A stretch of 64,000 nt of DNA from a virus (IMGVR_UViG_3300042923_000619:96001-160000), one strand, 5' to 3'; counted from the first letter of the stretch, positions 1 to 64,000 are shown. The notes: a model not told the origin generated them from the sequence alone. Made by a program: numbers and translations.

Positions 1-231
1 AAACCATACATGCTATTGTTAGTTGTTTTTCGTTCAATATACAATCTTCACCATCTACTTCTTTTATAAATATATTTGGTATTAATGTAAATGGTTTATT
101 ATTAAATATATTATCTATTTTTCTTTCATCCAAAACTCTCCCTCCTTCCTCAACTCCTATACTACCATAATATTCTAAATAATGCAATAGTATTTCTATT
201 AATTTATTTGCATCCTAGAATTTACCTCCAG

Positions 232-489
232 TTATATTTTAAATAATAGCCATTTCATATCTTCAACTATATATTTCAATTGATACAACTTCTCTATTCC
301 ATCAATTACACTTTGACAATCAAATATTAATGCAATGTTTCCACATAATTTTTCACTAGTCTTAGATATAACTTTATCAACCTTAATTACTTTATAATTA
401 TCTTTCTCTTGCATTTTAAATTTCAAAGGTGTAATCCCTTGTTTTGAAAAGTGACATATAACTTCTATCTCTTTAGCAACTACTTTCAT
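232..489 (-). CDS. Small conserved clostridial protein, probably SOS-induced (resembles the family found beside Y-family polymerases)
   Basis: 85 aa, RBS AAAGGAG, extended -10 TGATATAAT (521-529, minus strand) and an SOS box over the start region. Family call from memory of the MKVVAKxIE..WF..G..P.KF pattern. Confidence 0.5.
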   Translation of the reverse strand: MKVVAKEIEVICHFSKQGITPLKFKMQEKDNYKVIKVDKVISKTSEKLCGNIALIFDCQSVIDGIEKLYQLKYIVEDMKWLLFKI

Positions 490-505
490 TTTACTTTCTC
501 CTTTA

Positions 506-519
506 CGAATGTATGTTTG
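506..519. promoter_or_regulatory. LexA (SOS) box
   Basis: CGAATGTATGTTTG, one mismatch from the Firmicute consensus CGAACRNRYGTTYG, just downstream of the -10 of ORF 232..489. Confidence 0.7.
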
Positions 520-563
520 TATTATATCACATTGTTATAGAAATTGAACTGAATAATTTTAAA

Positions 564-594
564 CACAAAAAAGAAGTCATATTTCTATGACCTC
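564..594 (-). terminator. Intrinsic terminator after rep
   Basis: Minus-strand hairpin GAGGTCATA-GAAA-TATGACTTC followed by a U tract. Confidence 0.7.
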
Positions 595-761
595 ATGCAT
601 ATATTTATAATACTTGTTTTATACTACTTATCAGCCCTATACAGACATTTTATATTTAGACGATAACTTATACCTTAAAATGGTTACAAGGACAAACTTG
701 AGGGATATTTTGAGTTTCTGTTAAACAATTTTATACAAAGCTATTTCGAATATAAATTTAT

Positions 762-833
762 CTGTGACATTCAATTCAAACAGTGTGACATGTAATCTAA
801 AAATTATAAAATATTACACTGTGACTTTGAAAC
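762..833. repeat. Secondary iteron cluster downstream of rep
   Basis: CTGTGACATTCAAT (762), GTGTGACATGTAATC (783) and CTGTGACTTTGAAAC (819) match the consensus of the 2042-2145 cluster. Confidence 0.75.
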
Positions 834-2014
834 TAAATTTCTATTTCAAAGTCTTTAACATCATATCTATTATAAGGTAATCCAGCTTGGGTATATCTTA
901 ATAAATCGTCTACTAATCCTCTATTATATCTATCATCTACATATCTAAGCATAGCCGAAATATATGAACTAGTATCCATTTTAACAAATTTATTTATATC
1001 TTCATAAGTAACACCGATCTCCCTTAATCTAGCTACAATTTCTGCATCAGTCTTATATTTATCTAATCCTTTTGATTTGATTTTTCCTGTGACATTGAAT
1101 ATAAATATTATTCCTTCACCAACTTTAAACACATAATCTTGAATAAATTTAATATTTTTAAGTTCTTCTAACGCCTTTTTAAATTCTCCATTATAATAAT
1201 ATTCAGTTTTCTTATCTGGAATATCTATACCCACATAGTCATATATCGTCTGCATTGTAATATATTTCTCATACGAAGATGACCATTGAGTTAAAATGAG
1301 TAATAATTTTTTTGCTATATTACTTTTTAATTGAATATATTTTTCATGGTCATACAATTTAAAGTAATTACTACACATATTGTTATAAAAGAAATCATCT
1401 ATTTCTATACTTTGACTTTCTTCTATTTGCTTAGGACTAGCCAATTTACTATTATTAATTTTCTGTTCTTCTACCGAGTAAGATTGAAAGTCACACAGAA
1501 TACCACAACTTTTACTGCCTTTAAAGGTTTTTACATATTGACCTTCTTCTTGATTTCTAAAAGCAAAAGTACTATAAATAGTAGTCTCATTTAATGTATT
1601 AAGAGAATTTTCCAATCTTTCCTTAATACCACTTCCAAAATTCTTAAAACCCATTTCTTTAGCTAATTTTCTATAAGTGAAATGAATTCTTTTTGGAAAA
1701 TCAACTTTATTATCTTTAAGAATATATTGATTATCTATAGATTTAATTAATAATCTAAATAAAGCTAATAATACATCAAGGTCATACATGGTTGGAACAC
1801 CTAGTTCACCACCAACAACTTTTAATCCAACTTCTTGGTCTCCTTTTATCCATTTCCTACTTATTGTCTTTTCTTTCTTCCTCTTTAAACTTATAAATGG
1901 TAATGTCATTAAATTAGATTCATTCATACCTTGAAATGGCTTTATTTTTATTAGTTTTTCATAAGATACTTCTTTTGTGTTTTCTTTTTCTAATAAGTTT
2001 TCCACACTATCCAC
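833..2014 (-). CDS. Plasmid replication initiator (Rep, winged-helix iteron-binding type)
   Basis: 393 aa, GTG start; NLMTLPFISL and YDLDVLLALF motifs typical of RepA-type initiators; flanked by iterons and DnaA boxes. Confidence 0.8.
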   Translation of the reverse strand: MDSVENLLEKENTKEVSYEKLIKIKPFQGMNESNLMTLPFISLKRKKEKTISRKWIKGDQEVGLKVVGGELGVPTMYDLDVLLALFRLLIKSIDNQYILKDNKVDFPKRIHFTYRKLAKEMGFKNFGSGIKERLENSLNTLNETTIYSTFAFRNQEEGQYVKTFKGSKSCGILCDFQSYSVEEQKINNSKLASPKQIEESQSIEIDDFFYNNMCSNYFKLYDHEKYIQLKSNIAKKLLLILTQWSSSYEKYITMQTIYDYVGIDIPDKKTEYYYNGEFKKALEELKNIKFIQDYVFKVGEGIIFIFNVTGKIKSKGLDKYKTDAEIVARLREIGVTYEDINKFVKMDTSSYISAMLRYVDDRYNRGLVDDLLRYTQAGLPYNRYDVKDFEIEI

Positions 2015-2028
2015 ATCCTTTGACTTAT

Positions 2029-2040
2029 AAACATATGTTC
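2029..2040 (-). promoter_or_regulatory. LexA (SOS) box in the rep leader
   Basis: GAACATATGTTT (GAAC-N4-GTTY) between the iterons and the rep RBS. Confidence 0.7.
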
Positions 2041-2041
2041 T

Positions 2042-2286
2042 CTGTGACTTTGAGTTTTAAATACTGTGACATTGAATAGGAATTCCCTGTGACATTCAAT
2101 CTTATCCACAGTGACATTGAATCTAATATACTGTGACATTGAATCTTAAAAATAATTCGATAGTAGTTGATATAACTATTTTTACAAACTTATGTTACAA
2201 CGTTATTTATTTCTTGTATTATCTACATTATGTCTATTATTACAACGTAAGGATACCATAAAAACTATTCCTATTCAATGTCACAG
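2042..2286. repeat. Replication origin: five 22-23 bp-phased iterons, a DnaA box and one inverted iteron
   Basis: CTGTGACWTTSAAT-like units at 2042, 2064, 2087, 2109 and 2131; perfect DnaA box TTATCCACA at 2102-2110 (others at 1998-2006 and 2007-2015); AT-rich tract; inverted copy ATTCAATGTCACAG at 2273-2286. Confidence 0.9.
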
Positions 2287-2489
2287 GGAAAGATATAAAT
2301 ATTTTTATAAAATCATGTCAAAATCTTTATATCTATTTTAACCCACCTATCACGTCCATAGACAAGCCAAATCTTTAAACGATAACTTTATTAACTAAAC
2401 TTCCATCTCTATTCCTACGACCTATCAGATGAATAGAATTTAATTCCTATTGCGACAATATGTTCTTTATGTTGAGTTATTAATAGTCA

Positions 2490-3113
2490 TTAATTCTTTT
2501 TACCGAATAATCTGCTAAATAAGCCTTGATGTTGATTTTGTTCTTCATATTCTTTTTTTCGTTGCTCCATAGATTGTTTTAAAGAATCCATTTTACTATT
2601 TAATTCTTGTGTAATTGACATTTCTTCTTTAATTTCCTTAATTTCATTACTTAAATCTATTTGATTATTATGCATAGTATTTATTATTTCTAATGTTTTA
2701 TTTCCATGTTCAATCAACTTTTCAATTTTTTCATTTTGTTGATTTAACATTTGATTTTGACTGTTTAAAACTCTTATTAAAAAATCAGCAAAAGATTGAT
2801 TACTAATATCTATTTCTTGTTTTTCTTTATGAAATAATACCTCTTGTTTATGAGAATTAAGGTATTTGCGAATTTCATTTGTATCCATTCCTAGATACAT
2901 ATTTAATTCTTTTATTTTTCTTAGGTTATCTATATCTTCTTGTTCAAATACTTGATACATTCCAATTGAAGTAATATTTAAAAAATCATTTAGTTTTTCA
3001 AAATAAAAGATAATACGAGATTGTTCAAGTTCTAATATATTAGAAACATCATCAATTGTATAGTATTTTCTATTTTCTTCTTTGTAAAAAACTTCTATTG
3101 GTTCATCATCCAT
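2490..3113 (-). CDS. tubY: TubY-like MerR-HTH/coiled-coil partition regulator
   Basis: N-terminal MerR-type HTH (YYTIDDVSNILELEQSRIIFY), long coiled coil, basic/amphipathic tail GLFSRLFGKKN; directly downstream of tubZ as in phage c-st. Confidence 0.75.
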   Translation of the reverse strand: MDDEPIEVFYKEENRKYYTIDDVSNILELEQSRIIFYFEKLNDFLNITSIGMYQVFEQEDIDNLRKIKELNMYLGMDTNEIRKYLNSHKQEVLFHKEKQEIDISNQSFADFLIRVLNSQNQMLNQQNEKIEKLIEHGNKTLEIINTMHNNQIDLSNEIKEIKEEMSITQELNSKMDSLKQSMEQRKKEYEEQNQHQGLFSRLFGKKN

Positions 3114-3159
3114 TGTTATACCTCCAGTGATATAGAAATAAGGGGAATATCCCCTTATA

Positions 3160-4323
3160 TTATCTCTTAAATAAATTCTTTTTCATAGTTTTTTTAACAA
3201 CTTTATTTCCTTTTGTGCTTATATTTTCATCATTTACTTCAATCTTATGTTCTACTTGTGTCTCAGATATAGGTGTTTGTTTGTTTATTTTAAATTTACT
3301 AAAATCTAATTCATTTTGTATCGAAGAATGTTTTTTTCTATCTTCAAGTTCATGTTCAATCAATTTTATTGAATTAATTGGAGGAAAACATCCACTTACA
3401 AGCAATATATTTCTATCTGAATTTATACCAGTATAAGTTTCTTTTGATGGTATATAAAGTTTGTCTATATAATCCTTATTATAATTCTCATTTACAAATG
3501 ATATTCCTAAATATCCACATTTTACAGACTTTGTTCCATCTTCAAGAACTTCTGTATTATTCTCATCTCTATATATTTTAGCCAATATACTATTTTTTTC
3601 TGCTTTTATCATAGCAACCTCAATACTACTACAATCATTTGGAATATCATAAAAATATAAGCAACCTTTATCTTTAAGTACATTGCTTAGATTTCCATTA
3701 TCAAATTTAATACCATTTATTGCAGGAATTTCAAATATTGAATCAAATGTTTCTGAAAATTTTTCATTTATTTTTAACTCTTTATCATTTTCATCAATAA
3801 CTTCACTAATTTGAGCGTCATTGTTAATAAACATCATACTGTTTATACAAGGATTTTCAAGAATTTCGTCCCAGGTATTTATTGCATTTTTTAATATTAC
3901 TTCTGGTGATTTTAAACTTGGAAGAATACCAACAACATTTATTGTCTTATCAAAGTCTCCATCTAATTTCATTGCACTTATAGCTCTTAAAAGAACACTT
4001 AATATGGCACTGCCACTACCACCACCCATGCTTGAAACGAAGTATATGGTATCTTGTTGATATCTATAAAGTAAATCTATGATATTATATCCTCTTTGTT
4101 CTGCATATTCTTTGCCTAAATCCCTATCTCTTCCAACTCCATTTTGAGTACTTATACAATAATAATTCTTGATAGTGTCATTAAAATTATTTAAACTTTG
4201 CAAATCAGTTATACTTGTATTAACAAATAGTCCTTGGAATCTAGCATCAACATCAAGAATGGAATCGACTAAACGTCCTCCTGCTCCACCTAACCCTACA
4301 AAAAGTATATCATCTCTATTCAT
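3160..4323 (-). CDS. tubZ: TubZ tubulin/FtsZ-like partition GTPase
   Basis: FVGLGGAGGRLVD, NTS..D, GVGRD and tubulin signature SMGGGSGS; basic C-terminal tail. Probable start at 4323 (RBS AAGGGGAGGA) rather than 4344. Confidence 0.92.
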   Translation of the reverse strand: MNRDDILFVGLGGAGGRLVDSILDVDARFQGLFVNTSITDLQSLNNFNDTIKNYYCISTQNGVGRDRDLGKEYAEQRGYNIIDLLYRYQQDTIYFVSSMGGGSGSAILSVLLRAISAMKLDGDFDKTINVVGILPSLKSPEVILKNAINTWDEILENPCINSMMFINNDAQISEVIDENDKELKINEKFSETFDSIFEIPAINGIKFDNGNLSNVLKDKGCLYFYDIPNDCSSIEVAMIKAEKNSILAKIYRDENNTEVLEDGTKSVKCGYLGISFVNENYNKDYIDKLYIPSKETYTGINSDRNILLVSGCFPPINSIKLIEHELEDRKKHSSIQNELDFSKFKINKQTPISETQVEHKIEVNDENISTKGNKVVKKTMKKNLFKR

Positions 4324-4666
4324 TATTAATATCCTCCCCTTCATTTAATTCAACATATTCATATATATCTTCTTTATCTAAAATATTTTCTTGTAAATAT
4401 TTAATTCCATCACTTGATATATAATAAGTTTTTGCTCTAGATTCTTTTATTCCTTCATACACATATCCTAATTGCATCAACTTATTTTGTATCCTTCTTA
4501 CGTATGTGTAATAAGACGATTTAAGTTCAGTATTATCTATTATGTCTTGAATTTTAAATGATTCAATTGGACTTATCTTTTTGTTTACAAATAAAGCATA
4601 TAGTAATTCTATGTCATATTTATCTAAAACCATCATTGCACCTCCTATACTATATAATAGTATCAT
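4316..4666 (-). CDS. tubR: TubR-like winged-helix centromere-binding protein
   Basis: About 106-116 aa wHTH (LMQLGYVYEGIKESRAKTYYIS) overlapping the tubZ start. Confidence 0.7.
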   Translation of the reverse strand: MILLYSIGGAMMVLDKYDIELLYALFVNKKISPIESFKIQDIIDNTELKSSYYTYVRRIQNKLMQLGYVYEGIKESRAKTYYISSDGIKYLQENILDKEDIYEYVELNEGEDINNE

Positions 4667-4715
4667 TAAATAGAAAATGTTACAATATATAATTTAAAAT
4701 TAATTTAACTTTTAC

Positions 4716-4796
4716 TATCTTATTATTACTTAATTAATTTACTATTAGTTTATATTATATTAGATTGTATATATTCAAATTAGTAATAATAAGATA
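4716..4796. repeat. 15-bp inverted repeat in the AT-rich tubR upstream region (tubC candidate)
   Basis: TATCTTATTATTACT (4716-4730) and its reverse complement AGTAATAATAAGATA (4782-4796); position expected for tubC. Confidence 0.4.
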
Positions 4797-4953
4797 AAAT
4801 AAACTTAAATACTCTTAACTTCTCACAACTACACATTAATAATAGATAAAAATACAGTAAATTCACGTTTTTAGATTGTTTTTACTCATTTTTATCTAAA
4901 AAATAGCTATTTTATACAAAAAACATATAAAATAGCTAAAAATTTAATAAAAA

Positions 4954-5574
4954 TTAAGAAAATAATGATTTCAAAGCAGTCTCTTTGCTTACTTTATTAA
5001 ATATATTATCTTTTGGTAGATAAAAATTTCCTTTACTATCTACATTAATATAGTTTCTAGTATCATAATGTTTGTATAATGATATATCTCCTTCAGAATA
5101 CATATACATTAAATCCTCCCAAAGTTCTTCAGGAATATATTTTTTCATATTTTCAAAATACTCTTCATGTTCCATTTATATTTTTCTCCTTTATCTTCCT
5201 ATAAGTTGGTCTATAATATCTAAGTTTCTTTTTGTAATATCTTTTGCTTTTAAAGCACTATAAATCATATGTGCATCATTTTTATATTGTTTCTTCTTTG
5301 GGTATTTATATACACTAACTTCTAGATATCTACGTATAGCTAACATTCTTTCTCTAGTAATTTCACCACTTTTAAGTCTATCATGAAAGTGAGAATATAC
5401 TTCATTATATCTCAATTCAACTTTCAATGGTCTTATCTTCTGTTTATTAATATCTTCAATTACCATTTCGGCAGTAATCATAGATTTTGGAATCCTATTT
5501 AATTTAAAAAATCCTAAATGTACGAATATTTTAATTAAAATAGGCAATGCTAATAACATAATTATAGTTTTCAT
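4954..5574 (-). CDS. Two hypothetical proteins (5191..5574 with an N-terminal hydrophobic anchor; 4954..5175)
   Basis: ORF track, RBS-like sequences, co-oriented with neighbours. Confidence 0.6.
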
Positions 5575-5873
5575 ATGTAATCCATCCTTTCAATCGGCAA
5601 ATTGTGTTTTGGAATTACATTAATGATTAACTAGAATCAATCAACATAACTATTTTTCTCCTTTCTGATGTTTTGCATATTGCTTAAGCTTTTGTTTTGT
5701 ATAGTAGTTTGTCTTAAGTAATATGTATTAACTATAAGATTAATAATTGTATAGTATGTTGGTAGTAGGGTAGGGAGATAATATGTTCTCCCTACAAATC
5801 TATATTTGTAAATGTTGGGATTATGGGATTTTTAAATCTCAATATAATAACAGTAAGTAGAAATATAAGAATG

Positions 5874-6455
5874 TTAAAATAAAAAATTATAAATATTACT
5901 ATAGAACAAGTCTGTATATACCACATTAAAGTTAGACGAGTTATATCTAATATCGGATAAGCTAGGTCTTGCTATTATGACAAGTGGAAATGTATTAAAG
6001 CAATCTTTTTGAACTTGTCCAGTTTTACATAATTTTTCATATAGTTGCATTTTTATGTTACTTGTATAATGCGTATAATCAACCTCCAATAAAACGAAAT
6101 GTGCGATATTATTATATTCATATGCAATAAATGCGTCTGGTCTTATTAATCCTTTTAAATAATGTGGTTGAATTTTCAATTCAAGTAAATAGCTATCATT
6201 ATGTTTTTTTATTTGTTTTATAAAGTCATATAACAATAAATCGTGGTCTCTCAACTTCTTTTCTTGATAATATACTTTTTCATTTTTAAATTTACTTATA
6301 TACGATTTCAATAAACCCATATCTTTTAATTGTTTTAATCTACGCCTACAACCCTCATAATTATGATTAAATATTATTTCAGCACATTGATTTACTGTAA
6401 TTGCTTTATATTCTTCAATCCATTTTAAAATTTTCTTGTCTCTTTCTGTGAGCAT
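5874..6455 (-). CDS. Replication-relaxation family protein
   Basis: MLTERDKKIL wHTH start, GCRRRLKQL, IRPDAF and LLEVD PD-(D/E)xK-like motifs; coupled to an FtsK gene. Confidence 0.75.
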   Translation of the reverse strand: MLTERDKKILKWIEEYKAITVNQCAEIIFNHNYEGCRRRLKQLKDMGLLKSYISKFKNEKVYYQEKKLRDHDLLLYDFIKQIKKHNDSYLLELKIQPHYLKGLIRPDAFIAYEYNNIAHFVLLEVDYTHYTSNIKMQLYEKLCKTGQVQKDCFNTFPLVIIARPSLSDIRYNSSNFNVVYTDLFYSNIYNFLF

Positions 6456-7741
6456 TTTCTATATTCCTCCATTGGTATTGTTCCACTTTTAAATTTATTA
6501 TTGGATGGTTTCACTTTCTCTTGTTTTATATCTTTTTCATTAATATCTACTATACTGTGCTCTTCTAAAGTTAAAATTTGTTTATTTTCCTCATCTATAT
6601 TATTTTTATTATCTGAAGAGTCTTTAACTTTATTTTTCTTTGTTTGAGTAGGGGATGGAACTCTTATCTCAGGAACATATTTATGCAATACCACAAAATC
6701 ATCATCTATAAATGGTACTTTTATAACTTCCTCACCATTGTTTCCACAAATAATACATTCGCCTCTTTTAAGTTTAATTGCATTATTTGAATTAATAACA
6801 TTTTGAGAGTCTATAATTGAATTTTGATGAAATGTGATACGTGTCATTTGACTCTTAACTTGAGGTGATAAATTTTCACATGTTGTTCTTTGAAGAACTC
6901 CAATTATATGAATACCTACAGAGCGTCCAGATTTAACAATAGACCATAATTCATCCCATATAGGTAACAATATTAATTCTGACATTTCTTCACATACTAA
7001 TACAATTCTTTTAATTTTTCTAGTTGGAAAATATTTATTCCATTGATTTATATTTCTAATGCCATGAGATTGAAATAATAGACTTCTTGAATTTATATTG
7101 TCTTTTACCTTGCTTAATACTATATCTAAATCATTAGAATTATAAGCTGTCATCTTAATAGGTTTACAGTCTTCAAAAGATGAAATTTCACCTTTAATTA
7201 ACTGAGTTAAAAATAATTCTATATCTTTTGATGAATTATAAATGAGGTTGGTTAATATACATGATAACAACATTGATTTTCCATATCCTGTTGCCCCTGC
7301 AATTAATATCATTGGATGTAAATCTAAATTAACTAAATAATCTTTTCCTTTAAAATCTTTTCCTATATATAGTTTATTACTAGGACATTTAACAGGTTTG
7401 AATGGAAATTTAGCGATATCTCTATTAACTATTCTCATTGTTATATTTGGTTTAAATTTATCTTTTTCTAAATCTATTATCCCATTTAGATTGTCTTCTA
7501 ATATGTTTAATTTAGAATTTAAATGCTCAATTGATAATCCATTTGGAATATTTATATAACATACATAACCATAGTTAGTTGGTATTATTTTATATATTTT
7601 AAATGATTCTTCTTTTTTGTTTTGTACTCCTATAGATTCCATTATTGAAGTGAATTTGTGTTTTAATTTTTTCTCATCTATTGTGTTTAAATAATTGTAA
7701 GCATATGTTCCTAATACAATTAAACCTAATTCTACAATCAT
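6425..7741 (-). CDS. FtsK/SpoIIIE-family ATPase (coupling-protein-like)
   Basis: N-terminal hydrophobic segment, Walker A GATGYGKS, Walker B-like LVCEE, RSVGIHIIGVLQR motif. Confidence 0.85.
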   Translation of the reverse strand: MIVELGLIVLGTYAYNYLNTIDEKKLKHKFTSIMESIGVQNKKEESFKIYKIIPTNYGYVCYINIPNGLSIEHLNSKLNILEDNLNGIIDLEKDKFKPNITMRIVNRDIAKFPFKPVKCPSNKLYIGKDFKGKDYLVNLDLHPMILIAGATGYGKSMLLSCILTNLIYNSSKDIELFLTQLIKGEISSFEDCKPIKMTAYNSNDLDIVLSKVKDNINSRSLLFQSHGIRNINQWNKYFPTRKIKRIVLVCEEMSELILLPIWDELWSIVKSGRSVGIHIIGVLQRTTCENLSPQVKSQMTRITFHQNSIIDSQNVINSNNAIKLKRGECIICGNNGEEVIKVPFIDDDFVVLHKYVPEIRVPSPTQTKKNKVKDSSDNKNNIDEENKQILTLEEHSIVDINEKDIKQEKVKPSNNKFKSGTIPMEEYRKCSQKETRKF

Positions 7742-7929
7742 ATTTTTCTTTTCTTAGAAATAATTGTTTTAGTTTTATTAGGTAGGGTATAGGTTATTAT
7801 ATATGCAATTGTTGAAATGTAAATGATAGCCCCATCCATTGTAGATAAGCAAAATATAGAACCTATATGTTTAAATTGAGAATAAAAGTAATTGATTATT
7901 AGCATATCTAAATTTGATAAGATGTTCAT
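7738..7929 (-). CDS. Small membrane protein heading the FtsK operon
   Basis: 63 aa, hydrophobic, RBS AAGGAG, 4-bp overlap with ftsK. Confidence 0.55.
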   Translation of the reverse strand: MNILSNLDMLIINYFYSQFKHIGSIFCLSTMDGAIIYISTIAYIITYTLPNKTKTIISKKRKI

Positions 7930-8661
7930 TCTTATTACTCCTTTTAGATTGTTGTATTTAATGTTGTATATTATATAGGTATGTGTGCAATTTAAATTTG
8001 ATACCAGTTTATTTATATTATTTTAAATAGGGTAGGTAGTATATGCTAGGTACTTATATTATAAATTTAAAAATATACCCCTCCCATATTGGTATTATTT
8101 GCTTGTAGTAATTGTTGTATATATTAGTTATAATTTAGCTGTGCAAAAGTTTTTCATTAATCACATTTAATTCTATTTAATAAATTTAATCTTAATCTTT
8201 TTAAGACTATCTTATATAGATGGTCTTATTTTTATGTCTAATTTAAAGTATTAGTGAAAGAAAATAGATATTAGTTATTGGATGACAGAAAAGTGGTCTT
8301 AAAATTCATGTGAAGTGGGTTAGATTTAATTTTTGAAATTTGATGAAATATTAAATTACGATGATGATGTTTCGTAAGCAGATAATTTTTAGTGTTTTAA
8401 ATAGGCTATAGCCTTGATCTATACTGGGTTTGAACGATGTTTATATATGGTAGGTTAGTGGTCATTAAATGATGTTGGATAGTTGATATCGGTGAAAGTG
8501 GCTTGTAGACTAGGTTTGAATATGTTTTATGTCTAGAAATGTGCAATTTTAGTCATTTTTAAAATGTGCTTAACCGTTGATATGACTAGCTTGAGTCGAA
8601 GCACTTTACGATGTTAATGTTCGTGTTTTAGTCTTCGTTGTCAAAATTATCCGTATAGACG

Positions 8662-8694
8662 AGTAGAACACATGTGCCGAACATTTGTTCTACT
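8662..8694. promoter_or_regulatory. Hairpin containing tandem SOS-box-like sites
   Basis: AGTAGAACA-C-ATGT-GCCGA-ACAT-T-TGTTCTACT stem; GAAC-ATTT-GTTC at 8679-8690 and GAAC-ACAT-GTGC at 8666-8677. Confidence 0.55.
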
Positions 8695-9802
8695 AACCAT
8701 CCAAAATATGTAAAACATGCCCCCCATACCAATATACAAGCCATTCTTATCAATACGATACATTCCAAGACCAAATAACCATAATACGAACAGATGCGAA
8801 CGTCTCAAAACGTTGGTATCACTGGCTTTAAGTTATTTCGAGAAATGTGTATTTCCCGAAATTATCGGTAAATGCCGATTAACTTATTTGATTAATATAA
8901 ATATTGAGCAGTAGAGAGAGTAGAACAAGTGTACTTATAAAATGTTGCTTTTAACTGGTCATATAATAGGGAACTGGCAACCATCCAAATTTTTGAAAAC
9001 CGAATGTTTTATTTTAATGGTGGTTTAATATTCGATTTTAAGTTGCTTTGCTTACTGCAACACTTACTTTAGCACGTTAAAGCGTTAATGTATTAAATAT
9101 ATAAAGTGATACATTGCTAACACGTTAAACTATTAGCAGAGCATATCGAGACAGTTAAATTATATACTTACTAATAGTAACAAACACACATTAAATACAA
9201 CACTAACATATTACAACTTATAACCACATTACATAAAAGTACTTACTAATAATATAATACTAGATAACTATTAATAATATACTAACATAACTATATCTAC
9301 TTACTTAAAGTAACCAACTAATATACAATTCAATATCAATCTCTAATTACTGTAAACATAATATCATATTCAGCAAATAAACACAACAACATTAATATAC
9401 TGGAATCAGATCACAATATAAAAACACGAATACTTCACACTATAAACTCACATCAATTTTAACAGAAATATCAATTCAAATAATAAATTAATAGATAACT
9501 TATAAGTATAAACAATAAACTTAATTGAGAATATACGTGAGAATCGATGCTATCAAACCCAACAATACACTCATTATCAATAGTTCTCAACTAATTAAAC
9601 ACACCAATTGAGAACGTAAATGATAATAACATACATCTAATTGATAATAGAGTATAAAATAGCTAAAATTACTGAATTTCCTTTAATTTATTGAATATAG
9701 ATATAACCCAGTAAATTATCTAATATCATAAACACGAACTATAAATACAAACTGACTAATAACATACGTAATTATTAAATCTAAAAATATTATAAAATAT
9801 CT

Positions 9803-9872
9803 AACAAATTAACATAAATATATTGACTTATGCACTAAAAAGGAGTATATTTATATTAAGGAAACAAATTAA
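9803..9872 (+). promoter_or_regulatory. First sigma-A promoter of the rightward array, flanked by AACAAATTAA motifs
   Basis: TTGACT(9823)-N17-TATATT(9846); AACAAATTAA at 9803 and 9863. Confidence 0.75.
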
Positions 9873-9890
9873 AATAATAAATGAAAGAGG

Positions 9891-11746
9891 TTGATTGATA
9901 TGACAATATCAGATATTAGAAGATGGATTGTATTAACAAACAAAAGCTATAAAGAATGGATCAAAGAGAATAATAAATATATGGCAGAGCAATACTTTGA
10001 TAAACGAAAAAGTTATTTAGACCAATTCAGTAAATATTACCATAATAAACAAGGAGAATTCACAAAAGAACAACAAATGTTTTACGATAGAAACAGTAAA
10101 GAATATGAATAATTAAGGCTGAAAAGCCTTTTTTATTTGTTGCAAATGATGTATAATTTGTCGAAAAATTTTTATATATTTATATTAATTTATTTCAAAA
10201 AACTATATACAAATCAATAAAATGAGAGTATAATCTATAGTATAGGGAACAAGGAAAGACGTAAACAAATTAATAAAAATATGAAGGAGTTGTTCAGATT
10301 ATGAAAAAAGTAGATTTTATAAAAGTGGTAAATGGAATGAATAAGGAAAATGAAATTGAAAGCTTTGACATTACAATATGGCATGAAGGTTCAGAAATAT
10401 ATACAGAAGTTTTAGTAAACGGAAATGAACCATTTACATATGGAGAAATAGAAAACTGGTATGAAGGTGAAACAATAGAAGATACAGAAGAAAATATATC
10501 TAAACTTTTAAAAGATGCTAAAAAAATTGAAGCTAACATAATCAAATGGATAAAAGGAACTTGTTTCCAAGGAACTAAAATAGTAATAAAAGAAGAGAAT
10601 ATATAAATTAGAAGGACGTAAAAATCCTTCTAATCTTTCATTATTTAAACAGAATAGAGGTGATTTAATGATGAAAAAATTTATAATATATTATGCTAAA
10701 AAAGATATAATCTTTGAAAATAGTGGAAGTTTCGCAATTATAAAAGCAGAATCATATAGGGATGCAAAAGAAAAATTTAAATATTATATAGTATCTAACA
10801 AAGAAACATTTGGGAACTTTATAGACTATTATTTTGACATAAAAGAAGAAGATAATTATAATTTTCAAGAAATACAAGTCTGATAAAAATATGATATAAT
10901 AAAATTGGTGGTGAAATTTATATAATGAATGAAAATTTAAACTGGTTTAAGATATTTGAAAATAAAACACTATCAAGAATTATTTTTGAAATTATAGTAT
11001 ATAGAAACAAAGTTAAGAACAAAAATACCAATGAGGAAGACTTAATTTTTATTCTTACTAGTAATTTTATAAAAATAAAAAATGTATCTTTAGATTTGTG
11101 TAATGGAATAGATATAAAAGATATCAACAATTCTTTGAAGGAGTTAGAGAATAAAGGATATATAAAAATAGAACAAATTGAAAAATTCATTCTTGATAAT
11201 GCATATTTAGCAATGGGACACAGTGAAAATATAAATATTTATTTATTAACTAATAAGGCAGATAAATTTATAAATGAAAAATATAAAATTATAAGGAGAA
11301 CCAACTCAAATGACAGTAGTAATAAGAATAATAGCTGAATACTTAAACATGTTAAAAGACTTTCAAACAGAATACAAAATATCAAGAAAAAGTTTTATAT
11401 TGCATCATAAAGAAAAAACTTTTGTTGTAAATCTTGAAGAAATTGACAACAAAGAAAATTTAAATGATTATGAATTGATTGATAAATATTGTAAATAAAA
11501 AAATTTTAGGAGTGATTATTTATGGTAAATATAGAAAATCAAAAAGAATTAATTAAAAAATTAGAATGGATTAAAAGTGGATTAGATAATAATAGATATG
11601 ATAGATTAGAAACAGAACATGACGAGTTTGATTATTTAACAGATGGATTAAAGAAAAAATTTTTAGATGCTGTTAAAGAGGAATTAAAAGAACAGAAACA
11701 AATTTTAAAAAATTTAAAAGGAACTCAAAAATTATTATCCAAATAA
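9891..11746 (+). CDS. Cluster of six small hypothetical early-type genes (9891, 10301, 10668, 10925, 11310, 11522)
   Basis: Co-oriented ORFs with strong RBSs, promoters and terminators (e.g. AAGGCT-GAAA-AGCCTT-U tract at 10116-10138); 10925..11338 has a wHTH-like segment. Confidence 0.7.
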
Positions 11747-12619
11747 AAATAATTAACCAATAAGACTATAGAAAAAATAAAAATCTATAGTCTATTTTTA
11801 TATCCAAAAATAAAAAAATAATATTACTGCAATTATTTATGATAAAAAATATCCAATAAAACCACGCTCAGGACTCCACAATAAGAAAAAAATAATTTTC
11901 CGATAACTTATATCTTGAAAAATAAAATTGCTTAAATAGGCTAATATGCTATATGTAAAAATTTTTTCTATGATGTTAAAATTAAAAAATATTCTCAGCA
12001 CATCAACAGATTAACCACTTGAATTCTAACGAAAAAATAAATTTAAGTAGAAATAAATTAAGATAAATACTTTAACGAATAAAAAGTTAATTGAGAATAA
12101 AATACACAAAGTCAGCATATAAACATAGCAAATAAGCCACTCATAATAAAATTAAAATAAAAAATTTTCTAAATGAGAATGCTAATTGAGAATGAAGTGA
12201 AAACTTGAAGAAAATAAAAAAAATTTTATTAAAAGTAGAAAAAATGATTTTTTAAAGAGTTCTAGAAATAGGATTCTTTTTATTATTTCAATCAAATACA
12301 AAACGTATAGTAACTAAAAATATAATTATATAGAAAATACACTATAACAACATTACAAACATACTACAAGGCTATTAAGAGCATTATAGACAATATTAGA
12401 CATAATAATATTATAATTAAACAACGCTCAAAACGACTCACAAAAACAATTAAAATCAGCTAACAATAAAGCACAACTAAAAAGAGACTATAATCACTAA
12501 TGAAAATAATCTCTTAATAACTTATGAAAGCTTAATCATATAAGCCTGCTTTGATGCACTTTTAAATTGTAATCTATATTAATTTATTATGTATGATCTA
12601 ATCTATTGATAATATATAA

Positions 12620-12790
12620 TTATAAATATAATTCTGTTTTACACTTTGTAAAACAATCTGCCAAAGTAGAGCATTCTGTAAAATTCTTATAAACAGTATC
12701 TCTAGCAATAGAATACATTAACATACTAGAACCGTAATTTGCACTAATTTCTTTATAAAAATGTCTTAATAATCTGTTTAACATAATCAT
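12620..12790 (-). CDS. Unannotated 56-aa protein (MIMLNRLLRHFYKEISANYG...KCKTELYL)
   Basis: Below the ORF-track cutoff; RBS AAGGTGG, promoter TTGCAA-N17-TAGAAT (12861 to 12833) and AACAAATTAA motifs on the minus strand. Confidence 0.6.
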   Translation of the reverse strand: MIMLNRLLRHFYKEISANYGSSMLMYSIARDTVYKNFTECSTLADCFTKCKTELYL

Positions 12791-13064
12791 CAACCACCTT
12801 TAATTATTTTAATTTGTTTTAACCTATAATTAATTCTAACATATAATATTAATAATTGCAATAGTATTTATTTTAATTTGTTTAAAATTTTATAAAAAAT
12901 ATCTTTCTATATATACACCAATTAAAATATGCTTTTTATCTATATTTCTTTCTATTAATTTATTATTTATTTTCATTAAAACTATTGCAATTTTGGTAAA
13001 TGAGAGTATAATAGTAATTAGATAAGACGTTAACAAATTAATAAAAAGTAAAGGGGTTTTAAAT

Positions 13065-13583
13065 ATGAAAACAACAGAATTAAGAATACCAACAATTGAA
13101 ACATTTTTAGCAACTTGGAGAACAAACGCATTTGATTATTATAAAGAAGCAATAAGAAAAGGTAGAGAAATTGAAGAAGATCATAAAGCATGGTGTCAAT
13201 CTCAAAAAGAAGAATACAAAGCGAATGGCGAAAGATGGTATGATGCATTAGGAATGGAACACTGGAAAACAACGGTTAAAAAATATTGGGAAGAAAATAA
13301 AACAGCTAAAAACATAAAAGATTATGGAGTACAAGAAGAAGATAAAAGAATTAACAAAATGTTAGATGTAGAAATAGAGAATAAAAGATTTGCTCTAATA
13401 GATAGAACAGAAAAGAAAATAGGAACTATAACAGATGCTTCAAATTTATACATAGCAAGTAACGGAGAAATAAACGGATTTATAATAGGAACTGAAGGAA
13501 AAGCAAATGTAAATACAGTTTATGCTGGAGGATATCACATTCAAAGATTACACTATAGGGTATTAGTTAATAAAGTAAAATAG
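13065..13583 (+). CDS. Conserved Firmicute phage hypothetical protein
   Basis: C-terminal NGEINGFIIG...YAGGYHIQRLHYRVLV motif; own promoter (TTGCAA 12985, TATAAT 13007). Confidence 0.6.
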   Translation: MKTTELRIPTIETFLATWRTNAFDYYKEAIRKGREIEEDHKAWCQSQKEEYKANGERWYDALGMEHWKTTVKKYWEENKTAKNIKDYGVQEEDKRINKMLDVEIENKRFALIDRTEKKIGTITDASNLYIASNGEINGFIIGTEGKANVNTVYAGGYHIQRLHYRVLVNKVK

Positions 13584-13922
13584 AAAAGGAGGGTGAAAAC
13601 CTTCCTAAACTTTAGGAGGTATGTAAAATGTCAAAATTAAATGATTTATTATTTTCAATCAAAGAAAATTTAAAAATGTACTCTTATACTTCAAATATTT
13701 CATTTTTTAATGATGCTAAAAAAGAGTATGAAGAGTATAAGAAAAGAAATGGTAAAAGAATAGTTGATAAGTTAGAAAATGTTTAAGAAGTTGAGGAAAT
13801 CAGCTTCTTTTTTTATTGTGTGATCTATAATAAAATTATTTAGACTTTATATTAATTTATTTACATTACTAATTATATATGTTATAATTAACTCAAGAAA
13901 TCACTTAAGGAGTTGTTTTAAT

Positions 13923-14423
13923 ATGAAACTAGGAGAATATAAAAGCTTTTTACAATTTGTAAAGGAAAGAACACCAGAACTTAAAAACTTAGATATACAA
14001 GTAACTAAAGGAGATCAATTCTCTACAGAAAAAATAAGTGATTATTTTGTAATTGATACAATAGATAAATTAAATGATACTTTAAACGTATTTACTTGTA
14101 TGTATTTTGAAAATAAAATAAATCAATATATATATTGGTTTAATAGAGATTATAATGAAGCTTTTGTATTGCTACATGAAATAGGTCATATAATTACAAG
14201 AAACTTATATAATAACAATGATTTAATACAAGAATACAACTCATTAAAAGAAACTACATACAATAGCACTTATGAAGCATTTACAGCTAATAGAATGCTA
14301 CCATGTGAAGTATTAGCAGATAATTTTGCAATAGAATTCACTAATAAATATTTTTATGAATTAGTAGAATATTTTACTGGAATGGATAAAGTGAAAGCAG
14401 ATGAATTTTTAGAAATATTTTAA
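13923..14423 (+). CDS. HExxH zinc metallopeptidase (ImmA/IrrE-like)
   Basis: VLLHEIGHII plus downstream E..AD.FA motif. Confidence 0.65.
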   Translation: MKLGEYKSFLQFVKERTPELKNLDIQVTKGDQFSTEKISDYFVIDTIDKLNDTLNVFTCMYFENKINQYIYWFNRDYNEAFVLLHEIGHIITRNLYNNNDLIQEYNSLKETTYNSTYEAFTANRMLPCEVLADNFAIEFTNKYFYELVEYFTGMDKVKADEFLEIF

Positions 14424-14553
14424 GGGTTGTTAAAAGCAACTCTTTTTTATTTGCTCAAATATATCTATATACTTAAAAATAAATTCTGTTTCTTTATATT
14501 AATTTATTGACAATATTAAAATATAAGCGTATAATACTAAGTATAGGAAGTGG

Positions 14554-14641
14554 TTACAACTTAAAACCTTTTAAATCTACAGACTAAACTACCTAGTACG
14601 ATAGTCTAAAGTATAAAATTTAAATAGTTCAAGTTGTAACT
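14554..14641 (+). ncRNA. Long structured 5' leader hairpin
   Basis: Nested stems GTTACAACTT/AAGTTGTAAC, TTTAAAT/ATTTAAA and AGACTA/TAGTCT between a TTGACA-TATAAT promoter and ORF 14704. Confidence 0.45.
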
Positions 14642-14703
14642 TACATAGTAAATCAGATCAGCAAGTTAAACAAATTAAAATAATTAAAGTGAGGTAGATT
14701 GAT

Positions 14704-16590
14704 ATGTTGAAATTAGTAGAAGGTCAATATGTTAAATTAACAGGAATGGAAGTAAAAGGAGAAAACGACATCTATATAGTAGATTGGGATAGAAGTGTAA
14801 AAAGAGAATATTACAATGTTACTAAGGATTCATATTCATTACATAAAGTTAAACTTGATGGAACTAAAAAACAATCTGGATATAATTTAGTTAATTATGA
14901 TGCTAGAGAAATAAAGAAAAATCCTAACATGAAAATTGAAGTTGTAACAGATTTAAAGAAAGCCAAGAAGGAAATTAATGAGTATTTAAAAGCTAGAGAA
15001 TCTGAAGAAATAGTTGTTACTTTTGAAAAAGCTGATTGTCAAGAAGTTAAACATCTTTCAATTATAAGAATGACAGAAGGTTTAAAAATAGGTTTTTGGG
15101 GTGAATCTTATTTATCTAATAATTCTTTATGGAAGGTTAAAATCAGAGAAGATAAAACAATATATATAACTGAATTAGGTAAAAAAGGTCAAGAACTTTC
15201 AAATAGCAGAATGTATGGTTGCAACTTAGCATTAACTAATCAAATATTATCAAAATCAGAAGTTGTTGAGAAAATTGAAACTAAAAAAGGTGATATGATA
15301 GCAGAAACTAAAAAAGAAGTTGAACCAGTTGAAGTTATAGAAAATAGAGAACCAGTTCAAGAAATTATTACAGAAACTCCAACAGTTGAAACTATAGAAG
15401 AACAAAACGAAGTAAAAACAGAGTCAAACGAACTTGCTTCAACTCAACAAATTGAAACTAATGAAATAGAATTTACAGTATCAGAAGATACTCACACAAA
15501 AACAGGGAAAAAGATATTTGTAGCTAAGTTAACAAGAACACTTTCAAAAGCTGAATTTATAAATATATCAATCAGAATTAAACCACTTGGAGGATATTAC
15601 AGCAGTTTCAAAAAAGGATTTTTATTTGATAATAACCCAATAGAAGCACTTCAAAAAGAATTTAATACTAATGCAGTAAATGAAACTATTGAAAATATAG
15701 AATCAATTCAAGAACCACAAAAGGCAGAACAACAACCAGAGATAATAATCAATGAAGAACTTGCAAAAAGAGCAAAAGAAAATATGTCATTTAATGATTA
15801 CAAAGAAGGTTCAGCAACAGAAGAGTATAACAGAGTTGTTGAGAATATGACACAAAAAATTAATGAAGCTACAGAACAAGTAAAAGATGATAGCGAGAAA
15901 ATATCTCAACTTGATTACTTATTAAATAAATTCAAAAAAGATTATGCTAATTGGACTAATAAACATAACGCAAATGGGGCTATTCATGTTAGTTGGATGA
16001 TATCAGGGCGTGGAAATTATAACATGAATAAGCATAATAAATGGGAATCAAGAGAAGGCAAGTTGTGGGCAGAATACAACGATATAATGGCAATAGATGA
16101 TAAAATAGATAAAATCATATATAGTAAAAAAATAATTAAATCTACTGACAGTGATGCGTTAGAAAAATTAAAAGAAAAATTAGCAGAAGAACAAAAGGCA
16201 CATGATGAAATGGTAAGCTATAATAAGCAAGCTAGAAAAGAAAACAAAGAAGTATATCCGACTTACATGTTAACTAATAGCAATCAAAGAATAAAAAATA
16301 TTAAAGATAGAATAAGTCAGCTTGAGAAGTTAGAAGAGTTAAAACAAACTAAAGGCAATACAGAAATTGAAATTAATGGAATTAAGATTGTCGATAATTT
16401 AGAAGCTAATAGAGTGCAAATGATTTTTCCAGATAAACCAGAAGAAAACATAAGAAAAATATTAAAGTCAAATGGTTTTAGATACTCTTATACTTATGGA
16501 GCATGGCAACGCAATAGAAACAGTTTATCAATGATGAAAGCAAAAAGCATAGCTGAATCATTAAAAGATAATAATTCTATAGCAGTATAA
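14704..16590 (+). CDS. Multidomain polyvalent-protein-like product (DUF3560-like core, conserved C-terminal domain)
   Basis: 628 aa with acidic linkers; SWMISGRGNYN and NRVQMIFPDKP...LKSNGFRYS...AWQR motifs resemble domains of early-transferred polyvalent proteins. Confidence 0.5.
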   Translation: MLKLVEGQYVKLTGMEVKGENDIYIVDWDRSVKREYYNVTKDSYSLHKVKLDGTKKQSGYNLVNYDAREIKKNPNMKIEVVTDLKKAKKEINEYLKARESEEIVVTFEKADCQEVKHLSIIRMTEGLKIGFWGESYLSNNSLWKVKIREDKTIYITELGKKGQELSNSRMYGCNLALTNQILSKSEVVEKIETKKGDMIAETKKEVEPVEVIENREPVQEIITETPTVETIEEQNEVKTESNELASTQQIETNEIEFTVSEDTHTKTGKKIFVAKLTRTLSKAEFINISIRIKPLGGYYSSFKKGFLFDNNPIEALQKEFNTNAVNETIENIESIQEPQKAEQQPEIIINEELAKRAKENMSFNDYKEGSATEEYNRVVENMTQKINEATEQVKDDSEKISQLDYLLNKFKKDYANWTNKHNANGAIHVSWMISGRGNYNMNKHNKWESREGKLWAEYNDIMAIDDKIDKIIYSKKIIKSTDSDALEKLKEKLAEEQKAHDEMVSYNKQARKENKEVYPTYMLTNSNQRIKNIKDRISQLEKLEELKQTKGNTEIEINGIKIVDNLEANRVQMIFPDKPEENIRKILKSNGFRYSYTYGAWQRNRNSLSMMKAKSIAESLKDNNSIAV

Positions 16591-16960
16591 GAAAAAAAAT
16601 TATAAGGTTGTTAATAAATTCTAGATAAAACTTAACAACCTTTAAACCTTATAAATAACAAAAAAAATATCAATACAAATATCTTACAAGACCACGCACG
16701 ACCAAAAATTAATAATCTAATACAATTACACCTTTTGAGAAAATATCTCTTAAATAGGCTATAAAGTGGGATATAATTAAATCATAATAAGCAATTAATC
16801 ATGTCTAAAATAAATTAATAGATATAAACAAAAAGCTTGACTTTAATATCCAACAAGTGTAATATGATAGATAAGAGGTACGTAAACCCAACAAGTAACA
16901 AATTAATAAAGCTACCTACTAATTATTAGAGGTTAAAGCAGTGAAAGGAATTGATTAATT

Positions 16961-17722
16961 ATGAATACACAATTAAATAAAACCATAGATAATATGACTA
17001 AGGAATCAATGCAGGATTTACTTAAATGGATGGTAAACACGCAAAGCGAAGAAGTAAAAGAAAACATGTTAAAGTATTTCAAAAATAACGAAAAATCAGA
17101 TTTAATTTTTATCAAAAATGTAATAGATGTTAATGTTGATGGATTAAACGGAATTAATCATTATAAGATTCAAGCACAATATAATAAAATAGATAATGAA
17201 GGTTATGCAACATTAATACATAAATTAGTAGATGAATTTGATTATACATGGGATGAAATAGAGCAAGAAGGTGGAGTTTCAGAAATCAACAAGCAATTAA
17301 AAGAATGTTATAATGTTGAATTATAAAAGGTCATTGCAGTACCTCAAAACTGCAAAATAAATTTAATGAGGTGTATTAATATGAATAAAGAACAATTACA
17401 ACAACAAATTAAAGAACAAGAAGAGAAAAATATAAGCCTTGGTAAAATATTTCAATATAGATTACAAGACAAAGAAATGCAACCACTTATTCAAGAATGG
17501 AGAGAAGGTAGCAAAAAATTAATGTTATTGGATAATGAATTATATAAATTAGAAATGAAAGAACGTGACGAAACATTAGCTAATGAAGATAATAAAAAAG
17601 AAACAAAAACTTTTGTTAATGGTTATGGTGAAGCAACAAAAAGATATATAACTAGTTCTACATATGAAAGAGCAGAAAAACGTAGACAAAAAGCAGTATT
17701 ATCATTTATAGGAAACCGTTAA
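16961..17722 (+). CDS. Two hypothetical proteins (16961..17326, 17366..17722)
   Basis: ORF track; promoter TTGACT(16837)-N17-TAATAT. Confidence 0.65.
17328..17355 (+). ncRNA. Intergenic H-type pseudoknot, copy 1
   Basis: S1 AGGT/ACCT (17328-31/17341-44), S2 TTGCAGT/ACTGCAA (17334-40/17349-55). Confidence 0.5.
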
Positions 17723-17947
17723 ACTCATACATAGATAATAAATCTATTTAATATAAAATATAGTACAATCCACAAACAAGTGGTTAATATAGATAAAGAC
17801 TAACTTTTTAAAAATAATTAGAAAGTTAGTCTTAAAGTGCATTAAATAATAATTGAAAGGTGGCTTGATAAGATGCTGAGGAATGAATAAATTAATAAAG
17901 AATAGTAATCAAATAATCAAAAATCAATAAAAAAGGAATGATAAACT

Positions 17948-18133
17948 ATGAACAATTATTATTGTTATAATCCAGTAAAGAAAGACTTTATTTGTAATAT
18001 GGGACAAGTTTATATTGATAAAGGAACTCACTACATAACTAATAAAGAATATTGGATATTTGAAAGAGGTGATAAACTTGATAAGATATTGAACAAGTGG
18101 AGAGTATTCCAGAAAATGAGATTTGAAGATTAA
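17948..18133 (+). CDS. Small protein typical of clostridial replication modules (DUF5659-like)
   Basis: YCYNP..K.F......G.H..T.K.YW.F pattern; directly upstream of a wHTH replication-like gene. Confidence 0.45.
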   Translation: MNNYYCYNPVKKDFICNMGQVYIDKGTHYITNKEYWIFERGDKLDKILNKWRVFQKMRFED

Positions 18134-18167
18134 TAAAAATATATAATAAGAGAGGTATTAAAACTAT

Positions 18168-19085
18168 ATGGAAATAAGAGAAAATGACACATACATAAGA
18201 ATTGATAATAAATATATAAGAGATGTTGAAAACATATTGACTAGTGAGGAATTAACTATATTAGCATTAATAACTATGAATTTAAGTTGTAAAGGAAGTT
18301 GTATATTTTCTATAACATGGTTATTAGATACTTTAGGATATTCCAGAAATAACAGCAGAAAAGTAAAAGATATTAAAAATATATTAGAAGAGTTGGTCAA
18401 CGATGGAATAATTAAATTGTATAAAAATGTATTGAATGATAAAGAGAATATTATAAATATAAATAATATTGATAGACATGATTTATTATATTGTGATATT
18501 GAAGATACAACAGACTTTACATTAATATATGATAGAGAAATATTAGAATTAATAAATATAGCTAATAAACATAAATTAGATACATATTCATTAATAAATT
18601 TTGTTTTATACATATATTCTTTTATAGATAATAATGAGCAGGACGAAGATTACAAATTATGTTATCCATCATTTAATAAAATCAATGAAGATATAGAACT
18701 TAGTGAAAGTACAATAATTAAATACAATAATATTTTACAAAAATACGATATTATCAGATGCGATTGTGCTGGATATAAAGAAACTTCAAAAGGTAAAATT
18801 AAAAATAGTAAAATGTTTTATTGCAGATATCAAGATAAAGATAAATTAATAAATAGAATTAATACATATAGAACTAAAGAAGGATTTATAAAACAAAATA
18901 AATTAAGCAAAGATAAATCTAATACAAGAAGAAGTTTAACTACAATAATGAATCATTTAAAAGAAAAAGTAAAAAATAATACAATAACAGAAATAGAATC
19001 AATAAGACTTGAATTACTACAGGAAGAATATGAAAAACTAAAATATATAGAAAAAGAACAAACAAAACCAACCGACAAAAATTAA
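18168..19085 (+). CDS. Winged-helix replication-initiator-like protein
   Basis: Two wHTH-like repeats (LEELVNDGII; LCYPSFNKINEDIELSESTIIKYNNILQKYDII); followed by repeats and a helicase gene. Confidence 0.55.
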   Translation: MEIRENDTYIRIDNKYIRDVENILTSEELTILALITMNLSCKGSCIFSITWLLDTLGYSRNNSRKVKDIKNILEELVNDGIIKLYKNVLNDKENIININNIDRHDLLYCDIEDTTDFTLIYDREILELINIANKHKLDTYSLINFVLYIYSFIDNNEQDEDYKLCYPSFNKINEDIELSESTIIKYNNILQKYDIIRCDCAGYKETSKGKIKNSKMFYCRYQDKDKLINRINTYRTKEGFIKQNKLSKDKSNTRRSLTTIMNHLKEKVKNNTITEIESIRLELLQEEYEKLKYIEKEQTKPTDKN

Positions 19086-19192
19086 ATAGCTTTTGCTATT
19101 TGTAGATTCTATCTTGATATTAGTTTATATTGATAATGAATATATCTAATTAGTTAATTTATATTGATAGTTAATCTATCTTTATACACTTC

Positions 19193-19346
19193 AATCGTGA
19201 CCTATATTTTGACATGGACATGCTGAACCTTGCACACTAGAAAGCACACTACAATAAATTAATGAAATATTCATGTGCAAGGTTTGATATAAAAGTATGT
19301 TAATCGTGTGTAAAGAAAAATAAAAAAGTGCCTAATCGTGTGCAAA
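19193..19346. repeat. Direct and inverted repeats between the wHTH gene and the helicase (possible second origin)
   Basis: AACCTTGCACA (19226-36) and TGTGCAAGGTT (19274-84) are inverted; TAATCGTGTGYAAA at 19301 and 19333; CAATCGTGAC at 19192. Confidence 0.5.
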
Positions 19347-19402
19347 TGAATTTTAGGTGTAATAAATTAAATAAAAATAAGAATAAGTGAGGTATAAAAA
19401 AT

Positions 19403-21019
19403 ATGGAATTAAGAGAATATCAAAAAGAATGCGTTGAAGCTATTCAACAAATGGAAACAGGAGAAAAGAAAATTGTTTATATTGCTACTGGTGGAGGGAA
19501 AACAATCATCATGTCAGAATTAGCAAGGCGAACAAATGGAAGAATATTAGTTATTGTAGGTTCAACAGAACTAAGAGAACAAACCATTGATAAAATGATT
19601 CAAGTTTGTGGTGATGATATATCAATTGGAAGTGTACAAGGTGGATTAAATGAAGTTGATAAAAATATAATAGTAGCAACTAGACAGTCATTAACGCACC
19701 CTAAGAGCCATAGAATGGAGGATATTTTAGTTGCTGGTAGTTTTGATTATGTATTAATAGATGAAGCACATCAAGCAGTATCACAGGTAAAAAGAGTTTT
19801 AGAAGTTGTAGGAACTAATTGTAAAATAATTGGATTTACTGCAACACCGTTCAATAAATTAATGACAGATATATTTGATGATTTTGTTTTTACAAAAGAT
19901 ATAGAATCATTAATTGATGAAAATTATTTGTGTGAGCCTAGATGCTACAGAATACCAACAAATACAGATATATCTGGAGTAAGAAGTGTTGGAGGTGAAT
20001 TTGTACAAAGCGACCTTGAAAGAACTGTAAATAATAATGATAGAAATTTAGTGGTTGTTAAGGCTTATATGGATAAAGCTATAAACCGTAAACATTGTAT
20101 AGTATTTGCAACAGGAATTGACCACGCAATGAATTTAGCTGAATGTTTTAATATTAATGGTATTAGTGCAAAAAGTATTGATAGTACAATAGATTCAGAC
20201 GAAAGAAAACAAACTCTTGAGGATTTTAAAAATGGAAAATTTAAAGTATTAGTAAATGTTAGTATATTAACGACTGGATTCGATTTTAAACCAATTGATA
20301 CAATTATACAAGCTAGACCAACCAAAAGCAAAATATTATATACTCAATGCATTGGAAGGGGTTTAAGGATTGCAGAAGGCAAGGAAGATTGTTTAATATT
20401 AGATATAGTTGATAATTCTAATAAATTCAATTTATTAAGTTGTAAAAGTATATTTAATATGGAAAATGGAGAAAGTTTTCAGGAAGCAAGACAAAGAGAA
20501 CAAAAAGAAAAAGATGATATGAAAAAGAGAATTGAAGAACAAAAGCGTATTGAAGAAGAGCAGGAACGCATCCGAATGGAAGAAGTACAACTCTTTAATA
20601 ATAGCTTATCAAATGTGTTATATAATAGTAATTTAGATTGGTTTAGAACTTATGTGAGTGGTCAAGAGGTTATTATATTAAGTGTTAGAAGTGATTTAGA
20701 TTATATAATAACATATGGAGAAGAAAAAGAGTTAAATTGTTATACATATCATAAATTAGATGGGTTTAAATATGAATTTGAATTATTAGAAACAAATGAT
20801 AATTTACTTGAGTTAATGGAATCAGTTGAAGAAAAAGCAGTAAAAGAAGGAAGTAGCTTCACATATAAACGCTCAATTTGGAAGCGTGAACCAGCAACAG
20901 AAAATCAAATAAAAGCAACTAAGGATAAGATAAGAAAAGTTAACCCAACAAAATGGGATGTACATAAATTTTTTGTTGGTAGAAATCTATATTTTGCATT
21001 TAAAAATTTAGCTAGTTAG
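19403..21019 (+). CDS. Superfamily 2 DEAH-box helicase
   Basis: ATGGGKT, DEAH, TATP, LTTGFD and QCIGRGLR motifs. Confidence 0.92.
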   Translation: MELREYQKECVEAIQQMETGEKKIVYIATGGGKTIIMSELARRTNGRILVIVGSTELREQTIDKMIQVCGDDISIGSVQGGLNEVDKNIIVATRQSLTHPKSHRMEDILVAGSFDYVLIDEAHQAVSQVKRVLEVVGTNCKIIGFTATPFNKLMTDIFDDFVFTKDIESLIDENYLCEPRCYRIPTNTDISGVRSVGGEFVQSDLERTVNNNDRNLVVVKAYMDKAINRKHCIVFATGIDHAMNLAECFNINGISAKSIDSTIDSDERKQTLEDFKNGKFKVLVNVSILTTGFDFKPIDTIIQARPTKSKILYTQCIGRGLRIAEGKEDCLILDIVDNSNKFNLLSCKSIFNMENGESFQEARQREQKEKDDMKKRIEEQKRIEEEQERIRMEEVQLFNNSLSNVLYNSNLDWFRTYVSGQEVIILSVRSDLDYIITYGEEKELNCYTYHKLDGFKYEFELLETNDNLLELMESVEEKAVKEGSSFTYKRSIWKREPATENQIKATKDKIRKVNPTKWDVHKFFVGRNLYFAFKNLAS

Positions 21020-21221
21020 AAGGTGTTGAGGATATATTTTTATATATCCTTTTCTTTATAACTAATTCTAATTGATAACAAATATCATTTTTCAATAAAA
21101 ACCACCTTTTAAAGTAAAATTATCTCTATTAATTTGTTTAAAAAGCTTGTAATATATAATTAAGTATGTTAATATTAATATAACAACAAGGAATAAATTA
21201 ATAGATTGAAAGGAAGTTATT

Positions 21222-22706
21222 ATGATGAATGAATTAGTACAAAATGTTGCAGTTAATGTATTACATACAATTGAGGATTATGTAGAGTTTGATTATTCAA
21301 GAGGTCAACACGAATATATCATAATCAATATTGTAGAACTTGTTAAGGAAGAATTAAACCAAGTAGTTAATGCTGACTTAGTTGAAAAAGTAAAAAAATA
21401 TTTTTTAACTCAAATAGTTTATAAATCTACAGTTGAAAGCTTAGATTGCATTGGTTCAGAATTAAAAATCAATTTATATTAAGGAGCTGGGAAACCAGTT
21501 CTTTTTTTAATTTCCAATAAATCAACTCTTTTATAAATAAATTAATTACGTATAAAATGAAAAACGGAGTAAATTAAAGAAAACAAGAGATAAATAAAGT
21601 ATAATTCTATTAATTTGTTTTAAATAACTTAAAATCAACTTTTACAAATATGGAATAATACTATATACTTATATTATCAGCTAAGGAGAACTTAGCAAAA
21701 TCGGAAAAGAAATAAATTAATGAAAGATAAAGGAGATTGATAAATATGGCAGTTGTTGTTTTCAAGGACAGAGTAGTAAAGGAAGTTAAAGCAGAGGAAT
21801 TACAAAAAATGTTACAAGATGCAGTTGCAAAAGCTAAAATATTCTCATGGTTATACATTAAATAGACATAAGTAAATACATATTAAGTAAAGAAATAAAT
21901 TAATAGACAATGAACAATAATAAGAAAGGAGCAACCAACAATGGCAAGATTACAAATAGCTGAATTAACAGGAACTATTCAAAAAGTAACAGCAGAAGTT
22001 AATTACATAACTAAAGCTAATGGGAAACAAATAGTAAAGCTATCTAAAGTTTGTATAAATGGAATCCAAGTGAACCATTGTTGGTTATATGCTTCAAGCT
22101 TCAAAAAAGAATTTGAATTTTATAAATCATCTATAGGCAGACAAATAACATTTATTACAAAGATAGATACATACTATAAAACAAGAGAAGGAAAGAAAGT
22201 TTTAGACTATTGCTTAACACAAGTAAGTAATATAAAATTTAACTAATAATAAATGCAATAAGGTGCTAGGAAATTATAATAAACTAGTACTAAGGAGGAG
22301 AAGACAAAATGAAATATGTAAAAATAGATAATTATAAATGTGGTGTATGTGACAGTAAAGAATATGACGTTATATTAGATGATAATGGAGATGTAGTATT
22401 AATTATATGTGCAGATTGTGGAAGCGTGTATGAGGGTAAATATGAGGTAGTAGAAGAGTAATAAAATTATTGATTAAAGGAGTATGATTAATTATGAAAT
22501 ACAAAGTAGTAGAATTAATAAAAAGACTTAACTGGGAAGGTGTAATTTTTGAAGATGAAAAAGGCAATAGAAAAATAACTTCAGGCATTTATATATGGGA
22601 AGCAAAACCAGAAAGAGTTGCTAAATGTGAGATAATTAATAATATTGATAAAGAATTATTTTTAAAACGTTGGTATGAAAATTATAAAACGGAACTAGTA
22701 TTTTAA
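21222..22706 (+). CDS. Small hypothetical genes (21222, 21941, 22494) plus an unannotated 50-aa zinc-ribbon ORF at 22309..22461
   Basis: ORF track; 22309 ORF has RBS AAGGAGG and CGVC...CADC motifs. Confidence 0.6.
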
Positions 22707-22861
22707 TAACTCTAAATTGACTATATAAGCATTTTAAAACTAAACTAATGCAATTATACTATAAATCATTTATAACTGTTTGTGTGGTCAATCTGATAGG
22801 ATGTACAATAAATTAAATCATAACAATTAAAAAATATAAATATGAAAGAGGTAGGTTAATT

Positions 22862-23434
22862 ATGAAAATTATAAATGCAATAAAGACTTTACTATTAACA
22901 GGAGTAATTACAATATTAACAGTAATACCAGTTATGGCACAAGATATAAATATGCAACAAATTCAAGATAAAAAGATAATAGGAGTTTATACAGAATCAA
23001 ACAAAGATTTTTATTGTGAACAAGGTGACGTTATCACTGAATATGAAGATAATAGTTATTATATTAATAGTAATGTAAATATTTATTCTATAGATAAGCT
23101 TGATAATACAATTACAGTAGTTAACAATAGTAATGAATTATATTCTTTCTACGCTGAGGATATAAACAAGTATTATTTGAATGAACAATTAAATATTACA
23201 ATAGACCAAGACGAAAATATAATTGAGTATGTAGTGGATAATGAACCACAAGTATATAATACAGAAATAACCAAAATTGAAGGCAATACAGCGATTTTAT
23301 TAGCAAATGGGAATAAATATACTTTTGAGAATGAAGAAGGTTCTGACGGATGGAAAACAGGCGAGAAATGCAAAGCAGTTATTCAAGATGGTAGATTAAT
23401 AGAAGTTAGACCGATACCACTAAATGAGAGATAA
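22862..23434 (+). CDS. Secreted or exported protein
   Basis: Signal peptide MKIINAIKTLLLTGVITILTVIPVMA followed by beta-rich repeated domains. Confidence 0.6.
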   Translation: MKIINAIKTLLLTGVITILTVIPVMAQDINMQQIQDKKIIGVYTESNKDFYCEQGDVITEYEDNSYYINSNVNIYSIDKLDNTITVVNNSNELYSFYAEDINKYYLNEQLNITIDQDENIIEYVVDNEPQVYNTEITKIEGNTAILLANGNKYTFENEEGSDGWKTGEKCKAVIQDGRLIEVRPIPLNER

Positions 23435-23572
23435 AACAATATATAAAATTAGTATTTTATTTGAACTCAACCACAATATATAGTATATTATAAGTTGGCT
23501 GTATACTATATATTGTATACATATTTACAATTAATCCAACATGTAGTATTATGATTAAAATATCAAAAGGAC

Positions 23573-23764
23573 GTGAGAGCATTGGAAAAGAATAATATTG
23601 AAGATTCCAAAAAGAAAGCAAGAAAGAACTGGGATTTAAATAACAGGGAACAAAGTAATTATATAAAAGCTAGAAATTCTGCAAAAAGTTTTATACGAAA
23701 AGCAACTAAAGACGATTTAAAAGAACTGCAAACCCTTATAAATACAAGGTTAGAAGAAGATTAA
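23573..23764 (+). CDS. Small basic conserved prophage protein, probable DNA-binding regulator
   Basis: 63 aa, W...N.E...Y...R..AKSFIR..AT..DL.EL..LI..R pattern; its promoter shares a 13-bp spacer sequence with the next promoter. Confidence 0.5.
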   Translation: MRALEKNNIEDSKKKARKNWDLNNREQSNYIKARNSAKSFIRKATKDDLKELQTLINTRLEED

Positions 23765-23858
23765 AAATTTTTGAATTTGAATGAAAATAATTGTTGACAT
23801 TATCCAACATGTAGGATATAATTAAATCATAGCAAGGGAACAAATTAATAAAAAATAA

Positions 23859-24699
23859 ATGAAAAAGGTGGTAATCAATATGTTATTAAATTCAAAATTA
23901 TTCAATCAAATTTCTTTCTTCTTATCAAATAAAACTCTAGTTAGTTCACTAGATGAAGGAGCAAAAAAGTTCGGTGGAGCTACTAAAATAGAAAATACAA
24001 TCTATAGCAATATAGAAGGAGATAACAACATAAAAGTAAATGACAATCAAAATACAATTAGCTTATTTATACCAAGCACAATAGATGCAGATTCAAAAAT
24101 AGACAGTACAGAATATGTAACAAAATATTATAATTACATTCAAAATCATTTTAACAATGCTGATATAATCCTACATAACACAAACGGAGCTTGGTACTCA
24201 GATGATATGCAAAAGACTATAATTGAAGATATAACAATAATCGAAGTAGTTACAAACAAATTAACACAACAAGATATAAACTACATGTTAAACTTAGGTT
24301 TAGCAGTAAAAGAAGATATGAGCCAAGAAGCCGTAAGCGTAACAATAAATAACAGTTTAGCATTAGTATAAAATAGAATAATTAAGGGTGACAGAGTTCA
24401 CCCTTCCAAAATAAATTAATAATAAGGAGTGTATTGAAATGAAATTAACAAAAACTGATAAAGAATTATTAACAAAATGGGGTTGTCCTAAAGAAGACTT
24501 TAAACAAATTGAAAAAGCAACTACTAAAACAGTATATGAATTAAATGACGAAAAAATTTCTTGTGAAAAAGCTATAGAAGTATTAGGAAGAGAAGAGTTT
24601 TTAAGTGGAATATCAAGAAGTGCATTTCATTGGAGTTCTGCAAGGAATAACGACAAAGGTGAAACAGTATTCTTTGATTCATCTAAATTGTTTGAATAA
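23859..24699 (+). CDS. Two conserved phage hypotheticals (23859..24371 possibly PII/DUF3574-like fold; 24439..24699)
   Basis: GAWYSDD...IEDITII...KEDMSQEAVSV motif in the first. Confidence 0.45.
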
Positions 24700-24720
24700 A
24701 TAATATAGAGGTGTATTGAA

Positions 24721-25170
24721 ATGGAAAATAATAATATAAGAACTATGGAATATTTAGGAGAAGACGACTGGAGTAATTTAGTATATAAATGTATTGAAAC
24801 AGGAATATTATACAAAGGTGAAGTTATAGGAGATGAAGAAACACCAAGACAATTATACTCATGTGGTAATGAGTTTGACGGTGAAATGTGTTATCCTATT
24901 AAAAGTGATTTAGAGATACACTACAAGCCAACAGAGAAGCGACCAACAAAAGCACAACGATTTAATTATATGATGTTAGATAGGCTTAAAATGGATTGTG
25001 AATATTATCTAGGCAATGGAAACAGATATAAAAATCATTTATGGGCAGGAGATGAGCAAAAGCAAATTGATGAGATGAAGAAGTTATATAATGGTTTTGC
25101 TAATGAAGATAAGCCAGAATGGTTAACGTTAGAACAAATTTTACAATATGAAAAATTAATGGTAAAATAA
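24721..25170 (+). CDS. LPD11-like (large polyvalent protein-associated) domain protein
   Basis: YMMLDRLKMDCEYYLGNG...LWAGDEQKQIDEMKKLY...KPEWLTLEQI motif. Confidence 0.7.
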   Translation: MENNNIRTMEYLGEDDWSNLVYKCIETGILYKGEVIGDEETPRQLYSCGNEFDGEMCYPIKSDLEIHYKPTEKRPTKAQRFNYMMLDRLKMDCEYYLGNGNRYKNHLWAGDEQKQIDEMKKLYNGFANEDKPEWLTLEQILQYEKLMVK

Positions 25171-25192
25171 AAATAATTTTAAGAGGTGAAAA

Positions 25193-28100
25193 ATGAATAG
25201 TTATAAAGTGGATGAACTAAAGAACGGAAAATATGTTTTAGTAAAAATATTAAATGAGTATGAAAATAAAAAAGATGCTGATATAGATTTGATAAAAGTA
25301 GTTACAAAAAAAGTTTCGGAAAAAGAATTATTAAAAGAATATGAAAAAAATAAAAAATAAAGGTGGTATTAAAATGTATAAAATTAGTATAGATACAAAT
25401 AATTATAAAAATCTTAAATGTAGTAAAAAGAATTGGGAAAACGGAACTGTTAATGATTATATGAACGCTTTAAACGGGTGGAATAGAAAAGTTAATGATA
25501 TTCAAGAAGTTATATGGCAAATAGAAATGTTTGCACATAATTGTCATACTAATTGTTGGGACAATGAAAAAGAGGATTATACAGAAAAATTTAAACAATG
25601 GAGTACTGATGAAAATAAAATTACTTATTATGATAATCTTTGTGAATTTAATAGAGAGTCAAAAATAGAAGTATATGGATTTGCTCAAGGATATTTTGAT
25701 ATAGAAAAAATTTTAAAAGAATTAGAAGAAAAAAATATTATTCAAATACCTTTTAAATGGTGCTATGATTTAAGACAATACAGTAAAAATATGAATGGTT
25801 GTTATATGCAAATAGAAAAATTAAATTAATAAGAGGTGTATAAAAAATGAATAGAGTTGAAATGAATAAAGATATATTAAATGTAATTAATGTTGTATTA
25901 GACTATCGAAAATTTTTAGCAAGTTATTATTATCATATACTTAAAGATATGAAATTTAATATTGATGAAAAAGCGGAGGAGTTTTATTATAGTTTAGATT
26001 TACCATCAGGAATGAATAAAAATATTAATGATTTTGAAGTTATACTTGATTATGGTAGAAATAAATATATAAATAAATTAAATGAACTAAAAGAAGATGA
26101 ATTAAAAAATGAGGATTGGAAAAATTATTAATAATGAGGTGTATTGGATGAGTGTATATAAATTTTTAGATAGTAAAGAAAAAATGATAAAAATAAATTT
26201 AAAATCCTTCAAGGATGCGAAAGAGTATGCAGAAAAAAATAATCTAGTATCATTAACTATGGATTACAAAGATTTTATAAAAGCTTTTGATAATAAGGTT
26301 AATAAATTAAAAGAACATACTAAATATAATGAACTTTTAAAGCAAGCAGAACAGGCAAAAACAAATAATATTATGAGTGGTTATGACTCAATTGTAGCTA
26401 ACGATTTTATAAAAAGAATTATAACTTTACCTTTGGAATATATTAAAGGTTGGCTTGATGGTAAAAATAATCTTAAATGGCTACCAGAATATAAATAAAA
26501 AAAATAATTTTTAGGAGTGTGTATTATTATGGTAAAAGTAATTGAAAATATTTTATATAAAATAACTTATTATGGATCAAGCAAATTTATTGAAGCTGAA
26601 ACAAAGAAAGATTTATTTAAATATATTATAGATGAGGAATCAAAAGGATATTTAATAACAAGTGTAACTTTAATCGAGCCTAATGGAAAAACTCCAAAAG
26701 TAGCATTTAAAACTGACTCAGAATATAAAGCATTAAAGAAAAAAATAAATAGTAATAAAGAGGTGTTATAGTATGAAAAAATTTGAAAACATGACAATAA
26801 ATCAATTAAAAGATGAGTATGTAAATCTTGCATTAGGTGCAATGTGTTTTGGTTCTAAGACTGAACAAAGAAGAAAAGAAATATCAAAAGAAATAGATAG
26901 GCGTGAGTCACTTAAATAAAAAAATAAAGAGCCTTTACGGCTCTTTTAATTTAACTAAAAACAAATGAAAATAAGTATCAATACCAGTTAAAATGATTAT
27001 TTTAAGGTAATATTATTTTTATTAATTTATTAAAAATAATAGACAATAACAAATTAAAAGAGTATAATTATATTTATCAGATAGAAATAAATTAAATATA
27101 TAGGAGTGTTCAAGATGAGAGAAGATTTTACAATAAATAATGATAATATAAATTTTGGTTCGAAATACATATTAAAAGAAAAACTAGAAAGTAATATATT
27201 AAAAATAGAATACAAAGAGAACAATAAGGTAAAAGCATTTATTGAAATAGAATTAAAAACAATATCAAATGATAAAATTAATATTATAGAAGAGATAATT
27301 ATAACAAGTCAAAGAGCATATAAAAAATATCAAAATGAATTAGAAAAGAAATTAAATACTATACTTAATGATATTTTAATAAATGAATTTGATAATTTAA
27401 AAATAGGTGAAAATTATTGTGGTATTTATTATGGATATGATAACGCAAAAGAACCTAGAAAAGTATTTATACATGAAGGCGATTTAGAGAAGTATGCAAT
27501 TTTAAACAATACTATAATTTATAAAAAAGGCAATATTCTTTTTGAAGCGATATCATTAATTGATCATAAAAAAAAGTTAGATGGCTTTGAAGAAGTTAAA
27601 CAAGATTTAAAATATAATCATCAGAGTGTTGGAGAAAGCAATAATTCTATAATATATTATATAGGTGAAAATTTTTATTATAAAAATAAAGGAGAAATAA
27701 TATAATAATCCAATAAATCATAAGTTTTAATAGAAAATATTTTTATTAATTTGTTAAAAAGTACTTGTATTGTAATAAATTAAATGATATACTAATATCA
27801 AGATAAAGGTTAGGGAATACATAATAAACAAATTAATAGTAAATAGGAGTGGTTAATATGAGTAATACAGAAAAAGTTAAAAGATTATATTCTAGCATCA
27901 AGGAAACAGAAAGATTACTTGAAAAAGCAGAGAAAAAATATAATGATACAATTATATGTTTAAAGATGGAAATTGAAGAAAATAAAGAACTAGGAAATGA
28001 TATAACAGCAAATAAAGGTTGGATTGATTATGCATTACAAGACAAAGCAAGATTTGAAGAATTAAAAGCACATAAACAAAAGTTAATAAAAATGATTGAA

Positions 28101-30560
28101 GAATGTGCATAATAAAGATATATTAAAATAAGGTTTAGAGAGTACCTTTAAACTCTCTAAATAATAAATATGGAGTGATAACAATGATATATAGTAAAGG
28201 ATTTAAAAATGAATTTGAGAAGGCTCAAGTTAATTATATAAAAGCAAAAGTAAATAATGACAACATAGAAGAAATAGCGAAAGAATGTAAGCAAAAAGTT
28301 TTAAATGAAAATGTTTTTCTTGAAGAAGAAACAGAAGAAAGAATATTAAAACCTAATGCAGATTTTTTAATGGGTGAATCTGATTTTGAACAATATTGTA
28401 AGCTTGTATATGAACAAGAATTAAAAAGAGGTTTAGAAGTTCCTTCATTTGATACTACAGCGAATTATCAAACAAGACCAGCTTTATTAAAGGCGGAAAA
28501 TGAATTACTTGAAATGGGATTAAAAGCAGTAAAAGAAGAAGATCTAATTAAAAAAGGAAGTAGTTATGACCAATTAAGAAGAGCTTTTAATATTACTAAA
28601 TCTAGGGAAGAATTTTTGAATTTATATAGTACAATGAATTTATAAAAGTTGGAGTAATCCAGCTTTTCTTTTTTGCAATAAAACTCTATTAAATAGCCTT
28701 ACAATCCATTTTAAAAGCTTAAAGAATAAATAATACTATAATAGCATAAACACGTTTAAATCAGCTATAAACTACACTCAATACATGATAAAATAAGAAT
28801 TTTAACTCCTGATATTATTAATTAATTTATTTAAAAAATTCTTGCAATTAATATATGGGTATGATATTATAATATTAACAAGAAAAACAAATTAATTATA
28901 AATGAAGGAGATTGATTATAATGAAAAATACAAAAATGATGTTACAATTATTAAATACTACATATGGAGAACAAATTAAAAAACAAGCAGAAGAAACTGG
29001 ACAAAAATTTGAAGATTTATTTAAAGAACTAGTATATAGATTTATAAATATAAGTGAAGATGCAAAAGCAGTATTTGAAAATGAATTGTATGAAGAATTA
29101 AAAATAATATAAGTATCAAAACCCTTAGATATTTTTCTAAGGGTTAAGTTAAAAAGTATTGTTAATTCATGTAAATTTAAAATAATTATGAAGGAGCGAA
29201 TATAAATGAATGAAAATGAAGTATATGTAATTTACAAAGACAATAAACCATATAGGACAGGAAGTAAAAATGCAGTTTATTTAAATAAACAACAAGCTAT
29301 CAATACATTATTGCAACATTGTAAAGAAAAAGCGAGACAAAAATGGAATAAAGATATTAAATACAATCAGAATGTATATGAATTTAAATTTTTGTCTAAA
29401 GATGAACAAAATTGGTTAATTAGACAAGAATTTAAAAATTATTCGATTCATATATTTAAAGAATCGAATAATAAAATTAATTATGAAAAAGATTATCCAA
29501 AGGGTACAGAGCCTAAAATAGAAAATGATTATGATGGTTGGAACGTTTTTAAAATGGGAAATGTTACTGAATGTCCTAGTTGTCATAGCACAGAAATTCT
29601 AGGCACACCCAATGAGATAAATGGAAATATAATAAGTAATAATATATGTTGTAATTGTGGTAGAGTCTTTGAAGAAAAGTATTAACAAATAGGTGATTAA
29701 ATGAAATATATTATAAATGATATTGAAAGATTTACTAAGATGTTTCAAAAAGAAAATTATACACAAGAGAAGATTCAGGAATTATTAAAACTAATTGATA
29801 ATCCTTTAAATATAACTGTAAAATTAAATAAAATTAATGAAGGGATACAAATTACTATAATAGATAATATAATTAATGATAGAACATTTAAGAGTGATTA
29901 TAATGGATATGTGCAGTATTTAATTAATACTTGTTTGTCTGATTTTATGGGAATGAATTCAGATATTAAAAGGAATTATATAAAAAAAGAAATAAATGAT
30001 AATAATTTTCAATAAATAATAAAAGTCAACTTTTATTTAAATTTGTCGAATGAATTATATTGAATAATTAATTAATTTGTTTTATAATTAACTCATAGAT
30101 AAGAGATACATAAAAAATAATTTATAAGTTAAGCCACTTTAAAAGGCATGGAGGTAATATTATGGAAAATATAATTAAATTAGGATTAATCAATGGCAGA
30201 CATCCATTACCAGTAGAAAATTATATTATTGAAGAATCAGAATTAAATTCTTTTACAAAAGAAGAATTAAAACCAATAATTGAAAATGGATTAAAGAAAT
30301 TAAATATACAAAAATATAGAACATTACTTTCGAATTGCTATTATCAATATACAGATAAAGATTATAACAATATTAAAGAAGAAGATATTCCAAGAATAGA
30401 ATTATATATCACAGGGTTAACAATTGTAACATTAGTAACTCTAGAGATTCTTAATTATTGGCAATATGATGTAGATATTATAGGATTTAATCCAGTTACA
30501 AAAGAATATTATTCACAAGGAATATTTAATAAAAATAGTAATAAAAACAGAGAAAAATAA
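25193..30560 (+). CDS. Array of about 14 small hypothetical genes in short promoter/terminator units
   Basis: ORF track plus short ORFs (e.g. 25193..25360); repeated sigma-A promoters and terminators (26928, 28648, 30567). Confidence 0.65.
28130..28159 (+). ncRNA. Intergenic H-type pseudoknot, copy 2
   Basis: S1 AAGGT/ACCTT (28130-34/28144-48), S2 TAGAGAGT/ACTCTCTA (28136-43/28152-59). Confidence 0.5.
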
Positions 30561-30811
30561 TTTTTTATACTACATTTGCTTTTGAGTAGATGTAGTATTT
30601 TTTATAAAAACTCAGTTTTATTCATATTTTGTCGAATGAATTCTCTTGATATTTCTATTAATTTATTATATACTTAATACATAGATAAGGAACAAACAAT
30701 TCTAAGCAGTCAAGCAATGACATAAAAATATATCTAGTGCAAGACTAGAAGAACTATAATAGATAGTAAATACATAATAATAAATTAAAGAAAGAAAAAA
30801 TAATTTGTAAG

Positions 30812-31294
30812 GTGGTTGAAGTTATGCTTAAAGAATGGATAAAACAAGATGATAAAAATTTAATTGCAGAAGGTAACACACGTTTAGTATATAGTTACAC
30901 AATGGATTACATAATAAAAGAAGACGTTTCTGAAGAAGATAAACCATATTTTTGTAATAACTTAGAATACAATATTTATAAAAATTCAACAGATAAAGAA
31001 AAAGAGTTTTTGTGTCCCATAGTTGATATAGTTGAAAATGGTAGATATATTGTATGTCAACAATGCATTCCTTTAGATTGTGTTTTATTAGATACTTATA
31101 GTTTAGATGTTGATGATTTAGATTTATTTCAAGATGTAGAAGATTTTATAAAAGCATATCCTGAATATGAATTAGATTTAAATATATTTTCAGCGTTCTG
31201 TAAAAAGAATAATTTATATGAAGGAGAAGTAAGAATTCTTAACAACTGGGGATTACTTGATAATAAATTAGTTTGTTTGGATTATTCTTTATAA
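30812..31294 (+). CDS. Minimal protein-kinase-like protein, apparently degenerate
   Basis: GNTRLVY...IIK...N..E...LCPI...NNWGLLDNKLVCLDYS; paralogous to 46544..46951 but no clear catalytic Asp. Confidence 0.5.
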   Translation: MVEVMLKEWIKQDDKNLIAEGNTRLVYSYTMDYIIKEDVSEEDKPYFCNNLEYNIYKNSTDKEKEFLCPIVDIVENGRYIVCQQCIPLDCVLLDTYSLDVDDLDLFQDVEDFIKAYPEYELDLNIFSAFCKKNNLYEGEVRILNNWGLLDNKLVCLDYSL

Positions 31295-31638
31295 GAAAAA
31301 ATTTTTTAGACTCATAGTGTCAGAATGGATTCTAAGACGTTTTTCAGGAGTAAGTCATATAATTACACCTATAAAAATAAAATTCAGCTATGAGCTTGAT
31401 AATATAAATAAAAAAATTTTCAGATAAAAAACTTATTTTATCAAAATGTGTCGAACTATTTTATATTAATTTATTTGAAAAAGTATAGACAACAACAAAT
31501 TAATGATATATAATAAATACATAAAGTAAATCAATTCAAGACAATCAAGCTAGGCAGAAGAATTTTAATTCAACGCAATGTTGGATTTACATATAAAACA
31601 AATTAAATGATAACGAACAGCGAAGGAGTGTATTAATT

Positions 31639-32064
31639 ATGATAAAAGAAATAAATATGTCAGAAAAATATAGAGAAACTGCAATTTTATGTTTTGGAAA
31701 TACTTATTATACAGACTATGACCATCAAAACGCATTAGTAACAGCTTTAGAAGATGAAAATATTGAAATAGATTCAGAGGACGTTAACGCTTGTAAGGAG
31801 ATTGAAAAAGAATATGGAATGTGTGCAATAGATTATTTTGTAGATGATTTTTACACAAATAGAAGTGAAAATGAATACTTATTAATACAAACTGTTTAAT
31901 ATTTAAAATATGCTAATTTAGACTTAATAGAAGAAATTTGGAATGCATATGGTAAATGTTATATAGGGTTTGAAAAAGATTATTCAAATGATTTTGCAAC
32001 TATTACAGATAGCTTTGAAGAATTTAAAACTATGATTCAAAACAAATTAAAAGAAGTTGCATAA
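31639..32064 (+). pseudogene. Hypothetical gene with an internal stop
   Basis: TAA at 31897-99 is followed in frame by 54 open codons to TAA at 32062-64, with no RBS for the second part. Confidence 0.55.
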
Positions 32065-32141
32065 GCATATAAAGTCCTTGTTTTAAGTAGACATTATCTA
32101 TAATAATAAATTAAAATAACTAAAAAGAGGTGATAAGCTGA

Positions 32142-35100
32142 ATGGATAAAAATCATAATTGTAATAATATCAAATGTTGTGGTAATTTTTCTGGTGAATG
32201 TAGACAACCATATCTAGCTTGTAAGTTACATACAACAATCGGAACAGAACAACAAAAGGCACTTGAGTTATTATTAAAAGAAAAAGGAAAAGATTTTTAT
32301 AAAGAATATAAAAAAATATATTAGTGAGAGATATATATAAAATATGATATAATAATTTAAAGGAGCGTGTAAAATATGGATAAAATGGAATTTGCAAAAT
32401 ATTATAATGCAACAGGTATATTAAATAAGATGCTAGAGGAAGACAATAAACTATTTGCATATCAAAAAGATTATTGTCAAGGTTTATATATTTGCATGGA
32501 TACTCATGATTTTTGGGTGTGCAGAATATTAGACGGATATAACGAAGAATTTGAACAAGAAGAAGGCTCATGGCTAGTAGAAAGGAATAAAATTGATAAA
32601 TATGATTTGCTTGAATTTGTAAAAGAAAATTATAAAAAGCTAAGAGCTTCACATGTATCAGATAGAAATACAAGAGATTGGTTAATAGATACTTTTAAAA
32701 CAAAAAAATTAATAGAGTATGTTATTTTATATGATGATGATAAGGGGTTAGAAGGTTGGGATAATACTAAATGTGATAGTTTAGAAGAATGTATAAAAGT
32801 TATAGACGGTGGATTTGGTATTATTGAATTAACTGCATAAGAATATATAAAGAACTCGAAAGGGTTCTTTTTGTTTTTATAAAACTATAATTTTAATTAC
32901 TGAGGTTTTAAAATCCATTATCAATAAAATCAACTCACTACAATGCACAAGAATCAATTCTAGACTGTATAACCATATACTAGACCTTTTAAATTTAAAA
33001 CGCTTATATAGGTTGTATGAACTATATTTGCATTAGATTCTATATAATGAGTATGAATCCAGTATTTTCAGCAGTAAGAAAATAATTTTTAAATATTTGA
33101 ATAAATTAATAGAAATATTATTGAAATACATTTAAAACTATGCTATACTTATATCAAGATAAAGGTTTAGAATAAAAGTAAATTTAAGGGGATGAAATTT
33201 ATGACTAGTGAACAAGTTAAATTATTAAATGAAATAGTAAAATATAAATATTCTAAAGATGAAGCAATTGGAGAAATAATAAATAATAAAAGAAAATTTA
33301 GCTATTATGATAACTTAATAGACATCATTAATTTATATTATGATAATAAAATTCAATGGTTTAGACCTATAAAAACAGCATCTCCTAGAAGTAATATTGC
33401 AACATGGAGTATTTTTAAACTTAATATTAAATCTTATCAATATGAAAAATACTCAAATGATTTATTCATGAGAAAAGAAAATGTCATTGATTTTTTAGAA
33501 AACAGTTATCAAGATGGATTTAAAATAAATAATAAAGATTATATAATTATAATAAAGTAAGTCTGAAGAGTCTTTGAAAATTAAGACGAAACTAGCTGAA
33601 AAGCTAGTCACTTACAAAAAAACATTTCAAGACAATTAAGTAAGTCAGAATTTAAAACACTAGTGCAATGCTAGTTACATAAATAGAGTAAAATAAATTA
33701 ATAGAGATAAAAATAATATTTAAAATTGAAGGAGTAGATTTAAATGAGTAAAATAGTAATTAATGAAAAAGAAAATAGAATAGATAAATTTGACATATTA
33801 AAGATTTTTTAAAAAAAGAAGTAAATACAGAAGTAAATCTTGATAAACTATGGCAGGAAATTAGAAGGAGAGATATAGACTTAAGACATTACTATATATA
33901 AACAAATTAATATAATAAGGAGTGTTGTTTATGAATGAAATTATTAAATTAGGTAATAATAATTGTACTAAATGCCAATTTAAACAATTAGAAATCGTTG
34001 CTTTTAATACAAATACAATTATAAAATCTTGTACAAGATGTAAGGAGAATTAAGTAAAATGATAAATGATTATGTTAGAAAAGTTCATTTAGCAATGCAA
34101 ACTAGGGAAGAAGACATAATTATGGTACATAAAAATATGTTAACATATGAAGACATTGAATTAATTAAAGAATTAGAAGAAATATATGATAAAAAAGTTA
34201 TACTTTGCACACTACAAGAAATTTTAAACAATAAAGATAAGAATGTTTATGTTGTAGATTAAAACAGAAAGGGATTGAAGTTATGTTTATAAAATGGTTA
34301 GAATTAGGATTATATAGTGTAATTGTATTACTAATATTTATAGGAATGGGGTTAACTAGTTGCTTTATTTATAATAATATATTACATAGAAAAAATAAAT
34401 TAAAAGAAAAGCGTAAAAAGAAAAGTTATTTTATAGATGTTGCTTAATAAAAAATATTTTACATGAAAGGATATGAATATTATGAGTTTAGAGAGATTAT
34501 CACCAAGTATGAGAAATTGTATAATGAATTTACAGGTTGAGAGCGTTGTTAGTATAAATTATAGTAAAGTTAAAAATAAAAATAATACTGGTAGTTTATT
34601 AAATATAATATTAAAAGTATTTAGATAAGGAGTTATAAATATGAAAATAGAATTGAATACAAAAGGTATAGTCGAGTTAGATAAGAGTAACAAAGAACAG
34701 ATAATGGAACTTATGCAGTATTTAAGAGACTTGAAAGAAAATTCATGGATTCAATACGAAGCTACAAAGAAAAATTCTTACTGGGATTTGTTAAAGGATG
34801 CTTCAGAGGATATTTTTGAATTAATAAAATATTTTAAAGATATTTGGTTAGACGTTGTTAATTTAAATCCAAAAAGAAAATATATTTAAAATTAATAAAT
34901 TAAAATAAGAAAGGATGATTATAAAATGAACATTGAAAATGAAATTAAGGATTTAGAAAAACAATTACAAGAAAAAAGAGAATTACAAGAAAGATTAAGA
35001 TTAGCTAATGGAGATGATAAGATTCTAGTATTACAAGAAAAATATCTTCAAATTAAAAATTCTAGAAATATAATGGATTATGGAAAAGAAAGCTATGTAA

Positions 35101-36509
35101 AAGCTGAAAAGGAAATGAATAAGATTCAACAACAGATTGAAGAATTATATAGCGAAGATAAAAAATTAGCTATATTTTTACATTCAAAACATTGTCATCA
35201 CAATCATACAGATGGGTGCAGTTGGTTCTATGATATAAGTGACGGTTTACATGATTGGAATGCTTATGCTCACAAGGACTGGTTACAAAAAGCACAAGAA
35301 ATATTAACAATAATTGACTTTGAAACTGCTAAGAAAGTTTTTAGTATAAGACTTTAAAATACTCACTTTACATGAATTGAAATAAATTAATATATGAAAG
35401 ACAGGTGTATCAAATGGATGAATTATTATTAAATATTAAAAACGATTTAGAAAGCATTAAAGTAAAAAAAGATTGGCAGTTGTATATTTAGCACAGGATT
35501 TAAAAGAAGGGAAAATTGGAAATGTTGATTTATCAGAATTATCTAATTTAAGCAGAACAGACATAGAAAAAATAATAGAGAATTATTTTGTTGGATAAAA
35601 GTAACTAAATTATTGATTTCAAAAGGAGTGGAAACGATGGAAGTAATAAACAATATATTAAAGTTTTTAGAGAATAGACAAATCAAAAAAGCTTTAAATA
35701 ATATTAAAAAGAATAACGGAAAAGTTACTTTAAAAATGTATTCTAAATGGGCGTTAGCAGATATAATTAATTCAGTATCATCTAATTCAAATACTAAAGT
35801 AAAAGAAATAGAATTTACTAATGGACTTAAGGCTAAATTTACAATAGTTTAAAATCATAATTTTACTTGAAGGGAGGAGATGGAAAAATGACTATAGCAG
35901 AATTTTTAGTCACTAAAGATTATGGTAAAAATGTTCATGAAGTAAAAAAGAAATTATATAAAACAAATGAAGTAAGAAAAATTGGATTTGTATTTATGGT
36001 TAATGGTGAAAAGGTAACTGATATTAATTATTTACTTAATACTGGAGATGAATTATTTGTATTGTATAATGGCAGACATAAATACACTATTTAAAATAAA
36101 TCTTTTATTTGGATAGATTAGGAAAATAAAATTATGATATAATATTAAAATATAAGGAGTACTGATTATGAAAATTATAAGTGGAAACTGGAGAAAACAT
36201 AGCTTTGTAGATGAATATATAAAAAAGAATAAAGGGAAATATCTTGTTATTGAAACAAGTGAAAATAGTTATCCTTTTGAGCAAGATGATTTATTATTAG
36301 CTGAAACAGAAAAAGAATGTTTGATAACCGATATAACAAAATGGGATTCAGAATTAGAAAATGATAGGATATTCATTCTTTTTACAAATGAAAATGAAGA
36401 AAATTTTAAATATTATAAAGAGAATTTATCGTTCTTAAAAAGAGAAGTTATAATTGTATTAAATACTATATCTGGCACTAGAGTTTATCCATATATATTA
36501 CAAGTATAA
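32142..36509 (+). CDS. Further small hypothetical genes (32142, 32376, 33192, 34059, 34641, 34926, 35613, 36168)
   Basis: ORF track; strong RBSs. Confidence 0.65.
33557..33615 (+). ncRNA. Type I hammerhead ribozyme
   Basis: Stem I GTAAGT/ACTTAC; core CTGAAGA; stem II GTCTT/AAGAC; GAAA; stem III CTAGCT-GAAA-AGCTAG; cleavage triplet GTC (cut after C33609). All invariant core bases present. Confidence 0.92.
35867..36094 (+). CDS. Stand-alone S4-like RNA-binding domain protein
   Basis: VNGEKVTDINYLLNTGDELFVLYNGRHKYTI resembles the S4 domain of TyrRS/Hsp15. Confidence 0.45.
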   Translation: MKGGDGKMTIAEFLVTKDYGKNVHEVKKKLYKTNEVRKIGFVFMVNGEKVTDINYLLNTGDELFVLYNGRHKYTI

Positions 36510-36524
36510 AGGAGGTGATTACTA

Positions 36525-36878
36525 ATGAATTTCAATGAACGTTTAAATATATGGATAAAAGAAAATAGTATTAAACAAAGTGATATTGCTACGATTGCAC
36601 AGGTAAATAAAAGTTATGTAAGTTGTGTTGTAAGTAAGGGGAAACCACCAAGTGATAAGTTTATTGATGCCTTAGTAAAAATGAGTGGACATAGTGAATA
36701 TTGGTGGAATAATGGTAAGGATGAAGATGATAATTTAAATGCTTTTAATGAATTATTAAATACTCTTATAGCAAGTGGAAGTATAAGAGCAGATGGATCA
36801 TATGATAAAGATATAGAATTAATTATTAAAACAATGGTTGATAGAGAAATAAAATTAAAAATAGAGAAAGTAAAATAG
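36525..36878 (+). CDS. XRE-family HTH regulator
   Basis: IKQSDIATIAQVNKSYVSCVVSKGK..PSDKFIDAL HTH. Confidence 0.75.
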   Translation: MNFNERLNIWIKENSIKQSDIATIAQVNKSYVSCVVSKGKPPSDKFIDALVKMSGHSEYWWNNGKDEDDNLNAFNELLNTLIASGSIRADGSYDKDIELIIKTMVDREIKLKIEKVK

Positions 36879-36891
36879 GAAATATAACAGA

Positions 36892-38644
36892 ATGAAAGGA
36901 GATATTAATATGAAAAAATATAGTTTTGAAAAAATTAAAGAAGAAATAATTAATATATTAGAAAACAATTATTTAAGTACATTGGGAAACAAAAAGAATT
37001 TCTTAATAGATGATGATGGTGAAGAAATTGATTTCCAAAATGAGAAATATTATGTATTATGTGATAAAGGATTTAAACTTACACTAATTGAAGGGGATAT
37101 AATATTAGGTGTATCAAATAATGAAAATGTTACTGATAAGTGGATAAGTCAATTATATCTAGCGAAGAAAGCTCAAGAAAAAATACAAAGATTAATTGAT
37201 ATGCAATGTATTTATGATAGTTTGTCCAAGTAAAAAAAAGTAATTTTACAAAGTTGGGAAGTGTACTAAATGAAACTTAAAGACGTATTACCTTATGAAT
37301 TTATGGGTAGTGAATATGAAAAAGATAAAGCAAGAACATATGCTGAAATTGAAGTCGTCAAACAATATGATTCAAGAGATGTTATTTGGGCAGGAAAACA
37401 TAAAAACGTAACCTATTGGTTTGAATTAGAAAATGGTTATGCAGTAGGAATGAATGAGAGTCCTATTAGAGGATTAAGTTTTCCTATACTGAAAATAAAA
37501 AGTAAAACTATAAAAATCTGATTTTATTGAAAATAATTATCAATTGGAGAGAGGAAATTAATGAATATGAAAATAGATTGGGAAAAGTTTTTTGATAAGA
37601 AGCTTATTATACAATTCAATAATAAATATGAATATAAATTATTTAGAGATAAACTTAATTTAGAATTTAAAATTAATAAAAATGTATTAAATGATTTAGT
37701 AATAAAAACAACACCTAATTTAGTATATGGAGTTATTTATGAAACTTTTGGAGGTATTAAAGAATATAGACTTATTGATACTAATATGTGCGATATAGAA
37801 AATATCTATAAGAAGTATGTTCACTCTATGGCTGAATTTATGTCAAAAGAAGAAATCGCCAACATTAAAGAAAAGGAAGAAATAATAAAAAAAGATATTA
37901 TGAATAAAGAAGCTGGAGGATGGAGTAGTGGCAACGCAATTTGTAACAGCTTGGATAACTATAAAGAAAAAATGGAAAAAGATATAGAAGAATATAAAAT
38001 GAGAAAAGCTTCATATGAATGTTATTACGGGAATGGAACTTGGATACACAGTCGTTATTATAAAGAATATTATCCTGATTAATCCTAGATACTATATTAA
38101 CTTTAATTAAAATCTTAGTTTTATGATAGTTATTATCAATTAGAAAGAGGGGAAATATAATATGAAAAGTAAAGTGAGAATTGGAGATACAATTAATTTA
38201 TTAACTATCAAAGAATGTAAAATAATTAGAAGTAATGATAGAAGCGAATCTGATATTATAGATATATTTCTATATAACAACAATGTCAATGTGATTGCAA
38301 AGAATGAGAAAGATATAATTATATGTTGTTATGATGGTGAATCTTATCCAAATGATAATTTTTATATAATGAAATTTATACATGGGACATTTACAATTAA
38401 AAAACATTGTGAGAATAATCAAAAAGGTGCAATATATTATAATGAAGATTATTATGGTTATGTTGATGAAGATGACGAATTTGTATATGTTGCACATTAT
38501 AGTATTTATGAAAGTGGAATAAATTCTATGTGTAAAATAAATAAGGATAAATATTATAAGAACGCTGTGAGCATTAATGATTTTAATTATGCTGAAGATT
38601 GTTATAAAAAAGAATGGGGATTAGTAGGGAAAGAATTAGCTTAA
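36892..38644 (+). CDS. Four hypothetical genes (36892, 37270, 37561, 38162)
   Basis: ORF track; several are separated by TAAAA-N6-TTTTA sites. Confidence 0.65.
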
Positions 38645-38848
38645 AATGTTACTATTAAATAAATTAAAATAAAATATTTGATTAATTGAATATTACATAT
38701 TCTATATTTAGACAAATTTATTAGCATATTTTATATAAATATTGAGAATTATATAAAATATGCTAAATTCTAGAAAAATATTAAGAAAAAGTATTGTAAA
38801 CTTTTTCAAGAAGTAGTATATTATAAATATAGATTATATTTAATTAAA

Positions 38849-39148
38849 TTAAATATAATAATTTAAATGTGTCTCATCTTCTTTTTCATCACATTTATTA
38901 TTCAAAGAACAATTTTCACAATTAAATTTCATAATTTTATTAGGACAAACCCCTAGTGCTAAGGCTATGGCTGAAATAAGAGATAGTTTTGGAGATTTTT
39001 TACGTGTAATAGTCGGTTGTTCTAACATAGCTATATAAGCTTGGCTTACACCAACTCTATATGCTAATTCTTCTTGACTCATATGACATTCATGTCGATA
39101 ATATTTTATGGATAATTCATATAACATTTTATACACTCCTTTCGACAA
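38849..39148 (-). CDS. Divergent XRE-family regulator with a C-terminal Cys cluster
   Basis: MSQEELAYRVGVSQAYIAMLEQ...LSLISAIALALGV; CENC...C tail. Probable start at 39127 (RBS AAAGGAGTG). Confidence 0.85.
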   Translation of the reverse strand: MSKGVYKMLYELSIKYYRHECHMSQEELAYRVGVSQAYIAMLEQPTITRKKSPKLSLISAIALALGVCPNKIMKFNCENCSLNNKCDEKEDETHLNYYI

Positions 39149-39191
39149 GTAGAAATGTTTTTATCATTATAACATGGAATATTATGTCGAA
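39141..39191. promoter_or_regulatory. Two Spo0A boxes around the XRE promoter
   Basis: TTCGACA (39141-47) and TGTCGAA (39185-91) flank an extended -10 TGTTATAAT (39174 to 39166) that lacks a good -35. Confidence 0.55.
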
Positions 39192-39427
39192 ACAAGATGA
39201 AAATTAATCCAATAATAAAATATTAGTAAAATATTATTACCACCAGTAATAGTATTAAAAATATGATGTGATATAATAGATTTATAGGAGTTGTTAAATT
39301 ATTAACAATTTAATTTTAATAAACAAATGAATATAATAAGCAAAACTAAAGCCGATAAAAATATCATAATAACTGATAAAATTTCTTTACAGAATATTTG
39401 TTTGGTGTTAAAATTATATCTATAATA

Positions 39428-39441
39428 AGAACACACATTCG
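39428..39441. promoter_or_regulatory. LexA (SOS) box
   Basis: AGAACACACATTCG (reverse complement CGAATGTGTGTTCT) immediately after TATAAT at 39421. Confidence 0.6.
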
Positions 39442-39577
39442 ATAAAACTATGGTAATAAAAATAAATATTCCTAAAATACATATTGATATTTATATTAAT
39501 TTGTTATAAAATAGAAATGTAGACAAGTTTAAATATATTAATTTGTTTATAAATATATAAAAATAAAAAGGGGAATC

Positions 39578-39892
39578 GTGATGGGAATGAGAGTAAAACA
39601 AAATAGAAAAACTACTGAACAATTAAAAAAAGAATATGAGACAAATATTCAAGGATATATTTTTATGGCAAAAGAAAACAATAACAATATCTTAATATCA
39701 GAAAATAATGATATTATAGTATGTAAGGCTCAAGATTTTTGGAATACAATAAGAATAAGTGTTATGGATATAGAAATTGAGAATCCTAAATTTATAAGAT
39801 GCGAATACATAAATGATAAGCTAATGTTAGAATATGATGATAGAATTATAAAATTAAAAATGTTAAATGATGGACACAATGCAATAGAATAG
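39578..39892 (+). CDS. Hypothetical protein
   Basis: 104 aa; promoter TTGATA-N17-TAAAAT (39484-39512) with TTAATTTGTT in the spacer. Confidence 0.6.
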   Translation: MMGMRVKQNRKTTEQLKKEYETNIQGYIFMAKENNNNILISENNDIIVCKAQDFWNTIRISVMDIEIENPKFIRCEYINDKLMLEYDDRIIKLKMLNDGHNAIE

Positions 39893-39954
39893 TATATAAT
39901 TATAAGAAAGTGATAAAATAATGAAATAAGTAGTTATTTTTATCACTATTTTTA

Positions 39955-39983
39955 TTGCAATTAATTTGTTAAAGTGATATAAT
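39955..39983 (+). promoter_or_regulatory. Promoter of the repressor-like pair, with the dispersed motif inside its spacer
   Basis: TTGCAA-TTAATTTGTTAAAGTGA-TATAAT. Confidence 0.75.
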
Positions 39984-40032
39984 AATTAATATAGAAGTTA
40001 AATAACGAAATATTATTCAAGGAGATGATTTT

Positions 40033-41451
40033 ATGACACAAGAAGAAGTTCTTATATATAGTCAAGAAAATTTAAATAAAGAATTAAAAAAAGTTATAAC
40101 AAAATATTTTAAAAATAAAGAATTAATAAAATCTATAAATTTTGAATTAGCAGAAAAAAATATGAATTCAAATATAACATCAGCATTATTTTTAGATGGA
40201 ACATTAGAGCCAAAAGATTTATCTAAAGAAGAAAAAATGGCAATAACAAAAGTTTGTTATGATGTTTTAAAATTAGAAAAATTAAATTATAGAAAATATT
40301 ATGAAGCAGAAGAAAGAGGAGATTACAACAGTTATAAAAATATAGAAAAACAAATAAAAGAAATAGAACTTCATAAAATTCAAAAAATAGATGAATATAA
40401 TTATATAGGTAGAATTAGCTATGAACAAATATATCTATATATGAAAAATGTATTATTTAGATATAACAAATTGGCACAAAGAGCATTTAAAACTAAATCA
40501 TATGGAACAAAGGATTCATCAATAAGAGTTATTGACTTAAAACAAAAAAATGTTAATGCTATGTTAGAATTGATATTAAAAGGAAAATTAGAAAGTACAC
40601 AAATAATAATAAATGTGAGACTTCCAGAAGGAGATGAAGATTTTGAACCAAAATATGTATTTGAATCAATAGATGAAGAAAATCTTCCCGACATTGGAAC
40701 TTTATCAATTTATCCATTATATGATATAGATAGTAAAGATTTTACAGTAGCAGAAATATTAGATGGATTCCATAGATTAGTTGCTGTTTATCAAGCAATA
40801 GCACAATATAAAGCTGAAAATAATGGTACAGTTCTGGAAGGTGGATTAGATATTAGAATTGTAATGAGAACACTTTCAGAAGCTCAAGAAATCGTCAGAC
40901 AAATTTTTGAAAGAAGTGACACAAATAAAGAATTCATAAAAGGATTTAAACAAGGTGATGATGTTGATTTCTTAAAATTAGTAGAAGATAATTCTAAAAT
41001 ACTAAAAGGTGAAATCGCAATAAACTTCGAAGAACACAAAATGTCTAAAACATTAACATATAAAACAATTTTATTAGATGCATTAAAATTAACAGAAATT
41101 CAAGTAGAGAAAAAGGGAAGTATTAGAACTATAGCAAAAGAATTAGGTTCTACAATTGATGAATTAGTTGAATCATTGAAGTTTAAGTACTTTAATGATA
41201 ATTTAGAAGATATGGAAGCAGATAGTATGCTATTAAGTTGTAATATGTTCGTAGGTTATTTAGCTATAGCAAATACTATGAGAACAATGAAAGATTATAA
41301 TAAAATTGATGAGGTAATAGATAACCTATATACCGTTCCTAAGTCACAATTAGAAAAATTGAAAATAAATCGTAGCCCAAATTCTTGTAATTATAAAGTT
41401 ATATACAAATACTTTACAAACTTAGTAATGGAGGTGTATAAAGTTGCATAA
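40033..41451 (+). CDS. DGQHR/DndB-ParB-like domain protein (SPbeta YopQ/SroE-like)
   Basis: 472 aa, EILDGFHRLVAV motif; overlaps the next gene by 8 bp. Confidence 0.6.
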   Translation: MTQEEVLIYSQENLNKELKKVITKYFKNKELIKSINFELAEKNMNSNITSALFLDGTLEPKDLSKEEKMAITKVCYDVLKLEKLNYRKYYEAEERGDYNSYKNIEKQIKEIELHKIQKIDEYNYIGRISYEQIYLYMKNVLFRYNKLAQRAFKTKSYGTKDSSIRVIDLKQKNVNAMLELILKGKLESTQIIINVRLPEGDEDFEPKYVFESIDEENLPDIGTLSIYPLYDIDSKDFTVAEILDGFHRLVAVYQAIAQYKAENNGTVLEGGLDIRIVMRTLSEAQEIVRQIFERSDTNKEFIKGFKQGDDVDFLKLVEDNSKILKGEIAINFEEHKMSKTLTYKTILLDALKLTEIQVEKKGSIRTIAKELGSTIDELVESLKFKYFNDNLEDMEADSMLLSCNMFVGYLAIANTMRTMKDYNKIDEVIDNLYTVPKSQLEKLKINRSPNSCNYKVIYKYFTNLVMEVYKVA

Positions 41452-42601
41452 TCAAGATTTGGAATTTATAGGTCAAAAATATTTAAAACCGACTCTAGAA
41501 GAAACAGAAGCAAAAAAGCAAGAAATATTGGCTAGTTATGATAAGTTTCAATTAGATAAAATTACATGGTTAAATAATGTGTATATAGAAGAAACAACTA
41601 AAAAACCTTTATGGAGTGTTTATAATAATAATATCCATGATTATGAAGTTGCAAAAAACAAGGATTTGAAAGATTTTCAACAAGAAGAAGTTGTTTCTAT
41701 GATGAAAAGTTTTATTTATGTAGCACCTATGACTTTAGGATCTATTAAAGCTTTTGTTAATAGATATTTTGATTATTGGGTTGAAAAAGGTTATATAACC
41801 ATTAATCCTATACTTGGTGAGAAATCATTAAAAGGAATAAAATCAAATAAAAAAATGTTAGAAACAAAAATATACAATATGGATGAATTTTATGATTTAC
41901 TAAGACAAATGAAAGAAGTCACAAAATCAGCTAATATAAAACCTTTATTATTAGGTAGATATGGCATACAAGGGAAACAATTGATTCATATGAGAAGTTT
42001 GAAATATAAAGATATTGATATAGAAAATAAATTTGTTAATATTTATGATGAAAATAATAAATTTCTAACATTAATTCCAATAGATAACCAGTTTATTGAT
42101 TTTCTGGCTGAATTAGATGATATTGTTGATGAAGACTCTAAGAAGAAATTATATGAATCAGATGTATATGTATTAGAAACAAGAGAAATAGTAAATTATA
42201 ATACTGTAAATAGTAGAGTTTATAATGCATTTAAATATTTGAATAAAAATGGTAAAGAAAATATAGAAGACTGGGAAAAAGTTCCTCGTATATCTTTTAA
42301 TGATTTACTATTTACAAGACAAATTGAACTTTTATTGCAAATAAGAAAGACAAGAAAGATATCTATTCTTGATATAAACAGCATAGTAGATATCTTTGGT
42401 AATATAAAAGGAACAGCATTTTCTAAGTATCATATACAAGAAAAATATGAAAGTTTAACAAAAGATAAAGTTCTATTAATTCAAGGAGGATATGCAAAGT
42501 TTGAAAATAAGATGGAGATATTAAAAGTTAATATGATTGATCCATTAGCGTATGATACAGTCAATGAAATTTGTGAGTCAATAGGATTGAATATAGATTA
42601 G
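41444..42601 (+). CDS. Catalytically degenerate tyrosine-recombinase-fold protein (SPbeta YopR/MrpR/SroF-like repressor)
   Basis: Core-binding-like N-domain; box I reads YGIQGKQLIHMRSLKYKDID (no catalytic Arg) and box II reads ISFNDLLFTRQ (HxxR lost). Confidence 0.65.
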   Translation: MHNQDLEFIGQKYLKPTLEETEAKKQEILASYDKFQLDKITWLNNVYIEETTKKPLWSVYNNNIHDYEVAKNKDLKDFQQEEVVSMMKSFIYVAPMTLGSIKAFVNRYFDYWVEKGYITINPILGEKSLKGIKSNKKMLETKIYNMDEFYDLLRQMKEVTKSANIKPLLLGRYGIQGKQLIHMRSLKYKDIDIENKFVNIYDENNKFLTLIPIDNQFIDFLAELDDIVDEDSKKKLYESDVYVLETREIVNYNTVNSRVYNAFKYLNKNGKENIEDWEKVPRISFNDLLFTRQIELLLQIRKTRKISILDINSIVDIFGNIKGTAFSKYHIQEKYESLTKDKVLLIQGGYAKFENKMEILKVNMIDPLAYDTVNEICESIGLNID

Positions 42602-42628
42602 ATTGGGAAAATCCAATCTTTTCTTTTT
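42597..42628 (+). terminator. Intrinsic terminator after the recombinase-like gene
   Basis: AGATTGG-GAAAAT-CCAATCT followed by a U tract. Confidence 0.75.
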
Positions 42629-42650
42629 TAATTTATTTTTATAAAAAGTG

Positions 42651-42793
42651 TTGACATTATATTCCGTAGGGTGTAATATATAGTCATGGGAGAGATAACA
42701 ACAAATTAAAATAAAAAAGAAAAACATTTAAAAAAGTATTGACAGTATTACCAAATGGTGGTAATATTAAAACATAGGAACAAAACAAATTAA
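42651..42793 (+). promoter_or_regulatory. Tandem sigma-A promoters of the mazF operon
   Basis: TTGACA-N17-TAATAT at 42651 and 42739, each followed by AACAAATTAA (42700, 42784); palindrome TATTACCA-N5-TGGTAATA at 42746-42766. Confidence 0.8.
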
Positions 42794-42812
42794 TGTAAAA
42801 AAGTAATTTGAA

Positions 42813-43715
42813 ATGAAATTTAATAAGAAATTAATTAAATGGATGGTGGCAGTAATGAAAGATTTTAGAGAACAGCTAATGGCTATAAAGACAGAAATGA
42901 ATGAAAAAGAATTAACTCAAAAAATAAAGGTTGAGGTCAAAGACCTAGATATAAACAAACAAATTAAGCAAATTAAAATTGAAGTGAATACCAATGATAA
43001 AAATTTACATAACAATATTGAGCATAAAAATGTTATGTATAGACCAAATTATAAAAATATTGAAGAAAAACATGAATATATTGACTTAAAATATATAAAG
43101 CGAGGTGATGTAATATGGATTAATCTTTTTGGGTCAGTTGGGTCGGAACAAGGTAGTGATGAATATGGTCGTCCATGTGTCTGTATCCAAAATGACGTTG
43201 GAAACGCTCATTCACCAACTATAATAGTCTCAGCTATAACATCTCAACTTGGAAAACAAAAATTACCAACGCATGTGTTAATTCCTTCATCAGAACAATA
43301 TGGATTAACTAAAGATTCTGTGGTTTTATTAGAACAAATAAGAACTGTTGATAAAAGAAAAAGAATATTAAGAAGAACAGGTCACTTGGATGAGCTAGTA
43401 ATGAAAAAGATAAATAAGGCTTTAGCAATATCAATTGGTGATTTACAACAAAAAAATACATTAGAAAAACTTGAATCAAAAATACAAAAATATATAATAA
43501 ATAGCTTTAAATCAATTGATACTTATGAAATGACAATTGAAACTATGCAAATAAATAATGTTCCACAAGAGGCAGTTGATTTAATAGAAAATCAAAAGTT
43601 TAGAGAAGAAAATGGGTTAAAATGTTATTGTGATGATAATAAATTAAATTATAATATATTATATAATGATTATAAAAATATGGTTAAAGAAAAAGAGGAA
43701 GATATCGCATTATAG
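42813..43715 (+). CDS. mazF: MazF/PemK endoribonuclease with N- and C-terminal extensions
   Basis: KRGDV...GSEQG...RPCVCIQNDVGN..SPT.IV.AITS...KLPTHV...DSVVLLEQIRTVDK, closely like B. subtilis NdoA/EndoA; catalytic Arg and Thr retained; about 80-aa extensions on each side. Confidence 0.92.
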   Translation: MKFNKKLIKWMVAVMKDFREQLMAIKTEMNEKELTQKIKVEVKDLDINKQIKQIKIEVNTNDKNLHNNIEHKNVMYRPNYKNIEEKHEYIDLKYIKRGDVIWINLFGSVGSEQGSDEYGRPCVCIQNDVGNAHSPTIIVSAITSQLGKQKLPTHVLIPSSEQYGLTKDSVVLLEQIRTVDKRKRILRRTGHLDELVMKKINKALAISIGDLQQKNTLEKLESKIQKYIINSFKSIDTYEMTIETMQINNVPQEAVDLIENQKFREENGLKCYCDDNKLNYNILYNDYKNMVKEKEEDIAL

Positions 43716-43727
43716 TATGAACAGGAG

Positions 43728-44351
43728 ATGGGTAATATGGGAAAAAGAGAGGAAGAAATAGAAAACAAAATAAGAAATGAAGTGTTTATAGGTTGTTTTG
43801 GTAGAGGGGAATTTAATAAAGGAAAAAAAATATTACAAAAATTATATTATCAATATTATCCTATTTTAGATACTTTTGAAACTAAAAGAATGATTCTTTA
43901 TAACTATATAGTTGGAGAAAGATTGGACACAAATATTGAAGATATAATTAAAAAATGTAGTGAAAAACTAAAGAATGATATGGATAATGAACTAAATTAT
44001 AAAGAGACAAATACAAAAGAATATTGTATGATGTTAGCATATTATTGTGATACACATAAAGAAGAATTAGGAAAAGAAGAGTTGATAAATATATACACAT
44101 TTAGTTATAATTATTATAAAAAGGCTGGATTGGAAATTGATATGTTAAATTCTAAATTCAATTTAGCTTTAATTGAAAAAAAGTTTGAAATTGTCTTTGA
44201 GATTATCAAAGACATACATAATAGTGATGACAAAATATGTCAAGCTGTTTTATCTCAAATGCTAAATGATTTAAAAAACATAAACATAAATAAATATATT
44301 GAAATACAATTATTACTTAAAAAAGAAAATAAAAAACTTTCATTAGTTTAA
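43728..44351 (+). CDS. All-helical TPR-like protein, candidate peptide receptor
   Basis: About 205 aa, amphipathic helices with Tyr/Asn patterning (YNYYKK...LNSKFNLAL), no HTH; 12 bp after the mazF stop and directly upstream of a peptide ORF. Confidence 0.5.
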   Translation: MGNMGKREEEIENKIRNEVFIGCFGRGEFNKGKKILQKLYYQYYPILDTFETKRMILYNYIVGERLDTNIEDIIKKCSEKLKNDMDNELNYKETNTKEYCMMLAYYCDTHKEELGKEELINIYTFSYNYYKKAGLEIDMLNSKFNLALIEKKFEIVFEIIKDIHNSDDKICQAVLSQMLNDLKNININKYIEIQLLLKKENKKLSLV

Positions 44352-44411
44352 AATATGGTTAAAAGACACCTTATAAAAGAACTTAATAACTAATGAAAGA
44401 GGTGAAAACAT

Positions 44412-44504
44412 ATGAAAAAAATTTTAAGTTACGCATTAGCTTTAGCGGTATTCGTTGCTCCAACAGTAATCAGAATACTAAGCTCAGGTGGTGGTTGGGG
44501 ATGA
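44412..44504 (+). CDS. Unannotated 30-aa secreted signalling propeptide (MKKILSYALALAVFVAPTVIRILSSGGGWG)
   Basis: RBS GAAAGAGGTG, MKK n-region, hydrophobic h-region, Gly/Trp-rich C-terminus; followed by a terminator. Confidence 0.75.
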   Translation: MKKILSYALALAVFVAPTVIRILSSGGGWG

Positions 44505-44540
44505 TATTTAATATTATTCTTCCACAATAACAATCTACAT

Positions 44541-44576
44541 AAAAAGGCAATTAGGAGCAATCTTGATTGCTTTTTT
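44541..44576 (+). terminator. Terminator closing the mazF-receptor-peptide operon
   Basis: GCAATTAGGA-GCAA-TCTTGATTGC followed by T6. Confidence 0.85.
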
Positions 44577-44691
44577 ATAATTTATAGATTATTTATAATA
44601 AATTAAGAAAAATATAAATATTATTATTGACAATGGTAATTAATAGTATTAAAATGATAATATAAACAAATTAATAGAAATATAGAAAGGA

Positions 44692-47600
44692 ATGATTAAA
44701 ATGTGCAAAGCTGTAAATTATGGGGCTGAAATCAATAAACAAATTACAGAAGCTAAAGAATATTATAATAAACTTAAATCTAAAGAAAAAATATTTAATG
44801 ATATGCAACAAGATTTATTACATAAAATAGAAAATATTGATAAATTTAATTTATATGAGGGCTGGGAATTATGCAAGTCTTTACAAAAGTTAAGAAAATC
44901 AAGAAGAGAAACAAAAAATGAATTAGATACAATGGAACGATTAATTAGGCAAATTGGAAGTTTCAATATAAATGCTGATTTAATTGAAAAACGAGATAAT
45001 TTCTTAGAACAAGTCAAAGAAGAAAAAAGATATCATCAAAGACAATTAGATATGACAGGGGACATTTTGAATGAAGTTAATGATATAGTCAACAATGCAA
45101 ATAATTTTGAAATATCAAGCTTCGAAAAAATTTATGAAGCATATGAAAGTATACCAAAAATAAAAGGAAGTAATGTAAAAATAAGATATACTTCAATTAA
45201 AAATAGAAGTAATATAATCAATAATAAAAAGCCAGCATATAATAAATATGTGATTAATGAAAAAGAAAAATATATAGAATTTATTGATAGAAAGAAAGGA
45301 AATGTACAATGTTAAAATTAACAATATTTATAATTGGATTAGTAATGGTAAATAAACTTTTTAAAGTAAATCAATTTTCAAACGAAATTGACCAAGCTAT
45401 ATTAGATGAATTAAAGATAATAAAATAAGGAATAAATTAATAGAACAAAACAAAGTAAAAATGAGAATTTATTTAGAAAGTAAGAAAAATAAAATAGAGT
45501 CATCATTGAAGGGAGGTGATAAAATACATAGAAATACAAAAGCTAAAATACCCTTTGGGTAGGCTAATTTAAGTATATTTAATAGGTATGTTTAAATTAA
45601 CTTTAATAATAAATTAAAAGAAAGAAAAGAGGATAAATAAAATGAGTATGAATGAGTTACAAAGAATAGGAAGAATTTTAGGAGTTAAAGCAGATGTAGA
45701 TGATAAAACGATGTGTCTTTTGATTCAAGATAAGATTAAAAAAAAAGACAGTGAAGTAAAAAAGAAAAATTTTAGTAATAATGTGCTAATGGAAAAAGTT
45801 AAATCATATGAAAGTGAAATACATAATCTTAAAAACGAATATGCAGAAAGTGTTGGACTACAAGAGTATATGATGTTAAAGAAGTCATATAATACTTTAA
45901 AGAAAGATTATAATAAAGTACTTGAGGATAGACATAATTTGAGAAAATCAATTGAATTATATAGAGCAAATTATTTACAAGATAAAATTAAAGCAATTGA
46001 AGGAGTGAGATAAATGTTAAAATTAGTTTTAGAAATGTTAAAGTATATTCAATAATCCAAGCTTTAGTATATGGTGTTATAATATATGGTATATTAACAC
46101 TATTATAATTATATTTTAATAAATGGTGTATGGAATATAATATTGAAACAAAAGACTTATATGCTAATTATAATCAATTTTATGATATTGATGAAGGGTT
46201 AACAGAGGAAGAATATAATACTCAATATGAAGACTTACAGAAGTATTATGATGATATTAAAACAAGTATTAAAAGATTGATAACATATTTAAAAAATACA
46301 GAACTAATAAAATGAAAAAGTTAAGGAGGGAGAATAAAAAATGATAAAAAGAGGACTAAGAGCCAAACTTCATTTTTATGAAGATTATTCAGGGTATAGT
46401 GAAGAAGAATTAGACGAAAAACTCAAAGCTTTAGGAATAGATGCAGATAGTTTTTCTAACTATAGTGGGGATATGCCTATACATGAATACAAGTCATTAA
46501 TTATACAAAATAAATTATTTCAAAACAAATAAAGGAGAAAATAATGTGGATATTAAAAGGAACTATGAGAAGAGTTTTTATTTTGAAAAATATAGCCATA
46601 AAAATACCTTTAAATATAAAAGGCTATTTAGCAAATATTAATGAGATACATAATTGGTATAAATATAAACAATACAAAGAGCATCTATGCCCTATAATAT
46701 TTCATGATTTATTAGGTTTTATAGTAGTTATGAAAAGAGTTCAGCCAGTATATGATTTAGATGAATATGATATAAGTTTTATGGATTACACTATTCCAGT
46801 ATTTAATGATATAAAAAGAAATAATTTTGGATTGTTAGATGGTAAATTAGTAAAAATTGATTATGGCAATGATTTTTGGTTATATAATGTGTGGATTGAT
46901 ATTAAAAATAAATTTAAACAGTTTAAGAATGGCTTAAATACTAACTTGTAGTCTTATGCAATTAGTATAAAATGGCTATTTTATTTAGTAGTTGAAAATT
47001 ATTATCAATTAGACGAAGGAGTAAATATAATGAGTAAAAAATTAGATTTTTCTAAATTAAAATTTTCAGACAAAGTAATCACCACAAAAGAAGCTTTAAA
47101 AGATGTAGAGCCTTTTAATTTAGATGAGAATGTAAAAATAAAAGTCACTGGAGATAATGATAGAATAAAATCGTTACAAGAAAAATTAAATAAAAATATG
47201 GATAAAGCAGTTAAATTAGCTGAAAAGAATACTATTAGAAATGAAAATGATGAGGTAGTTTTTACTAAAGATGAAATTGATGACATGGAAGATTTTATAG
47301 AATAAAACAAATTAATTAATAATACACTTGAAAAGTATAAAATAGTATGGTAAGATGAGGTAAATAATAAATTAATAAGAAAGGTTGTGTGTTAAATGAC
47401 AAAACAAGAAAAGAAAATATATACAGATATTATAATGGGGGCAAATGAATTAAAAACATTATTGAATGGAAAAGAAAAAACACTAAAGAATATTAAATTT
47501 TTAAATGAACAAGAATTAATAGACAATATGAATTTTATAAATAATAAAATTAAGACTACTAATATTAGTAAAACAAAGATTGATATAAAGAAAGTTCCAC

Positions 47601-49851
47601 ATAAAATAAAAAATCCTATTACAGGTGAAATACTTATATTCAGTCATATACTTCATGGACAGTTATCTTATATGAAAACTGTATTTGCTAGACCAGGAAA
47701 AGGTTTTGAACATGTTTCAGAAAGTGATTTATATAGGTATGAAATATTAGAACAAACTTCAACAAAAAGTTTATCACAAGAATTAAGAGAGAAATATGAC
47801 AATATTTAGGCAAAGGAGGTGAGAATTATGAATACAAGTAAATTATCAATTAAAGTTCATTTAGAAGAACCAGTATACATAGATGAAAATACTGTAGAAA
47901 TCTATTTTTCAATAGGTAATACAAGACAATCTAAACCAATAGTAGCTAAATTTAATGGACAAGTTTGGGAAACAATTAAGAATAAATAATAAATTAATGT
48001 AAGAAGGAGTGTAAAAATGATTAGATTAGATATTGATAGATTATTAAATGCAGATGTAGGATATACTCAAACTTCAAATGGTTTAACAATCAAAATTATT
48101 GAAGACAAAGGTAATAAGGCAATAGAAATAAGAAGAGATATAACTAGTGAATTAATAAATGAAATAGAAAAAACAAAAGAAAAATTTAACTCTGTAGAGT
48201 ATGAAAATGAAGAAGAACAAGCTATATACAAAGGTTTAATAAATTTTAGATTAGAAGACTTACAAAATGAATTAAAACAATTAGAAACTAGTACAGATAA
48301 TGTAATTCAATTAATAAAAATTAAAAATAAAGGAGATAGATAATTATGAGATATGGAGTAATAAGTACAAAATTAATATGTGAAAAAGAGGATAAGAAAA
48401 TCGAATATGTTAGTGGAAATAGAATTATTGTAAAACAAGGTAAAATAGATGAATACATAGTTGTAATAAAAGCTGAAGTAGAAAATAGTGAATTTAATGA
48501 TTTTATTAAAGAGAATGGAGAGTTTGATTTAACTATAGTACAAGCAATTAAAAATGTTGTAAATGGTGAAGTAGAAAAAAAAGAAACAAAAATTCCCAAT
48601 ATATCATTTTGTAAGAAATTCACAACATTTGATAGTAAACTTTCATATGCTAATAATATTACAATTGTATTAACAACAATAAGTTGTGAATATGAAGATA
48701 TAAAGTTCATATTAGAAAGTGATAAAAAAGAAGAATATATTAATGCAGTTATTGATGCAACTAATGAAAGTGGAAAGTTTATAAGTGAAGCTTTTAAATC
48801 AATTAAAAAGAATATTGAATTAAATATAAATTCTCAAAATATAGAAGATTTCAAAACAGGATTGGAAGCTAATATTAATAATATTGGTAAATTAATAGAT
48901 TATGAACAAATTAATTAATAATAACAACTTAAAAGAAGACATTTATCGGAAGTTGTATTTTGGTAAAAGTCTTTAATATAAAATTAAAATATGAAGGAGA
49001 GATTAATAATGAAAATATTATTAAGTAACAAAACAGAGGACGGAACAGAATATATTGTAAAAATAGGAGGTGAAAGCGTTATTCTTAATGAGCAGAATGA
49101 TTTAAAAATTCCAGTGGCATATGGAGAATTAGACATATTAATAGATAGATTAAGTGAATTGAAATCTAAAATTAAACCAATAAGAGGTCAAAGAAGATTA
49201 ATGAATCTATACGAAGATAGTGCTGAAGATTTTGAATTGCCTGTATATAAGGGATTCTTTTATCCAAAAGATAAAGAAAACAATATACACCTAAGTCAAA
49301 AAGAAAGAAATGTTATAAGGATTCAGATTGAAGATGTATTACATAAATTTGAAGGATACGTTGATGACCATTTATATAAGAATGAATTAGAATTAGCAAA
49401 AGCAGATCATAATGTTGTGATGGTGACAAGAAGTATATTAAGTAAGCTTGACGTTGCTGATTGTAATGAGCCTAGCACTTATGATTACTATTTAACTATG
49501 GATTTAAGCAGAGATGGAGATAATAAAGCTATCTTATTTAAAAAATATGAAAATGCACTAAAGATAGAAAAATTTATTTCTTTCTATGAAAAAGATTGTA
49601 CTGCTATGGTACATAAATTCCTGAAAGAAATCAAAGGATTAAATTGTGCAATACTTATCCCAACTGTAGCTTTTGGTTGTTTAATAGTTGATTATTTTAA
49701 AGCAGAAGGGTTTGAAGACATTATAGAGATAAATATAAAGGATATAAATAAAGCTATGAATAGTGATATGTCATATATTGGTGGTAACCGTGATGAAATA
49801 TATACAAGAATTTTACTCTATACAACAAGTAAATTAGGATTAAAATTGTAA
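44692..49851 (+). CDS. Hypothetical genes (44692, 45642, 46130, 46341, 47030, 47396, 48017, 48346, 48991), several coiled-coil
   Basis: ORF track; RBSs, often preceded by the AAYAAATTAA motif. Confidence 0.65.
46544..46951 (+). CDS. Minimal protein-kinase-like protein
   Basis: GTMRRVF, IAIK (Lys), N..E (helix C), DIKRNN catalytic loop and KIDYG (DFG-like) in only 135 aa. Confidence 0.7.
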   Translation: MWILKGTMRRVFILKNIAIKIPLNIKGYLANINEIHNWYKYKQYKEHLCPIIFHDLLGFIVVMKRVQPVYDLDEYDISFMDYTIPVFNDIKRNNFGLLDGKLVKIDYGNDFWLYNVWIDIKNKFKQFKNGLNTNL

Positions 49852-49935
49852 TAAATTATATAAAATAATAGAGTATAAAATCTCGTTTTTAATTGAATTT
49901 CGGACAAGTAAAATAAATAATGAAGGAGTAAAATT

Positions 49936-50388
49936 ATGATAAAAAATATTAGAGAAGAATTATGGAACATTATAGAAGAATCTAAAAAAGGCATCCAGTT
50001 TAGAACAGCATGGCAGGAAGATGAGTTAAGGACTATATTAGAAGAAAGATATTCTAGAGAAAATATTGACCTATTATCAGATGAATTTCACAAAATTCAA
50101 AAAGAATATATTGATAGTAAAGATTATGATTTGCTTCATTGGTCAAATGGTGGAATTGTAAGTGGTGGAGATGATTGTTTTTATAGCGATTTTACAAGTT
50201 GGTTAGTGGGACAAGGTAAAGAAGTATACGAAGACTATTTTAAACGAGGTATATTGGCTGTATTAGTATATATAATTGATAATAAAATAGAACAAGACGA
50301 TTTTCAACATGAATGCTTAGAATATGCGTTTCTAGATTATGACAAGGTAGAGAAAGATTTCAATAAATTAATAGAACAAAATAATTAG
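49936..50388 (+). CDS. DUF4240-like protein
   Basis: SGGDDCFYSDFTSWLVGQGKEVY motif. Confidence 0.65.
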   Translation: MIKNIREELWNIIEESKKGIQFRTAWQEDELRTILEERYSRENIDLLSDEFHKIQKEYIDSKDYDLLHWSNGGIVSGGDDCFYSDFTSWLVGQGKEVYEDYFKRGILAVLVYIIDNKIEQDDFQHECLEYAFLDYDKVEKDFNKLIEQNN

Positions 50389-50493
50389 GCTTTAATAAAA
50401 GTAATGTAGGGAAGTTACAGCTTCCCTTAAATTTGAAAATAAATTAAGTTGATATAGATTAATAATAAATTAATATAAGAAAGAGTGATATAA

Positions 50494-52190
50494 ATGAGAA
50501 AAGTATTTTTAGAAGATTTACCTAGAAAACAAGGAATAGAGTCAAATAGTAATAAATCCACAATTGATTGGTATAATTCAGTAGGATATATAGTAAGATT
50601 TATATATGATGATATTGAAGGTGAGATTGAAATTTTAAATTATAATTCAAAAAACTATACATTGACTTGTCAGCATGTCAATAAAGTTACTGATATAAAA
50701 ACATCAAGCTTTAAAAATTCTAAAATTCTAAAATTAATATCAAGATATGAAAATAATGATAAATTATTGAAATATTTAGTTAATCCTAACGATATAAATT
50801 CTAAAACTTATAAAAAAGTATTAATGAAATGTCCTTGTTGTGGTTATAAAAGAAAATTTCTATTAATCAAGTTTTACAAGCCGGTTTTTCTTGTAGAAAG
50901 TGTGGAGATTCTCAATCATATCCTGAGAAATTTGTATTTAGTTTATTAGAACAACTGCAAGTAAATTTTGAAACAGAATATTCTCCAACGTGGGTAAGTC
51001 CTAAACGTTATGATTTTTATTTTAAATATAATAATCAAGAATTTATTTGTGAGGTAAATGGGATTCAACATTATGAAAATACAGGATTTAAAAGAACATT
51101 AGAGGAAGAGCAAGAAAATGATAGATTTAAAAAAGAGTTGGCTATTAAGAATGGTATAAAAGAAGAAAATTATATTGTTATTGATTGTAGAAAGTCAGAG
51201 TTAGAGTGGATTAAAGATAATGATTATGGAGTATTAAATAGTAGGCTTAATGAAATATTTGATTTAAACATTATTGATTGGAATAAAGCTAACGAATTCG
51301 CTTTATCGTCAAGAGTAAGAGAAGCCTGTGATTTATGGAATGAAAAGTATGATGTAACAGACATTTCAAAAAAAATGAAGCTCGGAAAGGAGACTATTAG
51401 ACGTTATTTAAATAAAGGTGTAAAAATAGGATTATGTACATATAACTCAAAACAAGAAATGTTAAAAGGAAGTAGAAATGGATATATGAAAAAATGTATA
51501 AAAATTATATGCCTAAATAATCTTGAAGTATTTAATTCTGTCAGTGACGCTGGAAGAAAGTATGGTATATCTATTAGTGGAATAAATCAGTGTTGTAAGA
51601 ATAACTATAAATATAATTACTTATATAGTAAAATAGAAGATGAAAATTTTGTATTTACATATTATGAAGAATATCTTAAAATGACAAAAGAGGATATAGA
51701 AAATAAATTAAAATATATACATAACAAAAAAAATAGAACTGGGGTAAAAACACCTGTAATATGTTTAAATACATTAGAAGTTTTTGATAGTGCTAAAGAT
51801 GCTATGAGGAAATATATGATTAGTGAAAAAGGAAGTGGAATTGCTCGTGCATGTAAAGGGGAAAGAGGCACTTGTGGGAAACATCCTATAACAAAAGAAA
51901 AATTATCATGGATGTATTATAAGGATTATTTAAAATTAGAAAATAAAAATGAAATAAAATCTAAGATAGAAAAAATATATTGTATAACATTAAATAAAAT
52001 ATTTGATACATTAAATGAAGCTTCACAATATACTAAAGTAAAAGACAAATATAGTATAAATAAATGTTGTAAAGGTAAAGTAACATATGCAGGGAAATCA
52101 GAACAAGGAATACCATTAAAATGGATGTACTACAAAGATTACATAAAACAACAATCAATACATAATGAAAATTTAGGACAAGCTATATAA
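50494..52190 (+). pseudogene. Frameshifted homing endonuclease (Zn ribbon, Vsr/PD-(D/E)xK nuclease, NUMOD1-like repeats)
   Basis: Shifting -1 near 50848-50851 joins CPCC to KKISINQ...CRKC...SYPEKFV...RYDFY...EVNGIQHY...NDRFKKELA, which runs in frame into 51138..52190 with repeated ICLN.LEVF.S..A...GI..CCK units. Confidence 0.75.
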
Positions 52191-52324
52191 TACATATAAA
52201 TACATAATTGCAAAGTACAGAAACTCACAATTTAAAAAACGTAAATAAATTAATAGAAAAATATATAGTAAATGTGTATACACTCTTAAATTTTATGATA
52301 TAATAGTAATATAAAATTTAAGAG

Positions 52325-55106
52325 GTGAAAAAAATGAATATAAAAGACTTTGAGGAGTTCGCTGGGATTATAAAGGATAATTATGATATAACTAAATACT
52401 TATTGAGAAATCATATAACAGAAGAGGATATTAAAAAACTTAATAAAGATGAACTTGTTGAGAAAATGTATAATAAAGAAGTAGAAATTCAAAGAGAAGA
52501 AGTTCAAAGTTATATAAATCAAATAAAATTATTATATGAAGTTTACAAAAGATTAAAAAAGTTCACATATAGAAAAGTTGAAATATATCCATTTTATTAT
52601 TTTTTAAAATCAATAGAAGAATATGATGGATTGATTGAAGATATAATCGAATGTTCTGCTCCAAAATATATTGAAGATTTACATGTTCATTGTAATAATG
52701 AAAAGAGATGGGTGGATTTTATATGTCAAGATAATTTTAATTTAGAAGATTTAGAAAACGGGAAAATAAAGTTTAATAATAGTAATAATCTAAAATTATT
52801 TAACCATGTTGGGAAGGGTGTTTTTAAGCTTATATTTGAATCAGAAACCGACTTAGATGAGTTAGAAGATTATAATTTAAGATATATAAGTGATTATTTA
52901 GAAGGAGAAATTAATTCTCAACATGATAACTTATTACTGGAATCAGAATTGGATTGTATTGTTATGATTAATAATCAAGCAATTTATAGATTTGAAAAAC
53001 GTGAAGAATCATGTTATTGTGATTGTATAGAAAGCGATTTTATGTATCATTTCATATTGTGGTATAGAAAAGAGTATCAAGATAAAGAATTTAATGGTAG
53101 TAATGTATATACAAGAGTATGGGGATATTTAGATTATGAAAAATAAACTTGAAAAGTGCAATAGATTGTATATATAATATTATCGAATATTTAATAGAAG
53201 GAGAATTTATTTTATGAATGAACATTTACAACCAGATTTAACAGATATCAAATATGCTTTAGAAAAATGCTTGAATACTAGAACAGTAGGAGATATAAGG
53301 GATTTATTAAATGATGGTAATATAAATCCAATATTGAAAGAATTGATAGAAGGATTAGAAATAGAAATGGCGGATGCAACGGCTAAAGATAGGTCATATC
53401 GTATGAATATTAGTTTAAAACAATTAACTGAAGCATTTGAGGAAAATTAAGTTGTTTATTTTCATAAAGGAGAAATGACCATGTGTGAATTTCCTAAATA
53501 TATAATTGACAAAATCTCGGAATATAATAAAACCTTATCTTTGAAATTGAAAATAGAAATTCGAGAAGATATAAAAAATTAAATAGAAAAAAATATAAAG
53601 ATTTTTTAGATGAAGATATGGATGAAGTTCTTGATATAATAATAGAAGCTGGTGCAATGAAAGATGGAACATTACAAGAAATAAGTAAGATTGTAAGAAA
53701 AAGATTAGAAGAAGTAAAAAAGGAGAAGCAGAAAGGTGTTACAATATGATAAGGCAATACACAATATTAATCGAGTTTTAAAACAAGGATTAGCAAACGA
53801 TATTTATGACCAAGAAGCATTAGAATTTGCAATTGATGTATTAAGAAGAGAAAATAAGGTTTTAGAAAAACTAGATAATGGATATGCTTGTGGCAATTGT
53901 GGTCAAATAAGTTCTGCAAAAGATATTGATTCTACAACTAAGGAATATTTTGAAGATAGAAATATCAATGTTGTTTCTATTGAGGGGACAGGAATAAGTT
54001 TTACAGAATATATATGTCCAAAGTGTAATAGAAGAGTAATGGGTAAAGATTTTAAAAAATTGAAATAATAAGAATGGGGCTATAACTTGGTTGTAGCCTT
54101 TTAATTTTATGTAAAAACCCTTTAAAATTTGTCTTTTATCTTGATATTGATTTTCAATTGGTAAACTATAAATATTTAAATAAATTAATAGAAATACTAT
54201 TGCATTGATTGGTAGATTGTGCTAATATTAGTTTAGACAAACAAATTAATAATAAAAAGGAGAGAATAAAAATGAAAACAACCAAAAGAATAAGAATAAT
54301 AGCAAGTAGTCCAGCAGATTCAGGACAAGAAGGAATTGAAGAATACATAGGAGAAGAACTTGAAGTAGTAGCATGGTGGAAAAGTAAAACTAATTCATTA
54401 GAAGATGGCGAAATACAAGTCATATTAAGAAGTGATAAAGATTTAAATTTAAATGGTCAATTAAGTATATTAAATGAAGATGAATATGAGTTTATATAGT
54501 AACTTAGGGAATTGTAACAGATTCCCCTACCGTTCTATAAAAAAGTAAAAGGTGGTAGTTAAAATGAATGATAATTGTGATTGGGTTAAAGAAAAATATG
54601 ATGGGATATTAGAAATTTATCCAAGAAAATGTTTAAATACTTTTTTGTTAGATGCTAAATTATTAGAGTTGCAAAAAGATTATAAGTTAGTACAAGTATT
54701 TCCTGATTGGATTAGAGCTTTTAAAAAGGAGTAAATTATGGACAAGGTATGTATAAATTGCAAGTGGTGGTATAAAGCCACTTGTAATTGTAAAGAGTTA
54801 AACATAACAGCTACAACAAAAGATGATGGAGTTAAATATGTTGAAGATGGATTGCTTTCAACCAATATTGAAGAAAGTGGATTGACTAAAGATATTATTA
54901 AAATAATAATTGTAGAACTCAAAGAACAGGATTACATAAAGAAAACTAAAAATATAAATAACTTTAATGAAGAAAATATAGAAAAAGAATTAATTGAAGT
55001 TATAGATGATAAATTAAGTGAAGGTATTATGAATTACTTTGATGGTGAATGTGATGAAATTAAAATAAATAATCCTAGTGAGCTTAGTTGTTGTTACTGG
55101 GAATAA
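52325..55106 (+). CDS. Hypothetical genes (52325, 53214, 53736 Zn-ribbon, 54209, 54552, 54738)
   Basis: ORF track; CxxC pairs in 53736 and 54738. Confidence 0.6.
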
Positions 55107-55120
55107 ATTAAAAGAAAGGA

Positions 55121-64000: not shown

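Follow-up and report, generated by a model that had tools for sequence, protein, structure and literature searches.

In Bacillus phages, peptides have been shown to control the choice between lysis and lysogeny, and this control reaches host MazF by way of AimR, AimX, SroB and MazE. The arbitrium system of phi3T and SPbeta (AimR-AimP-AimX) acts through host MazEF, together with the sro operon (bioRxiv 10.1101/2023.04.27.537455; PMC10769878). In phi3T, where host MazF promotes lysogeny, phage transcripts are enriched in MazF sites and the sro operon is spared (bioRxiv 10.1101/2023.04.27.537455; bioRxiv 10.1101/2025.11.27.690993). The site is the 6-mer UACAUA, and MazF is conserved in Clostridium as well, where it is chromosomal (10.64898/2026.08.06.743204); MazF of this 6-base kind has been reported to be non-lethal (bioRxiv 10.1101/2023.04.27.537455; 10.64898/2026.08.06.743204).

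We analysed a stretch of 64,000 nucleotides (hereafter the window; IMGVR_UViG_3300042923_000619:96001-160000, with positions counted from its first letter) taken from a virus record of 196,135 bases with direct terminal repeats and 25% G+C. Next to a repressor operon, the window carries a phage mazF, a gene for a TPR-like protein and a small peptide ORF, and we read this cassette, with a probability of roughly 60%, as an arbitrium-like switch in which a peptide-gated receptor would control a phage-owned and probably non-lethal RNase by contact, the peptide releasing inhibition. Our search of the literature, with subscription papers outside its scope, found no description of this architecture, and the RRNPP surveys consulted make no mention of MazF or PemK.

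Anatomy and conservation of the cassette

Seeing that relatives of the cassette genes come from Clostridium isolates and MAGs (including C. butyricum, a MazF labelled C. botulinum, and peat, gut and rumen metagenomes), we infer a clostridial (Clostridium) host. Homologues of phi3T_96 and phi3T_97 lie just before the cassette, and by this homology the phage is SPbeta-like and temperate, with its mazF cassette adjoining the repressor operon. The sequence-only reading had described one unit running from tandem promoters through mazF, a gene for a helical protein and a peptide ORF to a GCAA terminator, and all of these parts were found, as listed here with the neighbouring repressor genes and the UACAUA sites.

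40033..41451, + strand: YopQ/SroE-like gene of the repressor operon (profile against phi3T_96, E 4e-39; phrog_5732; 0 UACAUA)
41444..42601, + strand: YopR/MrpR/SroF-like master repressor gene (PF22822 MrpR_N_CB over cut-off; profile against phi3T_97, E 1.5e-15; 0 UACAUA)
42600..42629, + strand: intrinsic terminator ending the sroE-sroF unit
42651..42767, + strand: two tandem sigma-A-type promoters, by consensus match only (TTGACA-17-TAATAT at 42651 and 42739)
42855..43715, + strand: phage mazF (ORF 42813-43715, likely start 42855), with variable N-terminal extension, EndoA-type core and conserved C-terminal bundle
43006..43011, + strand: UACAUA in the mazF N-terminal extension, at the same position in L001, L007, L008 and L117
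about 43095-43436, + strand: EndoA-type core of MazF
about 43437-43712, + strand: C-terminal three-helix bundle of MazF
43737..44351, + strand: HTH-less, TPR-like putative peptide receptor, 204 aa (alternative start 43728)
44215..44220, + strand: conserved UACAUA in the receptor gene, on Ile/Leu-His-x codons
44412..44504, + strand: predicted secreted propeptide, 30 aa, with strong RBS, basic n-region and hydrophobic core
44536..44541, + strand: UACAUA at the 5' foot of the terminator (a site at most 31 nt past the peptide stop also in L007, L008, L020, L098, L099 and L103)
44539-44578, + strand: intrinsic terminator with GCAA loop (z -6.3)

Promoter consensus matches in this AT-rich DNA stand at chance level (65 found versus 58 expected), and tandem promoters upstream of mazF are also present in c-st and L117. 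Beyond the peptide come the terminator and then a new promoter. A receptor start 12 bp past mazF, as originally read, is possible at 43728, but we favour 43737 because of its RBS spacing. Before sroE, a reverse XRE gene and a 104-aa gene (38849-39892) recur in most loci, and their position is reminiscent of two phi3T genes, yopS and that of the antirepressor Sar. Further away (3160-4344, minus strand), a 394-aa gene has a tubulin/FtsZ-like glycine-rich start and appears TubZ-like by eye, which suggests a plasmid-type prophage.

The cassette recurs in more than 15 clostridial phage lineages. Every phage locus long enough shows the full order of XRE (reverse), small gene, sroE, sroF, mazF with its C-terminal extension, receptor, peptide and terminator, and mazF lies directly 5' of the receptor in every one long enough to tell. 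The order from sroE to the terminator was seen in L001, L007, L008, L013, L014, L020, L100, L101, L103, L106, L108/109 and L110, down to about 25% receptor identity, such that the position directly after the SroE/SroF-like pair, already pointed out from the sequence alone, is fixed across loci. One further receptor, with an overlapping 20-aa peptide ORF, sits on a Clostridium cibarium contig with a relaxase and MobC (L112:161-806), where the 160 bp ahead of it hold no mazF.

When 13 loci were compared in pairs, SroE and SroF identities varied together (rho 0.88), and receptor identity followed neither of them (rho -0.15 against SroE and -0.06 against SroF) but was closer to that of the MazF C-terminal extension (0.57) than to that of the MazF core (0.36). 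L103 and the window share 82% SroE identity and just 28-29% in receptor and extension, and the L108/L109 pair is 100% identical in the receptor, 92% in the extension and 79% in the MazF core. These values suggest that the cassette is swapped as a module and that MazF bundle and receptor move together; the co-variation of the two is supporting, not decisive, because gene adjacency alone could yield it.

An ORF of 16-53 aa follows the receptor in 18 of 19 loci, 16 of these with a basic start and hydrophobic core by a heuristic signal test, and the same rule picks a signal-like small ORF after only 6 of the 259 genes in the phage. In many relatives, 4-7 residues come after a cleavage site of A-x-A type (tails such as TGNGWG, GSIGRG and GPSDRG), so that the mature peptide of the window is probably the C-terminal hexamer SGGGWG, likelier than the nonamer ILSSGGGWG first named. 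Peptide class (W-type versus RG/KG-type) clusters on the receptor tree, with 4 changes versus 8.3 when shuffled (0/200), a difference that near-copies inflate. Both a conserved propeptide beside receptor homologues and receptor-peptide co-variation, looked for on the strength of the initial reading, were thus borne out. In L106 the peptide is repeated twice, a feature also seen in some signalling propeptides. In L113:6001-6629 the next gene comes immediately after the receptor, with peptide and terminator missing, a possible signal-less variant.

Between receptor and peptide genes, relatives have a long hairpin over the peptide Shine-Dalgarno (L001:8090-8160, L014:6598-6670, L020:7465-7540, L110:6617-6685 and others), with z of -7 to -10 and two-sided changes at 14 of 19 consensus pairs; the 3' arm of this hairpin includes a UACAUA in L014, L020 and L101. 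The window and its clade are without such an anti-Shine-Dalgarno hairpin over the peptide start (window z -0.9). Where present, it is possibly a translational throttle or a MazF-sensitive element. Just past the receptor stop, L001 and L117/L118 have a strong RBS into a 2-3 codon ORF ahead of the hairpin, and the window has a 12-codon ORF between receptor and peptide (44355-44393); these short ORFs possibly serve translational coupling.

Phage MazF and the distribution of its presumed cut site

The window MazF matches the PemK domain (E 1e-29) and Bacillus EndoA-type MazF (E 9e-31 to 1e-30), and keeps the catalytic Arg and Thr together with the Lys/His/Glu RNA-binding positions, which confirms the NdoA-like enzyme with catalytic residues of the sequence-only reading. 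That reading also gave it extensions of about 80 aa at both ends: the C-terminal one is conserved and folds as a three-helix bundle in an AlphaFold model, but the N-terminal one is variable, at about 5-95 aa among relatives. With the bundle as query, the ESM Atlas gave no usable match. Outside the window, an 80-aa ORF (G000:C1:170864-171106, with homologues in G003 and G004) resembles the tail of the bundle (E 2e-4) and could be a receptor-titrating decoy or a chance helical match. A mazF frameshift within a run of eight A (L014:5311-5318) is probably a sequencing slip.

[quoted passage not shown] Long MazF without a window-type receptor occurs in c-st and L067, with sroE-sroF likewise site-free. 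In the C. botulinum phage c-st (CST027, L015:5953-6615), a diverged long MazF lies upstream of a UACAUA-free yopQ-yopR pair, with no receptor or peptide; toxin genes within one c-st control stretch were excluded from all analyses. The 186-aa gene after the L067 mazF was considered as a receptor and rejected, being not homologous to it. In our view the phage MazF more probably regulates through a 6-base site, without lethal effect, than kills as a toxin, and it may form the "toxin switch" initially proposed.

Evaluated against synonymous-codon shuffling (200 shuffles), TACATA occurs on the phage coding strands 198 times versus 117 expected (z 10, rank 1 of 4096 hexamers; shuffle maximum 135). 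The counts are even over the three frames (69/67/62) and the antisense word is neutral; the UACAU 5-mer is weakly enriched, and the signal sits in the 6-mer. Five related cassette-bearing phages reach 1.4-2.0x, phi3T as positive control 2.6x and c-st 1.3x, and the unrelated clostridial phages phi3626 and phiCD119 stand at 0.34x and 0.60x. The single negative control, a cassette-less SPbeta-like clostridial 100-kb element (L107) in which no mazF or receptor match was found, stands at 0.82x, and its host contigs are neutral (0.95-1.27x, z up to 1.2). The sroE-sroF genes have no UACAUA in 16 of 17 loci, including every cassette carrier checked, the exception being the cassette-less L107 with two sites; antisense matches in these genes number 26 over all 17 loci. 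Receptor genes, by comparison, hold exactly one UACAUA in 17/17, at the same codon in 16 and elsewhere in the 17th. Because this single site persists even through the rare CTA codon, the conserved His of the receptor is probably conserved as RNA.

Taken as site statistics, these results show that a UACAUA-specific nuclease has selected the mRNAs of this phage, in the pattern expected of a lysogeny-promoting RNase. The pattern appears tied to carrying mazF, by one negative control, and is one in which phage and host MazF are indistinguishable. Lysogeny, dormancy and defence had all been offered as roles, and the genome-wide site pattern favours lysis-lysogeny control as the main one over dormancy or defence. 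A toxin for anti-superinfection or abortive defence, to which the TPR protein would be a plain antitoxin and the peptide incidental, would be in keeping with MazF-type toxins acting in phage defence (bioRxiv 10.1101/2023.04.27.537455). Under selection, though, the cut site has become over-represented in genes of the phage itself and has been lost from the repressor operon, and the peptide is conserved and co-varies with the receptor; we find this explanation scarcely credible.

The phage MazF might instead serve mainly as a decoy that titrates host MazE, as SroB does, or heterodimerises, such that host MazF does the cutting and the receptor gates titration. Clostridium does have a chromosomal MazF (10.64898/2026.08.06.743204), phi3T does act via host MazEF (PMC10769878), and the catalytic Arg is replaced in L100, the L160 fusion (below) and P0113/P0117, with sroE-sroF of L100 still site-free. 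The window and most long MazFs keep both the catalytic Arg and the catalytic Thr, for which a decoy would have no use, and we judge such a role improbable.

The putative receptor and its possible contact with MazF

The AlphaFold model of the receptor has 11 helices and no HTH (pLDDT 88, pTM 0.80). It aligns with the PlcR TPR domain (VIA Z 12.4, rmsd 4.4, 172 aligned) and with NprR and Rap structures (Z 10.4-10.5), and kinesin light chain and LGN score as high as PlcR, Z 10-13 being the range of any helical repeat. The TPR or helical-repeat fold foreseen from the sequence therefore holds, as a generic fold, and because RRNPP structures tie with unrelated TPRs, family membership is unreadable from the fold alone; the gene context is much more specific than the fold. 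The receptor has no Pfam match and no sequence match in PDB, Pfam or NCBIfam; with Foldseek, neither PDB nor the viral libraries had a match at E up to 0.001, and the ESM Atlas names it a "TPR protein" with low recognition. A profile search of 1.8 billion representatives returned 53 homologue clusters at 50% identity, all of 229 aa or less, and a profile search for fused relatives of 402-2000 aa, a range that a 369-aa fusion (below) falls outside, found none. The GenBank phage set yielded no receptor, and neither did GTDB genomes scanned by patterns; an alignment of 49 sequences proved too divergent for scanning by pattern. Its chain carries neither an N-terminal HTH nor a three-helix output domain; the bundle is at the MazF end instead.

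One 126-kb phage (L160) encodes a natural 369-aa MazF-bundle-TPR fusion (L160:7910-9232), with the catalytic Arg changed to His, followed by a 47-aa propeptide ending in IDPPIN. The first 178 residues of the fusion match MazF core plus extension with a probability of 98%, and its TPR part matches the receptor family weakly (E 9e-4, probability 23%). No sroE homologue was found in this record and no UACAUA in the fusion-peptide unit.

In the window, mazF and receptor form one frame across a single TAG. A programmed read-through fusion was rejected as biology because the frame is not conserved (in frame in 8 of 17 loci, with several stops in three), and served as a modelling device only, in which the extension plus receptor were folded across the in-frame stop (304 residues), with proximity forced and no control. 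In this linked AlphaFold model the three-helix bundle packs on the TPR and the linker is disordered, and the pTM of 0.83, above the 0.80 of the receptor alone, implies a confident relative placement of bundle and TPR. The model aligns over bundle and TPR with Rap (residues 10-287) and NprR (66-338), and the structural ranking puts PlcR-PapR first; these matches, at Z 9-12, fall within the helical-repeat range. Given such Z-scores and an uncontrolled model, we offer as a hypothesis that a Rap/NprR-like receptor may be divided into two parts, a TPR protein and a bundle carried by the RNase.

Whether the locus is fully a split RRNPP receptor, with the output bundle on phage MazF and the TPR sensor free, forming a toxin-antitoxin pair in which an extracellular peptide would gate the antitoxin, we consider evenly poised. 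If true, this would be phage communication without a transcription-factor step, with feedback encoded in receptor codons and specificity exchanged by cassette swapping, and, as far as our search reached, the first lysis-lysogeny peptide signalling in clostridial phages.

The same evidence bears on a reading of receptor and peptide as a Rap-Phr-like module with another target (a host response regulator, SroF or an antirepressor), mazF being a co-transcribed neighbour. Such independence would suit the L112 receptor and peptide on a mobilisation contig, as well as the occurrence of long mazF without receptor. It sits poorly with mazF directly upstream in all phage loci long enough, the joint swapping of bundle and receptor, the L160 fusion protein, the linked model and a receptor without the Rap output bundle, all of which make this reading very improbable.

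A proposed switch and its comparison with known systems

Building on the observed gene anatomy, conservation, co-variation and site pattern with its cassette link, we propose that early in infection the operon would yield MazF, TPR receptor and propeptide, and that the propeptide would be exported, cut to a short peptide (probably SGGGWG) and re-imported, as RRNPP biology leads us to expect. Peptide-free receptor would dock on the MazF C-terminal bundle and keep the presumed RNase off, and lytic transcripts would survive. At high phage density the peptide would fill the TPR groove and MazF would become active, cutting UACAUA on lytic transcripts and sparing sroE-sroF mRNA, with lysogeny or blocked induction as the outcome. 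Phage density would thus probably turn MazF on and push the phage to dormancy. With the receptor as inhibitor, cutting of the single receptor-mRNA site would give positive feedback locking the decision.

As to sign, we lean modestly towards an inhibitor released by peptide over an activator switched on by it. Under the opposite sign, MazF would be silent alone (through bundle self-inhibition or host MazE) and the peptide-bound receptor would activate it, with lysogeny at high density still and the receptor-mRNA site as negative feedback capping activity. The tolerance of long MazF without a window-type receptor in c-st and L067 would fit such silence, though with 6-base MazF reported as non-lethal, tolerance without a partner needs no self-inhibition, and the phage encodes no MazE. 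Sites in mazF and at the terminator look self-limiting, as this sign would have it. Activation by peptide, as in PlcR and NprR, speaks for this sign, and AimR and Rap, phage systems that their peptides turn off, speak against it. We hold the opposite sign to be unlikely but worth keeping in view; it shares most of its evidence with the inhibitor reading, which largely includes its weight.

The preferred reading, an inhibitory receptor released by peptide, leaves exceptions to explain, in c-st and L067 without receptor, L113 without peptide, L112 without adjacent mazF and members without the catalytic Arg. The locus offers a minimal, directly testable system for a sequence-specific RNase deciding lysogeny. 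It also provides a candidate RNase that a peptide could switch, for which many orthogonal pairs of peptide and receptor exist, and an example of selection at the RNA level, with cut sites placed in or purged from coding sequence, following cassette presence.

Compared with phi3T/SPbeta arbitrium, the locus likewise belongs to an SPbeta-like phage, has a TPR receptor followed by a secreted propeptide (predicted here) and adjoins sroE-sroF; in both, UACAUA is enriched on phage transcripts and missing from repressor genes, and peptides are short and Gly-rich, several relatives ending in RG. Unlike arbitrium, MazF is phage-encoded and has an additional bundle, the host is presumably clostridial and the cassette lies downstream of sroF, the receptor is of 204 aa with no HTH and no detectable similarity to phi3T AimR (profile E 1.8), no aimX, yosL, sroA-D or MazE mimic was found, and control is apparently by protein contact rather than antitermination.

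With Rap-Phr and NprR-NprX the locus shares the TPR fold and what we take to be an HTH-less protein-contact output, and the linked model aligns over bundle and TPR (Z 9-10). Rap, however, holds bundle and nine repeats in one chain of about 370 aa, whereas here a separate polypeptide, the RNase, bears the bundle, the repeats number about 5, the receptor clusters all stay within 229 aa, and the target would be a phage RNase, not Spo0F or ComA. PlcR-PapR and the clostridial Qsr/Qss RRNPP systems resemble it in a five-TPR-type core, which among RRNPP structures gives the best match (Z 12.4), and in a downstream Sec-type propeptide, and the W-G-ending peptides may resemble C. acetobutylicum Qsp peptides; those systems are HTH transcription factors, unlike this one. 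Type II MazEF (NdoA/NdoAI) of Bacillota has the same EndoA-type core and catalytic residues and, by implication, the same 6-base site, but includes MazE, in place of which the candidate antitoxin here would be the TPR protein encoded downstream, with an extracellular peptide as its gate.

As we read it, the locus works in the manner of phi3T arbitrium acting through MazF, but it falls outside AimR-AimP-AimX (no AimR homology, HTH or AimX), Rap-Phr (size, no bundle in the receptor chain) and MazEF (no MazE). What Bacillus phages attain through host MazF, large temperate phages of Clostridium appear to reach by this locus with three genes, without any step of DNA binding.
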